Part shown: one piece after another, positions 1 through 64,000 of the stretch | How the letters are laid out: each line of letters opens with the position of its first letter | How positions within the stretch are numbered: the first letter of the stretch is position 1 | Assembly: GCA_048939015.1 (NCBI GenBank) | Contig: JBHLPW010000003.1 | Coordinates: 67,628-131,627 of the forward strand | Length of the DNA stretch: 64,000 nucleotides | Direction of reading: 5' to 3' | From: Promethearchaeota archaeon | Lineage (GTDB): Archaea; Asgardarchaeota; Lokiarchaeia; Sigyniarchaeales; SOKP01 | Notes under the pieces: generated by a model | Told to the model about the DNA's origin: nothing | The model's database searches: none | The model's input: the letters and a program-made list of their open reading frames with translations, nothing else | Position numbers and translations under genes: made by a program

Positions 1-282
1 AGAACCACACATTTTAATATATACCTCTATTTTTACAAAGTAACCAACATCAACGGAGGGGTCGATATAATTTATTGTGATGTTTCCTACATCGATTTTA
101 AGATTTAATATTTCTATAGATGGTGTATTTGGATCAGTTTCAAAATTAAGTGGCTCTTGAGTAATATACGTGTCATAAGTTGACAGATGGCTTGAAATAT
201 ACAAAATCGGTATAGAACTAATAAGAAGAGTAAAGATGATAACCGTTATACTAATACTCCTTATGATATGTTTTTTCATCAT
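1..282 (-). CDS. Partial CDS, N-terminally anchored or secreted protein (runs off window start)
   Basis: Manual translation from ATG 282: MMKKHIIRSISITVIIFTLLISSIPILY... open to position 1; basic N-terminus plus hydrophobic helix; not in ORF track. Confidence 0.7.
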   Translation of the reverse strand, partial: MMKKHIIRSISITVIIFTLLISSIPILYISSHLSTYDTYITQEPLNFETDPNTPSIEILNLKIDVGNITINYIDPSVDVGYFVKIEVYIKMCGS

Positions 283-575
283 CTTTAAAACCTTCGACCT
301 AGATTTAGTAACTCTACAATTATTTAGATAAGAGAGTCTTTTATTTAAATTAACGTATCAGATAAAGGATTTAAAAATCAATTTTCGATAAAATTATTAT
401 CTTAATTCAGGATATAAAAAAAACATAATTCTTTTATATTGAAATCGCTTATAAGCTAATTATTATAAGATAATCTAAATTCAAATCATAGTACTAGTGA
501 TTCCAAACAATTCTCTTAATAACTTTTGATCTATTAGAGCGTTTTTTTTCCACCATCGCCATTTTTGTATTAATT

Positions 576-1616
576 GTGTGTAGTCTATTTTATATCTCCC
601 GTGGTCGTAAAAGGGATATAATACATGATAAAATGCTAATGTATGGATTTGCCAGTTTTTGGTTTAGTATCGCATTAGCAAGAATTTATTTTTTTTTTGC
701 TGATTACTTTTTAGAAGGAACATATAGCGGCGATTTAAGCCAAATTTATCTCACTTTCAACACCATAAATTACGTATTGATGTACTTTTATCTTTATTTA
801 TACATATTTATACTTGTGAGTGTGGTCTCCTTAAGTATAATTTTCATTTGGTTTTCGATAAGATCAAGTAAGGAATTCAAAGCGATTTCCTCAATAATGA
901 CAATAGGTTATGCAGTATTTTTAGTAGGATGGGTGTTTGAGACTATGGTAATCAAATATGAAAGTTATGTGGCACCTTCAATTCCACCTATACTTATGAT
1001 TATTGGGGCACTTGTAGCAATGTCACCATTGATAATTGATCTTCAATTTTTTGCGAAATCTTTTGTTAACTGGATAATAATAGTTTCAATTGCTTTCATA
1101 TTCCTTGCTTTATGTTTAACCTTATTCACACAATTACCAACACTGATAATAATTCAAATTATTATAATATTTGCTTCTTTTGTTCTGGTGTTTGCGCTTC
1201 TTTATATCTCGATTAATGTCTATAAAGTTTATAAATCTCCAAAGTCTTTAATGGAAGATCAAGAAAAAGAACTTAGAGATTTTATACGAGCCTTTTCAAA
1301 ACCTCAAAGGATTACAGAAGAAGAAGTGCAAATGTATAAACAAAAGATGATTTGTCTTGTATGTAAAAGTCATATTTCACGTGTTAACTACGTTTGCCCT
1401 GAGTGTAATGCACTTTATTGTATCAAGTGTTCAAATGCGCTGAGTAATTTAGAAAATGCATGTTGGGTGTGTGATACACCATTTGATGAGTCTCGACCAA
1501 TACAACCTCATGAGGTGGTTGAAGAAGCTTTAGGTTTTGAAGAACAGATTATCGCAGAAAGTGAAGTAGGAGAACCACATAAAGCTTTAAAAAAGGCAAA
1601 AAAAATCAAAAAATAA
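576..1616 (+). CDS. Multi-pass membrane protein with C-terminal C4C4 RING-like zinc finger (candidate membrane E3 ligase)
   Basis: About 6-7 hydrophobic segments, then CLVC-x10-CPEC-x4-CIKC-x9-CWVC; frame is open upstream to 501 without ATG, so the true start may be earlier. Confidence 0.7.
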   Translation: MCSLFYISRGRKRDIIHDKMLMYGFASFWFSIALARIYFFFADYFLEGTYSGDLSQIYLTFNTINYVLMYFYLYLYIFILVSVVSLSIIFIWFSIRSSKEFKAISSIMTIGYAVFLVGWVFETMVIKYESYVAPSIPPILMIIGALVAMSPLIIDLQFFAKSFVNWIIIVSIAFIFLALCLTLFTQLPTLIIIQIIIIFASFVLVFALLYISINVYKVYKSPKSLMEDQEKELRDFIRAFSKPQRITEEEVQMYKQKMICLVCKSHISRVNYVCPECNALYCIKCSNALSNLENACWVCDTPFDESRPIQPHEVVEEALGFEEQIIAESEVGEPHKALKKAKKIKK

Positions 1617-1627
1617 AAAAGAAATAT

Positions 1628-1903
1628 GTGAGAAGAAACAAGATGATATTAATGATTTTTTCTGTATTAAGCGATTTATATTTTTTGGTTGGGCTATTAC
1701 TTGTTATTTTTTTGGTAATACCTTATTCTATCTTAATATTTCTAACAATCTGGGTATATAGAGATGCTAAAAGAAAAGAAATTAATGCTGCCGCATGGGT
1801 TTTAATAGTATGGATAATTCCTTTTTTCATTGGGTTCATCCTATATTTATCTATTAGAAATAAATCGATTTCAAGTACTGTGAGTAGAGAGATACCTGAA
1901 TAA
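1628..1903 (+). CDS. Small membrane protein, PLDc_N (cardiolipin-synthase N-terminal)-like
   Basis: WVYRDAKRKEINAAAWVLIVWIIPFFIGFILYL matches the PLDc_N pattern. Confidence 0.65.
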   Translation: MRRNKMILMIFSVLSDLYFLVGLLLVIFLVIPYSILIFLTIWVYRDAKRKEINAAAWVLIVWIIPFFIGFILYLSIRNKSISSTVSREIPE

Positions 1904-1995
1904 ATTATGTGAAAAATTAAATTATAAAAAATAAATATTAAAAACAACAAAAACAATATTTACAATATATAATAAATTGAAAGGTGCGAAAAAAA

Positions 1996-2253
1996 ATGCG
2001 AATCAGTGTGGAAGATAGTCGTACTGGAAAGCTAATTAAATTAGATGTTAAAAATCACCATCAGATTGAAAGAATAGTTGATATTATCATAAAGCATATG
2101 GGTATTATAAGCGCAGAACAACGTTCGTATACACTTGTCCTCAAAGATCAAGAGTTACCAAATACAATAACTATTGAGGATGCCATTCACAAATTCGGAT
2201 TACAAGAAAATGATAAGTTAATTCTATGGGCTAAAGTTATTGGTGGATTTTAA
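1996..2253 (+). CDS. Ubiquitin-like modifier (beta-grasp), pro-form ending GG-F
   Basis: MRISVED...G..IKLDV...IERIVD...LQENDKLILWAKVIGGF; 85 aa from ATG 1996 (track starts at GTG 1984); adjacent to E2/E1/JAMM. Confidence 0.85.
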   Translation: MRISVEDSRTGKLIKLDVKNHHQIERIVDIIIKHMGIISAEQRSYTLVLKDQELPNTITIEDAIHKFGLQENDKLILWAKVIGGF

Positions 2254-2279
2254 TTTAATAAATACTTAGTAAAATTTGC

Positions 2280-2840
2280 CTAATCATCTATAATTAAAAC
2301 ATCCTCCTCTTCTTCCTCTTTTTCCTCAATCTGTTCTTCAGCAATATTGAGTCCTTCTTTAATCTCACTCATTGTCTTATTTCTAAATAATTCTGCAGCT
2401 TCTAAACATATTGGATAATTAAGAGGATCATCAGGATTTGGATTTTCTACTAAATTTTTAAGTGCTTTAGCTGTAGTTTCTAAATCAGATAACCGCGACC
2501 ACTTTTTCAAAACATTAAGACAAATGTATCCTGTACCAGGATTTCCTTGGGGAATTTGAACAGGATGAATGTTAGGATGAAATATATGCGTTATCCAGGA
2601 GAAATCAATTCCGCCGGGATATGGAAATGATCTATTAATTTTCAAGAAAATGCGATGTGATCTTTGTGGTATAAGTTCTCCTTTATTTTTAATAAGTCCT
2701 AAAGCATTTATATTTATTGTGAACTCAACACTAGATTCCCCTTTAAGAACGGTATTTTCTTCCAATACCTTTAATTTTTTTATATTTGTGAGTTCATTTT
2801 CAATTCTGTCCTTCCAAATTTCATAAGGTAATTCTGGCAA
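2280..2840 (-). CDS. Ubiquitin-conjugating enzyme E2 (UBC fold)
   Basis: FPYP...IFHPNI...GYICLNVLKKW...NPNPDDPLN; HPN triad and catalytic Cys; TTG start after GAGGGG. Confidence 0.92.
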   Translation of the reverse strand: MPELPYEIWKDRIENELTNIKKLKVLEENTVLKGESSVEFTININALGLIKNKGELIPQRSHRIFLKINRSFPYPGGIDFSWITHIFHPNIHPVQIPQGNPGTGYICLNVLKKWSRLSDLETTAKALKNLVENPNPDDPLNYPICLEAAELFRNKTMSEIKEGLNIAEEQIEEKEEEEEDVLIIDD

Positions 2841-2953
2841 TTCTTTTACCCCTCATTAATTTTTTAAAATTAAATCATAATTATTATTAATTTTTTTCTT
2901 TATTATTTTTTGGATATTTTTAATTTTATTATATTCAACTTTTGTGAGCTTTT

Positions 2954-3835
2954 TCAATCTTTTTTATCATAGGAGCACGTCCAACATTCAGGATTCTTCA
3001 ATTTTTCAACAACTCTAAATTTATTTAATAATCCATTATAGTTTAACTGTTTACCAATCAAAGGTTTACCTATATAAGTATCCCATTTACCATGTTCTTT
3101 AAAATAATCTAAACCTAAGACAAATTTTAATACTTGTTGTGATTGGAGGCCTCCAATAATTGATGTTGTAGTTATAATTGTTGCTACTTTTGCCACAGTT
3201 TCACCATTTTCACTCTGAATTTCTTCACCAGTACAAGAAAATTTTTTCCACATTAAATCTAAGTCTGCATTAGAAATACTACATTGCAAACATGCAGCAT
3301 CTTTCTCTTCAGAATAAACTGCTTGAACACTACCAAAAAACTCTTCAATCCCAGAATCCACGAAAGGCACTCCATAATAATAAGCATAATTATTTGCTTG
3401 TAGTCTAGCCTCTACATTATCGAGACACGAACATATAACATCAGATTTTTGATAAAGAGTCTTATCAATATCGTTTAAATCCTTTTTTATTGCTACAATT
3501 TCGCTATCAGGATTTAATTCTTCGCATGCATTTTTCACAACATCTACTTTATATTCTTTATTTTGAGCACTTTGGTTATTAAATAACACACATCGATTTA
3601 AATTTGAAATATTTATAAAATCATAGTCTACTAATATTAATTTACCGACACCAGTTAACACTAAATTTTTCACAACTTCATTTCCTGTGGCACCAACCCC
3701 GATTATGAGAACTGTAGCGTTAGAAATCTTTTTTTGATCCCAACCCTCAATACGTTTTTGACGATCAAATTTATCTGAGTCTATAGATTCAACTCCAAAG
3801 ACTTCATAATCTGCTTTTTTTTCTTTACTTGGCAT
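2954..3835 (-). CDS. Ubiquitin-activating E1-like enzyme (ThiF/MoeB/E1 family)
   Basis: FDRQ, GVGATG, VDYD...SNLNR, CLDN, CLQC and CWTC zinc motifs, candidate catalytic Cys in FSCTG; ATG 3835 is the likely start. Confidence 0.92.
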   Translation of the reverse strand: MPSKEKKADYEVFGVESIDSDKFDRQKRIEGWDQKKISNATVLIIGVGATGNEVVKNLVLTGVGKLILVDYDFINISNLNRCVLFNNQSAQNKEYKVDVVKNACEELNPDSEIVAIKKDLNDIDKTLYQKSDVICSCLDNVEARLQANNYAYYYGVPFVDSGIEEFFGSVQAVYSEEKDAACLQCSISNADLDLMWKKFSCTGEEIQSENGETVAKVATIITTTSIIGGLQSQQVLKFVLGLDYFKEHGKWDTYIGKPLIGKQLNYNGLLNKFRVVEKLKNPECWTCSYDKKD

Positions 3836-3854
3836 ATACTCAATATTTATAAGG

Positions 3855-4358
3855 TTAATTCGAATTAAAGTCCACAACTGCATAACTTACTTCTTTATAA
3901 CCCTTTTCTGAATTTTTATCAAGAGTATAAAATTGGGAATCATCGTCAACTGGATCGACAACTAATGCTACTTGATATGATTCTGGAAAAAAATATTTCT
4001 GAGTTTTTACGTCTGTTTTAGACAAAAAACAACCGAATCCTGGATGTGAGTGCCACCAGCCTACTATTCTTAAACTCTCATCCTTTCTTCTTCTTTTTAA
4101 TCTTTGAAATTTCTTATCATACTTTCCCGCAGCACCCTCTATTTGAGCTGTAGAATATTTATCACTATAAATGGCACCTAAAAGAAAAAGAAGTTCTTCT
4201 ATTTTAACATAAAGTTTCTCGTCCCATTTCAATATATTTCCTATTAAATATCCAAAAATTTCATTATGAAAGTTTTTACATAATATCTTTATCCTATTTA
4301 AGACATCTTTTTTAATATATACTGGAAATACAAAATTTTCTTCAAATGTCATTATCAT
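3855..4358 (-). CDS. JAMM/MPN+ metalloprotease (Rpn11-like deubiquitinase or maturase)
   Basis: EIFGYLIG and [17 protein letters not shown] (HxH-x7-S-x2-D), ALVVDP. Confidence 0.92.
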
Positions 4359-5275
4359 TAATTTTTCTTAATTTCTTTTATTGAGCGTATAGAAAAATTC
4401 TCACTCTTTTTTAAAATTGAGATTTCTAACATATTTTTTATTATTTGATTAATTTGGTCTCGCGAATTTCCTTGAATCGCAGAAAACCCAAATGTTTTTA
4501 ACCCAAAAGACTCATTAATTTTGCTAGGTTCAAATGCAGAGTTAATAGAGTCTTGGAAATTTGCGAGTATATAAAAATCGATATTTTTAACTCTCTCTTT
4601 TAATCTTGAGTATAAATTACTAGTTCGGCTTAAATTACCAGCACCAGAGTTGGTAACTATACAAATTATATTAATCTTGGCAATTAAGGGTTTATAATTA
4701 CTGAAGTTTTCTACTAAATCTACTAAATTTATTTCTCTTATAACAAACTCATTAATTCCTTCTAAGTTAGAAATCTTCACTGTTTTTTCTACGATCTCAT
4801 TCATCTCATCATCAATTTCTAATACAGTTTCTCCAGGAAATAGATTCATAATTGTTGATTTTCCTACACCGTCCTCACCTGCTAATAAAATCTTGGGTGG
4901 GATTATAATATTATTTTCTATAAAATTACCAAAATCTTTAATCTGAGGGCTCTGATCATTTCCTGTTCCCAATCCATTCTTAAATCGTTTGAAAAATTCT
5001 TCCTTCACCAACTCTAACTTATACATTACTTCATCTTCCGGATCATAATGATCAGTCGTAACTATGAATACATAATCTTGTCGACCATAGGTATATACAA
5101 AATTAAAATTCTCAAAATTTAATGATCTTATATATCCTCCTTCAATCTTTTTACAAACACGTGTAATAAGAGTAAGAAAGCTTACGATATCATTATTTAT
5201 ATGATCAGCACCATAAAATGATTTAAAATAGCGGACTACTCCATCCAATGTAATAATATAGATATTCGATATCAT
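4358..5275 (-). CDS. Longin-domain / small GTPase fusion, paralog 1
   Basis: N-terminal longin-like [16 protein letters not shown]...SFLT; P-loop GEDGVGKST; ANFQD; FSAI; stop overlaps JAMM start (TAATG). Confidence 0.8.
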
Positions 5276-5403
5276 ACCAGAATTTTAATTTTCTCTTTTT
5301 CTTACTTTTGACTTTAACTTTTCTTATTTTTTTAATAAATATATGTAATATAATTACATGAACAATGAAATTGTATTCTTCTTACTTTTTGATAATTAAA
5401 TCT

Positions 5404-6300
5404 TTAAATTTGCTTACTTTCTATTTTTTCTATTATTGAAATTTTTATCATTTCACTAATTATTTCAAGTATCTTTTCTTCAGCTTCCTTTTTAATTGCA
5501 CAAAAACCATACGTTTGCATACCAAATAATTCTTCTACTTTTTCTGGTTCATATGATGTATTTTCTAGATCTTGAAAATTAGCTATCACATAATAATCCG
5601 CTTTTTTGACTATTTTTTCTAATTGAGAGTAAAATCTTTGAGTTCTACCTAAATTACTTGCACCAGAATTAGTAACAATGCAAATTATATCGACTGAATC
5701 CAATATTGGTCTATAAATTTTAGAATTTTTAATCAATTCCTCCAAATCAAATTCCCGTAATACTATCTCCTTTATTCTTTTAAAATTAGATAAGGGGATA
5801 GATTTTTGAATAATTTCATTCAAGTCTCCATCAAGTTCTAACACAGTTTCTCCAGGTAATAAATCCATGATGGTTGTTTTTCCTACCCCCAGTTCGCCTA
5901 CAAGCAATATTTTGGGCGGGATAAAGATGTGGTTTTCTGCGAATTCATCAAATACTTCGAATCTTCCTGTTTCACATTTCCAATTTATTAAATCATCGTG
6001 AAATTGTCTAATAAATTCATTTTTCATTAACTCTAGTTTATCTTGCGCTTCCTCTTCAGGATCATCAATCTCTGTAACAATAATAAACATACATAACTTT
6101 TCATCGTCATATGTATATACAAAATTAAAATTTCTGAAATTCAACGATTTTATTTCGCCCCCGCCAATTTCCTTTGCAATACTACTAATTGCTGTAAGGA
6201 ATCCGCTTACTAAATCATAATCCATGTCATCGCTTCCCACAAATGTCTTTGAATAACAAAGAACACCATTAGCCATTATTATGAGTATTTTAGATATCAT
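5404..6300 (-). CDS. Longin-domain / small GTPase fusion, paralog 2
   Basis: ILIIMANGVLCYSKTF...LVSGFLTAISSIAKEIGGGEIKSLNF; GELGVGKTT; ANFQD; FCAI. Confidence 0.85.
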   Translation of the reverse strand: MISKILIIMANGVLCYSKTFVGSDDMDYDLVSGFLTAISSIAKEIGGGEIKSLNFRNFNFVYTYDDEKLCMFIIVTEIDDPEEEAQDKLELMKNEFIRQFHDDLINWKCETGRFEVFDEFAENHIFIPPKILLVGELGVGKTTIMDLLPGETVLELDGDLNEIIQKSIPLSNFKRIKEIVLREFDLEELIKNSKIYRPILDSVDIICIVTNSGASNLGRTQRFYSQLEKIVKKADYYVIANFQDLENTSYEPEKVEELFGMQTYGFCAIKKEAEEKILEIISEMIKISIIEKIESKQI

Positions 6301-6424
6301 TTTGAATTTCTTATTTTATTCTATTAATAATTAATTTAATAATAGAGTTGAGTATTATTTAAAATAACTGTGCGGAATTATCATTGTCATTATGAATATC
6401 CCTTTTAAAAATCTGTGAAATGAT

Positions 6425-6580
6425 ATGGGTGAAGAAGAAAAGGATTCAAAATCAAATGATCATTATCCAACAATAATATCTTACGAAGATCGAGAAATTA
6501 AAGAACAAAAACCTCCAAATGATAAAATTATTAGTTATAAAATCGTAGATGAGAAAATAAATTCAGATTCTGAAGATTAA
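6425..6580 (+). CDS. Unannotated 51-aa acidic micro-protein
   Basis: MGEEEKDSKSNDHYPTIISYEDREIKEQKPPNDKIISYKIVDEKINSDSED; fills the intergenic gap; purine-rich coding-like composition; below ORF-track cutoff. Confidence 0.5.
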   Translation: MGEEEKDSKSNDHYPTIISYEDREIKEQKPPNDKIISYKIVDEKINSDSED

Positions 6581-6609
6581 TTATCAAATCTCATAAGATC
6601 TATAGAGAT

Positions 6610-7557
6610 CTAGTCTACGTAAATAATAATATCATCATCTTCTTCCTTTTTAGATTCATCAATAGCTTTTTTGTTATTATGTTGTTTTTTTAGGATCGTT
6701 CTATTTACCATTTCTTCTATAATCTTATAAATTTCATTCCTTGCTTTTTTTGATATTGCTGAAAGCCCATACGTTTTTACTCTAAAAAATTCTTCCACTT
6801 TTTCAGGAACAAGTGCTGTATTAAAATCCTGGAAGTTAGCAATAATATAAAAATCTGCTTTTTTTATCTTTTGTTCTAACAATGAAAACATCCTATGTGT
6901 ATTACGTAGATTCATTCCTCCTGAATTTGTTACAAAACAAATAATATCAACAGAATCTAAAAGTTGCCTATAATTATTTTGATTATCAACTAGATCTTGT
7001 AAGTCCATCTCTCTTATTACAATCTCCTGGATTTCCTCTAGATTTGGTAGTTTAATTGACTTCTCTACGATGTCATTGGTATCTTCATCAATTTTTATTA
7101 CCGTTTCTCCAGGAAATAAATTGAAGATGGTCGATTTCCCAGTACCCGGAACACCAACTAATAAAATCTTAGGAGGTATAAAAATGTGAGTATTAATATA
7201 TTCATCAAAACTTTCAAACTTTCCAACATCACAATCCCAATTTTTAATTTCCTGTCGATATCTCTTGAAAAATTCAAATTTAAGCGATTCTAATTTATAT
7301 CTTACTTCCTCTTCAGGATCATCAATATTGGTTACTATAATAAAAATCCAATTCTTCTCATAATCAAAGGTGAATACAATATTAAAATTTCTAAAATTTA
7401 ATGATCGTACCTCTCCCCCACCGATCTCGCTCGCTATATTGCTAATTGCTGTGAAAAAGCCACTTATAAAATCTTCATCAATAGACTCTTCGCTAAAAAA
7501 TGATTTTGAATAGCATAGAACTCCACTCGCTTTTATTATGAATATTTTTTTTATCAT
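6610..7557 (-). CDS. Longin-domain / small GTPase fusion, paralog 3
   Basis: MIKKIFIIKASGVLCYSKSF...FISGFFTAIS; GVPGTGKST; ANFQD; LSAI; acidic tail EEDDDIIIYVD; ATG 7557 aligns with paralog starts. Confidence 0.85.
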   Translation of the reverse strand: MIKKIFIIKASGVLCYSKSFFSEESIDEDFISGFFTAISNIASEIGGGEVRSLNFRNFNIVFTFDYEKNWIFIIVTNIDDPEEEVRYKLESLKFEFFKRYRQEIKNWDCDVGKFESFDEYINTHIFIPPKILLVGVPGTGKSTIFNLFPGETVIKIDEDTNDIVEKSIKLPNLEEIQEIVIREMDLQDLVDNQNNYRQLLDSVDIICFVTNSGGMNLRNTHRMFSLLEQKIKKADFYIIANFQDFNTALVPEKVEEFFRVKTYGLSAISKKARNEIYKIIEEMVNRTILKKQHNNKKAIDESKKEEDDDIIIYVD

Positions 7558-7600
7558 AGGATTTTTTATTCTTTTTTGCAATAATAGATTGTATGATTAT

Positions 7601-9484
7601 TTAATATGATTCCTCTATCATCTCAAGGAATATATCAGCTATATTAAGCCATTTATTTTTATGTTCAGGCTCTAATGTTTCTTTTTTTGTCAATTCTTTC
7701 CCTTTTTTGAGATATTTAATAGATTGATCCTTGTTTCCTAAATGTTTATAGCAAATTCCTAATTTTATATAAGTTTGATTAATATACCATTCTTCAGGAC
7801 TTAATTCAACTACTTTTTGAAATTGCACTAGTGCTTCATGGTAGTTTTGGTTATACATTAGAATCTCCCCATATGTATCTAGATAAGTAGGATTATTTGG
7901 AGAGTTCAAAATAAGATTCTCAATGATTTCTAACGATTCATCTTTTTGATCCATATACTGCAACCAGTAAGCTTTGTACATAAGTAAATCTTTATCATCT
8001 GGGTAATCTTGAAGTAATCCTTCTATAATTTCAAATCCCGCTTTAAGTTTGTTTATTCGTTTTAGAATTGATGCTTTCTTAATTTTGATTTCTCTCCTAT
8101 TCTCTGGAAATTTGTCAACCATTTCATCTAAATCCCTTGAAGCTTCATTATAACGACCTAAATAAATCAAAATTTTAATTTTAGAATAATAATTCTCCAT
8201 ATTCTGTGAATTTTTACTAATTTTCTCATTTATGTTTAAAAGTTCTTGTTCATATTGATTTTCAGATTCTTGAAATAACTCAGCCATATTTTGCCAAATA
8301 ATTCCCTCTAATTTATCCCCAATCCCTCTTAATTCAGGCTCTGTTTCAATTTTATATGCTAAATAATTAATATAATCAGGTAAAAAATTATACAGGGATT
8401 CTTCTAATCCTTTAATAAATAATTTATCTAAGCATTCTTCTAGAATTTTATCAATAATTAACTGTTTATTTATTGATTTTGAAAAGAGTCTATTAAAGTA
8501 AGTCAACATAGTAACATGTTCTTCTGTTATCGCTCTAAGCATCATTTCAATTTTTTCATTTTCTTGAAAATAATAAATCTGGTCTGATGAAACTTTTAAT
8601 TGAAAAAATTTAATCGGATATAATCCATTTTCTACAATTTGATCAATGTAATAAGTAAGGGTATTCTCTTTAATGCCATATTTCTTTGAAAATGTCTCAG
8701 GTGATTCATAGTTAGGAAATTCATTAGGGTGATTTACTGAAAGAAATAGTATAATTTTGTTAAAATCATCCTCATTTTTTAGCAATGATTCCACTCTGGT
8801 ATAATCTAATTTTACAATATTGTTTAGAAGCCTAAATTGTAAGAATTCATCCTCAATCTTATTTTTTTTAAAAAAATCAATAGTCTTGTTAGTGATTTCC
8901 TCAACTCGCTTACTTTCTCTTTCTAAAATTGATTGTCTGTCTAAATTGTAATTTTGTAGCATATAGGCATACTCGACTTTCCCTTTTCTTGTGATTTTAT
9001 ATTCCTTGCTCTCATCATCCTTTTCTACTAAACCTTCTCTTTTTAATTGTTTTAAGTATTTTGATAGTGAGGTTTGATTGATTGCAACAGGCTCTTCGAG
9101 AAAATCAGACCACTTACAGTAGCTATTGTTATAGAGCATCCATAATATCCAATGATCATAATTCCTACCTTTCTTTAGGATAATATTTGGCGGAAAGTTT
9201 ACTTTTCTTATTTCTACTGCATTTTGAGACAATTTATTGAATCGAATTATCCCATCTGGGGTAATTTTATAATGCCCTATATCAGATTTAACTATTAAAC
9301 CTTGATTTCTTAGAACTCTTAAATATCTTGACAATGTAGAAGTTGGAATTTTAAGGTTAACAAAATCAGACCACTCACTATCATCATTATTACTCAACAT
9401 CCAGAGAATAATATGCTCATAATTTTTCTTATCCATTGCTGGAGGGTTGAGAATCTCTTGAGGAGGGTAAATTTTCACTGGCAT
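7601..9484 (-). CDS. Tandem winged-helix + TPR protein (putative transcription regulator), paralog A
   Basis: Two wHTH repeats (IPTSTLSRYLRVLRNQGLI..YKITPDG; INQTSLSKYLKQLKREGLV..YKITRKG) and C-terminal TPRs (YLDTYGEIL..YHEALVQFQKVVELSP). Confidence 0.8.
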   Translation of the reverse strand: MPVKIYPPQEILNPPAMDKKNYEHIILWMLSNNDDSEWSDFVNLKIPTSTLSRYLRVLRNQGLIVKSDIGHYKITPDGIIRFNKLSQNAVEIRKVNFPPNIILKKGRNYDHWILWMLYNNSYCKWSDFLEEPVAINQTSLSKYLKQLKREGLVEKDDESKEYKITRKGKVEYAYMLQNYNLDRQSILERESKRVEEITNKTIDFFKKNKIEDEFLQFRLLNNIVKLDYTRVESLLKNEDDFNKIILFLSVNHPNEFPNYESPETFSKKYGIKENTLTYYIDQIVENGLYPIKFFQLKVSSDQIYYFQENEKIEMMLRAITEEHVTMLTYFNRLFSKSINKQLIIDKILEECLDKLFIKGLEESLYNFLPDYINYLAYKIETEPELRGIGDKLEGIIWQNMAELFQESENQYEQELLNINEKISKNSQNMENYYSKIKILIYLGRYNEASRDLDEMVDKFPENRREIKIKKASILKRINKLKAGFEIIEGLLQDYPDDKDLLMYKAYWLQYMDQKDESLEIIENLILNSPNNPTYLDTYGEILMYNQNYHEALVQFQKVVELSPEEWYINQTYIKLGICYKHLGNKDQSIKYLKKGKELTKKETLEPEHKNKWLNIADIFLEMIEESY

Positions 9485-9555
9485 TTTAGAAGAATTGATA
9501 TAAAAACTACTCTATTTAAAAATAGTGTTAGGTTCTATATATATTTATTTTGTAG

Positions 9556-9610
9556 AACTACCATAGTAATTCGGGACTACCATGAAGGTACCTTTAAAAA
9601 AACTATAAAT
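9556..9610 (+). promoter_or_regulatory. Operator-like palindrome plus BRE/TATA, copy 1
   Basis: CATAGTAATTCGGGACTACCATG (9562-9584), then 19 nt, then TATAAAT (9604-9610). Confidence 0.7.
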
Positions 9611-9721
9611 GGTTGTCATAAATACTCTTTTATGACCATTTCCATATTGTTCACTCTTAAAATTACTAATATTAATTTGGGTGTAGAATTAACAATGAGT
9701 AATAATAAGAGGGACGAAACA

Positions 9722-9767
9722 AGAATTTAGAATAGGAGGAATATATTTAATCCTCCATTCTAATTCT
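9722..9767 (+). other. Short copy of the conserved GGAGGA/TCCTCC hairpin
   Basis: AGAATTTAGAATAGGAGGA-10nt-TCCTCCATTCTAATTCT. Confidence 0.55.
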
Positions 9768-9797
9768 AAATTTTAAGTAAAAAGGATAGATGAAAAA

Positions 9798-11135
9798 ATG
9801 AATAATAAAAAAACCTTTTTTATGGCATTAATATTGATCTTGTGTTTTAGCTTCCTGACACAAGGATTAACTGTCTCTAATGAAAAAAATGATATAAACA
9901 ATAAGAGTACTTTACGTCTTTCGTCTACAAGCAATTCCGTTAAGTTTTCGTGGTATTGTATATGGGATCTTGCTCAGGAGGGAGGTGAGGGAGTGGCAGT
10001 AGATTCGTCAGGGAATATATATCTTGTAGGATGGACATATAACGCCACATTAACTGATATGGTTCTGGTGAAATATGACAGTTCTGGGGTACAGCAATGG
10101 AATCGCACATGGGGTGGAAGTATTTCTGATGGAGGTGAAGATGTAGCAGTAGATTCTTCTGACAACGTGTATCTTGCCGGAAAAACAAGTAGTTTCGGAG
10201 AAGGAGATTATGACATGGTTCTGGTGAAATACGACAGTTCTGGTGTGCAGCAATGGAATCGCACATGGGGTGGAAGTATTAGGGATGATGGCTATGGAGT
10301 GGCATTTGATTCGTCTGATAACGTGTATCTTGTGGGAAGTACATTTAGTTACGGGGAGGGATATGATGATATAGTTTTGGTGAAATACAACAGTTCTGGT
10401 GTGCAGCAATGGAATCGCACATGGGGCGGAAGTGGTTCTGATGGAGGCAGGGGAGTGGCAGTAGATTCGTCTGACAACGTTTATCTTTCGGGAGAAACAA
10501 AAAATTTCGGGGAGGGAAATTATGATATGGTTCTGGTGAAGTACGACAGTTCTGGAGTGCAGCAATGGAATCGCACATGGGGCGGAAGTAGTTCTGATGA
10601 AGGCACGGGAGTGGCAGTAGATTCGTCTGACAACTTATATCTTTCTGGATCGACAGAAAGTTTCGGGGAGGGAAATTATGATATAGTTCTGGTGAAATAC
10701 GATGGTACTGGAGTGCAGCAATGGAATCGCACATGGGGCGGGATTATTAGGGATGAGTCCTATGGAGTGGCAGTAGATTCAGCTAACAGAATATATCTTG
10801 CGGGACGTACAAATAGTTTCGGGGAGGGATCTGATGATATAGTCTTGGTGAAATACGACAGTTCTGGTATGCAGCAAGGGGATCAAACATGGGGCGGGGT
10901 TAGTGGTGATGGAGGTACGGGAGTGGCAATAGATTCGTCTAACAACGTGTATCTTTCTGGATATACAGAAAGTTACGGAGGACCAGGTTCATCTATGGCT
11001 TTAGTGAAATATGTACAAGAACAAGGAATTTCTAGTTATAACTTATTTCTGTTTATTATTATAATTGGTGCGATAACAGTGATAACAGCAATATCCCTTA
11101 AAAAAAAATATTATAAGAAATTTCTTCTTGAATAG
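9798..11135 (+). CDS. Secreted SBBP-type beta-propeller surface protein with Loki-CTERM-like anchor
   Basis: Signal peptide; about 7 repeats GVAVDSSDNVYL.G....FGEG.YD.VLVKYDSSGVQQWNRTWGG; C-terminal ISSYNLFLFII-TM-KKK. Confidence 0.88.
   Translation: MNNKKTFFMALILILCFSFLTQGLTVSNEKNDINNKSTLRLSSTSNSVKFSWYCIWDLAQEGGEGVAVDSSGNIYLVGWTYNATLTDMVLVKYDSSGVQQWNRTWGGSISDGGEDVAVDSSDNVYLAGKTSSFGEGDYDMVLVKYDSSGVQQWNRTWGGSIRDDGYGVAFDSSDNVYLVGSTFSYGEGYDDIVLVKYNSSGVQQWNRTWGGSGSDGGRGVAVDSSDNVYLSGETKNFGEGNYDMVLVKYDSSGVQQWNRTWGGSSSDEGTGVAVDSSDNLYLSGSTESFGEGNYDIVLVKYDGTGVQQWNRTWGGIIRDESYGVAVDSANRIYLAGRTNSFGEGSDDIVLVKYDSSGMQQGDQTWGGVSGDGGTGVAIDSSNNVYLSGYTESYGGPGSSMALVKYVQEQGISSYNLFLFIIIIGAITVITAISLKKKYYKKFLLE
9985..11010 (+). 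repeat. About 153-bp intragenic tandem repeat (about 7 units)
   Basis: Near-identical CAGCAATGGAATCGCACATGGGG and GGAGTGGCAGTAGATTC recur at about 153-nt period; GC-richer than flanks. Confidence 0.9.
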
Positions 11136-11171
11136 GGTTGTTACTAAGTCATAAATACCCTATATTTTTTT
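11133..11171 (+). terminator. Hairpin plus T-tract terminator
   Basis: TAGGGT...ACCCTA followed by a T-run right after the stop. Confidence 0.5.
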
Positions 11172-11300
11172 ATAAAAATTGAACAAAACTAAATTTAAGT
11201 TAAGAATTTTTAATATCTGGGTCATTAATTCATACCTCTGAATGACCTTTTAATCCTTTATTCTATACATAATTTTTTTTTTTTCTAATTTTATTGAATT

Positions 11301-11355
11301 TACTTTCTTGATAATTCGGGATTACCATGGGACTTCGCTATTAAAAACTATAAAT
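11301..11355 (+). promoter_or_regulatory. Operator-like palindrome plus BRE/TATA, copy 2
   Basis: CTTGATAATTCGGGATTACCATG (11307-11329), then 19 nt, then TATAAAT (11349-11355); same spacing as copy 1. Confidence 0.7.
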
Positions 11356-11426
11356 AGAAACGAGATCTCAGATATTATTGATCATCAATTCGATGATTAC
11401 CAAATTTAGAAAAAAGATGAAAAAAA

Positions 11427-12200
11427 ATGAGTAAAACTTCTAAAGTACTAACATTAGTGACGCTAGGAATCCTCATTTTAAGCTTTACTTCTGCAGTATT
11501 AGCAAGTGAAGGTAATATTACTAAGAGGCCACTAGAGGATTGGTTAGAACCAAATTATACCGCTTTCCCTTGGGGCGAAGAAAATTGGGCTTTTTCGGAC
11601 TTTGTTAGCCCTTATTCTTGGTTAGTGTGTAAGATGGGATTTCCTTGGCCTGCTGATAATGAAACATGTGAGTGGAGTCCATTTGTAAATGATTTAATAT
11701 ATGAGAATAGTTTAGTAGTAGGCGATACTATAATTAGCGGAGATATCAAAGAAAGAGCATTAGATGATGGAACAGCTTTAATAACTTTACATTTAGATGT
11801 AAAGAATGCCCCTATGACGGTCTATGATTACTTTGATTTAATTTTCTATTGTTTTGATTGGGCACCCAAACCTCAAGCAGTATTAGGTGATGGAGAGGAT
11901 GGTTATATAGATTATAAAGTAGACTTCAAATTTATTATCCCTGAGCCTGGAGCAGATTTACCCGATGCATTTTCTATGTGGGATAATTATATCTCATGTA
12001 ATATTCATGGCATTGGTTATGGAACCTTGACAGAACGTGCAGTTGAGCTTGGTTTTGCTGAAACCGCTGGCGCAACAGGAATGGTAAACCTTCATGAAAT
12101 TTGCCTTTTTAAACCCGATTTTGAAGAGGGTCACCCTAAATATGATCCTGGTTACGGTGATTTATGGCCTGTCGAAACAATTGAAATTCATGAAATATAA
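11427..12200 (+). CDS. Secreted acidic protein of unknown function
   Basis: Signal peptide MSKTSKVLTLVTLGILILSFTSAVLA; W/P/D-rich mature region. Confidence 0.8.
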   Translation: MSKTSKVLTLVTLGILILSFTSAVLASEGNITKRPLEDWLEPNYTAFPWGEENWAFSDFVSPYSWLVCKMGFPWPADNETCEWSPFVNDLIYENSLVVGDTIISGDIKERALDDGTALITLHLDVKNAPMTVYDYFDLIFYCFDWAPKPQAVLGDGEDGYIDYKVDFKFIIPEPGADLPDAFSMWDNYISCNIHGIGYGTLTERAVELGFAETAGATGMVNLHEICLFKPDFEEGHPKYDPGYGDLWPVETIEIHEI

Positions 12201-12242
12201 AATAAATGGAGAGAAATTGAGGGTTGAATATCTAAATTATAA

Positions 12243-12333
12243 TATAGAATAAGGAGGAAAAAGTTTAGATAAATGGCTTCTCGAATAACCACACCTAAAC
12301 TGCAACTCCTCCAAATCTATATATCTTTTTTTT
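12243..12333 (+). ncRNA. Conserved structured element (long hairpin plus U-tract), copy B
   Basis: TAGA..GGAGGA..AGTTTAG / CTAAACT..TCCTCC..TCTA, then T8; homolog at 20092-20181. Confidence 0.55.
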
Positions 12334-12443
12334 ATTTATAAATTTGATTGGTTTATTTAATGGTATTGGAATATTAACAATCTTTTTATAAGTAAAAATC
12401 TAAACTTATTTTAAACATAATCCTATATGATTCATCTTTTTTC

Positions 12444-12992
12444 ATGGGAAATTCTGTAAAAAAATTTAGATTTAAAATTACTGTCATAGGGGATGGTAGA
12501 GTAGGAAAGACATCCCTTATTAAGAAATTCACTTTAGGTACTTTTAAAACAGATTATGTTGAAACAATAGGTGCTCAATTCTCTAAATATGAAAAAGAAA
12601 TTCACGGAGATAATATTCGATTACTATTTTGGGACATTGCAGGACAAAGAGAGTTTGATTTTCTTCGGCCTTCTTTCTACAAGGAAAGTAACGCAGCTGT
12701 CATAGTTTATAGTCTTGAACAAAATGAGCTTGGAGATGGAAGCTTTAGACACATAAACGATTGGGATAACGAAATTAAGAAATTTTGCGGAGATATCCCG
12801 ATTGTGGTATTTGCAAACAAAGCTGATTTAATAAATGAGAACGATCTAAATTTATCTAAAATTGAAAAAATTGTAAGAGAACATAATTTTCTCGGATATT
12901 ATATTACTTCGGCAAAAACAGGACAAGGTGTTTATAAAGCTTTTGATGATATTATTGAAAATGTATATTATAGTCTTGTAGAAACTAGTTAG
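12444..12992 (+). CDS. Rab-like small GTPase
   Basis: GDGRVGKTS, TIG, WDIAGQ, NKAD, TSAK; no C-terminal Cys. Confidence 0.93.
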   Translation: MGNSVKKFRFKITVIGDGRVGKTSLIKKFTLGTFKTDYVETIGAQFSKYEKEIHGDNIRLLFWDIAGQREFDFLRPSFYKESNAAVIVYSLEQNELGDGSFRHINDWDNEIKKFCGDIPIVVFANKADLINENDLNLSKIEKIVREHNFLGYYITSAKTGQGVYKAFDDIIENVYYSLVETS

Positions 12993-13041
12993 CCATAATA
13001 AATAAAACATAAATAAAAATTAAAAAGAAATAGGAGTAAAT

Positions 13042-13278
13042 TTAGGCAACATTTACAACTTGTTTTACTTCTGGGACAAATTGTTTAATTGCTCTTTCTA
13101 CACCGTAAGTTAAGGTTTGTTGAGCGTGCATACAACCAGCACAATGGCCTAGCAATCGTACTTTTACTATTCCATCATCTTCGACACTAATAAGTTCGAT
13201 ATCGCCGCCATCCATCTGTAATTGTGGTCTTATTTTCTCGATAACTTGTACAACTTTATCTTTATCCATCAAATTCAC
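13042..13278 (-). CDS. NifU C-terminal / NfuA-type Fe-S carrier
   Basis: IRPQLQMDGGDIEL...VRLLGHCAGC...GVER. Confidence 0.9.
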   Translation of the reverse strand: MNLMDKDKVVQVIEKIRPQLQMDGGDIELISVEDDGIVKVRLLGHCAGCMHAQQTLTYGVERAIKQFVPEVKQVVNVA

Positions 13279-13464
13279 TTAACAAAAATAGTTTATATTC
13301 TTTAATTTACAAAAGGCAAATAACCTTTTAAAGGATTCTTTTTATATTTTATTAATATTTTTCTAATGTAGTTATTTAAATCACGCTTTTTGGGGTTAGA
13401 TCTTTTAAGTAAAAAGATTATTGAGTTACCTCATATTTTTAACTCTAGAATAATCTGAAAAGAT

Positions 13465-14193
13465 TTGAAGATGGAAATTGAAAAAATATGGAATGAGAGT
13501 AGCTGGACTAAACAGGCTCGTGATATTATAACAAATATTAGAAAATTTCCTGAAGATTCTAAGGTTATTTTGATCCTTAGACATTCTCAGAGGAATGAAC
13601 CTAAAAAGTTCAGTGTAAACGCAGACTTGAGTTTGACTCCTCAAGGTCGAAGAATTGCTTATCTTTTTGGTGAAAAACTACCAAAGAATAGATCAATTCG
13701 TGTGTTTCACAGTGATGCTGAGAGATGTAAAGACACAGCTAATGAGATATTTGATGGTTTCAAAACATTGGGTGGTGATGCCATTTTGAAGGGTTTTTTC
13801 AAACCTTTATCTCACATAGGTATTGCTGTAAAATCCTTTTTCCAAGAAAATGAAAAATATGAGATATTAGACCTTTTTTATCGATGGGTTGCTGGAGTTT
13901 ATTCTCCTACACTTTGGACTCCATTAATCACATATAGTCAAGAAGCTGGATTAATGATGTTGGAAAAAATCGATAATGCTCCAGAGGAAACATTAGATAT
14001 TCATGTTACGCATGATTTACATCTTATGGCTTTAAGATTAGGATGGTTTGGATTACATCCAGATGGAAGATGGGTTGATTACCTTGGAGGATTTGCGTTT
14101 TCGCTTTTAGAGGATCAAATAAAATTATTTGAGTATGGTGAATTTAAACCAGTAGAATATCCCTATTGGTGGAAAAACTCTAAAACAACCTAA
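13465..14193 (+). CDS. Histidine phosphatase superfamily protein
   Basis: LILRHS, LTPQG, S..RC..TA, VTHD motifs. Confidence 0.8.
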   Translation: MKMEIEKIWNESSWTKQARDIITNIRKFPEDSKVILILRHSQRNEPKKFSVNADLSLTPQGRRIAYLFGEKLPKNRSIRVFHSDAERCKDTANEIFDGFKTLGGDAILKGFFKPLSHIGIAVKSFFQENEKYEILDLFYRWVAGVYSPTLWTPLITYSQEAGLMMLEKIDNAPEETLDIHVTHDLHLMALRLGWFGLHPDGRWVDYLGGFAFSLLEDQIKLFEYGEFKPVEYPYWWKNSKTT

Positions 14194-14215
14194 TTTTAAT
14201 AAAATTATCAATAAG

Positions 14216-14605
14216 TTGAAGTTAAAAATGGATGCAAAAGAATTTATAAACCAATTGAATTATGTTCAAGAATTAATGCAAGAAGAGAATTATAAGGAAG
14301 CAATTATCATACTTGAAAAACTTAAAGAATTAGACAAAAATACAGATTTTGATTATAATCTCACTCATAGATTATACCAATTAGATTCAAATACTCGCTC
14401 ACTCTATAATCAAGAAATTATCTTGAAATTATTAACTCAACTTTCCACTAAAACTAAAAAAGTTAGTTTCGATGACTTAAAGCAAAAACTAATGGAATTA
14501 AATAATTTAGATCTAAGTGTTGATATTTTAAGAAGGGAAATTGAAATACTCATATTAAGAAATCTTTTAGCATGTAGAATTGATGGAGAATTTTTAATAT
14601 TTTGA
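14216..14605 (+). CDS. Small helical-hairpin + winged-helix protein, PCI-like
   Basis: TPR-like ENYKEAIIILEKL, then KVSFDDLKQKL...EIEILILRNLLACRIDGEFLIF; ATG 14228 is an alternative start. Confidence 0.55.
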   Translation: MKLKMDAKEFINQLNYVQELMQEENYKEAIIILEKLKELDKNTDFDYNLTHRLYQLDSNTRSLYNQEIILKLLTQLSTKTKKVSFDDLKQKLMELNNLDLSVDILRREIEILILRNLLACRIDGEFLIF

Positions 14606-14624
14606 AAAAAAATTCTGCTTTAAT

Positions 14625-16535
14625 TTAAGGAGATAATAGAATCTTTTGTTCCTCTATCTCAGCAAGAAAAAGGTCTACAATTGCTAACCACTTGTTTTTT
14701 GATTCAATATCGCTAGTAATTTTGTTTGTTAATTCTTTTCCTTTCCTGAGATTTTCAAGCGCTAAATCAATATTATCAAGTGCAGAATAGCAAATTCCAA
14801 TTTTGATATAGGTCTGGTAGATAAACCACTTATTTGGATCAATTTCTATGGTTTTTTTAAACTCTTTTATGGCTTTTTCATATTCTTTAAAGGTTATTAA
14901 GATTTCTCCATAGGTATCATGATAAATTCCTTTTTTTGGTTCGCTTTCGGTGAGGCTCCGAAGGATTTTCAATGCTTCTTGTCTCTTACCTAAATATGAT
15001 AACCAATAAGCTTTATAATTATAAAGAGAATTATCATCAGGAAATTTTTCGAGTAATTCTTCAATAATTTCTAATCCCGCCTCCAAATTTTTATCTTTTT
15101 TAAGAGTATATGCCTTTTTTATCTTAATATCAATCTCCTTTTCTGGAAATAATGCTCTCATATTCTCTAACACTGTTAGAACCTCGTTGTATTGATTAAA
15201 ATAGATTAGAATTCTAATCTTTGAATTATATAATTCATAATTATTAGGGTTTCTACTGATTTCTTTATCAATTTCTTTAATTTTTTCTTCGTACTGAGAT
15301 TTAAAATTTTCAATATTCTGCAATTCCAAAATGTCTGTCATGTTCTGCCAAATTATGCCTTCTAACTTATCATAAGTATCTTTTAATTCTTTTTTTATCT
15401 CCATTTTATATGCTAAATATTTGATATATCTTGGTAAAAATTCACTCAATGATTCCTTGAAATGTTTATTGAATAAGGTTTCACAAATTTCGTCAAGAAT
15501 ATTCTCTATAATAAAGTCAAAACTCCCAGATCTCCCAAATTTCTCTAAATATTTGTTTGTTGCAATATGTTCTTCAGTTATAGCTCGAAGGATCTTCTCT
15601 AATTTTTCATCCGAATGAAAATAGTAATGTTTATTTGGAGAAATATCTAATTTAAAAAACTTTAAGTCATATAAGTCGCTTTCTACGATCTCATTTACCC
15701 AAAAATCAAGGATTCTCTTTTTGATTTCATAAAATCTCGAAAATTCCTCAAAAGATAAATAGTCAGGATAAAAATCGGGATGATTTATCGATAAAAAAAG
15801 TAAGATTTTATGAAAATCCTCTTCATTTTTTAAAATTGCTTTAACTTTTGAATAATCTAATTTTAACACATTATTCAAAAATCTAAATTTGACCTGATCA
15901 TCTGAAATACTATATTTATTAAAAAACAGTGAAGTCTTTGTAGTAATTTCATCAATCCTTTTCTTTTCTTCCTCCAATATTGTTTGTCTATCCAAATCAT
16001 ATTGCTGTAAAATTCTCGAATATTCAGATTTGCCCGATTGAGTAATTATATATCTTTTATTTTCTTTGATGATAAAACCCTTTTGAGTCAATAAATCTAG
16101 ACTTTTTGATAAAGAGGATTGATTTATAGATAGTGGTTCTTCAAGAAAGTCAGTTCTTTTGCAATAACCATTATTATAAACCATCCATAGAATCCAATGA
16201 GGATAATTTCTACCTCTTTTTAAGATAATATTAGGTGGATAATTCAGTTTACGTTTTATTTTTCTTTCTTTTGATAACTCATGAAATCTTCTTCTTCCTT
16301 CTGGAGTTATCCTGTATTTTCCTCTAGAAAACTTTTCTATAAATCCGTTGAGGATTAATTTTCCTAAATGACGTGATATTGTAGATATTGGGATTTCCAC
16401 TGGCTTTTGCTCAAAATTAGACCATTCACAACTTTCATTATTAGCTAATATCCAAAGGATTATCTGTTCGTAATTCCTTCTTTGCAGTTCTGAAGGGTTA
16501 AGAACCTCCTTAGATGGATAATTAAATTTTCCCAT
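14625..16535 (-). CDS. Tandem winged-helix + TPR protein (putative transcription regulator), paralog B
   Basis: Collinear with 7601-9484 over its full length (NYE.IILW, GRNY.HWILWM, KLEGIIWQNM, DTYGEIL, YQTYIK.GICY). Confidence 0.8.
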   Translation of the reverse strand: MGKFNYPSKEVLNPSELQRRNYEQIILWILANNESCEWSNFEQKPVEIPISTISRHLGKLILNGFIEKFSRGKYRITPEGRRRFHELSKERKIKRKLNYPPNIILKRGRNYPHWILWMVYNNGYCKRTDFLEEPLSINQSSLSKSLDLLTQKGFIIKENKRYIITQSGKSEYSRILQQYDLDRQTILEEEKKRIDEITTKTSLFFNKYSISDDQVKFRFLNNVLKLDYSKVKAILKNEEDFHKILLFLSINHPDFYPDYLSFEEFSRFYEIKKRILDFWVNEIVESDLYDLKFFKLDISPNKHYYFHSDEKLEKILRAITEEHIATNKYLEKFGRSGSFDFIIENILDEICETLFNKHFKESLSEFLPRYIKYLAYKMEIKKELKDTYDKLEGIIWQNMTDILELQNIENFKSQYEEKIKEIDKEISRNPNNYELYNSKIRILIYFNQYNEVLTVLENMRALFPEKEIDIKIKKAYTLKKDKNLEAGLEIIEELLEKFPDDNSLYNYKAYWLSYLGKRQEALKILRSLTESEPKKGIYHDTYGEILITFKEYEKAIKEFKKTIEIDPNKWFIYQTYIKIGICYSALDNIDLALENLRKGKELTNKITSDIESKNKWLAIVDLFLAEIEEQKILLSP

Positions 16536-16589
16536 TATCTATGAGAGTAAATCGATTTATTCAATAAGTATAAATTGGGAACATTTCTA

Positions 16590-16662
16590 TTTATATCTTA
16601 TTTTCAAAACTTCCACACTTTCTCGGAATTTTCAAGGAATTGTCGAAAGTGGGACTATATAT
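16590..16662 (+). promoter_or_regulatory. Operator plus TATA element, copy 3 (divergent promoter)
   Basis: 62/73 ungapped identity to 19345-19417; AACTTCCA...TCGGAATTTTCAAG...ACTATATAT. Confidence 0.72.
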
Positions 16663-16750
16663 GGATGGATAGGTGTACAATTAATTGAACATCATTTTGA
16701 TGATAAAATTTGAATTAAAACAAAAAAAAAAGAATAAAGTTGATAAAAAA

Positions 16751-17137
16751 ATGACTGAACTTAAAAAAATTACAAAAATTGTGTTGATTTGGTATGTGAT
16801 CTGCGGATCACTCTTTTCAATTATGTACTTGGTTTTGACTGAGATGCAGTTGTCAATGTGGATCTACAACGACCCTGTTACTTTTTGGAGTATGGGAATC
16901 ACTATGCTAGTACTTACTATAGCTACGGTTATAGCATTTTTCAGAGAATGGGAACAGATCGAATTGTATTGGATTATTATGAACTTTTGGATGGTCGGAT
17001 ATATCATTATGAATATTTTAATCATTACAACTTTACCTTTAACTGCGATTGCACTAATGAATGAGGTTATGAATCTCTTTTTTCTAAGTTTGAATGTAGC
17101 TTTAGGAATCATTTGCTATATAATCCAAAGGAGATAA
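16751..17137 (+). CDS. Four-helix membrane protein
   Basis: Four hydrophobic segments; ATG 16751 more plausible than TTG 16685. Confidence 0.7.
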   Translation: MTELKKITKIVLIWYVICGSLFSIMYLVLTEMQLSMWIYNDPVTFWSMGITMLVLTIATVIAFFREWEQIELYWIIMNFWMVGYIIMNILIITTLPLTAIALMNEVMNLFFLSLNVALGIICYIIQRR

Positions 17138-17343
17138 GTTAAATTGTATTAAACAAATGAAATTGTCGTGTTTATGAAAAAAAGAGGCTAAACGACATAA
17201 TTTAAAAAATTTTTAATTAATTTTTTTTTAAATCCTTATTTAGAGAAAAGGTTATATCTTTTTTCAATGGAAATAAGCACTAGATTTAAAATGATGATTA
17301 GCTTATTATATTCATAGGTTTATAATCCAAATCAAGTAAATAA

Positions 17344-19293
17344 ATGTCCTATCTACAGTTAAATCAATTAACAAGGGCAGAAGAACTTTTTGATGCTTGT
17401 AAGATTGATGAAGCTCTTGAATTATTAAATGATCAAAGCTTATTTGAGGGGCTTGATCTTGAGCAGAAAAGTTATTTTCAGTTTCTTAAGGGCTTGATTC
17501 TTTTATATCAACATAATATCGCAGAAACTATTAAGGTGGGTGAACAAATGCTAAAAAAAGGTCAAACATATAATGATAATGTCTACTCATTTGATGGATT
17601 ATTTTTTATTATTAATGGATTGATTCAGACTAATAAATTTGATGATGCACAAGAAAAAGTTGAAGAAGCTGAAGATTTCTTAAAACTTATTTCTACTAAG
17701 CCTAAGGATATTATAATTCTAAGAGAGGTTCGTTTAGGTTTATTAAAAGCATTGTTGAACTTTGAGTTGGGCAATTCAGATATTGCAGAAAAGTACTTAA
17801 AAAAACCCTTAGAATCTCAAAAAGAACTTGGTAATACATTGGAACTTGTTTGGGCGAATGCAATAATGGCAGAAATTATGATGTGGGTAAAAAATAGAAT
17901 AGATCCTGCTATGGAATACGCCAAGAGAGTACTATCAATCGCTAAGGAAATTAAATTTAACCATTTCTGGATTGTTATCGGTCATGCTTTTATGGGTATA
18001 ATGTATCATTGGATTGGGGAATTAGAGACTAGTTTAAAACATTATATAAAAACGACAGAAATACTTAAAAAATTTAAAAGCGATTTTTGGATGGCAAGGC
18101 AGCTAAATAATACAGGACTCTTGTATGCTGATCTTGGCGATTATGAAATGGCTTTAAAATGTCTGGAGGAAGCTTTAATATTATATGAGCGAGATCCCCT
18201 CCTAACTATAGAAAGTCCTATTTCTAGTATAATGACTGTAGCTTTTAAGAAGGGAGATACTGAACTTGCTCAAAAATATTTTCAACGCTTGGAAAATATG
18301 TATAAACAAGCACCAACTAGTCATATCGAATTTCTATATAAATATAATAAAGCTATAATGTTGAAGAGCAGTTCTCGAATACGAGATAAAGCAAAAGCTG
18401 AAAAATTATTTAAACAAGTCATTGGAACAAAAAAAGAAAGTATACATATTGACGTAATAATTATCTCATGTATTCATCTTTGCGATTTACTTCTTAGCGA
18501 ATATCGCATAAGTTATAATAGCGAAGTTCTTGATGAGATTAATCAAAATGTTACTCAAATAATAGCTTTTGCTGAAAAAGCACATGCCTATCCAACTTTC
18601 TGCGAAACTTTCATATTACAAGCTAAATTAGCTTTATTAAATTTTGATATAAAAGCTGCCCGACGATATTTAACTCAAGCTCAGAAGATTGCAGAATCAT
18701 ATGAATTAAAAAAATTAGCAATGAAAATCTCAAATGAACATGATAACTTACTAAAAGAATTACGTAAATGGGAAATCCTGAGTGAATCAAATGCTAGTCT
18801 GGCGGAGCGTATTGAATTAGCCCGATTGGATGATCAGATGACTACGATGCTAAAAAAGCGATCAATAGAAGTACCAAAGATATCAAAAGAAGACCCTGTT
18901 ATGATATTAATCTTAACGGAGGGAGGTAATTTGTTATTCTCTAAGAAATTTATAGAGGATTTTTCATTTGAAGATGATATCTTAGGAGGATTTCTAACTA
19001 GTGTAAATTACATAATTAGTGAGGTATTTTCTGAAGGTCTTGATAGGGCGGTTTTCGGTCAATACACACTGCTAATGATCCCACTTCAACCATTTTTGGT
19101 ATGTTATATCTTTAAAGGGGCATCATATTTTGCTCAACATAAGATAAATACCTTTGTTACGTCATTAAAGAATGATAATATCACTTGGCAATCTCTACAG
19201 AAATTTTTCCAAAAGAGTAAATCAGTTCAATTAAATGATATCCCCTCTCTTGAATCTAAGATAATGGAGATTTTTGTTGAGAAAAAAGATTAG
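17344..19293 (+). CDS. TPR-solenoid protein with C-terminal longin-like domain
   Basis: TPRs (ARQLNNTGLLYADLGDYEMALKCLEEAL); C-terminal ILILTEGGNLLFSKKF...ILGGFLTSV resembles the longin N-termini at 4.4-7.6 kb. Confidence 0.8.
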   Translation: MSYLQLNQLTRAEELFDACKIDEALELLNDQSLFEGLDLEQKSYFQFLKGLILLYQHNIAETIKVGEQMLKKGQTYNDNVYSFDGLFFIINGLIQTNKFDDAQEKVEEAEDFLKLISTKPKDIIILREVRLGLLKALLNFELGNSDIAEKYLKKPLESQKELGNTLELVWANAIMAEIMMWVKNRIDPAMEYAKRVLSIAKEIKFNHFWIVIGHAFMGIMYHWIGELETSLKHYIKTTEILKKFKSDFWMARQLNNTGLLYADLGDYEMALKCLEEALILYERDPLLTIESPISSIMTVAFKKGDTELAQKYFQRLENMYKQAPTSHIEFLYKYNKAIMLKSSSRIRDKAKAEKLFKQVIGTKKESIHIDVIIISCIHLCDLLLSEYRISYNSEVLDEINQNVTQIIAFAEKAHAYPTFCETFILQAKLALLNFDIKAARRYLTQAQKIAESYELKKLAMKISNEHDNLLKELRKWEILSESNASLAERIELARLDDQMTTMLKKRSIEVPKISKEDPVMILILTEGGNLLFSKKFIEDFSFEDDILGGFLTSVNYIISEVFSEGLDRAVFGQYTLLMIPLQPFLVCYIFKGASYFAQHKINTFVTSLKNDNITWQSLQKFFQKSKSVQLNDIPSLESKIMEIFVEKKD

Positions 19294-19344
19294 TGAAAGT
19301 TAGTAGGTTATTATCTTCTAAAATTGACATTTACGCTCAGATAG

Positions 19345-19417
19345 TTTATATCTATTTTTCACAACTTCCACTTATTTTCGGAATTTTCAAAGAATTGTCG
19401 AAAGTAGAACTATAAAT
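19345..19417 (+). promoter_or_regulatory. Operator plus TATA element, copy 4
   Basis: Direct repeat of 16590-16662; ends ACTATAAAT, upstream of a secreted-protein gene. Confidence 0.72.
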
Positions 19418-19484
19418 CATAGATATATATCCTTTTCAGTGAACATCATAAAGATGATAAAACAGAAATTTAAAAAAAAAAGAG

Positions 19485-20033
19485 TTGATCAAAATTAGTA
19501 GATCGAAATTAGTACCAAAAGTCTTAGTAGGTTTAACTGTTTTGTTAACAATCTTTGGTTTAATAACAACTGCTAATGCTGGTATCCCTCCATTTATTTG
19601 GGAATACTCCCAATACAATTATATCTGGGGTGTAGATCAAACGCTTCCGCAAGATGAACCATGTTTTTGGGCAATTGGTATAGCATGTAGTGAAGAAGAA
19701 ATTGAAACAGGATATTATCCTAAACCTCCATTTAAACATAAACTGTATATTGATGGAGAGGAAATAAATCTGCGTAGATTTATCTTTACGGACAAGGATG
19801 GGAGCATGTTTGGGATTCCAGGGCAAAAATGGTATTTTTTCTACCAAGTTTTTGAAGCAAGTTATTTTACTTTAGGCGAGTATGACGTGACAGAGGAATT
19901 TTGGGTTCATCACCCCTATACGGGTAGTGAAACTTATGGATGGAGAATCTTTGTAAATTATGAGGGGCCTGAATATAAGTATGGCCCAGTAGGTCTACCA
20001 CATACTTTAACGTATACTTTAACTTTTGTTTAA
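19485..20033 (+). CDS. Secreted protein of unknown function
   Basis: Signal peptide ...KVLVGLTVLLTIFGLITTANA; aromatic-rich, likely beta-rich mature part. Confidence 0.75.
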   Translation: MIKISRSKLVPKVLVGLTVLLTIFGLITTANAGIPPFIWEYSQYNYIWGVDQTLPQDEPCFWAIGIACSEEEIETGYYPKPPFKHKLYIDGEEINLRRFIFTDKDGSMFGIPGQKWYFFYQVFEASYFTLGEYDVTEEFWVHHPYTGSETYGWRIFVNYEGPEYKYGPVGLPHTLTYTLTFV

Positions 20034-20091
20034 CACTAATAATTTATTATTTAGAGGGTGAATAAGGGAAATTTTAATTTTAAAACATGGA

Positions 20092-20181
20092 ATAGAAGTG
20101 GAGGAGTTGGGTTAGCTAAACTACTTCCTGACGAAGCTACTACTAAACCAATAATCCTCCATTCTATACTTCTTTTTTTTT
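20092..20181 (+). ncRNA. Conserved structured element (long hairpin plus U-tract), copy C
   Basis: TAGAAGTGGAGGA-GTTGGGTTAG / CTAAACCAA-TAATCCTCCATTCTA, then T9. Confidence 0.55.
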
Positions 20182-20277
20182 CTATTTAAACCTTAATAAT
20201 TCACCAAAATTTTATATTAAACTAAACCTAATTTTTCATTAAAAAAAATCATATTTTCATTAAGACTTAGAAATCTA

Positions 20278-20820
20278 ATGAATAATTCTGAGGAATTTCG
20301 ATTTAAAATAGTCGTAGTAGGAGATGGAGCAGTAGGTAAAACATCCTTAATTAAGAAATTCACGAAAGGGACGTTCGAAAAAGATTATGTAAAAACTATC
20401 GGTGCTCAGTTTTCCAAATATAACAAGAAATTTAATGGAGATGTGGTTAGATTATTATTCTGGGATATAGCAGGTCAAGATGATTTCAATTTTCTACATC
20501 ATTTATTTTATAAAGAGGCTAAAGCAGCAATCATCGTATATAGTCTTGAAGAAAATGAACTTGGTCAAAATAGTTTTACACATATAAAGAACTGGAATGA
20601 AGTACTAGAAAAAAATTGTGGACCTATTCCTGTTGTTTTATTTGCTAATAAAGTTGATTTAGTAGATGAAAATAGTTTAGATACAACAGAAATTCAACAA
20701 TTTGTTAATGAACGTAATTTTTTAACTTACTTCTTCACTTCAGCAAAAACAGGACAAGGGGTTGTTGAAGCATTTAACGCAATTATAGAGCGGTTATATT
20801 TTAAATTTAAAACCCTTTAA
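20278..20820 (+). CDS. Rab-like small GTPase, paralog of 12444
   Basis: GDGAVGKTS, WDIAGQ, NKVD, TSAK; highly similar to 12444-12992. Confidence 0.93.
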   Translation: MNNSEEFRFKIVVVGDGAVGKTSLIKKFTKGTFEKDYVKTIGAQFSKYNKKFNGDVVRLLFWDIAGQDDFNFLHHLFYKEAKAAIIVYSLEENELGQNSFTHIKNWNEVLEKNCGPIPVVLFANKVDLVDENSLDTTEIQQFVNERNFLTYFFTSAKTGQGVVEAFNAIIERLYFKFKTL

Positions 20821-20923
20821 TTAAAATTATACTTTCATTTCTTTTTCCCTTAATTGATATAAAAATTATTGGCTTTTATAAGGCTATTTTAAAATTAACG
20901 GTTAAAAGGATGTTAAATTTAGA

Positions 20924-21517
20924 TTGATTATTGACCATTCTGCGAAGAGTATTAGTATTAAAATTGTCTATTTTGGTCCCGCTATGAGCGGTAAGACAAC
21001 ATCAATTAAAGCTTTATTTTCTGAATTTGGGAAAGAAGATGAAGTATGTAGTATTGAAAGTACTTTAGAAAGAACTTTATTTTTTGATTACGGTACTGTT
21101 ACGTTTCAAAATCAAGAATGGAAATTGAAAATTCATATTTATACTACTACTGGACAAGATTTCTATTTTATTACTAGACCCGTCACTTTGCGAGCAGTAG
21201 ATGGAGTTGTTTTTGTTATCGACTCTCAGGAAGATGTTTATGAAAGAAATCTGATCTCTTGGCAGGAATTAATCGCCTATTTTAATGAATCCTTAAGTAA
21301 ATTACCCATTATCATTGCATTCAATAAACAAGATTTAGAAGAAAAATTTAACTCCATAGATTTTTTGAAGGAAATTATGTATCATAAATACAAGAATATA
21401 GATACCAGATACACAAGCGCATTAAATGGAGAAGGAATCTTAGATTGTTTCGAAGATATTCTTAGATTGATTTTAAGAAAATATTATAATCAAAAATTTG
21501 TTTCAGTAATTAATTGA
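20924..21517 (+). CDS. MglA-type small GTPase
   Basis: KIVYFGPAMSGKTT, ERTLFFDY, TTTGQ, DGVVFVIDSQ, NKQD, SA. Confidence 0.85.
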   Translation: MIIDHSAKSISIKIVYFGPAMSGKTTSIKALFSEFGKEDEVCSIESTLERTLFFDYGTVTFQNQEWKLKIHIYTTTGQDFYFITRPVTLRAVDGVVFVIDSQEDVYERNLISWQELIAYFNESLSKLPIIIAFNKQDLEEKFNSIDFLKEIMYHKYKNIDTRYTSALNGEGILDCFEDILRLILRKYYNQKFVSVIN

Positions 21518-21564
21518 AATAAGTTTCCTGAATTAAACCGATAACAAAAGGATTTATTTTTATT

Positions 21565-22785
21565 TTAAAAAAAACTAACTTCTGAGACAGGAGATTGAAT
21601 TCGGATTCTTTGTTGACTATTATCTTCTAAGATTGAAATGAGTGCTGTAACATTTTGCTTTGTTTCATAAATGATCTCTTTCTCTTCACCCTTTTTCCAG
21701 GTATTAAAGCCTGTCAAATGTGAAGCAGTTTCAAATAATCCTTCTTGCAATCCTGAAACTAGAACAGTTACTCCTTCTAAATCATTTTTAGATATATTTT
21801 TTATATGTAATCGATACATATCAATATCAGAATCAATCGCTTCTACTTTGTAAGTTTTCTGAAATTTTGATATTCCGTCAAATAAGGACGATGCAGCAGT
21901 AGGAGTTTCTGAAAATAGATCTACACCAACCTTTTCCTCAGAAATAGGACCTGTAGAAATAGTTATTGGGATTTCAAGTTTAATAGGTTCCAAACCGTAT
22001 TCAGGTTTTTTCTTTCCTATAATTAAAAGACTCCATTTTGTATAAGCTCCATACCTGAAGCCAAATTGCTCCTTTTCTGAAGGGGACCATAAATAATTAT
22101 GACTGGGTTCAGCTACTTCTGGAACTTTTAGAAGCATAAAATCTTTTTCAAAGTTTTGTGTCCGAATATCACCTGCAATTGCAGGAGGTAATTCTTCAAC
22201 TTTACGACAATTTTGGCCATATGCTTCGCAATAACAAACCAAATTAGAGTTTTGTAGCAACCTAATTTCCAAACTTTTAAGCTCCTCCGAGGTGTAGCCA
22301 ATCTTTATAGCTTCGCCTGGTTTAAAAATATCTTTTGTTAAGAGGATATTTAACCCTGAAATTGAAAATGAAATTGGTTTTGGAGATTTCGCTTGAAGTC
22401 CAGAATTTCGTGCTTTAATTTCAATGTCATGTATTTTATTAATCATTAAATCATCTTCTGGATTAATCGGATTTGGTTGTCTTAGATTCAATTTTAGAAT
22501 ATAGTTTAAATTTCTGTTCTTTATGGTTGGTACAATATTACTTTTAATCAAAAGGGATTTTTCTCGTAGATATTCACCTGCTTCAAAATTGCCCTTACTA
22601 AATATTTCTTCTTTTGATATTTGAAGTTCTTTAGCACAAGGGGGATTAGTAATCAATTGAATTCCACTCCAATGAATTTCAGCATCTTCCTCAAATTTGA
22701 ATTTAGATCGTGTGATTAATTTATCTCCTATATAAACTACTCCGTTATTTAAGTCGGTTAACTCTAATTTTATCAAGCGAAACAT
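21565..22785 (-). CDS. Arrestin/Vps26-fold protein with extra C-terminal Ig-like domain
   Basis: VVYIGDKL, LNYILKLNLRQP and ILLTKDIFKPGEAIKI match arrestin N- and C-domain signatures. Confidence 0.6.
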   Translation of the reverse strand: MFRLIKLELTDLNNGVVYIGDKLITRSKFKFEEDAEIHWSGIQLITNPPCAKELQISKEEIFSKGNFEAGEYLREKSLLIKSNIVPTIKNRNLNYILKLNLRQPNPINPEDDLMINKIHDIEIKARNSGLQAKSPKPISFSISGLNILLTKDIFKPGEAIKIGYTSEELKSLEIRLLQNSNLVCYCEAYGQNCRKVEELPPAIAGDIRTQNFEKDFMLLKVPEVAEPSHNYLWSPSEKEQFGFRYGAYTKWSLLIIGKKKPEYGLEPIKLEIPITISTGPISEEKVGVDLFSETPTAASSLFDGISKFQKTYKVEAIDSDIDMYRLHIKNISKNDLEGVTVLVSGLQEGLFETASHLTGFNTWKKGEEKEIIYETKQNVTALISILEDNSQQRIRIQSPVSEVSFF

Positions 22786-23008
22786 GTATAATGATTATAT
22801 TTCTACTATTTGTATAAAAAGATAGAATTTTATAAAAACTTTTTATTATTAGATAAGATATAAGGAGATAACCATTCTCTCTTTTAAGCGATAATATCTT
22901 ATTCAAGAATGTCAATTTTTTTATTTGAATTAGTAATTTAAATGATAAATAATTTGAATCACCTTTAATTATACCATTTAAGACGTAATATCATAATAAT
23001 TTGGAACT

Positions 23009-23725
23009 ATGAATAAAGGTCTAGATGAAAAAATTAAAGCTATTCTCTTTGATTTAGATAATACTTTAATAGATGTTGATTTAGATAAATTTATACCCCA
23101 ATATTTACAGCTATTAGCTCAAAGTGTTGCCCATATCATTACTCCTAAAAAGTTTATTTCAAAAATACTTGAGGCATCTAAAGCTGTAGAAGAAAATAAT
23201 GGACGCAGCACTAACGAAGATGTATATGCTAATGCATTCTTTCCATTAGAAGGTCATATTCGTGAAGAAATCGAACCATTCTTTGACAATTTCTATAAAA
23301 AAGATTTCACCGAACTACGTCAGTACACTCGAAAGAAACCTGAAGCAAGATCTGTTGTTCAAACTGCTTTTGATAGAGGTTATGATGTTGTTATTGCTAC
23401 AACGCCCATGTTACCTGCTACTGCAATCGAGCAACGTTTAGAATGGGCTGATGTTGCTGACTTTCCTTACCGTTTAATAACGACTATAGAGAATAGTCAT
23501 GCTACTAAATCTTTAACACATTTACTTTATTATGAACAAATTTTAGACAAGATTGGATACCCTGCTGACGCATGTTTAATGGTTGGAGATGACGAAAAGG
23601 ATATGATAGCAGCACGTCTTGGAATACTCACTTTTTTTATTGAAGATAAAGAAACAGATTTCTCTAATCATATACCAGAGCCCACATATAGAGGGGCTTT
23701 AGCGGACTTGAAAAATATCCTTTAG
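23009..23725 (+). CDS. HAD-family hydrolase
   Basis: ILFDLDNTL, ATT, K, MVGDD...D motifs. Confidence 0.9.
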   Translation: MNKGLDEKIKAILFDLDNTLIDVDLDKFIPQYLQLLAQSVAHIITPKKFISKILEASKAVEENNGRSTNEDVYANAFFPLEGHIREEIEPFFDNFYKKDFTELRQYTRKKPEARSVVQTAFDRGYDVVIATTPMLPATAIEQRLEWADVADFPYRLITTIENSHATKSLTHLLYYEQILDKIGYPADACLMVGDDEKDMIAARLGILTFFIEDKETDFSNHIPEPTYRGALADLKNIL

Positions 23726-23735
23726 GTATATTATT

Positions 23736-23909
23736 TTATATTTTTTTTTTCCAAGTATGACCTAATTTACTCATATTATAGATTTGAGGAGGAGGATCTT
23801 CTAATAATAATTTTCCAAGGCATTTAGCACATAAATAGACTTCTTTATTTTTATCCGTAAAAAAACACATATATAAATTCTCTCGCTTTAAACAAGATTG
23901 GCATCTCAC
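23736..23909 (-). CDS. Unannotated 57-aa zinc-finger micro-protein
   Basis: GTG start: MRCQSCLKRENLYMCFFTDKNKEVYLCAKCLGKLLLEDPPPQIYNMSKLGHTWKKKI; CxxC-x20-CxxC. Confidence 0.5.
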   Translation of the reverse strand: MRCQSCLKRENLYMCFFTDKNKEVYLCAKCLGKLLLEDPPPQIYNMSKLGHTWKKKI

Positions 23910-24093
23910 ACATTAAATTCTTTTATAAAAATATAAAAATTTTGTTATCAAATTCTCAATAATCTTCTGAAAATAGACTCTCAAATTTATCCCTTTTTCC
24001 ATGAAATGTTGGTTTTATAATTATAACATAAGTTTTTTTAAACCTTAAAGTTAAATCTTAATTAAATGTTAAAATTTAAGATTTAGATACCTT

Positions 24094-25212
24094 ATGCAGA
24101 TTAAGCGTAAATTTCTCACATCGATTTCTAAACTTCTTAAAATGAGATCCTACAGGTACTTTCATTATTGTTCAATTATCACTTTTATTATCACCTCTTT
24201 TCTACTTTATTATCAGTTATTTCTAGTTAACCAGATTCAATTTAGAATATTTGCAATTGAACTATGTTATGGCTTAATGTTATTCGTTCCAATTTTTCTG
24301 ATTAGTTGGTCTTTAAAAAAAACTAGGTTTCAGTTCGATTTAGTTATGGTATTATCTGGAATTTGTGCTTATGGTGCTTATCTTGCTGATTTAATGACAA
24401 AATCAACGCCAAATTGGGGCCCTCTACGAAGTAACATTCCATTTCTAATTGGATTCGTTATATTGGGATTATCTAATATTATATCATTGCTGGATATAAC
24501 TGTCTTTATAACAAAAAAAAAAATCTTGAATCCACTTCATCAAGCAATTAAACAAAATAAGGAGAAAGAGAAGGTTCTTCATCGACAAAAGCAAGAATTA
24601 AGCCAATTTGCCCATATGATGTCTCATGATTTGCGGAGTAATTTAACATCCATAAAAGGATATCTTGAAATAATATTGACTGAATCAACTAATGAAAAAA
24701 TACAAGGAATGTTAAAAAAGATAGAGCAAATTCAGGATTTATTAGAAACCTCAGTAAAATTAGCAGATTCCGGAAAAGTAATAGATACTGCTGAAATTGT
24801 TGATTTACATGAACTTACATTAGAAGTTACTGACACAATAATCCCAAAACATATTAATTGTAACATTGATGGATTGCCTATGGTTTTAGCCGATAAACAC
24901 CGCATTTATCAAGTAATGAAAAATATATTGGAAAACGCAGTTATTCATGGTAAACCGGAATTCATTAATATATTTTCTAAACATGAAAATGGGGACATCA
25001 TTATTGTTATAGAAAATGATGGTTTTACTATTCCTAACGATTTTATTGAAAGCTTTAATGATCCAAATTTCAGTCTTGACTTTCGAAATAAAGGAATTGG
25101 ATTAAAAATTGTAAAACGGATTATAGAAGCACATAATTGGAAAATTTCAATTACCAATGATCCCCAAACCACATTTCTAATAAATATCCCTGAAACTAAA
25201 AATATTGATTAG
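24094..25212 (+). CDS. Membrane sensor histidine kinase
   Basis: 4 TM; H-box FAHMMSHDLRSNL; N-box NILENAVIHG; G-box KGIGLKIVKRIIEAH. Confidence 0.9.
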   Translation: MQIKRKFLTSISKLLKMRSYRYFHYCSIITFIITSFLLYYQLFLVNQIQFRIFAIELCYGLMLFVPIFLISWSLKKTRFQFDLVMVLSGICAYGAYLADLMTKSTPNWGPLRSNIPFLIGFVILGLSNIISLLDITVFITKKKILNPLHQAIKQNKEKEKVLHRQKQELSQFAHMMSHDLRSNLTSIKGYLEIILTESTNEKIQGMLKKIEQIQDLLETSVKLADSGKVIDTAEIVDLHELTLEVTDTIIPKHINCNIDGLPMVLADKHRIYQVMKNILENAVIHGKPEFINIFSKHENGDIIIVIENDGFTIPNDFIESFNDPNFSLDFRNKGIGLKIVKRIIEAHNWKISITNDPQTTFLINIPETKNID

Positions 25213-25227
25213 ATATCATGTTTCTAA

Positions 25228-25803
25228 TTAACTAGAAATTTCTTTAATTTCTTGATATCTAAAACAATCTATAACATGATCATTAACCATCCCTACTGCT
25301 TGCATAAAAGCATAACAGATGGTTGGACCCACAAATTTAAATCCTCTTTTTTTCAAATCTTTACTCATCTGTTCTGATTGTATAGTTTTGGATGGCAATT
25401 CTGAAAGCTCCTTAAATTTGTTATCCATTGTTTTATTATTAACAAATTTCCAGATATATTTATCAAATGATCCAAATTCCTTCTGTACATGTAAGAACGC
25501 TTTCCCATTTGCGATTACTGCATTAATTTTAAGTCTGTTTCTTATTATCCCTTCATTCTGCATTAACAATTCCACTTTTTCTTCGGAATATTTTGCGATC
25601 TTGATGTAATCAAAATTATCAAAAGCAGTTCTGAAGTTTTCCCTTTTTTTTAAAATTGTACTCCAACTTAATCCCGCTTGTGCTCCTTCCAATATTAAAA
25701 ATTCAAAGAGAAGGTGATCATCGTGAATAGGAGTACCCCACTCTTTATCATGATACTCTATCATCTGTGGGTCATCGCCAGCCCATGCGCATCTTTTAAC
25801 CAT
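25228..25803 (-). CDS. tag: DNA-3-methyladenine glycosylase I
   Basis: RCAWA, YHDKEWG, LEGAQAGLSW, IIRNRLKI, FKFVGPTICYAFMQAVGMVNDH. Confidence 0.96.
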   Translation of the reverse strand: MVKRCAWAGDDPQMIEYHDKEWGTPIHDDHLLFEFLILEGAQAGLSWSTILKKRENFRTAFDNFDYIKIAKYSEEKVELLMQNEGIIRNRLKINAVIANGKAFLHVQKEFGSFDKYIWKFVNNKTMDNKFKELSELPSKTIQSEQMSKDLKKRGFKFVGPTICYAFMQAVGMVNDHVIDCFRYQEIKEISS

Positions 25804-25914
25804 TCCTATCACATTTGTATTTATGATCCCAAATAGTTAACAAATTATTAATTTCTTTAAAAAAAATAGAAATAGATTAAAAAATTTAATTATTGAATTC
25901 AATCTTTGATGATA

Positions 25915-26475
25915 TTAATGTTCCTCTAAGTATACAAAGCCAATAATGATAAGACTTATCAAAAATCCTCCACCTAATGCAATGAGAAAGTAATGAGAAT
26001 AAAGTGATGTAAAGGTAGATGGTGCTTCAGATGTGATTGCGACAATGACAATTGTATAAATAAACAACCAAAAAAATGTCGTTGGAGCTAAGGCATACAA
26101 ATAGACGGTTGTTTCATCAAACTCTATACCTTTTATTAATTTTGCAGCACCAGGTATAATAAAGCATAAACTCCAAAAAATGATGTTTACAACCATAAGT
26201 GTAATTCTTGAGTATGTATAGGCCAATAGTGCAGTATTAATAACGAAAGTTGAAAATGCAATGAAAATACCGCCGATAATTAATAACATTATTCGCCGAT
26301 TTCGAATTGATAATCCTCTATAAAGAACTATAAATCCTACAGGGATGAAAATAACTGGGATAGGTAATAAGACGAGTGTCATTATGGAGATTGGGATTAT
26401 TGGAAGAAAAATCGTCCCTATAACAAGAAGAATTATACCAACTTTAACCTTGGTTTCATCTTTTATTTTAACCAT
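25915..26475 (-). CDS. Multi-pass membrane protein
   Basis: About 6 hydrophobic segments; ATG 26475 follows GAGGG. Confidence 0.7.
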   Translation of the reverse strand: MVKIKDETKVKVGIILLVIGTIFLPIIPISIMTLVLLPIPVIFIPVGFIVLYRGLSIRNRRIMLLIIGGIFIAFSTFVINTALLAYTYSRITLMVVNIIFWSLCFIIPGAAKLIKGIEFDETTVYLYALAPTTFFWLFIYTIVIVAITSEAPSTFTSLYSHYFLIALGGGFLISLIIIGFVYLEEH

Positions 26476-26686
26476 GGAAAGACCCTCTCGTATTTCAATT
26501 GTAATATATAGCAATTGCTACTAATGAAGTCAATATTAAATCCTTATTAAAATCTATCTAAAATTCTATGAAATGAAGTTTAAAAAGGATAGATAATATG
26601 AATTTCTAAAATCTTGATTTAACTTTAACAATTTTAGCTTCAATTATAAGTATATTCCTTACAATAGCTTCATTATTTGTCAATTC

Positions 26687-27574
26687 TTATAGATACGCTT
26701 TAGATGCATTTTCTGTAATTGCGTCTACTACTTTCGGTCCCACTTCTAAAGGGATACTATGACCCATCCCTTCAATAATTAGCAATTCTGCTCCAGGAAT
26801 TGCTTCCGCAGTATCTTTGCCTCCTTCAGGTGGCACAAGAGGATCATCACTACCATGAATTACAAGTGTAGGGGTCGTTATAGAAGTCAGGTTTTGCTTA
26901 CGATTTCCGGTAGCCAATATTGCTGCTAATTGGCGAGAATAACCCGGACGATAATCTGACCGATCCAACGATTCTATGGCCAGTCGTCGGGCTCTTTCTT
27001 CATCAAAAGGAAATCCAGTACCATAAAGAAGTCGCGCAGCATTCACAAAATTATCAATAATTGCTTCGCGCTCAATTGGTCGTGGTTGAATTAATACTTT
27101 CATTGCCTCTGGCTTTGGACGGGGTAAATCGGGATTACCTGTACTACTCATTATAGATGTAAGAGATAAAACACGAGATGGATGTCTATATGCAACTGTT
27201 TGAGCAATCATCCCCCCCATAGACGCACCACAGATATGAGCTTTATCAATATTTAAAGCATCAAGAAGTCCAACCGCATCGTCAGCCATATCATTTAATG
27301 TATATAATGATTCAATTTTTTCTCCCGTTGCTACTTGCATATATAATTTCGGAAGGTCTGGTTCTCCTGCTTCATCAAATTTTGTAGATAGACCTACATC
27401 TCGATTGTCGAACCTGATTACAAAAAAACCTCGTTCTACAAATTTCTCACAAAATTCTTCTTCCCAACTAATCATTTGACCACCAAGCCCCATAATAAGC
27501 AATAAGGGTTTTGAAGATGGATCCCCAAATGTATCATACTCAATTTCAATATTATTAGCTTTAACTCTTGGCAT
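26687..27574 (-). CDS. Alpha/beta hydrolase
   Basis: FDNRDVGLS, GASMGG nucleophile elbow, HGSDDPLV, GMGH. Confidence 0.93.
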   Translation of the reverse strand: MPRVKANNIEIEYDTFGDPSSKPLLLIMGLGGQMISWEEEFCEKFVERGFFVIRFDNRDVGLSTKFDEAGEPDLPKLYMQVATGEKIESLYTLNDMADDAVGLLDALNIDKAHICGASMGGMIAQTVAYRHPSRVLSLTSIMSSTGNPDLPRPKPEAMKVLIQPRPIEREAIIDNFVNAARLLYGTGFPFDEERARRLAIESLDRSDYRPGYSRQLAAILATGNRKQNLTSITTPTLVIHGSDDPLVPPEGGKDTAEAIPGAELLIIEGMGHSIPLEVGPKVVDAITENASKAYL

Positions 27575-27697
27575 TAGTTTATTCCTCCTTTCATAGCTTA
27601 AATTAAATTTAAGATTTACATACTTTTATAAGTTTTGAATGAACTTAGGTTTTAAAAAAAGATATAAAGAAAATTGAATTTATTGAAATTTTACAGA

Positions 27698-28606
27698 TTA
27701 ATCTGTGTGTGCAGAGATAATTAAATCGGCAAAAAGCTTCATGTCATTTAGTAACATATTTAATTTATCTTGCGAATCTCTGTCTAATTCTCCAGATTTC
27801 ATAACAAGTACAGAAATGATGTATTTGAAAATGTGAAGTTCAATTTCTTTCCCATCTCCGTCTCGACCTCCAAATTTTGCAGAATCTGCCATAAATATAT
27901 TTTCTCTAACTGTATTGCAAGCATTAATAAAATCCCTTAAGTCTCCCCTTAATGTTAATCCACTACTAACACCTTGGACATTATGCACGATAACATTACC
28001 TGAAATATCAGCAATAATAACTTTAGCCTTAATCTCATCAAGCTGTTTCTCGGCTTTTTCTACGTGAGATTTTAATTCAGCATACTCAGAAATTAACACA
28101 TCTCTGAAAACTTTTGCTAATTTGTCCTCCTCATATATACTTGTTAACATATAGTCAAAATCGTAATCTTTAAACATATCCAGGAAAATATCCTTAGCAT
28201 TTTTAACGTTTGTATCAAGTAATTCTTTCTGATAATCTTCTGTATCATACTTATGAAGGAATAAGAAGATCTTTGGTTTCTCATTGTTCTTACGGTATAA
28301 ATCCAATAAATTTATGAAATATTCTTTTGCCTCTTCAAATGTATTTGGATCGTGTAAATCAACAATTGGAATTAGAATATCAGTTCCTCTAAAGATTTCT
28401 GGTTTTTCCATATACTCTTTACGGAACTCTTCTTGCCCACCAAAGTCAAAAATTCCTACCTGTAAGCCTAAAAATGGATGTCTTCTTGTTTCATAAAGAA
28501 TTGTTGGGGCTAATCCTTTTGTATCTTCTGGTCGTTTTGCAGCAAAGGCAACTGAATAAACTGATGTTTTTCCGCAACCAGAAAGTCCAATTAAAGCAAT
28601 TTTTAT
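27698..28606 (-). CDS. Rag/Gtr1-like GTPase with C-terminal roadblock-like domain; apparent ATA start
   Basis: Frame extends 65 codons upstream of the track ATG: IKIALIGLSGCGKTS...PT...FDFGGQ; HKYD (G4), TSIY (G5); SD AGGTGA 6 nt before ATA; in-frame TGA just upstream. Confidence 0.85.
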   Translation of the reverse strand: MKIALIGLSGCGKTSVYSVAFAAKRPEDTKGLAPTILYETRRHPFLGLQVGIFDFGGQEEFRKEYMEKPEIFRGTDILIPIVDLHDPNTFEEAKEYFINLLDLYRKNNEKPKIFLFLHKYDTEDYQKELLDTNVKNAKDIFLDMFKDYDFDYMLTSIYEEDKLAKVFRDVLISEYAELKSHVEKAEKQLDEIKAKVIIADISGNVIVHNVQGVSSGLTLRGDLRDFINACNTVRENIFMADSAKFGGRDGDGKEIELHIFKYIISVLVMKSGELDRDSQDKLNMLLNDMKLFADLIISAHTD

Positions 28607-28696
28607 GATTTTTCACCTTTTTTGCTTTTCAGTTTTTAATATTTTTTATAATAATTTATTTCATTTAACTTTTTTAATAAAATTTGATTTAGATTT

Positions 28697-30187
28697 TTAT
28701 TCTTTTGGTGCTATTTTTAGTGTTCTGGAAAAAATCTTACCAAAGTCTTCAGTTGAAGCTTCAACTAATACATTTGCTTTAATAGGTTCGCCATCTGATC
28801 TATTCATGGGATATCCAATTTCTATTGTTTCATATGGAAATAATTCTCTTATAGTTGTTATCCATGGATTTTTCTCAAAAAGTTCTTCCACGGTGACAAT
28901 CCGTATTTTCAAATCTTCTAAAACATATCCTATAGTATTAGTCAGTGATATGTTAAGAATTTGTTCATCTTCATTTAAATCCTTATTCACGCTTAGAAAT
29001 TTTCTTGCTCCTAGAGTGGGTGCGCCTCCTGCTTGTTCTGTTTCTGGTCTAGTTTCAATTCTTGGTTCTTCTTTTTCTTCAGAATCACGCACAATAAAGA
29101 CTTTTCTTTTTTGTACGGTGTATTGAGAGACTTTTTTAAGCTTTGCTAAGAACAAAACTGCATTTAAATTAATAGTGTTAAAAGGTTCTATTTTTAAATA
29201 ACCCTTTTCAGCAGCATCTTCCATAATTTCAGCACCAATACCACTTCTAGCAAAGACAGTATTTTTATTTGCGCCAGAACCTACACTACCTACACTAATA
29301 TCGGCGTTTTCAGCAGTTAAATCTGTACAAAAATTGCAGCTTGATGATTTAAATTTATCTAATTGCTTAATAGTATAGGATTTTACAGGTTCACCTTGAG
29401 GATCATAATAAAGGTGAAATTTCCCTTTATTGATATCCATTTTTTGCACCTTTGATAGATCAATCCCCTCTTTTTCGAAGAAAGGATAAATAGCCTCAGG
29501 AGCAAATGAATCCATACAGAATAAACCAATCTTTAGAACATGACAACGCATAAAATACTTTAACATACCCATTGGGCTATCGAACATTTTTGAAACGGCA
29601 TCGATATTACATGGAGTTCCTACGAAGGCAATTGATCTAAAATCTTGGCGTACAGCATCCATTAAAGCCTCAACAGTTTGAGAATGACTATAAATAGAAC
29701 CCGAAGATTTAATAGCATCATCTTTACTTGTAATAATTTGAGCTACCGGATGCCAAGGATTGTTTGGATCTTTCATTGTAACAACGGCAGCATCGATTAA
29801 ATGCTCATCAAATAGATAGCATAGTAAACTTGTTACAGTTCCACCATCTTGACCCCCAATAACTTCAGGAATATTTGTATTTGCTACATAACCTGTTTTA
29901 AATTCTCCCATAAGTTGATAAGGGTCTGTTATAGTTCTTGGACACTGATTATAACAGATACCACAACCAGTACATTTACCAATAAGTTTAGGTTGCCCTG
30001 CTATATCATCCCATTCTAAGACAGGACAAACTGCGGCACATGTTCCGCATTCAGTGCAGATACCTGTGCGTACAATTTCCTTCATTAACATACCAAAAGA
30101 ATCTTTCTTTCCCTCCAACTTCTTCTGAATAAATTCAAAAGAGTATTCATATGGAGTTTCAGTTTGTTTTGGTTTATCTTCAGTCAT
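28697..30187 (-). CDS. FrhB/FdhB-family (F420-hydrogenase beta-like) protein with ferredoxin and extra C-terminal domain
   Basis: CTECGTCAAVCP, CTGCGICYNQCP, QDGGTVT, VGTPC, GLFCM, CNFCTD, ADISVGSVGS; about 120-aa C-terminal extension. Confidence 0.88.
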   Translation of the reverse strand: MTEDKPKQTETPYEYSFEFIQKKLEGKKDSFGMLMKEIVRTGICTECGTCAAVCPVLEWDDIAGQPKLIGKCTGCGICYNQCPRTITDPYQLMGEFKTGYVANTNIPEVIGGQDGGTVTSLLCYLFDEHLIDAAVVTMKDPNNPWHPVAQIITSKDDAIKSSGSIYSHSQTVEALMDAVRQDFRSIAFVGTPCNIDAVSKMFDSPMGMLKYFMRCHVLKIGLFCMDSFAPEAIYPFFEKEGIDLSKVQKMDINKGKFHLYYDPQGEPVKSYTIKQLDKFKSSSCNFCTDLTAENADISVGSVGSGANKNTVFARSGIGAEIMEDAAEKGYLKIEPFNTINLNAVLFLAKLKKVSQYTVQKRKVFIVRDSEEKEEPRIETRPETEQAGGAPTLGARKFLSVNKDLNEDEQILNISLTNTIGYVLEDLKIRIVTVEELFEKNPWITTIRELFPYETIEIGYPMNRSDGEPIKANVLVEASTEDFGKIFSRTLKIAPKE

Positions 30188-30511
30188 AATATTCTACTGA
30201 ACAGATTAATTGATTATATAATATTTGAAAGTGTCAATAAATAAAATAAGCTTTTTAAAAAAAACATTATTAAATTGAGTAAGTACTAAAGACCTCACTT
30301 TGAAAAAAAAGTCAAAATGGACATCTGTAGAACAATTAATCTATCAACCTAAGTTATCCAGAAATGCAATAGAAAGTAAAATGTCTATTATACCTAAATT
30401 TGATGTCTAATGTTTAAAAAGGCAATAAAAAAAAAACCTATTTAAACAACAATATCTAAATAAAAAATATTGATTTATTTAAACATAAACTAAATTAAGA
30501 GAAACATTCAA

Positions 30512-31249
30512 ATGTTATATCAAGATACGTTTAGTGTGATGCTTGATGGTGTATTATTCAATATTGTCCTTTTCCTCACAATCTTTTTAGCAGCTTTATT
30601 TATCTATAAAGGAATTAAAGGTGGTATTCTAAAAACATGTATTTTGATGGCTATCTATATGCTAACATTAGGTTCACCATGGTGGCCTAATATCATTAAT
30701 TTCTATAATACATTATTAGGTTATCCCACATTAACACCGTATTGGTATGTATTCTTCATTTACGCATTCATACCAATGGGAATTTGGTTATGGTTTTCGG
30801 TTTATTATACACAGTTGCATAAAAATAAATGGTTCTTGATTATCTTTTCCATCCTAGGATTATTATTCTATTTCGTAATTTTTGCATCCTTATGGAACAA
30901 TGAACTATTATTGGGATACATCCCAATGATTTTTAGTGCAATAGGGTTAACTGGAAATTTATATACAGGTAGTTATTCGTTTTATATTACTCAAAAAAGA
31001 GAAGATGAAAATAGAAATAATAAAAAAGTGCTATGGAAAACGCGATTTTTATCTTTAGCATTTTTATTGTATTCTTTAGCAGCGATTTATGGGGCAATTG
31101 GCCTTGTAGTAGAAATGCCATTTGGAACCATAGGAGTTTACGTGATGGTGATAATTTTATACATTTCTTTAATCTTCTTTTATTTTGGGTTCTTCATACC
31201 TGAACGAGTGGCTAAATTATTAATTAAAGGATATCAGGTAAATGAATAA
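30512..31249 (+). CDS. Seven-helix membrane protein
   Basis: About 7 hydrophobic segments, ends YFGFFIP. Confidence 0.75.
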   Translation: MLYQDTFSVMLDGVLFNIVLFLTIFLAALFIYKGIKGGILKTCILMAIYMLTLGSPWWPNIINFYNTLLGYPTLTPYWYVFFIYAFIPMGIWLWFSVYYTQLHKNKWFLIIFSILGLLFYFVIFASLWNNELLLGYIPMIFSAIGLTGNLYTGSYSFYITQKREDENRNNKKVLWKTRFLSLAFLLYSLAAIYGAIGLVVEMPFGTIGVYVMVIILYISLIFFYFGFFIPERVAKLLIKGYQVNE

Positions 31250-31294
31250 ATATTTTTTTTATTTTTTTTTTTAATATCAAGTTTTAATAAATAA

Positions 31295-31798
31295 TCAAAA
31301 AATCATAATTATCGGAGTTCCTATTATCATTGAAACCAGGTTTGCGATAATCGTGGTTATAATTATTTTAATATTTGATACTTGAGAATAATTTATTTTA
31401 TTGATCATATCTGGTAATAGAATTGATTCCAATAAAATTGCAATTATTTCATTTAATAAAATAAATAGCAGCAAATATGTACTAAAGAGTGTAGCAAAAA
31501 GAATCCCAAAAATCTGTACTATGGGAAAAGTTAAAGAATTTATATACAAAATTTTTTTCGATAAATTTTTTCTTGACATATTTTTTCCCTCTAAATCTTC
31601 TAGAAAAGCTATATAAAAAACAACAAGCTCTAATCCCAGTGTAATTATGAATGAAAGGAATATATATGGTAATAGCAATAGAAAAGTAAAAATATCACTT
31701 AATGGCTCTGCTGGGACGGGGTTGGCTTTTACTTCTGGAAATAATAGACATATTAAGAATATAAATAGGATTAAAGAAATTCGACAGTTGAATTTCAT
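31295..31798 (-). CDS. Membrane protein
   Basis: Signal-like segment ending VKA-NPVP, then about 4 TM. Confidence 0.65.
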   Translation of the reverse strand: MKFNCRISLILFIFLICLLFPEVKANPVPAEPLSDIFTFLLLLPYIFLSFIITLGLELVVFYIAFLEDLEGKNMSRKNLSKKILYINSLTFPIVQIFGILFATLFSTYLLLFILLNEIIAILLESILLPDMINKINYSQVSNIKIIITTIIANLVSMIIGTPIIMIF

Positions 31799-31869
31799 AC
31801 AAATTATATAATCAATACACCTTATATTTTTTGTTCTCAAAAAAATGAGGAAATCTAATATGTTAGATT

Positions 31870-33468
31870 TTAATTATTTTCTAATTCAAGTCTTTCCTCA
31901 ATTTTTTTTATTGCATTTGAAGCATGAATTCGTACTACTCGATGGAAATCATTCACTCTTTTAACCAAAGCATTAAGCACTTGTTCATCACCATAATTTT
32001 CTAATAATTTTATAATACTTAATTTAACTTTGTAGTTTTCACTTTCCTGTGTTCTCAAATGATCAGCAATAATTGTAATATATTTAATTAATGTCCTCGT
32101 AATTTCTTGCGTTTCATCTTTCACTTTATACCAATTTCTTTGAAATATATTGTTTACGGCATCTATAGCGACTTTTTTTAGAAGCCAATAAGAATTCTCA
32201 TCCTGTAAAATTTTGAGTATGTCTTCTAGAGGATCGATGCATCCAATTTTACCTAAAGCTATTAATGTATTCTTTCTTACATCTAAGTTCCTGACTTCAA
32301 GTAATTTACATAATGGTACGATAAATTGTTCCTTACCAATCTCACCAAGAATAAATGCTACACTTTCCCTGATAGTATTATTATCTTTTCTCAGAGAATC
32401 AAAGAGATAATCAAAGGAGGCATCATTATTAAAAAGATATATATTTTTTATAGCATCCAAAACATAGAGCTTCATATCTAAATCAGTATATTCAAAACTA
32501 ATGTCCTCAATATCTAAAACATTAATTAGCTCTGGGACTGCCGAGATATCTCCAATTTCTCCTAAAGCTTCAATCGCGGCTATGCTTACTTCATTATAGA
32601 TATTATCTAAGTTAGAAATCAGAAAATCTAAAGATTCCTTCAGTTTCAATTTTCCACATAAAACAATAGCATTCTTTTTTACAATGAAATCATCGATTAA
32701 TAATAATTTTACAATATCTTTTTCAACATTCTTTCCTAAGATTGATAAAATAGTTATCACAGCATCAACTAAACTAGAATCTTCTTCTTTCAAAATCTGG
32801 GTGATATTCTCCAGTAAAATATCTTTATATTTAATTAAATTTGTTAAGATTTCAGGATATTTCTTCTGAATAAACCCTATATCCTCAAAAGAAACATTTA
32901 TGCTTGATAATTCAAAACCAATTAATCTTAAAAACTCTAATTTATGTTCGTTAGAAAATCGTTTATTTTTTAATGAAATTAATAATAGATTTATTAATTT
33001 GTCTGGTTGTAAACTTAATAATTGAATTGAAACATATTCTTTGATTGATTTGATTTTTGTATCTAACTCATTTATAAAAAGATTTATCTCAGATTCCTCA
33101 AATCGAGTTTTATGTATCGCTTTTAATACAGCAATTTTAATGTTATAATCAAGTGATTCTTGGGTTAGTGCCCAATTTAAAGGTTTCAAAGCTTTTTCAT
33201 ATTTCAAATTGCCTAAGGCTTTTGCAGCTTCACATTTTATATCAGTTACATCATCTGAAATTAATAAATTTTCAAATATTTCAAAGCATTCATTTTTTAA
33301 AGGGATTGAATTATGACTAATCAATCCTAAATATTTAATTGCTTCTTTTCGCTTATTATTATCCTTTTCTGATTCTATGATTTCTGTTAACATACTCGCG
33401 GAATTTTTTAATCCAAATTCTTCACTTCTCTGATATATTTCACGAGGCTCAATTTTTGTTTTTAACAT
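31870..33468 (-). CDS. HEAT (PBS-lyase-type) repeat protein
   Basis: Repeated AAKALGNL, AAIEALGEIG, VAFILGEIG, LIALGKIG. Confidence 0.88.
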   Translation of the reverse strand: MLKTKIEPREIYQRSEEFGLKNSASMLTEIIESEKDNNKRKEAIKYLGLISHNSIPLKNECFEIFENLLISDDVTDIKCEAAKALGNLKYEKALKPLNWALTQESLDYNIKIAVLKAIHKTRFEESEINLFINELDTKIKSIKEYVSIQLLSLQPDKLINLLLISLKNKRFSNEHKLEFLRLIGFELSSINVSFEDIGFIQKKYPEILTNLIKYKDILLENITQILKEEDSSLVDAVITILSILGKNVEKDIVKLLLIDDFIVKKNAIVLCGKLKLKESLDFLISNLDNIYNEVSIAAIEALGEIGDISAVPELINVLDIEDISFEYTDLDMKLYVLDAIKNIYLFNNDASFDYLFDSLRKDNNTIRESVAFILGEIGKEQFIVPLCKLLEVRNLDVRKNTLIALGKIGCIDPLEDILKILQDENSYWLLKKVAIDAVNNIFQRNWYKVKDETQEITRTLIKYITIIADHLRTQESENYKVKLSIIKLLENYGDEQVLNALVKRVNDFHRVVRIHASNAIKKIEERLELENN

Positions 33469-33660
33469 TAATAATGCCTTGACACGGATGTCTATTAAAC
33501 AAATGCTTGAAATTCTAGTTAATTATCAAAGTAGATCACTTATTATAAAAACATTTCTCAAAATCACGCATATTATTAGAAAAGAATGTCCGAAAAGGAT
33601 TATTTAAACTATAATAGATGATCAAGACTGATAAATAATAGAGTTAAAAAAATATAGTAT

Positions 33661-34386
33661 ATGAAAATTATTATGACTATACGTAAATCTATAAATAGCG
33701 CAAGAGCGAAATTTTACAATATCGTAACTAATTACCATTTTATCAAGAAAAGCTCTATTATCGTAATTACAGTATATCTAACGCTTCTTTTAATTGCGGT
33801 GATGATAGCTACAATATGGGGGCCATATGGATATACAATTTGGACGCATATGATTTCAGATTTAGGAGGAAGTAGTTATACTCCGACACCATTTATCTTT
33901 GATATTGCATGCATTTTCGCTGGAATCATGACAATTCCATTAACTTTTTACGTTGAAAATTTATTCGCGCCTTTACCTTCAAGAAAAAATCTAAGAGAAA
34001 TACATTTTTCACGCTTGAGATTTAGATTGGGGAGCAATGCTTTTTTCTTTAGTTTAATGGGAAACTTAGCATATATTTTTGTAGGGATTTTTAGTGAAGA
34101 TCGTAACTATCCATTATTAGATTTCGCTAGCTTTCATGATGTTTTCTCATTTTTTTCATTCACAGGATTTGCATTAGGGGCATTCTTTATTGGATGGATC
34201 GTTCTACTTTATGATACTAAAATACCAAAACTATTTGGAATATATGGGATAATTGGGCCAGTAAGTATACTATTTGCTTTCTTGTATACAATGGAAGCAT
34301 TATGGGAATGGATTTTATTATTCTCAATTCTTCTCTGGATAATACCACTCGTATTTTTGATGCTACGAAAATCAGAATTAAAATAA
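33661..34386 (+). CDS. DUF998 / Frag1-DRAM-like membrane protein, paralog 1
   Basis: GYTIWTHMISDLG, VGIFSED, H, EW motifs; paralog of 35269. Confidence 0.75.
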   Translation: MKIIMTIRKSINSARAKFYNIVTNYHFIKKSSIIVITVYLTLLLIAVMIATIWGPYGYTIWTHMISDLGGSSYTPTPFIFDIACIFAGIMTIPLTFYVENLFAPLPSRKNLREIHFSRLRFRLGSNAFFFSLMGNLAYIFVGIFSEDRNYPLLDFASFHDVFSFFSFTGFALGAFFIGWIVLLYDTKIPKLFGIYGIIGPVSILFAFLYTMEALWEWILLFSILLWIIPLVFLMLRKSELK

Positions 34387-34526
34387 AACTAATTAAGTTA
34401 ATAAATCTATTTATTTTGGTAAAATTCAAGGAAGTATATCTATTCCAAAAAGTTTTAAAATAATTTTGCCTTAGCAAAACTAGGTCCAACTAAATAATTC
34501 TATATTAAAAGAAATAATGATATAAA

Positions 34527-35192
34527 ATGAAAGATTCAGGAAAAAAACTAATACTTTTTATATTTGTTTACCTCATTTATCAGAACATATTTTATATAAT
34601 TCTTGTACCAGAAATATACTCGAACCCTATTTTTGTGATATATTTACTAATGGCATATATGTTTACTCTAACAGATACTCTAATACGTTCCCTTCCAGAG
34701 GAGAAAAAAGCTTCAAAAATTTTTGATTTATTAATATTGAGTATGCTTTTATTAAATCCCTTCTTCCTAATAGGTGCTTTTATGGAGAATAAATTGCTTA
34801 TATCACAAATATTACCTCTTTGGGATAATATCATTATTAGTTATTTAGGATTCCTACTTTTTCTTACAGGTAGTTTGCTTATACTCGTAGCAAGAGCACA
34901 AATAGGGAGATTTGGAACTGCTGAATTAATTACAAAAGAGGATCATCAGTTAATGACTGAAGGTGTATATAATTATATAAGAAATCCTATGTATTCTGGG
35001 GGATTAATAGCTACCATTGGATTTTGTCTTGTTTTTAGATGTGTCATTACTCTTATTATTATGTTTACTTATACTTTCTTAATATATAGAATGCGTATAA
35101 ATGAAGAAGAAAGAATTTTATTAGAGAAGTTCGGTAAGGAATTTGAAGAGTACAAAAAGAGAACCAAAAAGTTAATTCCCTTTCTTTATTGA
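34527..35192 (+). CDS. Isoprenylcysteine carboxylmethyltransferase / PEMT-family membrane methyltransferase
   Basis: HQLMTEGVYNYIRNPMYSG, RINEEERILLEKFGKEFEEY...LIPFLY. Confidence 0.9.
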   Translation: MKDSGKKLILFIFVYLIYQNIFYIILVPEIYSNPIFVIYLLMAYMFTLTDTLIRSLPEEKKASKIFDLLILSMLLLNPFFLIGAFMENKLLISQILPLWDNIIISYLGFLLFLTGSLLILVARAQIGRFGTAELITKEDHQLMTEGVYNYIRNPMYSGGLIATIGFCLVFRCVITLIIMFTYTFLIYRMRINEEERILLEKFGKEFEEYKKRTKKLIPFLY

Positions 35193-35268
35193 AGATTTAC
35201 TAAATAAAATTACCTTTATATTCATTTAAATTAAATATGATCAATAAAATTGGAATATAACTAATATC

Positions 35269-35994
35269 ATGACAGTTCGAGAATCAATAAATAAAATTAG
35301 AGCAAAAATGTATAAATTCGCAACTAACTTTAAAGTTGTGAAAATAAGTGCAATAAGTGTGATGTTCGGATATATTTTATTACTTATAATTGGTGTAATC
35401 GTCGCAGCTTTACTTGATCCAGATGGATATACTATTTGGGACAATTGGATTTCTGATCTTGGATCATCCAATGATACACCAGCTCCATTTCTATATGACA
35501 TTGCCTGTATCATTGCAGGAGTTATGACTATTCCACTTACTTATTATATGGAAAATTTACTTGCTCCATTACCTAAAAAAAGTAAATTAGGAGAACAGCA
35601 TTATTCTCGTTTACGGTTTCGGTTAAGTAGTTTTGCCTTTTTATTTAGTATCATAGGAAACTTTGCTTATATAGGAGTTGGGATCTTTAGCGCTGATCGC
35701 AATTATGAATTTTTGTCTGTTTTAGGGCAAGGACCTCATGGAATAATGTCTTATCTTGCTTTTGGAGGTTTTACTTTTGGAGCTTTTTTTATGGGCTGGA
35801 TCATTGTACTCTACAACACGAAAATTCCAAAGCTATTAGGAGTCTATGGAATCTTTGGTCCCCTCATTGTTGCTATTTTAAATCTTATAGATAGTACACC
35901 GTTCTTAGAATGGATGTTACTCTTCTCAATACTAGCCTGGATTATTCCTCTTTCACTCATTGTGCTAATGAAGCAAGAGTTACAACCCAGATAA
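35269..35994 (+). CDS. DUF998-like membrane protein, paralog 2
   Basis: GYTIWDNWISDLG, VGIFSAD, LEW; collinear with 33661. Confidence 0.75.
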   Translation: MTVRESINKIRAKMYKFATNFKVVKISAISVMFGYILLLIIGVIVAALLDPDGYTIWDNWISDLGSSNDTPAPFLYDIACIIAGVMTIPLTYYMENLLAPLPKKSKLGEQHYSRLRFRLSSFAFLFSIIGNFAYIGVGIFSADRNYEFLSVLGQGPHGIMSYLAFGGFTFGAFFMGWIIVLYNTKIPKLLGVYGIFGPLIVAILNLIDSTPFLEWMLLFSILAWIIPLSLIVLMKQELQPR

Positions 35995-36120
35995 AATTAT
36001 AGAATAGAAAATTATATCCTTATTATTTTAAATAAAAACTCTAAAGATTAATATTTAGTACGGAATTTGATATATCTATAATTGACATTTATTTTTTTGA
36101 ATTAGTAGTGTTTTGTTGAT

Positions 36121-36693
36121 ATGAGTAAGAAAAACAGTGAAAAAATCGATGTTATTGCTGATGCCATTGAACAATCTATGAAAAAAGGACATATTAGTAC
36201 ATTAATACTTTTAGCCCTAGAAAAAGGACCCTCTCATGGATATAGCTTAATGCAAACAATAACGGATGATACTTATGGTGTGTGGAATCCTACTGCATCT
36301 TCTCTATATCCACATCTTTCATCGCTGACAGAAAAAGGCTTAATTGAGTTTACAACAGAGATGGAAGGTAAGAGAGAACGTAAGGTTTATGAAATTACAA
36401 ATAAAGGCAGAAGAACATTAAAAAAACTTCTGGAAAGACAACAAAATATGCGAAAATCATTACTTTCGATGATTATGTCTACAATAGGCCTTACAGATTT
36501 AAGTCTCCCTAATGATTTTGAAGATATGTTTGGTCCAGATTTAATTGATGATGCAAGTTTAATTGGAAAAACAAATGATGAAAAGCTTGAGATTCTTTCA
36601 AAAAGAAAACTTGTTATATCCAAAATTGTAAGCAAATTAGAAAATCTTGTTAATGAGATTGATCAGAGAATTGAAAGCTTAAAAGAAGGATAA
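36121..36693 (+). CDS. PadR-family transcription regulator
   Basis: ILLALEKGPSHGYSL, SLYPHLSSLTEKGLI, RKVYEITNKG. Confidence 0.92.
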   Translation: MSKKNSEKIDVIADAIEQSMKKGHISTLILLALEKGPSHGYSLMQTITDDTYGVWNPTASSLYPHLSSLTEKGLIEFTTEMEGKRERKVYEITNKGRRTLKKLLERQQNMRKSLLSMIMSTIGLTDLSLPNDFEDMFGPDLIDDASLIGKTNDEKLEILSKRKLVISKIVSKLENLVNEIDQRIESLKEG

Positions 36694-36821
36694 GAAGTTA
36701 ATCTTATTTAGACTTAAGTAATTTCTTGATTTTTTTATAAAATGCAACATCATATATTCGATTCAGAGAAGAGTCAGAATTTGGATATATAATGTTTTAC
36801 ATATACGAAGATTTATATATG

Positions 36822-36859
36822 GTAGATTCAGATATATATTATAGTAGATTCAGATATAT
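36822..36859. promoter_or_regulatory. 16-bp direct repeat, 22-bp period (candidate operator)
   Basis: GTAGATTCAGATATAT at 36822 and 36844, upstream of the SDR gene. Confidence 0.5.
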
Positions 36860-36920
36860 CTTAATATTAGATATCAGTGACTTTTAGAATATCAATAACT
36901 AAGGGTAGAGGTATTTAGTT

Positions 36921-37916
36921 TTGAAAGTTTTATTAACTGGAGCATTTGGTAATGTAGGATTGAGTACCTTAAAGGAAATGCTTAATAGAAATTATGATAT
37001 AAGAATATTTGATATTAAAAATAAAAGAAACAAAAGACTTGCGATTAAATATAAAAAAGATGTCGAAATCTTTTGGGGTGATTTAAGAAATTATAAGGAT
37101 GTTGAACACGCAATATCTAATATTGATGTTATTGTTCATGTAGCTGCGATTATTCCACCTCTTGCTGATAAAAAACCTAAGTTTGCAAAAGCAGTTAATG
37201 TTGGTGGAACTGAAAATATAGTTAAAGCCATGGAGAATCAACCTAAAAAACCTAAACTTATTTTTACTTCCTCAGTTGCGATATATGGAGATAGACTTGA
37301 AAATCCTTTAATTACGCCTGATGATACACCAAATCCAAATGACGACGATGAATATGCTAAACAAAAAATACAATGCGAGGAAATTATCAAGAATTCTTCC
37401 TTAGATTGGGCCATTTTTCGTTTAACTTATATTACATCCTTAAATAAACTGAAAATGGATCCATTAATGTTTGAAATGCCACTTAATACTTGTATCGAAA
37501 TCTGTGATACTAATGATGTTGGACTTGCGCTTGCTAATGCAGTAAAGAGTAAAAAGATTTGGGGAGAAGTGATGCATATTGCAGGTGGAGATAGATGTCG
37601 TATTTCATATCGAGAATATGTTAAGGAAATGCTAGACATTTTCGGTATACGGTTTGAAGATATACCTGAAATTGCTTTCAGGCAAGATCGGGGGTTTCAT
37701 TGTGGATTTATGACTACTGATAAAAGTCAAGCCTTACTGAATTATCAAAGGTATACTCTCGATGATTATTTCAATGCCGTAAGGAAAAAAGTAGCTTTTT
37801 CACGATTTTTTATGATGATGTTTAGACCAATTGCACAAAAATATCTACTAAATAAATCTCACTATTATAAAGAGTTTTTAAATAATGAACATCCTGGATC
37901 CCTAAAACTTGCTTAA
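36921..37916 (+). CDS. NAD-dependent epimerase/dehydratase (extended SDR)
   Basis: TGAFGNVG, HVAA, TSS, YAKQK. Confidence 0.9.
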   Translation: MKVLLTGAFGNVGLSTLKEMLNRNYDIRIFDIKNKRNKRLAIKYKKDVEIFWGDLRNYKDVEHAISNIDVIVHVAAIIPPLADKKPKFAKAVNVGGTENIVKAMENQPKKPKLIFTSSVAIYGDRLENPLITPDDTPNPNDDDEYAKQKIQCEEIIKNSSLDWAIFRLTYITSLNKLKMDPLMFEMPLNTCIEICDTNDVGLALANAVKSKKIWGEVMHIAGGDRCRISYREYVKEMLDIFGIRFEDIPEIAFRQDRGFHCGFMTTDKSQALLNYQRYTLDDYFNAVRKKVAFSRFFMMMFRPIAQKYLLNKSHYYKEFLNNEHPGSLKLA

Positions 37917-38290
37917 CAATATTAGATTTTATTTCTACTCCTTTTATTATTTTTAATTTACTACTTCTCGTTTTACCTTTATAATAATTTTTCAATAACT
38001 AGAATGTTAAATTTCGATCATATATCCAATATTTATTAACAATCTCAAAAACTAGAAGTTTTATTCTGGTATAAATAATTTAATATTTTGACCGTTCCAT
38101 AAAAAATTGATTAATTCGATAAACAGATAATCTTAAAAATATTGAAATTCAATAAACTATTAAAAAAAATATTTAATATTGATCGTGACAAAAAGATCTA
38201 TATTGGAATTTAAAAATCATCCAATATACATTTAAGAAATTTACTAATATACAATTTTGTAAAAGTACGAGGTGGATGTGTAAAAAGAGA

Positions 38291-40234
38291 ATGAAGAGTA
38301 ATGAAAATCATCGGATTGGATACTATGCTTGTCAATGAGGCGTAAATATACGGACCAAAGTTGATTGCGATGAGCTTGTAGAATATGTAAGCAATAGTTT
38401 TAATGATGTTGTGATTGCTAAAAAAAATGCTTTTCTTTGAACTGATAATGCACAAAATGAAATAATAGAGGATATTAGGGAAAAGAATTTAAACAGAATT
38501 GTAGCTTCTGCTTGAACTCCACGAACTCACGAGGTTATTTATCGAGGAACAATTGCTAAAACAGATTTAAATCCTTATTACTTTCAAATGGTAAATGTAC
38601 GCGAACATTGTTCTTGGTGTACAGATACTAAAGAAGAAGCCACAGAAAAAGCAAAAAAATTAGTTAAAAGTGGGATTGAAAGAGCTAAAAGATTAGAACC
38701 TGTTCCAATAAAAACAGTTCCGGTTACAAAAGCTACTTTAGTAGTTGGAGGAGGGATAGGTGGTATGAATGCTGCTCTTGATCTTGCCAATCAGGGAATT
38801 AAGGTCTATTTAGTTGATCAAAAAACTACAATTGGAGGAAGAATGTCTCAATTAGACAGAACTTTTCCTACGGATGACTGTGCTATATGAATTTGCGGAC
38901 CTAAAATGTTAGAAGTCAATCGAAATGAGAATATTGAGTTATTAACGTATAGCGAAGTAAAGAAAGTAGAAGGTTATGTTGGGAATTATACTGTAACAAT
39001 TGAAAAGAAACCACGATATACAACGGATGAGTGTAATGGATGTGGTGCATGCAGCGAAGTTTGTCCAGTATATGTAAGTAATTATTTTGATGAACATTTA
39101 GGTGCTCGAAAAGCAATCGATATTCCATTTGGTCAAGCAGTACCATTTCTATTTGATATTGATAGAGATGCGTGTATTGAGTGTTTTTCATGTGTAGATG
39201 CATGCGAATTAGATGCTATTGATTTCAGTCAAATACCTACAGATATTAATGTTGAAGTAGGTACGATTATTATAGCAACTGGTTGGGATATATATGAACC
39301 TTTTGGTGAATATGGCTACGGAGAATTCGAAAATGTAATAACTCAAGTTCAATTAGAACGTATTTTAGCCCCAAATGGACCACTTGAGGGACATGTGCAT
39401 CGACTTTCAGATGATAAGAAACCCAAAGAAATTGTATTTATACAATGCGTAGGAAGTCGGGAAACTGAGCGAACATATTGTAGTGGAGTATGTTGCATGC
39501 TTGCCTTAAAGAATGGGAGATTATTACTTGAAGAATTCCCTGATGCGCACATAACAATTTGTTATATTGATATTAGAACCCCTGAAAAAGGATTTGAAGA
39601 GTATTATGAACGTGCAAAAGATGCAGGGATTAGAATGATTCGTGGTAAAGTAGGTGAAATCTCGGAAGATCCAGAAACTAAAAACTTAAAAGTCAGGTTA
39701 TATTCAACTTTAACAGATAAAATTGTAAAAATTGATGCTGATTTAGTTGTATTGTCCACAGCGGCACTCCCTTCAAAAGGAACTGAACAAATTGTAAAGG
39801 TTTTAAATCTTGATACTAATACATATGGTTTTCTCACTGAATCCCATTTCGGACTGATGCCGCAAGAAACTAAATCAAAAGGAGTTTTTATAGCAGGATT
39901 TGCTCAAGGACCAAAAAATATTTCCTATTCCGTTTCTCAAGCAAGAGCGGCGGCTAGTAAAGTAGCTGAATTAACAGCACCGGGGCAAATTGATGTAGAA
40001 CTTATCACTGCTGAAGTAGATAGTGAATTCTGTATTTCATGTAGACGATGCGAAAAAGCATGCCCTAAAAGTGCCATTAGAATTGAAAAGGATATCGGTG
40101 CATTTATTGATGAAATAAATTGTGATGGATGTGGTATTTGTGCTACTTGTTGCCCTACTCAAGCAATTGATATTAGATATTATCGTGATCATCAATTATA
40201 TGCTGAAATTGATGGTTTATTAGGAGGTGATTAA
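38291..40234 (+). CDS. hdrA: Selenocysteine-containing heterodisulfide reductase subunit A (647 aa, 4 Sec)
   Basis: One frame with TGA at 38336, 38438, 38513, 38888 (CQUG, FLU, ASAUTPRTHE, DCAIUI), aligning with CHCG, YTC, ASCTPRTHE, DCAICI in Cys paralogs 43602 and 60604; alternative ATG 38276. Confidence 0.92.
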
Positions 40235-40240
40235 ACAGAT

Positions 40241-40702
40241 ATGGATCATACATATAATCTCATTGTTTTTGCGTGCTTAAAATGAGGATATAGTGCTGCA
40301 GATTTAGCTGGAGTTTCACGATTGAAATATACTTCCGCTGTAAAAATTATTAAAGTAAGATGCACTGGAAGAGTTGGTGTTAAACATATCCTCTATAGTA
40401 TTCGCTCGGGAGCTGATGGTGTTATGATTGTGGGATGACAACCAAATGAATGTCAATTTAAAAATGGAAATTTCACAGCTGAAAGACATGTTGAATTAGC
40501 AAATAGAATATTAGCATTGAGAGGCTTTGGAGATCAAAGAATAAATATGTATTGGTTAAGTGGAGGAGATGCTGGGAAATTTGTCGAATCTGTTGAGGAT
40601 GCCTACGAAAAATTAAAAAAACTAGGACCAAATCCACTTAATTTAGTAAAAGAACAATCAGAACTTGAAAGTAAACAAGTAATAACTACCCCTGCGGAAT
40701 GA
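40241..40702 (+). CDS. mvhD: Selenocysteine-containing MvhD/VhuD/FlpD [2Fe-2S] subunit (153 aa, 2 Sec)
   Basis: SD GGAGGTGA; MDHTYNLIVFACLKUGYSAADLAG...RCTGRV...VGUQPNEC; TGA 40283 and 40436 match Cys in CNWCSYAGADLAG and TGCHIGDC of paralog 46662. Confidence 0.92.
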
Positions 40703-40748
40703 TTCTTATAAATAAATTTTAGTTATAGGAAGACTAACCTTGCAAGGG
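40689..40748 (+). ncRNA. Eukaryote-type SECIS element
   Basis: ATGA (40699-40702), 11-nt arm TTCTTATAAAT, AAA apical loop, 11-nt arm AGTTATAGGAA, GA (40732-33); lower stem CCCTGCG / TGCAAGGG. Confidence 0.85.
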
Positions 40749-40820
40749 AAGGGGTTTTTAATTAGTATTCAATTAAAAAGTAAGATTTGTTATTAAAAGT
40801 TAATCCAAAAGGATGGAAAT

Positions 40821-42341
40821 ATGGTTCAAATTACAAATAATTTAAGTTTCAATGGGATATCTCCAAAAGAATTAATGGATGCTACCTATGCGGCGGTAGA
40901 AAACTTTCAAATTCGCGCTTTCTTTGAAGCAAAGGATGAAATTTTAGAAGCAGGGAAATATACTGAAGATGAGTTTTATGAGTTTTTAGATGCGATGATT
41001 AATGCTGAAACAGAGCGTAAATTAGTACTAAATTCCTTAAAAGGTAAGAAACCGTTGTTTTTAGATGAAATTGCAGAAATAATAAATGGGTTTTCACCAG
41101 AAAATGTAATTTGTGATGTTATTTATCTTAAAGAACAGGGTTATATTGAAGAACTTATCGAAATTAAAACTAAAACTGTTATCAAGAAAATAAAGGGAGA
41201 AGAAAAAGAAGTTGAAGAAAAAGAATATTTCTACAGGTATCAAGTAAAAGATGTTCCTGAGGATTTCATGGAACATTTTTTTGAACCAGTTTCTATTGTG
41301 TTTGATTCTGGAGTATGCTGTCAATGTGGATGGTGTTCATCAATTTGTCCTGTAAATGCTATTTCAGTGACAGCAGATACTTTGGAAATAAATGATGAAA
41401 TATGTATGAAATGTGGTTTATGTTACTCTGTTTGTCCAAGATCATTTTCGATAGAACAAGCAGGTAAGAGTATAAATAAACTTAATAAAACATTAGAGTT
41501 TTCAGAAAAAATTAATGGTTATATTAATACTTATAGTGCTAGTACCACTAAAGATAGTATTAAAAAAGTAAGACAAGATGGAGGGATAGTTACTTCACTC
41601 TGTCAATATCTCTTAGATAATAATCTTGTTGATGCGATTGTAGCAGTACAACATTCGGAAGAAAAATGGAAACCTGAACCTGTTATTGTGGATGATTTAA
41701 AAGATTTATATAAAACTGGAGGCACAAAATATGCAAACGCATCAACTTTAGCTATTATAGATAATACTAAGAAATACGATAAAATAGCTGTTGTAGGAAC
41801 TCCATGTATGATGAATGCTCTTGAAAAAGGTAGTCTTTTTCCAAGTGGAGTATCTTTTTTCAAGAATATAGAATATAAGATTGGTCTTTTTTGCATGGAA
41901 TCTTTTCCATATGGAGGAGTACTTGGGTTAATTAAAGAGCAATTTAATCAAGATTTCAATAAAGTAATAAAGATGGACATTAGTAGCGGCAAATTTATCA
42001 TTTATTTGGATAATGGAGAAGACTTAAATGTTCCACTAAAAGATGTAAAATCATATGCCCGTCGTAATTGTCATTTTTGTGAGGATTTAACAGCAGATTA
42101 TGCAGATATATCCGTTGGATCGATTGGATCTGGAAGTGGATGGTCTTCTGTTATAACTCGAAATAAGAAAGGTGAAGAAATTTTTAAGGGAGCTATTAAG
42201 GCAGGATTAATAGAATCTAAAAGTTTAAAGGATGTTAAGCCAGGACTATCCCTATTAGAAAGAATTGCTGGTACAAAGAGAAAAAATTGTAAACCAATTG
42301 ATTTAAAGAAAGAAAAAGAAAGGAGTGACAATCATAACTGA
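40821..42341 (+). CDS. FrhB-family F420-oxidoreductase beta subunit with N-terminal extension
   Basis: CCQCGWCSSICP, CMKCGLCYSVCP, QDGGIVT, VGTPC, GLFCME, CHFCED, ADISVGSIGS. Confidence 0.88.
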   Translation: MVQITNNLSFNGISPKELMDATYAAVENFQIRAFFEAKDEILEAGKYTEDEFYEFLDAMINAETERKLVLNSLKGKKPLFLDEIAEIINGFSPENVICDVIYLKEQGYIEELIEIKTKTVIKKIKGEEKEVEEKEYFYRYQVKDVPEDFMEHFFEPVSIVFDSGVCCQCGWCSSICPVNAISVTADTLEINDEICMKCGLCYSVCPRSFSIEQAGKSINKLNKTLEFSEKINGYINTYSASTTKDSIKKVRQDGGIVTSLCQYLLDNNLVDAIVAVQHSEEKWKPEPVIVDDLKDLYKTGGTKYANASTLAIIDNTKKYDKIAVVGTPCMMNALEKGSLFPSGVSFFKNIEYKIGLFCMESFPYGGVLGLIKEQFNQDFNKVIKMDISSGKFIIYLDNGEDLNVPLKDVKSYARRNCHFCEDLTADYADISVGSIGSGSGWSSVITRNKKGEEIFKGAIKAGLIESKSLKDVKPGLSLLERIAGTKRKNCKPIDLKKEKERSDNHN

Positions 42342-43602
42342 AATTGAAAAATCGAAGAAGTTAAAACCAGTTTCAGGTGACAACAATGAATATTTGAAAA
42401 AAATATTCGAGCCAGATTTAAGCAATTTGTTAAAGAAATGTTATCAGTGCGCTCGTTGCTCAGGTGTATGCCAAATCAGCAAAGTTCAAAAATTTACTCC
42501 TAGTAGAATTATTCAAACAATATTAGAAGGTTTTGAAGAGGACATAATCAATAGTGGAGTGTTATGGGACTGTTTAATGTGCAATAGTTGCCTACAACAT
42601 TGCCCTAAAGAAATTAATTTTGCTGATATTGTTAGAATTGCTAGATATAAAATGAAAATAAATGATATTCAAAATCCTGATCGTTCTATTGCTCATAAAG
42701 GAATTTATCCTTTAATGTCAGAAATGATGAGTCAAGACAATATAGAAATTGAGAGACCTTTAGATTGGGTACCAAAAGGATGTAAAATTTCAGATAAAGG
42801 AAATATTTTATACTACGTGGGATGTTTACCTTTTTTCAATTATGAATTTGAAGATTCATTTTCTATAGCGGAAAGCACCCTTAAAATTATTTGTCAATTA
42901 GAGAATGATCCAGTTGTAGTTTTGAAAGATGAAATATGCTGTGGTCACGATTTATATTGGGGCCAAGCAAAATTCGAAAGTTTTATTGAATTAGCAAAAA
43001 AAAATCTTAAACTTTTTGAGGAAACAGGAGCAAATACAATAGTTACTGCTTGTGCTGAATGTTATAGAACTTTTAAAATCGATTATTCAAAACTATTTGA
43101 AGATTTTAATGAAAAGTTTGAAGTAAAACATATAATTGAATATATCTATGATAAATGGAAGCAGGGAAAAGTTCAATTTAAAAATCCTAATGAATCTAAT
43201 GATGTTATTCCTTTTACTTATCATGATCCATGTAGATTAAGTAGATTTTTACCAAAGGATAATAAAATTGTGGAGAATGTCCGAGAAATCTTCAAATATT
43301 TGAAAACCATTGGTTATAATTTTAAAGAAATGGAGCATAATAAAGAAAATTCTTATTGCTGTGGAGTAAATTCTTGGATGAATTGTAATGAACGGTCTAA
43401 AGCTTTAAGATATAAACGTCTTTTAGAAGCTAAAGCAGTTGGGAATAAAATGATTACAGCCTGTCCAAAATGCCGAATGCATTTGAATTGTTTAAAGAAA
43501 GATTATGATGCTTTTTCTTCTATAGAAATTATAGATTTTTCAGAATTTTTAGTAGATTTGATCGTGTTAATAGAACCTGATCAAAATATTGAGGGGAAGT
43601 AA
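42325..43602 (+). CDS. HdrD-like (HdrC-HdrB type) Fe-S/CCG oxidoreductase
   Basis: CYQCARCSGVC, CLMCNSCLQHCP, CCG twice, CAEC, YHDPC, CPKC; start may be ATA 42334. Confidence 0.88.
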   Translation: MTIITEIEKSKKLKPVSGDNNEYLKKIFEPDLSNLLKKCYQCARCSGVCQISKVQKFTPSRIIQTILEGFEEDIINSGVLWDCLMCNSCLQHCPKEINFADIVRIARYKMKINDIQNPDRSIAHKGIYPLMSEMMSQDNIEIERPLDWVPKGCKISDKGNILYYVGCLPFFNYEFEDSFSIAESTLKIICQLENDPVVVLKDEICCGHDLYWGQAKFESFIELAKKNLKLFEETGANTIVTACAECYRTFKIDYSKLFEDFNEKFEVKHIIEYIYDKWKQGKVQFKNPNESNDVIPFTYHDPCRLSRFLPKDNKIVENVREIFKYLKTIGYNFKEMEHNKENSYCCGVNSWMNCNERSKALRYKRLLEAKAVGNKMITACPKCRMHLNCLKKDYDAFSSIEIIDFSEFLVDLIVLIEPDQNIEGK

Positions 43603-46600
43603 TGGAGAAAGTCGGAGCTGTCTTAGTTATTGGTGGTGGAATTGCTGGTATTCAAACATCTATAGATTTAGCAGACTCAGGTTATAAAGTATATTTAGCA
43701 GAATCTACAACTAGTATTGGGGGAGTTATGTCTCAGCTAGATAAAACATTTCCCACTAATGATTGTGCAATTTGTATACTTGCTCCGAAGTTAGTACAAA
43801 CTGGTCGACATGAAAATATAGATATTTTAATTAATTCTTCGGTTGAAAAAATTGAAGGAGTCCCTGGTAATTTTAATGTTGAGTTGACTCAAACAACACT
43901 TCGTTTGGATCAAAGTAAATGCACAGGATGTGGTTTGTGCGCTCAACAATGCCCTATAGAGGCTATTGATTTTTTTAATGAAAAACTCTCTAATAATGCT
44001 GCAATTTCTGTAAAATTCCCTCAAGCAGTTCCCTTAGTCTTCTCAATTAATAAAGAAAAATGTATAGGTTGTGGTATTTGTAGGGGAATATGTAAAGCAA
44101 AAGCTATAAATTATGATCTTGAGGATAAACTTATTAATCTCAATGTAGGTGCTATTGTACTAGCAATTGGATTTGATGAATACGATCCTACGCCTTTAAC
44201 AGAATTAGGTTATGGTAAGCATTTAAATGTAATTACTAGTATTGAGTTTGAACGTATACTTAGTGCTAGTGGTCCACATTCAGGGTTAATAATTCGTCCC
44301 TCTGATGGAATTATTCCCAAAAAAATAGCCTTTCTACATTGTATAGGATCAAGGGATAGAAAGCATAGAATTGATTACTGTTCTTCTGTATGTTGTATGT
44401 ATACTACAAAGGAAGCGGTTATTGCAAAAGAGCATATGAATATTGTAAAACCAACAATTTTTACAATGGATATAAGGGCATATGGCAAAGATTTTGATAA
44501 ATATATTGAACGAGCGAAAAATGAATATGGTGTAAGATATATTAGACGCAGAATATCTTCTATTAAAGAAATTCCAGACTCTAAAGATTTAAAGGTGTAT
44601 TATGAAAATGGACATGGGAAAATTGTTGAAGAAATATTTAATTTAGTTGTCCTTTCTGTGGGAATGCAACCTAACCGACAAGCAAATAAATTAGCACAGA
44701 AACTAAGTATCCAGTTAAATGAATATGGTTTTTGTAAAACAGGAACTTTTAACCCAGTAGAAACATCGAAACCTGGAATTTATGTGTGTGGTTCTTTCGC
44801 AACGCCTAAAGATATTCCAGAAACAGTTATTGAAGCTAGTGCTGCTGCGGGGCAAGTAAATGTTCTTTTATCAGAAGCAAGAAATACTTTAGTCTCTAAG
44901 AAGGAACTCCCTGAGGAACTAGATGTAAGTGATCAACCCCCGCGAATCGGTGTATTTATTTGTCATTGTGGTATAAATATTGGTGGGGTTGTTGATGTTC
45001 CTGCAGTAGTTGAATATGTTAAAACTTTGCCCAATGTTGCTTATGCTGAGCATAATTTATATACTTGTTCAGCTGATACTCAAACTAATATTAAAGAAAA
45101 AATCATAAAGAATCAACTTAATAGGGTTATTGTCGCATCATGTACTCCAAGGACACATGAACCTTTATTTCAAGCGACAATCAGGGAGGTTGGGTTAAAT
45201 AAATATCTTTTTGAAATGGTGAATATTCGAGATCAGTGTTCATGGGTTCATATGCATGAACCTGAAAAAGCAACAGCAAAAGCTAAAGACCTATTGCGCA
45301 TGTCAGTTGCAAAGGCTAGTCAATTGATCCCGTTGCAAGAACAAGAAATATCTGTAATAGACAAAGGTCTAATCATAGGTGGTGGTGTATCTGGAATGTC
45401 AGCAGCGTTAAATTTGGCTTCTCAAGGATATGAAGTGTTCTTAATTGAAAAAGAAGATTCACTAGGTGGTTTCGCTAAAAATATTTTTCAAACCCTTGAA
45501 AATGACAATGTTCAAGAATTTCTTGAAAACCTAATTAATAAAGTTGAAAATAATCAACTAATCCAGGTGTTTAAAAACACTGAAATCAAATCTATATCCG
45601 GATACATTGGAAATTTTTCTACAAATATAACTTATGGCAATAATGGTAAAAGTATTGATTTAGATCATGGGATAATCATCGTAGCCACTGGTGCAAAAGA
45701 ATATCAGCCAAAAGAATATAGTTACAGAAAAGATGAAAGAATTATATTACAGACTGAGTTTGAAAAAGTTCTATTTACTACTGACAAGATCAAAGGATTA
45801 AAATCAATAGTAATGATCCAATGTGTAGGATCGAGAAATGAAGATCATCCTTATTGTAGCAGAATTTGCTGCTCAGAAGCAATAAAAAATGCCTTAAAAG
45901 CAAAAGAAATAAACCCTGAAATAGAAATAGTCATCCTATATCGTGATATTCGAACATATGGTTTTAAAGAAAAATACTACAACTTAGCACGAGATAATAA
46001 GATAATATTTCTTAGATTCGATGAATCTAAACCCCCAGAATTAAAAATTAAAAATAAAAGGTTAACAATTATAACAAATAATCCAGATTTAGGGAAACTT
46101 GAAATAAATCCTGATTTAGTTGTATTAAGTACAGGACTCATAGCACCTATAAAAGAAAATGAGGAACTTGCTAAAATGTTAAAAGTTCCTCTTAATGAAG
46201 ACAAATTCTTTTTAGAAGCTCATGTTAAATTGAGACCAATTGATTTTGCTACGGATGGCATATATTTATGTGGAACTGCTCATTCACCAAAAGATCTTCG
46301 AGAATCAATAGCACAATCAAATGGAGCTGCTGCTCAAGCTGTTAAAATTTTAAGTGCTGAAAAACTCGTCACATCAGGACTTGTAGCAGTTGTAATTGAA
46401 GAAAATTGCATTGGATGTGGAAGCTGTATGGAAGTCTGTCAATTTAATGCTATTGAATTAATAGAGAAAGAAAAAACATTCGAAGATATTACAATGACTA
46501 TAAGAAAATCTCATGTAAATCCTGCACTCTGTAAAGGTTGTGGTACATGTGGTGCGCAATGTCCTAATTCAACAATTGTTATAAAACATTTTGGATTTGA

Positions 46601-46643
46601 GCAAATCCATGCAATGATATCGGCACTTCTAGTCCAAACCTAA
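43602..46643 (+). CDS. hdrA: Large (two-module) heterodisulfide reductase subunit A
   Basis: GGGIAG, LDKTFPTNDCAIC, ferredoxin motifs, CSSVCCM, CHCG, CTPRTHE, second FAD module. Confidence 0.93.
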   Translation: MEKVGAVLVIGGGIAGIQTSIDLADSGYKVYLAESTTSIGGVMSQLDKTFPTNDCAICILAPKLVQTGRHENIDILINSSVEKIEGVPGNFNVELTQTTLRLDQSKCTGCGLCAQQCPIEAIDFFNEKLSNNAAISVKFPQAVPLVFSINKEKCIGCGICRGICKAKAINYDLEDKLINLNVGAIVLAIGFDEYDPTPLTELGYGKHLNVITSIEFERILSASGPHSGLIIRPSDGIIPKKIAFLHCIGSRDRKHRIDYCSSVCCMYTTKEAVIAKEHMNIVKPTIFTMDIRAYGKDFDKYIERAKNEYGVRYIRRRISSIKEIPDSKDLKVYYENGHGKIVEEIFNLVVLSVGMQPNRQANKLAQKLSIQLNEYGFCKTGTFNPVETSKPGIYVCGSFATPKDIPETVIEASAAAGQVNVLLSEARNTLVSKKELPEELDVSDQPPRIGVFICHCGINIGGVVDVPAVVEYVKTLPNVAYAEHNLYTCSADTQTNIKEKIIKNQLNRVIVASCTPRTHEPLFQATIREVGLNKYLFEMVNIRDQCSWVHMHEPEKATAKAKDLLRMSVAKASQLIPLQEQEISVIDKGLIIGGGVSGMSAALNLASQGYEVFLIEKEDSLGGFAKNIFQTLENDNVQEFLENLINKVENNQLIQVFKNTEIKSISGYIGNFSTNITYGNNGKSIDLDHGIIIVATGAKEYQPKEYSYRKDERIILQTEFEKVLFTTDKIKGLKSIVMIQCVGSRNEDHPYCSRICCSEAIKNALKAKEINPEIEIVILYRDIRTYGFKEKYYNLARDNKIIFLRFDESKPPELKIKNKRLTIITNNPDLGKLEINPDLVVLSTGLIAPIKENEELAKMLKVPLNEDKFFLEAHVKLRPIDFATDGIYLCGTAHSPKDLRESIAQSNGAAAQAVKILSAEKLVTSGLVAVVIEENCIGCGSCMEVCQFNAIELIEKEKTFEDITMTIRKSHVNPALCKGCGTCGAQCPNSTIVIKHFGFEQIHAMISALLVQT

Positions 46644-46661
46644 ATTATAAGGTATTAAATT

Positions 46662-47093
46662 ATGTCTAAGTCAAAAAAGAAAGTAAGTAAAAAAGATTTT
46701 CACCCAAACATATTGTGTTTTTGTTGTAATTGGTGTAGTTATGCTGGGGCAGATTTAGCTGGTGTATCACGTTTTCAATATCCCTCTACCATTAGAATTG
46801 TACGGGTAATGTGTTCTGGTCGAGTAGACCCCGCTTTTATTTTAGAGGCGTTTAAAGATGGTATTGATGGTGTCATTGTGACAGGGTGTCATATTGGTGA
46901 TTGTCACTATCTGAAAGGCAATGAGTTCGCTAGAGATAGATTTGAACGTTTTAAAGAAATACTAAAAATATTTCATCTTGATAAAAGATTTAGACTTGAA
47001 TGGGTAAGTGCATCTGAAGGAAAACGATTTGCTGAAGTTATTACTGAATTTACTAATCAAATTAAAAAATTAGGACCATTACAATCAATCTAA
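46662..47093 (+). CDS. mvhD: MvhD/FlpD [2Fe-2S] subunit (Cys form)
   Basis: CCNWCSYAGADLAG, VMCSGRV, GCHIGDCHY, WVSASEG. Confidence 0.95.
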   Translation: MSKSKKKVSKKDFHPNILCFCCNWCSYAGADLAGVSRFQYPSTIRIVRVMCSGRVDPAFILEAFKDGIDGVIVTGCHIGDCHYLKGNEFARDRFERFKEILKIFHLDKRFRLEWVSASEGKRFAEVITEFTNQIKKLGPLQSI

Positions 47094-47126
47094 ATAATTA
47101 TCTATTTTCGATTATATTCTTTAGGA

Positions 47127-47492
47127 TCAAACTCCTTTATTTTTCAATTCGCTTAATCTTTCTCTTGTATATAATGATTTTAGATAATCTGTGATATGTT
47201 GGAGCCTTTGTTCAAAAGGAAGGTTTTCATCTAAAACCATTTTTCGCATTAATGCTTGGTATTTCCCTTCCGCCTTTTCTATAAGGGTATTATGCTCAGT
47301 TTGAATTAACCGAATTTTTGGTTGTTTTTGAATAAAATCAATTAATATCAACCATTTTTCAGCAGCCCGAGGGTTTAATCCAATCTCTTTTAATCTACTC
47401 TTAGGAAAAACATTTTTTTGGGTATCTATAAACTTGAAGATTGCCTCAACTCGCTCTATAAGGGTTCGACGCTGTTTTGTATTTCTTGACAT
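47127..47492 (-). CDS. Small basic protein, possibly winged-helix DNA-binding
   Basis: 121-aa ORF; helix pattern FPKSRLKEIGLNPRAAEKWLILI. Confidence 0.6.
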   Translation of the reverse strand: MSRNTKQRRTLIERVEAIFKFIDTQKNVFPKSRLKEIGLNPRAAEKWLILIDFIQKQPKIRLIQTEHNTLIEKAEGKYQALMRKMVLDENLPFEQRLQHITDYLKSLYTRERLSELKNKGV

Positions 47493-47628
47493 TTTAAAAA
47501 TATATTATTGTACCTTTTAATATAAGATAATAATATATTAATGTATCTTATGATATATAAACATAACATTTTAAATTAATAATAACATTATGAATATATA
47601 AAAATATCAATAATGAAATCATAAGAAA

Positions 47629-49704
47629 ATGGACATTAATGAACGAATTGCTAATATTGAAATTAATTTTGAATCTCAGAAAAGTTCCTTAGAGTTTTAT
47701 ATTAAGTATGCATTAGAAACTAGTGGACATCAAGATTCAGAGGAATTGGGAAATAAATTTATGGAAGCACATGGAAAGCTCCTCAAGAGCTTTGAAGCTG
47801 AAGATAAGACAGATCTTGCTCGTTATTATAGACATGTCATGATGGTTAAACCAGCGCTAAACACGATTTTAAAACCTGGAGCAGAATATGATTCGTTATG
47901 TGACATTTTACTCGATTCCTTTAATGTTGTTTTAGATAGAATAAGAAGAACTGTAAATGATAATAAAGCTAAGAAAAAAAGAAGCGGGCCTATTTTACCA
48001 GGAAGTAATAAATCATTACAACTTCGATATTTTTGTACTATTTGTAATGAAAGTTTTGAAATTCCACCTGAAATGAGGGAAAAACTTGATAATTCTGATG
48101 AGAAGCTAGAATTACCGAAACATCACGATAAAGAAATGGTTATTAAAATAGTAAGGATTGAAGAAGAAAAAGAGAATGAAGATGATTTCGTAGAAATTAA
48201 GATTCTTCCAGCAGAAGTTTTGATGAGTCATACAGATTCTGTTGAAAGCAATGTAGACTATTTAAGCATTTTAAGTGTAGGTATTGATGTTGGATCCTCA
48301 ACATCTCATCTTATTTTCTCACGACTTACGCTCAAAAGAGAATCCAGCTTTTTTAATATGACAAATAGATATTTCCTTGTAAATCGAGAAATCATATATA
48401 AGGGAAACATAATATTTACACCCTTGCTTGACCGATTCACTATTGATATTGAAACAGTTATTAAATTCTTTCAAGAAGAATATAAGAAGGCAGGAATTAC
48501 TCCTGAGATAGTTGATACAGGTGCGGTAATCGTTACGGGTGAGACGGCTAAAAAGCAAAACGCAGCAGAGATTGTGAGACGGTTGTCCTCTGAATCTGGA
48601 AAATTTGTTAGTGCTTCTGCGGGACCTAATTTTGAATCTCTTTTAGGGGCTATGGGGAGTGGTATTGTTGATCTGTCACGAAAGAAACAAAATACACTCT
48701 TAAATATAGATATAGGTGGGGGCACGAGTAATCTCGCAATATCCTCAAAGGGGGATGTTCTAAGCACTTCATGCATAAATGTGGGTGGAAGATTACTCGG
48801 AATAGATGAAAATTTCAAAATTTGGAGAATTGATGGTCCTACCGAAATTCTCATGGAGGAATTAAACATGAGATATAAGATAGGAGATATAATTCCAGAA
48901 GCGGACGTGAAGATGATAGCAAGAGAATATGCAAAAGCATTAGTTGAGGTAATAAAAGGTCCAGCAATTAGTAAGATTGCAAAGAATCTAATGATGACCG
49001 AAGATTTGGATTTTTCCGTTCCTATTGATGGGATATCCTTCTCTGGTGGAGTTGCAGAAATGATTTACGATAAGAATAAAGGGGAATTTTATAATGACAT
49101 TGGTCTATATCTTGCAGAAGAAATCAAAAGTTTTTTAGATGATTTTAGCATACCATTAATCGAACCTGAGAACAAAATTCGGGCAACTGTTATTGGTGCT
49201 GGGGCTTTTTCTCTTTCAGTCTCGGGATCCACATGTTATTGCGACGAATCAGTAGAGCTCCCTCTGGAAAATGTACCTGTCGTGCCAATAAATATAGACA
49301 GTAAAGATATATACAAAGATGAAAAAAGGAAGGATTTTAAAGATATAATCTCACTCGCCCTAAAAAATTTTAGCTTAATTGAAGGAAAAGATGTATTCGC
49401 ATTATACTTCAAGGATATTCTCCTTGGATCACATATTGTTCCCTTAGCAAAAATCATCGAAACAGCACTTCCTAAATCCATTGTTAATAAAAACTTAATT
49501 CTGGTTATCTTGCGAGGGGATGGAGGTAAAATGCTTGGGTTAACCCTAAAAAACAATACTTCCATTAAAAAAAACCTCGTTTGCTTAGACGAATTGGAAT
49601 TGGAAGCTGGAGACTGGATTGATATTGGTGCACCACTCAAAGATCGTGAAGCTTTTCCAGTTACTATTAAGAGTTTAGTATTCAATACAGACAAAAAAGA
49701 TTGA
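47629..49704 (+). CDS. eutA: EutA-like reactivase (actin-fold ATPase) with about 200-aa N-terminal extension
   Basis: SVGIDVGSSTSHLIFS, TGAVIVTGETA, ASAGPNFES, NIDIGGGTSN, NVGGRL, IRATVIGAG, GDWIDIG, PVTIKSL. Confidence 0.85.
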   Translation: MDINERIANIEINFESQKSSLEFYIKYALETSGHQDSEELGNKFMEAHGKLLKSFEAEDKTDLARYYRHVMMVKPALNTILKPGAEYDSLCDILLDSFNVVLDRIRRTVNDNKAKKKRSGPILPGSNKSLQLRYFCTICNESFEIPPEMREKLDNSDEKLELPKHHDKEMVIKIVRIEEEKENEDDFVEIKILPAEVLMSHTDSVESNVDYLSILSVGIDVGSSTSHLIFSRLTLKRESSFFNMTNRYFLVNREIIYKGNIIFTPLLDRFTIDIETVIKFFQEEYKKAGITPEIVDTGAVIVTGETAKKQNAAEIVRRLSSESGKFVSASAGPNFESLLGAMGSGIVDLSRKKQNTLLNIDIGGGTSNLAISSKGDVLSTSCINVGGRLLGIDENFKIWRIDGPTEILMEELNMRYKIGDIIPEADVKMIAREYAKALVEVIKGPAISKIAKNLMMTEDLDFSVPIDGISFSGGVAEMIYDKNKGEFYNDIGLYLAEEIKSFLDDFSIPLIEPENKIRATVIGAGAFSLSVSGSTCYCDESVELPLENVPVVPINIDSKDIYKDEKRKDFKDIISLALKNFSLIEGKDVFALYFKDILLGSHIVPLAKIIETALPKSIVNKNLILVILRGDGGKMLGLTLKNNTSIKKNLVCLDELELEAGDWIDIGAPLKDREAFPVTIKSLVFNTDKKD

Positions 49705-49717
49705 ATGAATGGAAAAT

Positions 49718-49750
49718 TAAATTCAGAGTCTAATTTCAATAAAAATTTCC
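49718..49750 (+). repeat. Short dispersed repeat, copy 1
   Basis: TAAATTCAGAGTCTAATTTCAATAAAAATTTCC; related copies at 51508 and 56943. Confidence 0.5.
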
Positions 49751-49919
49751 CTAGAAGTATTTTTTAAGAAAATAAGGTTTTATCTTATACATTGATCTTA
49801 AAACCTAAATTTGTTTCTGAAGTTATTTTTCCATTTTGGTTCGTTGACAAACCAAATCTATCATAGAATTTTTATAGAAATTGGTTTTTATTAGAATATC
49901 ATATAATTTAATTTTACAT

Positions 49920-49990
49920 GTAATGTGTTCTGGTAGATTACTGAATTTACTGAACAAGTTAAAGAATTAGGTCCATTACAGGTAATATAA
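49920..49990 (+). pseudogene. mvhD: Internally deleted mvhD remnant
   Basis: GTAATGTGTTCTGGT (VMCSG, identical to 46806-46820) joined out of frame to ITEFTEQVKELGPLQVI*, cf. ITEFTNQIKKLGPLQSI* at 47040-47093. Confidence 0.8.
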
Positions 49991-50138
49991 TAATTAATAA
50001 ATATCGGAAAAAACCAATTAGATTTATAGCCTTTAAATTAATATTTCCACAAATAAATTGAAATTCTCAACTAATTAATTGAAAAAAAACCAATTTAGCC
50101 TGAGCATCTCTAAGTGCTTCTAAACCTTATCAAGGGAC

Positions 50139-51473
50139 TTATATCCATTCAACTAGGGATGAACATCCTAGTCCTTTTTTGTCTTCAATTCTGCCTTGAA
50201 CCATAAAAGAATCACCTTCATAACCACATTCAGGACACTTATTCTTTGATATTAATTCTACGAGATCATCTACTAGAATCGCATGATTTACAGAAGCAGC
50301 TACTCCAAACGGGGTAAAAACCTGCAAAAAACCTTTATCACCCACATTTCTTAGAGGATCCAAAGTAGCTATATCTCGAATTAAAATCCTTGCTTGAGGT
50401 GGACAGTGAAATATAAAATCTTGATGCTTGTTTGACCAATGACTACCAAAAACTATTGGTGTTTCAGTAAAACCGTACATATCGGTAATATTTTCAACTT
50501 TAGTACCAAAAAATTCGACGCAATCTGCAACAAATTGTGATTTTTCAATGGGAGGATATTTTAGTTGGGATTTATGTCCATTCCATCCACCACCACCTGT
50601 AGTTATATAACTATTGGGCAAATCAAATCTTATATTTTCTTCTTTCAAATACTGATTCACAAACGTGTTTAATAATTGGAGACTTCCCCCAATTGAAATA
50701 TTTTTTTGTTTTTCGACGGGTTTATTTGAATTCTTGTTGATTGTCTTTATTACATGTTTAGCATTAATTCCAAAAGCGCCTACTAAACCATGTCTCTTGA
50801 TAATCTCTTTAAATGCTTTGAAGATGAAGAATTTAATCAAATATTTTGGTTTTGTTATTTTAGTTGTAATTTCGTTTAATGTGCTAGTATATAAATTAAT
50901 TGGTCTCAAATCAGTATACCTCATCGCAATTCGATTTAAAAATTTAATATTAGGAGCAAAATTCATTGAAATAGTTCCGTATTGATTATGTTCCTCCATT
51001 GGGATAGGAATAAAATCATAAATACATTTAATGGTCATGCTGGCTAAAAACTCTAGATCGTCTAAAGATCTCCCTACTAAAGATGGATCCCCAGTCGTAC
51101 AAGAAGAGACATTCCATGTCTTGAATTCAGGGGATTCTAAGGGAATTTTTAATAACTTTTTAAACATACCCGCTGATTCTTTGAAAGTAGGTGCAGTTAT
51201 AAAAGGTATAAGCGCTAAATCATCCATTTTATTAACATCTTCGATATTAAATTTTTGTTTGATGACTGATTTTTTATAAAAAGGATTAGATTTAATAGAT
51301 TTAGTCGTGATATCTTTCATTAGACTTATGAATTCTTTATCTTTATAAGCTGAATTAACAATAAACCGTGTTTTCTCATTCCGTATAACTTCTTTTGATA
51401 TTGTTATTAGAATAGCCTCTTTTGGAATAATGATTATTAAAAATTGATATATAGAAATAAAATTTGGAACCAT
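50139..51473 (-). CDS. LuxE-like acyl-protein synthetase
   Basis: IPFI...FKE, SSCTTGDPS, TGGGGW, DMYGFTE, GRIE...GCS. Confidence 0.75.
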   Translation of the reverse strand: MVPNFISIYQFLIIIIPKEAILITISKEVIRNEKTRFIVNSAYKDKEFISLMKDITTKSIKSNPFYKKSVIKQKFNIEDVNKMDDLALIPFITAPTFKESAGMFKKLLKIPLESPEFKTWNVSSCTTGDPSLVGRSLDDLEFLASMTIKCIYDFIPIPMEEHNQYGTISMNFAPNIKFLNRIAMRYTDLRPINLYTSTLNEITTKITKPKYLIKFFIFKAFKEIIKRHGLVGAFGINAKHVIKTINKNSNKPVEKQKNISIGGSLQLLNTFVNQYLKEENIRFDLPNSYITTGGGGWNGHKSQLKYPPIEKSQFVADCVEFFGTKVENITDMYGFTETPIVFGSHWSNKHQDFIFHCPPQARILIRDIATLDPLRNVGDKGFLQVFTPFGVAASVNHAILVDDLVELISKNKCPECGYEGDSFMVQGRIEDKKGLGCSSLVEWI

Positions 51474-51507
51474 TTATAAATATAAGGAAGGCTAACATTT
51501 CTTGAAA

Positions 51508-51531
51508 GGTAAATTCAAAGTCTGTTTTCAA
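51508..51531 (+). repeat. Short dispersed repeat, copy 2
   Basis: GGTAAATTCAAAGTCTGTTTTCAA. Confidence 0.4.
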
Positions 51532-53304
51532 TTATTCTCCATGTTTTCTATAATTAATAGAAAATTCAATGGAGGAAACAATAATTAAAGATATAGATAA
51601 GTTCAACAGGAATAATATATACATATGATCCAAGATTCCCGTTAAAAGAAGTGGTAAAAACCAAACTGCCCATGTTAAAATGAGAAAAACACTTACTTTT
51701 ATCAGATATACCATTGATCTTTCTTTGCGATCATTTTGATTTTTAATAACCTTCTTTTGGACTAATGGAACGAGAATCAATAGCATAACTACTATTAAAG
51801 GATACATTATTATGAACATCAGCCAATCTATTTTGGAAATGAAGTTGAATAATTCTAGAATGAGAAATATGCCACCTATTATTATTGGAATACTAAAGTT
51901 AACTATAAGTCTCCATTTATTGTCTCTTCCAAGAGTTATACCCCTTTTTACTAATAAAACTAACTCTCCTTTATTGCTAAATGAAAATAAAAGAAATGCA
52001 GTTAGAAAAATGCCAAGTATACCAATTAATAGGAAGAAATTATGAAAAGCATAAAAGGGTAGGAGAGGTAATTGCAAAATAGGAATATCATCAAAAAACG
52101 GCCACCATTCTCCAGAATGATTCCAATAGATCATCGAGAAGCTTAAAAAAGACCAAACAGTACCCAAGGAAAGAATTATTTGCTTACGTAGTCCATTAGA
52201 CGAAATTGTATCCGTTTTAAGCTTGCCTTCTTGCTTAGATTTACTGATTTTATGGAATAATCTCTTAATAATTAGAATTATAATATATATACTAATGATT
52301 ATGTCAATTATAATTGTAACAAACAAAAGTGCAATATCAGTTGGAAAAAACCGAATTAAAATCGAATAATCTTGATATTCATTTAATGCGTGATTTATAA
52401 GATCTTGTGAAAACAAATCAGAAATCCGATACGAATGCCAACCTTTTGCTAATTCTTCTTCAAGATTTAATACTACAACTTCTCCATATTGATGAAAATA
52501 ATAGAGGTAAATAATACCGTTTTCAACATCAAAAATATTCGAATATAAGGTATTTACAAGTGGTCCTTCAAAATGAGCTGCATCTAAAACATTTGTGATA
52601 TCTTCTAGTGAGATAGGATTACTTGTGTTAATATCATTAAGTTTTTGTTCCGCAGCATTATATCGTCTAATTGCATCTGAACTGGGATTACCTCGTGAAG
52701 TATCATTAAAGTAATAATTAGAAGCTATTTGAAACGTCTCATTATTACGAAAAAAATCAAATTCACCATCTATGCCTATGTTAAAAACAACAGATTCCCC
52801 TGATTTATCGAGATACATTGATTGAATGCTCCCTTCTTGTTGATAAACTCCATGTGCTGCTTTATAATCAATAACATCTGCAATTGTTTCACAACTGAAT
52901 AAATCTGGGACTAAATTCTGGGGTCTCTCGCTATGAAGATTTGGTGAAGTATAAGGAACGGAGGTTGAATCAGACGCTAAACCCTTTTCATTCATTCCTC
53001 CTTGAAACCAACTCAACCCACTTACATTACTATAGCCAACTATAGCAGCTCCATACATTATTGTTGAGCCATCATACCATAATGAACCGTTCGGTACAAA
53101 TGTTATAACTGTATTAGAAATCTGGGGAATAGCATGATCTTCATTATTACCAAAATAAACCCCATAATCATTTCTTATTTTGAAATTTAGACATGAAGTA
53201 TCAGTAGTTGTAATTGATCGACGGTTTAATGAATTTAATAAAAAAATAATAATGAAAACAAAAAAAAATATCATATATCTCTTTTTCATATGAATTTTCA
53301 CCAT
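51532..53304 (-). CDS. Ntn-hydrolase (choloylglycine hydrolase / C45-like) fused to multi-TM domain
   Basis: Signal/TM, then S-CLNF...FGNNED, GMNEKGL, SNY, RRY, TLYSNIFD; about 7 C-terminal TM. Confidence 0.75.
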   Translation of the reverse strand: MVKIHMKKRYMIFFFVFIIIFLLNSLNRRSITTTDTSCLNFKIRNDYGVYFGNNEDHAIPQISNTVITFVPNGSLWYDGSTIMYGAAIVGYSNVSGLSWFQGGMNEKGLASDSTSVPYTSPNLHSERPQNLVPDLFSCETIADVIDYKAAHGVYQQEGSIQSMYLDKSGESVVFNIGIDGEFDFFRNNETFQIASNYYFNDTSRGNPSSDAIRRYNAAEQKLNDINTSNPISLEDITNVLDAAHFEGPLVNTLYSNIFDVENGIIYLYYFHQYGEVVVLNLEEELAKGWHSYRISDLFSQDLINHALNEYQDYSILIRFFPTDIALLFVTIIIDIIISIYIIILIIKRLFHKISKSKQEGKLKTDTISSNGLRKQIILSLGTVWSFLSFSMIYWNHSGEWWPFFDDIPILQLPLLPFYAFHNFFLLIGILGIFLTAFLLFSFSNKGELVLLVKRGITLGRDNKWRLIVNFSIPIIIGGIFLILELFNFISKIDWLMFIIMYPLIVVMLLILVPLVQKKVIKNQNDRKERSMVYLIKVSVFLILTWAVWFLPLLLTGILDHMYILFLLNLSISLIIVSSIEFSINYRKHGE

Positions 53305-53519
53305 GTAGATGTAAAAAAATAGTCTATTTCGAACTTACAATATCGAACTGTGTTATATTTCCATCTACAGATTTTTCATTAATTAAAAAAATAGTTAAAA
53401 TATATTTAACAGATTTGTAGACCAGTTTTTTAGCGATATTTTCACATTATCATTAAATATATTTCAATGAAAATACCTTTGAAAAAAATAATCAAAATTT
53501 ATGAATTGAATAAAAATAC

Positions 53520-54908
53520 TCAAGAATTCGAGGATTTTTTTACTTTTTTACTAAGAATGATTACTAAAGTGAATAGAATGCCTAGGAGAAGAAATAAATT
53601 GTAACTAGGAATGGAGGTTATGCGATCATGACATTCATTATTTTCAAATATATTATTTTCAGAATATACTTCATAAAAGCATTTTTCATTTCCAATAAGC
53701 GAATTTCCAGTAATATTATTACTTCTGCAATTCATAAAGTAGATTCCATATTTTTTATTGTGATTTATTTCATTTCCAGAGATGATGCTATTTTCCAAAC
53801 TATAGCAAAAAAATCCATTATTATTATAACTTACATTGTTCTCTAAGAAGATGTTATAACTGTTTAATTCTAAAAAAAAGCCGTTATAGTTGTTATAAGA
53901 TACAGAATTTTCCGATATGTTGTTATTATCTCCACCAAATATATAGATACCATCTCGCTGGTTGTTATTCATAGTGTTTCCAATGATAAAGTTATCATGG
54001 CAATTAATTAATGAAATTCCAGTATCAGTATAAGAAAGATTTAAATTTGAAATCAATGAATTGCTACAAGAAGCCAGTATTACTTGCCCTGCATTTGTAA
54101 AATTGGTTGGACCTAAATTAATTTCATTGGTGTAGTAATATAATGGTTTTCCATTGACTAAATTGGTGGTGTCAATATATTGTGAATAAAAATTTACAGT
54201 ATCTGAATATATTCGTAAACCACATTTATTCATTAAATTTTCCGAAATATTATTGTAAAGCCCATCTAAATTTATCCCGCTATTGACAATATTTTTTAAA
54301 ATTAAATTATCATCACTGTCAGATAATAATATTCCATAATCACAGTTATTCTTTTCAGTGTTTTCCAATATATTATTCCTGTCACTGTAGAATAAATGTA
54401 TACCCCAATATTCATTGTTATTTACGATGTTACCAGAAACAGTATTATTAGTACTATGACTTAAGGATATCCCATAAAATTTGTTTGAGGAACAATTATT
54501 ATTTAATATCCGGGCATTTTTGGTGTACACTAATCTGATTCCGCAATACGAATTAAAAACACTACAATTCTCAATCTCAAAAAATACTTCAGAATTTTCA
54601 ATAAGAATGCAACTCACAGAACCGTCTCCATTTATTATCAAATCTCTAATGATATATGGATCAGAATATGTGCCACTGCCCACACAGATTCCTGCAACCT
54701 TCGCAGCAGACCAATTATTGTCAATATGGATTTTTTCCGAGATTACTGAGATTTTAAAATAATCTTGATTGAATTGATCGTTATAATTAGAAGTTATATC
54801 ACGATCTTGTGCAGTAACCCATTGATTATTGAAGAAAATTGGTAAAAAGGCAGCTGAGATCCCTAAAACTATTAGAATATGTGTAATTGTTTCTTTTTTT
54901 AATTTCAT
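53520..54908 (-). CDS. Secreted parallel beta-helix (NosD/CASH) protein with Loki-CTERM-like anchor
   Basis: GSGTYSDPYII, NN..GI.L..S.NN repeats, NLVNGKPLYY; tail IPSYNLFLLLGILFTLVIILSKKVKK. Confidence 0.85.
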   Translation of the reverse strand: MKLKKETITHILIVLGISAAFLPIFFNNQWVTAQDRDITSNYNDQFNQDYFKISVISEKIHIDNNWSAAKVAGICVGSGTYSDPYIIRDLIINGDGSVSCILIENSEVFFEIENCSVFNSYCGIRLVYTKNARILNNNCSSNKFYGISLSHSTNNTVSGNIVNNNEYWGIHLFYSDRNNILENTEKNNCDYGILLSDSDDNLILKNIVNSGINLDGLYNNISENLMNKCGLRIYSDTVNFYSQYIDTTNLVNGKPLYYYTNEINLGPTNFTNAGQVILASCSNSLISNLNLSYTDTGISLINCHDNFIIGNTMNNNQRDGIYIFGGDNNNISENSVSYNNYNGFFLELNSYNIFLENNVSYNNNGFFCYSLENSIISGNEINHNKKYGIYFMNCRSNNITGNSLIGNEKCFYEVYSENNIFENNECHDRITSIPSYNLFLLLGILFTLVIILSKKVKKSSNS

Positions 54909-55130
54909 TTTGATTTCATCCAAATCTTATATATGATTAAGAAAATCGAATATTTAAAGGTCGTTTTTTAGTATTCCGAATTTATTTTTTTTGATTTAGT
55001 TATTCTTAACTTTCTTTTAATTTCCTTTTGAATTGAAATGGAAAAGTAAATTCTAAATTTGATTTTAAAGTATATATATAGAAACATCTAATAATTTCAT
55101 AATTATTTTACAAAATAGAGAGGATTAGAT

Positions 55131-55604
55131 ATGGAAAATAATCTTGAATTAGATTTTGGAAATCTAAAGATTCAACACATAAATTACATATATGAAGAAC
55201 CGGAGAAACATGCAAAGATGATGGAATCGATTTTTAACATGCCAAAGTTTCACTTTTCTGAAGATTTAGATCATCCTGCTATATATCGGGGCAGGGAAAC
55301 GAAATTCTCGATAAAAATGGGTGTCAGTAGATGCTTCTCTACGACAATTGAAATTTTTCAATGGCTCAAAGGTGACTCTGTATATAAAGAATTTGTGGAT
55401 TCTCAAAAAGAAGGACTCCACCATTTTGGAGTGTTTGTTGAAGATTTAGAAAAATATGTTGATAATTTTCAAAAACAAGGAATAGATGTGGTACAATCTG
55501 GCATGTTTCCACCAAGAATGAAATATGTTTATATGGATACTGTAGAAATATTTGGAGCTGTAATAGAATTAATAGAAATAATGAAAAGAAAGAGAAAGTC
55601 ATAA
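55131..55604 (+). CDS. VOC family (methylmalonyl-CoA epimerase-like) protein
   Basis: IQHI, IEIFQ, EGLHHFG, YMDT...VIELIE. Confidence 0.85.
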   Translation: MENNLELDFGNLKIQHINYIYEEPEKHAKMMESIFNMPKFHFSEDLDHPAIYRGRETKFSIKMGVSRCFSTTIEIFQWLKGDSVYKEFVDSQKEGLHHFGVFVEDLEKYVDNFQKQGIDVVQSGMFPPRMKYVYMDTVEIFGAVIELIEIMKRKRKS

Positions 55605-55644
55605 AAGATACGAAATGTATTATAAAATCTTAAGTGTTTAAAAT

Positions 55645-56877
55645 ATGTGTGAGATCAAAAACATAAAAACGATAGTTATTATTGGGGCAGGAGTACAAGG
55701 ACATGCTATTTGTCAAATCGCTTTAATGGCTGGTTTTAAAAATGTAGTTCTGAATGACATTAATATGGATATCCTAAATAAAGCAGTAGATTTAATGAAG
55801 AATGGAATGAGATTAATGGATTCTAAATCTGGAACCAAAAATAATGGTTTAAAGGCGCTTGAAGAAAGAGGCCAACTATCAGAGGGTCAAACTTGCGAGT
55901 CATTATTAAAAAAATTAACTCTCGAAACTGACCTGGAAAAAGCGGTGAGGAATTCCGATTACATAATAGAAGCGGTTCCAGAAATCATGGAAATAAAACA
56001 AGAAGTTTATAAAAAATTGGGAACACTAACACCGAATCATTCAGTTTTAGCATCAAATACATCCACAATGAGTATTTCAAAAATTGGGGAGGCTTCTGGA
56101 AAACCAAAAAATGTAATAGGAATGCATTTCTTCTCTCCAATTAGAAGTAGATTGATTGAGATTACAAAAGGAGAAAAAACATCGAATGAAGCGATGGACA
56201 TTGGTGAAACTGTAGCATATAAACTTCCTTGCATCGGAGGTAAGCGGATGGTGGCACGGCTTGAAAAAGAAACACCAGGGTTTATTGCAAATCGAATTAA
56301 TATAGTTGGCACACTCTATTTAAAATGGCTTCTTGAGCAAGCAGTAGAAAAGAATATTCCCTACGAAGAAATAGACGCCGATGTAATTCACGTAATGAAT
56401 CCAGGTCCTTTTGTATTAATGGATTCAATGGGAATAGACACAGTATATGGTGCGATAAAGTATTTTGAAGAAACGGTCTCTAAAGATTTTTCTCCTGGTA
56501 AAATATTCACTGATTTAATTGAATCGGGTAATTTAGGCGTAAAAACGGGAAAAGGATTTTACGATTGGAGTTCTGGTGAGGGTCCAAAAATAGATCCGTC
56601 TAAAAAGGCGGGATTAGCTAGCGCTGAAATATTGTTAGCTTTACAATTAAATGAAGGCTGCAGGTTAATTGAACAAGGAATAGTAAACGGATATAAAATT
56701 ATTGATGATGTAAATCTGGCAGGTTATGGAAATCCTGGTCCATTTATTGCAGGAGGAAAAAAAAATTATGAAAGATGGTCTAAATTACTAGAAGATTTTG
56801 CAGAAAAGTCGGGATATGCTTATGCTAAACCATGTGAATTAATGAAAACAGGAGCATTTATGAAAATGCGAAAATAA
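55645..56877 (+). CDS. 3-hydroxyacyl-CoA dehydrogenase
   Basis: GAGVQG, IIEAVPE, ASNTS, GMHFF, PGFIANRI, GPF, LGVKTGKGFY. Confidence 0.92.
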   Translation: MCEIKNIKTIVIIGAGVQGHAICQIALMAGFKNVVLNDINMDILNKAVDLMKNGMRLMDSKSGTKNNGLKALEERGQLSEGQTCESLLKKLTLETDLEKAVRNSDYIIEAVPEIMEIKQEVYKKLGTLTPNHSVLASNTSTMSISKIGEASGKPKNVIGMHFFSPIRSRLIEITKGEKTSNEAMDIGETVAYKLPCIGGKRMVARLEKETPGFIANRINIVGTLYLKWLLEQAVEKNIPYEEIDADVIHVMNPGPFVLMDSMGIDTVYGAIKYFEETVSKDFSPGKIFTDLIESGNLGVKTGKGFYDWSSGEGPKIDPSKKAGLASAEILLALQLNEGCRLIEQGIVNGYKIIDDVNLAGYGNPGPFIAGGKKNYERWSKLLEDFAEKSGYAYAKPCELMKTGAFMKMRK

Positions 56878-56942
56878 TCCAAGCAACATTTCTAAATACC
56901 TTATAATTTTTATCACAATTGTCCGTGAAATTTTGATAGAAC

Positions 56943-56976
56943 GGTAAATTCAGATTCTAATTTCAACGAAAATTCC
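56943..56976 (+). repeat. Short dispersed repeat, copy 3
   Basis: GGTAAATTCAGATTCTAATTTCAACGAAAATTCC. Confidence 0.5.
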
Positions 56977-57036
56977 AAAAAAAAAAATAAATGATAGTTA
57001 TAAATATTAAAGAACTATTACTCCCGTACTTGAAAT

Positions 57037-57606
57037 TTAATAATCTCCAACGTATTCAATCCCTAACTGGTTAAAATCATTATTTGGTGCAACATCGCTG
57101 GTCATAAGTAAAGAATTAACATAGAAATCATAATAATTTGAACCATCACTGTAAATATAGAATTGTCCTTCCATAGTAAGAAAGTCACTATCATTACTCG
57201 TAGCATTATATGAATTGGCAAATGCCACTGCAGTCGAACCTTCTTTCAAAGCTCTAAAATAAACATCTGTTGTTCCAGAAATATCAATCAACGTGAGTAA
57301 CAGATTAACTCGATACCATCCCGTCTTAATTAAATGAAATCGAGTATCACTTCGATTTAAGAAAAAATAGTCACTATTATTAACTTCTATGCCATCCACT
57401 GAAATAAGATATTGTTGATCTGTATTATAAGGGGCATAATCCTTATTTTGATATAACCGATCCCATATTCCAACGACAATGCAAGTTGTTTCTGGAGATC
57501 CTAGATTCACTGGCATACGCATAAAACAAAAAATACCCAAGCCTAATCCTGATACTCCAATAATAAAGCTTAATACTGCAAATGTTGCTAAACCTTTATT
57601 CCCCAA
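57037..57606 (-). CDS. Membrane-anchored extracellular protein (possible jelly-roll / C1q-like domain)
   Basis: N-terminal TM ...GVSGLGLGIF; F.L.KTGWYRV beta pattern; TTG start after AGGAG. Confidence 0.65.
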   Translation of the reverse strand: MGNKGLATFAVLSFIIGVSGLGLGIFCFMRMPVNLGSPETTCIVVGIWDRLYQNKDYAPYNTDQQYLISVDGIEVNNSDYFFLNRSDTRFHLIKTGWYRVNLLLTLIDISGTTDVYFRALKEGSTAVAFANSYNATSNDSDFLTMEGQFYIYSDGSNYYDFYVNSLLMTSDVAPNNDFNQLGIEYVGDY

Positions 57607-57862
57607 AATTTCACACTCCTAAGTTTTTATATCTAATTAATACTAATTTTTTATAAGATAATTACGCTATAAGAACCTACATTAAATTTGTTAAATTTAA
57701 ATATTTCTATCGAAATTAATTACAATAAGTTCAAGAAAATCATTGAATGCTGAAATTAAAGATCGAAGAAATTTCATAGTATTTTCATTCATGGGCTAGT
57801 CTTCTTAAAATATATTGAGGAAATGTTCATAATTGCAGTAAATATGAATTCTCTTAAGTTAA

Positions 57863-58063
57863 ATGAATTTGGTATTAGAAAAAAAGGATAATTTAAACCT
57901 TTTTAATCTACTTAAAGATAACATGGCTTCAGTTAAAGAATTCTTTATTAAGACATTTGGGTGGGATTATATAGCAACAAATATGGATGGAGGTCATCAT
58001 TTTGCTACAAATGTCCTCATTGATGAATATGTGGTCTGTCAACTTTCAGATAATCCTTATTAA
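57863..58063 (+). CDS. Short ORF, possible VOC/glyoxalase fragment
   Basis: VKEFFIKTFGWDY resembles a glyoxalase N-terminus but the ORF is truncated. Confidence 0.3.
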   Translation: MNLVLEKKDNLNLFNLLKDNMASVKEFFIKTFGWDYIATNMDGGHHFATNVLIDEYVVCQLSDNPY

Positions 58064-58176
58064 AAATATTAAAATTGTTTAATCATTAGATACACTGAGC
58101 AGCCAAAATCTAAAAAAAAAATCAATTTTATATTCTGAAATGAATAAATAGGAATTATCGAAGGTGAGTTATTCTC

Positions 58177-59334
58177 ATGAGTATAGAATATAATAAACCA
58201 CGGCTCCTCTTTCTTGATAATATCAAGGTCCTATTTTCAATTCTTGTAATCTTTCAGCATGCGAGAGTAACATATGGAGGAACAGGTTGGTGGTACTATA
58301 TTGAACCTGCTCCAACTGATACTTTCAGCGTTCTATTTTTTATAATTTTAAGTTCAATTGGAGGTTTTTTTCAAGCTTCCCTCATGGGATTATTCTTCTT
58401 AATGGGAGGGTATTTTACGCCTAAAAGTTATGATCGAAAAGGAGTCGGTGCCTTCTGGAAAGAACGGATTCTCCGTCTGGGTATTCCTGTTGTTTTATAT
58501 GTAGTAATAATTAACCCTATTATGGTTTATTCATTAAATATTTCAGGTTTTTATCCATGGCCATTACCAGGATCTATACTTGGCTTTATAACATTTTGGG
58601 GTCCTATGTGGTTTCTCATTGTTTTAATACTTTTTACTGCTGGTTATACTCTTTGGCGTCAGCTAACCAAAATTGAATCAATACAAAAACTCATCCCAAA
58701 AGAATTTACCATTCCAAAATATATATATTTATTTCTTATAGCTCTTGGTTTGGGATTTAGTACTTTTTTGGTACGTATATTTTTTTCTATTGACGAAACT
58801 CTTTTGGGATTACCCCTCGCTTTTATAATTCAATATATTATGATGTTCAGTCTCGGTGTCATCATTGTTCGATATGATTGGATCAAGCAGATGACAAGAA
58901 GCCATGTTAAAGTTTGGGTGATAATAATAACAGCTTCGTTTATCTTATTTTTTGCATATGCCATTCCTGTTCTAGGACTTGAAGGAGATTATGGCATTTT
59001 AATGGGAGGATTCAATATACACGCTCTTCTATTTGCCTTAGTAGAGAATATCATTTGTGTGGGAATGATTTTCGTTTTACTCAAGGTCTTTTATGCAAAA
59101 TTCAACAAACAAGGAAAAATAATGAAAAATCTATCTTCTGGCGCATTCTATATATACCTTATTCATCCACCTATCCTTGTCCTTGTATCTCTCGCATTTG
59201 CTGCTGTATCTATTATTCCCGTTGCAAAACTTGGGATTGTGTTCCCTTTAACCTTCATTGCGTGCTATTTATTGAGCCATTTTGTCCTTGAAAAAATACA
59301 TTTAAGCAAGAACGCAAGACTTCATAAAAATTAG
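58177..59334 (+). CDS. Acyltransferase-3 family (OpgC/MdoC-like) membrane protein
   Basis: RLLFLDNIK, VIFQH, MGLFFLMGGYF, RILRLGIP, GPMWFL, YIYLIH. Confidence 0.9.
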   Translation: MSIEYNKPRLLFLDNIKVLFSILVIFQHARVTYGGTGWWYYIEPAPTDTFSVLFFIILSSIGGFFQASLMGLFFLMGGYFTPKSYDRKGVGAFWKERILRLGIPVVLYVVIINPIMVYSLNISGFYPWPLPGSILGFITFWGPMWFLIVLILFTAGYTLWRQLTKIESIQKLIPKEFTIPKYIYLFLIALGLGFSTFLVRIFFSIDETLLGLPLAFIIQYIMMFSLGVIIVRYDWIKQMTRSHVKVWVIIITASFILFFAYAIPVLGLEGDYGILMGGFNIHALLFALVENIICVGMIFVLLKVFYAKFNKQGKIMKNLSSGAFYIYLIHPPILVLVSLAFAAVSIIPVAKLGIVFPLTFIACYLLSHFVLEKIHLSKNARLHKN

Positions 59335-59372
59335 TAACAAAAAGGAAAAATGTTTAATTCTGATTTTTCAAG

Positions 59373-59960
59373 TTAATAATAAGGTACATAATAAATCAAT
59401 GAATATGGACCGAAAACTAACAAGAAAAGACCTATAGCATTTGTAATAATTCCCAAAATTCCAATAATGCTTCCAGCTTTCTCAAAATCATTATAAGGCT
59501 CAGAATTTCCTGCCTTTGAACTATTATATTTCGAGAAAATGCCCAATATTAATCCTCCTGCTCGTAAAAAAATATTTATAGTTACTATTATAAGTCTTCT
59601 ATTAAAATAAACATAATCATAAGGGTAATAGAAGAACATATTACTATAATAACCAATCATTAAAGAGACAATTCCTATAATAATAGAGGATATTGCCAAC
59701 CCAAGACATAACTTAGAATTTTTCCCGGGAAGTCCCTTTTGTATTGGTTTAGAATATTTAACAGGAACATAATATACTTGTGGTGATGGTTCATATTGAG
59801 GTCTTTCAGTTTTATAACTAGGTGTTTCATAACTGGGCGTTTCATAACTAGGTGTTTTATAACTAGTTGTTTTATAATGATTTGGAACTTCAGCTCCACA
59901 ATTATGACAAAAATTTTGATTAGCATTACTTAATTTTTCTCCACATTTCGAACAATACAT
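59373..59960 (-). CDS. Zinc-ribbon + low-complexity linker + three-TM protein
   Basis: MYCSKCG...FCHNCG; (Y[KE]TPS)n linker; three TM. Confidence 0.8.
   Translation of the reverse strand: MYCSKCGEKLSNANQNFCHNCGAEVPNHYKTTSYKTPSYETPSYETPSYKTERPQYEPSPQVYYVPVKYSKPIQKGLPGKNSKLCLGLAISSIIIGIVSLMIGYYSNMFFYYPYDYVYFNRRLIIVTINIFLRAGGLILGIFSKYNSSKAGNSEPYNDFEKAGSIIGILGIITNAIGLFLLVFGPYSLIYYVPYY
59808..59876 (-). repeat. 15-bp coding tandem repeat (about 4.5 units)
   Basis: Encodes YKTTS-YKTPS-YETPS-YETPS-YKT. Confidence 0.8.
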
Positions 59961-60603
59961 TCTTCTTCCCTTTTTAAATTTCTAATTTATAGTACACTTT
60001 GGATTATTTAATAATATTAAAAAACATACTTTTAAAATTATGGTCAAAATTGTTAATGTGTGTGGAAATTCAATTTACATCATCTAAGGTTATCTAAGAG
60101 AAATTTGATATGTCTTTTTTTTTGCATAACATTGAATTTATTAATCAGGTCTAAAACTTTATGTATGGAATAGATAAAATTTCAGAGAAAATTTGTATGG
60201 ATTCAATAATCTATACATTTGATATGTTTGACATGGATCATATAATAGGGGGAAGTGTTCCTTTAGTTACAAAATGCAGAAAAAACACGATCCATTAATA
60301 GTATTATTATCCAAAATCCAAAAGCTACAAATATAATTTATCCTAACTGATCATCTCTCCATGAGAAAATTATTTATTATTGACATTGTTTACATTTAGG
60401 CTAAAATTCTGGATGAAATATTAATGATTACGAAAATCTGAAGAAAAAAAGTTTTTGGGACTGATCATTTCAAAGCGAATCATGTCGAATATTGATCATT
60501 TTTCATAAAAATGTTTATATAATTGGCTTGCTATATTTTTTTATTAACTGAAAAAAAGATAGCTAAACACCGATTTTTCAATAAAATTAGTATGTGATAA
60601 ATT

Positions 60604-63600
60604 ATGGAGGGATCTGTATTAGTTATAGGTGGAGGTATTGCCGGAATACAAACCTCCTTAGATTTAACTGAATTAGGATTTAAAGTCTACTTAGTAGAAA
60701 GAACACCTTCAATTGGAGGAAGAATGGCTCAGCTTGATAAAACATTTCCTACAAATGATTGTAGCCTGTGTATACTTGCTCCTAAGATGGTAGAAGTCTT
60801 CAGAAATCCTAACATCGAACTCATGACATATCATGAGGTTGAAAAAGTTACAGGGAAACCAGGAAATTTTATGGTCTCAATTCTTAAGAAACCTCGATAT
60901 ATTGATGAAACTAAATGCAAGGGATGTGGGGATTGTGCCTCGAAATGTCCAAAGATTGAAACACCAAATATTTTCGATATGAATTTAGGCAAAAGAAAAT
61001 CCGTTTATATTCCTTTTCCTCAAGCAGTACCTCCTATTTATTTAATTGATTCTGAAATGTGTTTAAAATTAACTAAGGGTGTTTGTGGCGTATGCGAAAA
61101 AGTTTGTAAAGCAGAAGCAATTGATTTTGGGCAAAAGCCTCGAGAAATCAAATTAAATGTTGGTGCTATTGTTGTTGCTACTGGATTTGATGTTTTGGGA
61201 GAAGAATTAACCTCAAGATGGGGCTATAAATATAAAAATGTAGTAAGTGCTTTAGAATATGAACGTATATTATCAGCTTCTGGACCATTTGAAGGTCATA
61301 TTAAGCGACCTAGTGATGAAAAAGAGCCAGAAAAAATAGCATTCATACAGTGTGCGGGATCAAGGGATTTACGTGAAGGAATTCCTTATTGTTCAAGTGT
61401 ATGTTGTATGTATATCGCTAAAGAAGCTGTAATTACAAAAGAACATTCTGAAACCTCAAAATGTTATGTATTTAGGCATGATGTGAGAGCTTACGGTAAA
61501 AATTTTTATGAATTTACCCAGAGAGCTCAGGAAGAATATGGAGTAGAATATTTTCAGACTAAAATTAGCAGAATAATAGAAGACCCAGAATCAAATGATT
61601 TAGTGATTCATTATGAAGATTTAAAAACAGGAGAATTTAAAGATTTTAGGGCAAATCTAGTGGTATTAGCTACACCTCTTGTGCCATCAGCTGGAACTAA
61701 AGAACTAGCTAAAATTTTAGATATTGAGTTGGATGATTATAATTTCTTCAAAGAAAAATCCTATTTTGATAAATCTTTATCCTCTAAAGAAGGTATTTTC
61801 TTAGCTGGATTTTGTCAAGGTCCAATGGACATACCAGAAACAGTAGCTGACTCCAGTGGTGTAGCATCACAAGTAGCAACTATGCTTAATTCTTTTAAAT
61901 TTACTGAAACAAAGGAAAAAATTAGTGGAAAACCAGAAAAACCTGTTTCAGAAATAGATGCACCTAGAATTGGGGTACTCATATGTCATTGTGGAATTAA
62001 TATTGGAAAATATATTGATATTCCTCAAGTCATAGAACAGATAAAAGCCTTACCAAATGTGGTATTTTGTGAAGATAATTTATATTCATGCAGCTCTGAT
62101 TCTCAAGAACGAATTAAAGAAGTAATAGAGGAATATAATTTGAATAGATTTATTGTAGCATCTTGCACTCCTAGAACACATGAGAGTTTATTTCAAGAAA
62201 CATGTGAAGAAGCGGGACTAAATAAATATCTATTTGAAATGGTTAATATCCGTGATCAATGTTCATGGGTACATATGACAGAAAAGGAGCTTGCTACGGA
62301 TAAGGCAGTCGATTTAATAAGAATGGGTGTTGCTAAATCAAGATTATTAAAACCACAAACAGAATCAAAACTAAAAATCAATCAATCTGCATTAGTAATT
62401 GGAGGGGGTATTTCTGGAATGACTGCTGCATTAAATATAGCTAACCAAGGTTTTACTGTTTATCTCGTAGAAAAAGATAAATATTTGGGTGGAAATTTAA
62501 AGTATTTAAATATGTTATACCCTACTCAAGAAGATGCTTCAATTTTATTGAATGAAACCATAGAAAAGGTTTCAAAGAAAAAAAACATTCAAGTTTTCTT
62601 GAATTCTAATTTGAAAGATATTAATGGATATATTGGAAATTATAATGTTTTACTTAGCGATGCGGATAATAATGCGCATGATTTAAGAATTGGTACAATT
62701 ATAGTTGCCACAGGAGGTCAAGAATTAAAACCCAATGAATTTTTTGATTATACTTATACGAATCATAATGTAATTACACAATTACAGTTAGAACAAAAAT
62801 TAAAGGATGAAGATCAATCATGGTTAGGCAAACTTAATCACATAACTACTCTATTATGTGTGAACGCAAGACAAGAAAAAGGGATAACCTATTGCTCGAA
62901 CATTTGTTGTGAAAGTGCAATAAAAAACATCAACATTCTAAAAGAATTAAAGCAAGACCTCAAATTAATCGTTCTCTATAGAGATCTTCAAATGGCAAAG
63001 AAGGAATTTGAAAGATATTATCGTGAGCGTAGAAAAGATGCTATTTTTTTGAGATATGATTTAGATAATCCACCTGAGATAAAAGAGATAAATGGAGGTA
63101 CTAGTAAGTTCGAAATTAATATCTTCGATACTAATCTACAAGATAATATCAAATTTAATACAGATTTAATCGTTCTTTCAACGCCAATGGTTCCCCCTGA
63201 TAATTTAGATAACTTAGCAAAAATGCTTAAAGTTCCCTTAGACAAGAATGGATTTTTTCTGGAAGCTCATGTTAAATTACGACCACTAGATTTTGCTACC
63301 GATGGGATCTTCTTGTGTGGCTGTGCGCATTGGCCAAAAAATATTCAAGATTCAATATCACAAGCTAATGGAGCTGCCGGAAGAGCGTGTAGGTTTTTAA
63401 GTGCAGAGGAAATTACCACATCTGGATTAATAGCAGAAGTGGATCAAGACACATGTATTGGATGTGGAACATGTGAAGAAGCGTGTTCATATAATGCAAT
63501 AGAAATTACAGAAGTCTTGAAGGAATTTGAAGAAGTGAGTCTTCCGATAAAAAAATCTACTGTTAATTCAGGATTATGTAAAGGTTGTGGAACGTGTGCT

Positions 63601-63684
63601 GTTAATTGTCCAGTTGGGGCTATTTCAATAAAACACTACGATTTTGAACAAATTAATGCGATGATTAAAACCCTTGTAATGTAA
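60604..63684 (+). CDS. hdrA: Large (two-module) heterodisulfide reductase subunit A, stand-alone paralog
   Basis: Collinear with 43602-46643: GGGIAG, TNDCSLC, CSSVCCM, CHCG, CTPRTHE, LEAHVKLRPLDF. Confidence 0.93.
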   Translation: MEGSVLVIGGGIAGIQTSLDLTELGFKVYLVERTPSIGGRMAQLDKTFPTNDCSLCILAPKMVEVFRNPNIELMTYHEVEKVTGKPGNFMVSILKKPRYIDETKCKGCGDCASKCPKIETPNIFDMNLGKRKSVYIPFPQAVPPIYLIDSEMCLKLTKGVCGVCEKVCKAEAIDFGQKPREIKLNVGAIVVATGFDVLGEELTSRWGYKYKNVVSALEYERILSASGPFEGHIKRPSDEKEPEKIAFIQCAGSRDLREGIPYCSSVCCMYIAKEAVITKEHSETSKCYVFRHDVRAYGKNFYEFTQRAQEEYGVEYFQTKISRIIEDPESNDLVIHYEDLKTGEFKDFRANLVVLATPLVPSAGTKELAKILDIELDDYNFFKEKSYFDKSLSSKEGIFLAGFCQGPMDIPETVADSSGVASQVATMLNSFKFTETKEKISGKPEKPVSEIDAPRIGVLICHCGINIGKYIDIPQVIEQIKALPNVVFCEDNLYSCSSDSQERIKEVIEEYNLNRFIVASCTPRTHESLFQETCEEAGLNKYLFEMVNIRDQCSWVHMTEKELATDKAVDLIRMGVAKSRLLKPQTESKLKINQSALVIGGGISGMTAALNIANQGFTVYLVEKDKYLGGNLKYLNMLYPTQEDASILLNETIEKVSKKKNIQVFLNSNLKDINGYIGNYNVLLSDADNNAHDLRIGTIIVATGGQELKPNEFFDYTYTNHNVITQLQLEQKLKDEDQSWLGKLNHITTLLCVNARQEKGITYCSNICCESAIKNINILKELKQDLKLIVLYRDLQMAKKEFERYYRERRKDAIFLRYDLDNPPEIKEINGGTSKFEINIFDTNLQDNIKFNTDLIVLSTPMVPPDNLDNLAKMLKVPLDKNGFFLEAHVKLRPLDFATDGIFLCGCAHWPKNIQDSISQANGAAGRACRFLSAEEITTSGLIAEVDQDTCIGCGTCEEACSYNAIEITEVLKEFEEVSLPIKKSTVNSGLCKGCGTCAVNCPVGAISIKHYDFEQINAMIKTLVM

Positions 63685-63741
63685 ATTCACATATTCAAAA
63701 AAAAAGAATTTATTATTAAACTTGAATGGGATAAGACCTCC

Positions 63742-64000
63742 TTATTCAGGTGGTTTCATTCCGATCATCCCCATTGCTTCTACTACAGTGAAACAAACCT
63801 CAATGGTATATTCATATCCTTCGATGTCATGGTACATAATCATAGCGTTCTGTTGTCGCATGAGAGCTTCATTAAGTTTACCTTCCTTTACTTGAGCAAT
63901 ATATATAGATCTTATCTTATTTTTATCAACCTTTATTGCATTTGCGACTAATTCTTTTACTAGGGATTTATCTGGAGGAAACGCTTTTCTCTCTTCAATA
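63742..64000 (-). CDS. Partial hypothetical protein (C-terminal part)
   Basis: Open frame ...FPPDKSLVKELVANAIKV...YHDIEGYEYTIEVCFTVVEAMGMIGMKPPE*. Confidence 0.6.
   Translation of the reverse strand, partial: IEERKAFPPDKSLVKELVANAIKVDKNKIRSIYIAQVKEGKLNEALMRQQNAMIMYHDIEGYEYTIEVCFTVVEAMGMIGMKPPE

Follow-up and report, generated by a model that had tools for sequence, protein, structure and literature searches.

A lokiSECIS that closes an hdrA-vhuD gene pair in a Promethearchaeota genome: three-helix structure and overlap with the vhuD stop codon

Described SECIS elements and the hdrA-vhuD gene pair

The closest described counterparts of the element reported here are the lokiSECIS of Asgard archaea. 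In the study of Mariotti 2016 (PMC4989117) one lokiSECIS was common to HdrA and VhuD, was found only after VhuD and served up to six UGAs over ~2 kb. Its stem has 9 bp and its loop 11 nt, of which the first five bases are mostly A and the last is G, usually with A before it, and GA follows the stem; the stem is shorter than the eukaryotic one, and SBP2 was not found in Loki. The same study reported that HdrA always has a UAA or UAG stop, that the stops of VhuD are 'diverse, including UGA', and that the AUGA can double as stop, an overlap named explicitly for VhuU.1. Huang 2024 (PMC11227280) described a type I eSECIS-like structure of Asgard hdrA/frhD genes, modelled with a stem of 7-15 bp that has no more than 2 mismatches and with a loop of 8-20 nt, and stated generally that UGA stops often overlap the AUGA. 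The lokiSECIS of both papers rests on computational prediction, a 2026 review repeats the same model, and the published models take in core, upper stem and loop. The main text of PMC4989117 and PMC11227280 describes no outer helix formed with the last vhuD codons, no mini-hairpin and no repeated switching of the stop.

Two other systems are useful for comparison. The eukaryotic SECIS (Rfam SECIS_1), whose kink-turn core is bound by SBP2, has in common with our element the AUGA...GA quartet, the unpaired A's that open the loop, the 3' location and the action at a distance on several UGAs; our element differs in its 9-bp upper stem, in giving no Rfam SECIS match at E 10, in overlapping coding sequence and in the two cistrons it would serve. 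The VhuD SECIS of Methanococcales and Methanopyrus (GAA_A type with an extra stem, AUGA and GAC; PMC4989117) belongs to the same gene and lies in the same place, right after vhuD, likewise has the AUGA opposite the GAC between an outer and a main stem and serves two Sec codons, but its GAA_A bulge and its G/C-only upper stem are both absent from our element. The hdrA of Methanococcales has its own euryarchaeal SECIS (PMC11227280), and that of Loki hdrA has degenerated (PMC4989117).

The stretch of DNA that we analyzed, called the window here, is 64,000 nucleotides long, has a G+C content of ~30% and contains an hdrA-vhuD pair followed by one element (Table 1). This element resembles the lokiSECIS in its AUGA, 9-bp stem, 11-nt A...AG loop, GA(C) and single copy after vhuD, and the gene pair resembles the published ones in the UAA/UAG class of its hdrA stop, in its six UGAs over ~2 kb and in a UGA stop that lies on the AUGA. 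We found no essential difference, and the agreement held for every lokiSECIS property of structure, position and host Sec machinery that we tested. Judged from the sequence and its relatives, it is very probable that an Asgard lokiSECIS of the eukaryote-like type I ends the hdrA-vhuD bicistronic message, with three helices, a U tract and a core UGA that is the stop of vhuD, and that it is the sole Sec signal for four UGAs in hdrA and two in vhuD.

Table 1. Positions of the gene pair, its Sec codons and the parts of the SECIS, numbered from the first nucleotide of the window
Feature	Position	Strand	Description
hdrA	38291-40234	+	647 aa; ATG at 38291, stop TAA 40232-40234
hdrA Sec codons 16, 50, 75, 200	38336-38338, 38438-38440, 38513-38515, 38888-38890	+	in-frame TGA in the translation
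Shine-Dalgarno-like site GGAGGTGA, putative for vhuD	40223-40230	+	read from sequence, within the end of hdrA; predicted function
vhuD (= mvhD / frhD; FlpD family)	40241-40702	+	153 aa; Pfam FlpD E 2.7e-41
vhuD Sec codons 15, 66	40283-40285, 40436-40438	+	in-frame TGA; both align to Sec (X) of 9sfi_K
Whole SECIS, three-helix structure	40688-40755	+	covariance model R1, 105 bits
Helix I (outer), 5' strand ACCCCU	40688-40693	+	vhuD codons 150-151 (Thr-Pro); pairs with 40750-40755
AUGA core	40699-40702	+	UGA part is the vhuD stop; columns invariant in 63 loci
Helix II	40703-40731	+	9 bp, 40703-40711 (UUCUUAUAA) with 40723-40731 (UUAUAGGAA); apical loop between
Apical loop AUAAAUUUUAG	40712-40722	+	11 nt; A-rich start, AG end; AAA and final G are invariant columns
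GA of the non-Watson-Crick quartet, then conserved C	40732-40734 (GA 40732-40733)	+	GA or AA in 63/63 loci; C nearly invariant
Mini-hairpin CCUU-GCA-AGGG	40738-40748	+	3' strand, between core and helix I; 4 pairs
Helix I, 3' strand AGGGGU	40750-40755	+	partner of ACCCCU
U5 tract	40755-40759	+	right after helix I; read from sequence; possible transcript end

The preliminary description of this locus had counted six in-frame UGAs in two cistrons separated by 6 nt and had put the first Sec codon about 2360 nt upstream, and these observations agree with ours: the spacer is 6 nt, the first Sec codon, in hdrA, lies 2363 nt upstream of the AUGA, the six UGAs span 263-2363 nt upstream, and all of them, four in hdrA and two in vhuD, fall on Cys or Sec positions of solved homologs. 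The translation of hdrA, on which Pfam was also run, matches the solved HdrA chain 9sfi_A with an E value of 2e-200; U16, U50 and U75 align to Cys of that chain, and U200 aligns to a residue printed as X, which is the Sec of the crystal chain. The hdrA stop, scored in 62 orthologous loci, is TAA in 51, TAG in 11 and TGA in none. The genome carries three pairs of hdrA and vhuD, in which the Sec codons number six, five and four, and each pair has one element, located after vhuD. In the same run of genes (window 43602-47093) lie another HdrA-like gene, of 1013 aa, and a second MvhD, without a SECIS match; the second MvhD has Cys at both Sec positions (..CNWCSY.., ..TGCHIGDC..), so that Sec and Cys versions adjoin.

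The assembly that contains the window is a Promethearchaeota (Loki) MAG of 4.86 Mb in 125 contigs, and most of the Sec machinery is present in it. A tRNA-Sec scores 61 bits, above the Rfam cut-off (contig C77:15344-15432), SepSecS lies 230 bp downstream of it (C77:15659-16816), and a SelB-like GTPase with 236 bits is found on the same contig, the three forming a Sec machinery cluster at C77:10444-16816. The bacterial selB model TIGR00475 scores just below its cut-off in this genome, there are two selD genes with one in-frame TGA each, and a search of the assembly for PSTK (TIGR03574) gave no convincing match, its 30 bits falling short of the cut-off of 290. We also weighed a genome-wide reassignment of TGA and rejected it, since TGA is the ordinary stop of 13.6% of the long ORFs and the internal UGAs align to Cys or Sec.

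Structure and covariation of the element

The orthologous loci used for comparison came from a VhuD search of 400 genomes of the phylum and a scan of public genomes, which together gave 63 distinct loci; the VhuD relatives in public genomes belong nearly all to Promethearchaeota or Promethearchaeia, as Lokiarchaeota-type MAGs. The element is present at the end of vhuD in 63 of the 63 loci, 0-17 nt from the stop. A covariance model built from these loci and run with filters off matched the window at 105 bits (E 4e-22), the next-best match in the window having 16.8 bits (E 0.45) on the other strand, and the model found exactly one match in each of the 63 loci. Independent metagenome contigs, from another study, have identical letters at every TGA and across the element. 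Among public runs, none of RNA was listed as containing the locus.

The comparison of the 63 loci supports the earlier reading of this sequence as a eukaryote-like SECIS of the AUGA/AA/GA pattern, in which the AUGA, the strand UUCUUAUAA, the loop AUAAAUUUUAG, the strand UUAUAGGAA and the GA follow one another. The extent given to it at that time, 40689-40748, is too short, as the element runs to 40755, and the 11-bp upper stem was not upheld. The conserved stem, helix II, has 9 bp, of which 9/9 are formed with one G-U among them, and closes a loop of 11 nt; the further A.G mismatch and U-A pair drawn at the time are not kept in the orthologs, the loops of which are ACAAAUUCUAG, AAAAAUUCUAG and others.

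Covariation was examined in two alignments. The realignment of 68 sequences based on the covariance model has 92.7% of its cells paired and changes on both sides in 18 of 19 pairs, values reached in 0 of 500 shuffles, with the reservation that a model-fitted alignment leans towards the stated structure and that the outer helix and the mini-hairpin needed both the stated structure and the realignment. A plain MAFFT alignment beat 500 of 500 shuffles on four of five measures, as well as every slid control, and on the fifth measure (pair types) 9 of 500 shuffles did as well. RNAalifold run on the MAFFT alignment recovered helix II alone because the lengths of the 3' spacer vary. By helix, changes on both sides were found in 6/6 pairs of helix I (93% of cells paired), where relatives have ACUCCU/AGGAGU, CUCCC/GGGAG or CCUCU/AGAGG, in 8/9 pairs of helix II (95% of cells paired) and in 4/4 pairs of the mini-hairpin (87% of cells paired), which has 3-4 bp across the loci and a third pair that occurs as U-A, U-G, C-G and A-U.

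Single-sequence measures would be compatible with a chance match of the motif, an explanation that we regard as having virtually no prospect of being right. When at least 8 of the 9 pairs are required, the bare motif has 6 matches in the real genome against 2-7 in each Markov-shuffled genome, and the fold is not stabler than those of shuffled sequences (z of 0.05 and -0.72), so that its energy is not exceptional. Because the bare pattern is this common by chance, the reality of the element rests on its position and on the covariation in the 63 loci. The motif falls precisely where a gene pair with six Cys-aligned UGAs ends, and all 63 orthologous loci have the element with compensatory changes in every helix, a pattern by which chance is refuted. 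The covariation-supported structure has an energy of -14.0 kcal/mol against -15.7 for the MFE fold, in which the outer pairing is unlike the one that the covariation supports.

The arrangement of three helices recalls the k-junction (PMC4005666, PMC10573300), in which a kink turn bears a third helix on its non-bulged strand. The topology alone fits, the mini-hairpin branching from the strand that faces the AUGA side, at a point flanked by the G.A pairs and the outer helix, and our element has a 5-nt 5' loop plus AU where the k-junction has a 3-nt bulge; we use the likeness as a lead and not as a claim of membership. It enters a wider proposal that we consider unlikely to be correct as a whole. 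According to it, the working unit would be the 68-nt three-way k-junction-like structure (40688-40755) and not the published 35-nt hairpin, with a 5' half that doubles as the VhuD tail and a 3' end that doubles as the transcript end; the mini-hairpin would help to form the platform to which a putative SECIS-binding protein binds (for example of the L7Ae family, replacing the missing SBP2), and every terminating ribosome would reset the fold, so that Sec decoding upstream would be tied to the translation of the last cistron.

Transcription of archaea terminates at oligo-T tracts. The U5 tract is thus a possible terminator; the T5 is retained in most loci of the window's own genus and is shorter in others. 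A frhB-like gene with a TGA stop lies directly downstream of the SECIS (window 40821-42341). Between this gene and the U5 tract there is an AT-rich block at ~40760-40790 that is conserved in the genus and may be the promoter of the frhB-like gene. A bicistronic transcript that would end at the SECIS fits both the U5 tract and the downstream layout.

The vhuD stop codon and the UGA of the core

The TGA of the AUGA core was described before as the in-frame terminator of mvhD, and the TGA at 40700-40702, codon 154, is indeed the first in-frame stop of vhuD. The codons after it are TTC TTA TAA, the TAA (40709-40711) standing where a backup stop had been proposed. This TAA is merely part of the stem strand UUCUUAUAA and is lost in locus L028, where a compensatory stem change turns it into ...ACAA and the frame continues for 21 codons.

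How the overlap of stop and core behaves in orthologs had been left as a point to check. In 46 of the 63 loci the first in-frame vhuD stop is the core UGA, and a clade of 31 centred on the genus of the window is among them, although the loci are close relatives and counts such as this one are not independent; in others the stop lies upstream of the core, as a UAG at 5 nt (8/63) or as a UAA at 16-17 nt (7/63). In a tree of VhuD from which the tail was left out, the stop state changes at least 8 times, of which the starred branches (>=95% SH-aLRT) force only 2, and the sister pairs L049/L052 (a 1-nt deletion) and L060/L061 are unlike in their stop. Because the state has switched repeatedly and sister sequences differ, the overlap is common but interchangeable with stops 5-17 nt upstream, and dispensable. 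The loci with a stop 16-17 nt upstream keep the letters ACU-ACU-CCC untranslated, and the conserved Thr-Thr-Pro tail of VhuD would therefore reflect the RNA and not the protein; this is evidence that RNA dictates the Thr-Pro near the C-terminus of VhuD.

The codon in the core could instead be read as Sec, giving a VhuD that ends in ...TTPAE-U-FL at the TAA at 40709. In most loci an in-frame TAA or TAG does stand two codons later, and UGA is decoded as Sec elsewhere in the genome. We nevertheless find this very unlikely, as the SECIS could not fold under a ribosome at that codon, which is the minimal-distance argument of PMC4989117, and the two-residue tail varies with the covariation of the stem (FL, LL, IL, YL, VL, FS), or runs on for 21 residues in L028 once the stem change has removed the TAA. 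A further 15 of the 63 relatives have no such tail, their stop being a UAG or UAA upstream. The homology of VhuD to the solved VhuD 9sfi_K stops at residue 134, which places codon 154 in a tail that is not conserved. We prefer termination at codon 154, and the probable geometry can be given from the usual extent of the ribosome footprint: a ribosome with codon 154 in its A site would enclose the strand of helix I, with the 5' arm of helix II lying in the entry channel. Since the SECIS would be unfolded by this ribosome, the core UGA would be read as a stop.

The same geometry lies behind the proposal that termination on the core UGA melts the SECIS, that the flux of ribosomes through vhuD thereby throttles Sec decoding upstream, and that the overlap was selected for this feedback. 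Melting would be unavoidable with a stop inside the element and a coding helix I, and the distance of 0-17 nt between element and stop holds for all 63 loci. Selection of the overlap itself is another matter: loci with a UAG or UAA upstream would be melted equally, so that the arrangement with the core UGA is not singled out, and the state has switched at least 8 times (with 2 forced by starred branches) and differs between sisters. Because melting would be equal in the UAG and UAA variants, with the ribosome covering the element in each, the overlap carries no special evidence for feedback, and the weight that the preliminary description had placed on it for this purpose was not borne out. 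We consider selection for such a feedback quite improbable.

One signal for two genes, and its meaning

Whether hdrA has a Sec signal of its own had been singled out earlier as the observation that would count against a shared element, no other SECIS having been seen. The covariance model gave no second SECIS in the window or in any orthologous locus, the 105 bits of the element standing against 16.8 bits for the next match. Rfam found no SECIS family at the gathering score in the window, nor in 38000-41000 at E values up to 10, the two matches obtained being due to chance. A pattern scan of 38200-40900 for the euryarchaeal GAA_A SECIS found a single A/U-rich match, located within hdrA, where shuffled sequences had 2 on average, and zero matches when three G/C pairs were required. 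Bacterial-type hairpins were looked for in the 65 nt after each of the six UGAs and none was found, with z values of -0.43 to +0.99 against shuffles.

A separate, undetected signal for the hdrA UGAs, with the element after vhuD acting for vhuD only, has in its favor that a reach of 2.3 kb across a cistron boundary is without experimental precedent and that the models used find only known kinds of SECIS. It is nonetheless highly improbable in our estimate: the covariance model leaves no second candidate, the GAA_A-type matches are not above chance, no local hairpins follow the UGAs, the RNAz scans of PMC4989117 likewise found none, and in most loci the two genes, 1-6 nt apart, stand too close for a signal to fit between them. 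The comparison thus supports the element at the end of vhuD as the probable sole SECIS of the bicistron. We infer, as did PMC4989117 and PMC11227280, that one element recodes all six UGAs.

In the mechanism that we propose, the lokiSECIS would fold at the 3' end of the message and presumably recruit the Sec-specific elongation factor through its kink-turn core (AUGA...GA). The recruited factor would then act on the UGAs 263-2363 nt upstream, in both cistrons, and Sec would be inserted at the six codons while termination would take place at the core UGA. The 5' half of the SECIS would be translated as the last vhuD codons and its 3' end would run into the U tract, which would set the boundary of the transcript. 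The TGA stop of the frhB-like gene, if that gene is on a shared transcript, bears on whether the lokiSECIS acts only on upstream codons.

Matches to elements of this kind were also noted elsewhere in the same genome. On contig C12 (~165175-165525, minus strand; L085:1577-1927, minus) there is an ORF of ~117-165 aa with two adjacent in-frame TGAs (..VVHAD-U-U-ADVM..) that is followed by a lokiSECIS-type element of 39.8 bits and has no Pfam match. Relatives that keep both TGAs were found in 116 of the 135 genomes of the family, and the ORF is unlike the published PrxL (U-x-x-U, no other Cys); it may represent a selenoprotein family with a vicinal Sec-Sec, not listed in PMC4989117 or PMC11227280. 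On contig C121 (~12650-12900, plus strand; L082:1261-1509, plus) an ORF of 82 aa with one predicted membrane helix, a GGGG-U-GC motif and no Pfam match has a perfect lokiSECIS 15 nt after its TAA (9/9 pairs, 48.5 bits) and is a candidate small selenoprotein. A lokiSECIS-like match of 41.5 bits at C13:22345-22441 (minus strand; L084) has no convincing selenoprotein ORF upstream on its strand and may be spurious, an orphan element, or the mark of a small gene (vhuU, for instance) that was overlooked.

The eukaryote-like shape, the sharing of one element by two genes with six UGAs and the overlap with the stop were already published in 2016 and 2024, and the locus described here is one more instance of the lokiSECIS with small structural and evolutionary additions. 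These are the covariation-backed extension of the structure, namely an outer helix that lies in coding sequence and a mini-hairpin, the correction of the stem from 11 to 9 bp, and the interchangeability of the stop, which argues against a special function of the overlap. The phenomenon to which they belong remains a remarkable one, in which, in the archaea that stand closest to the eukaryotes, one RNA signal with a eukaryote-like kink-turn core would act over 2.3 kb on six stop codons of two genes.
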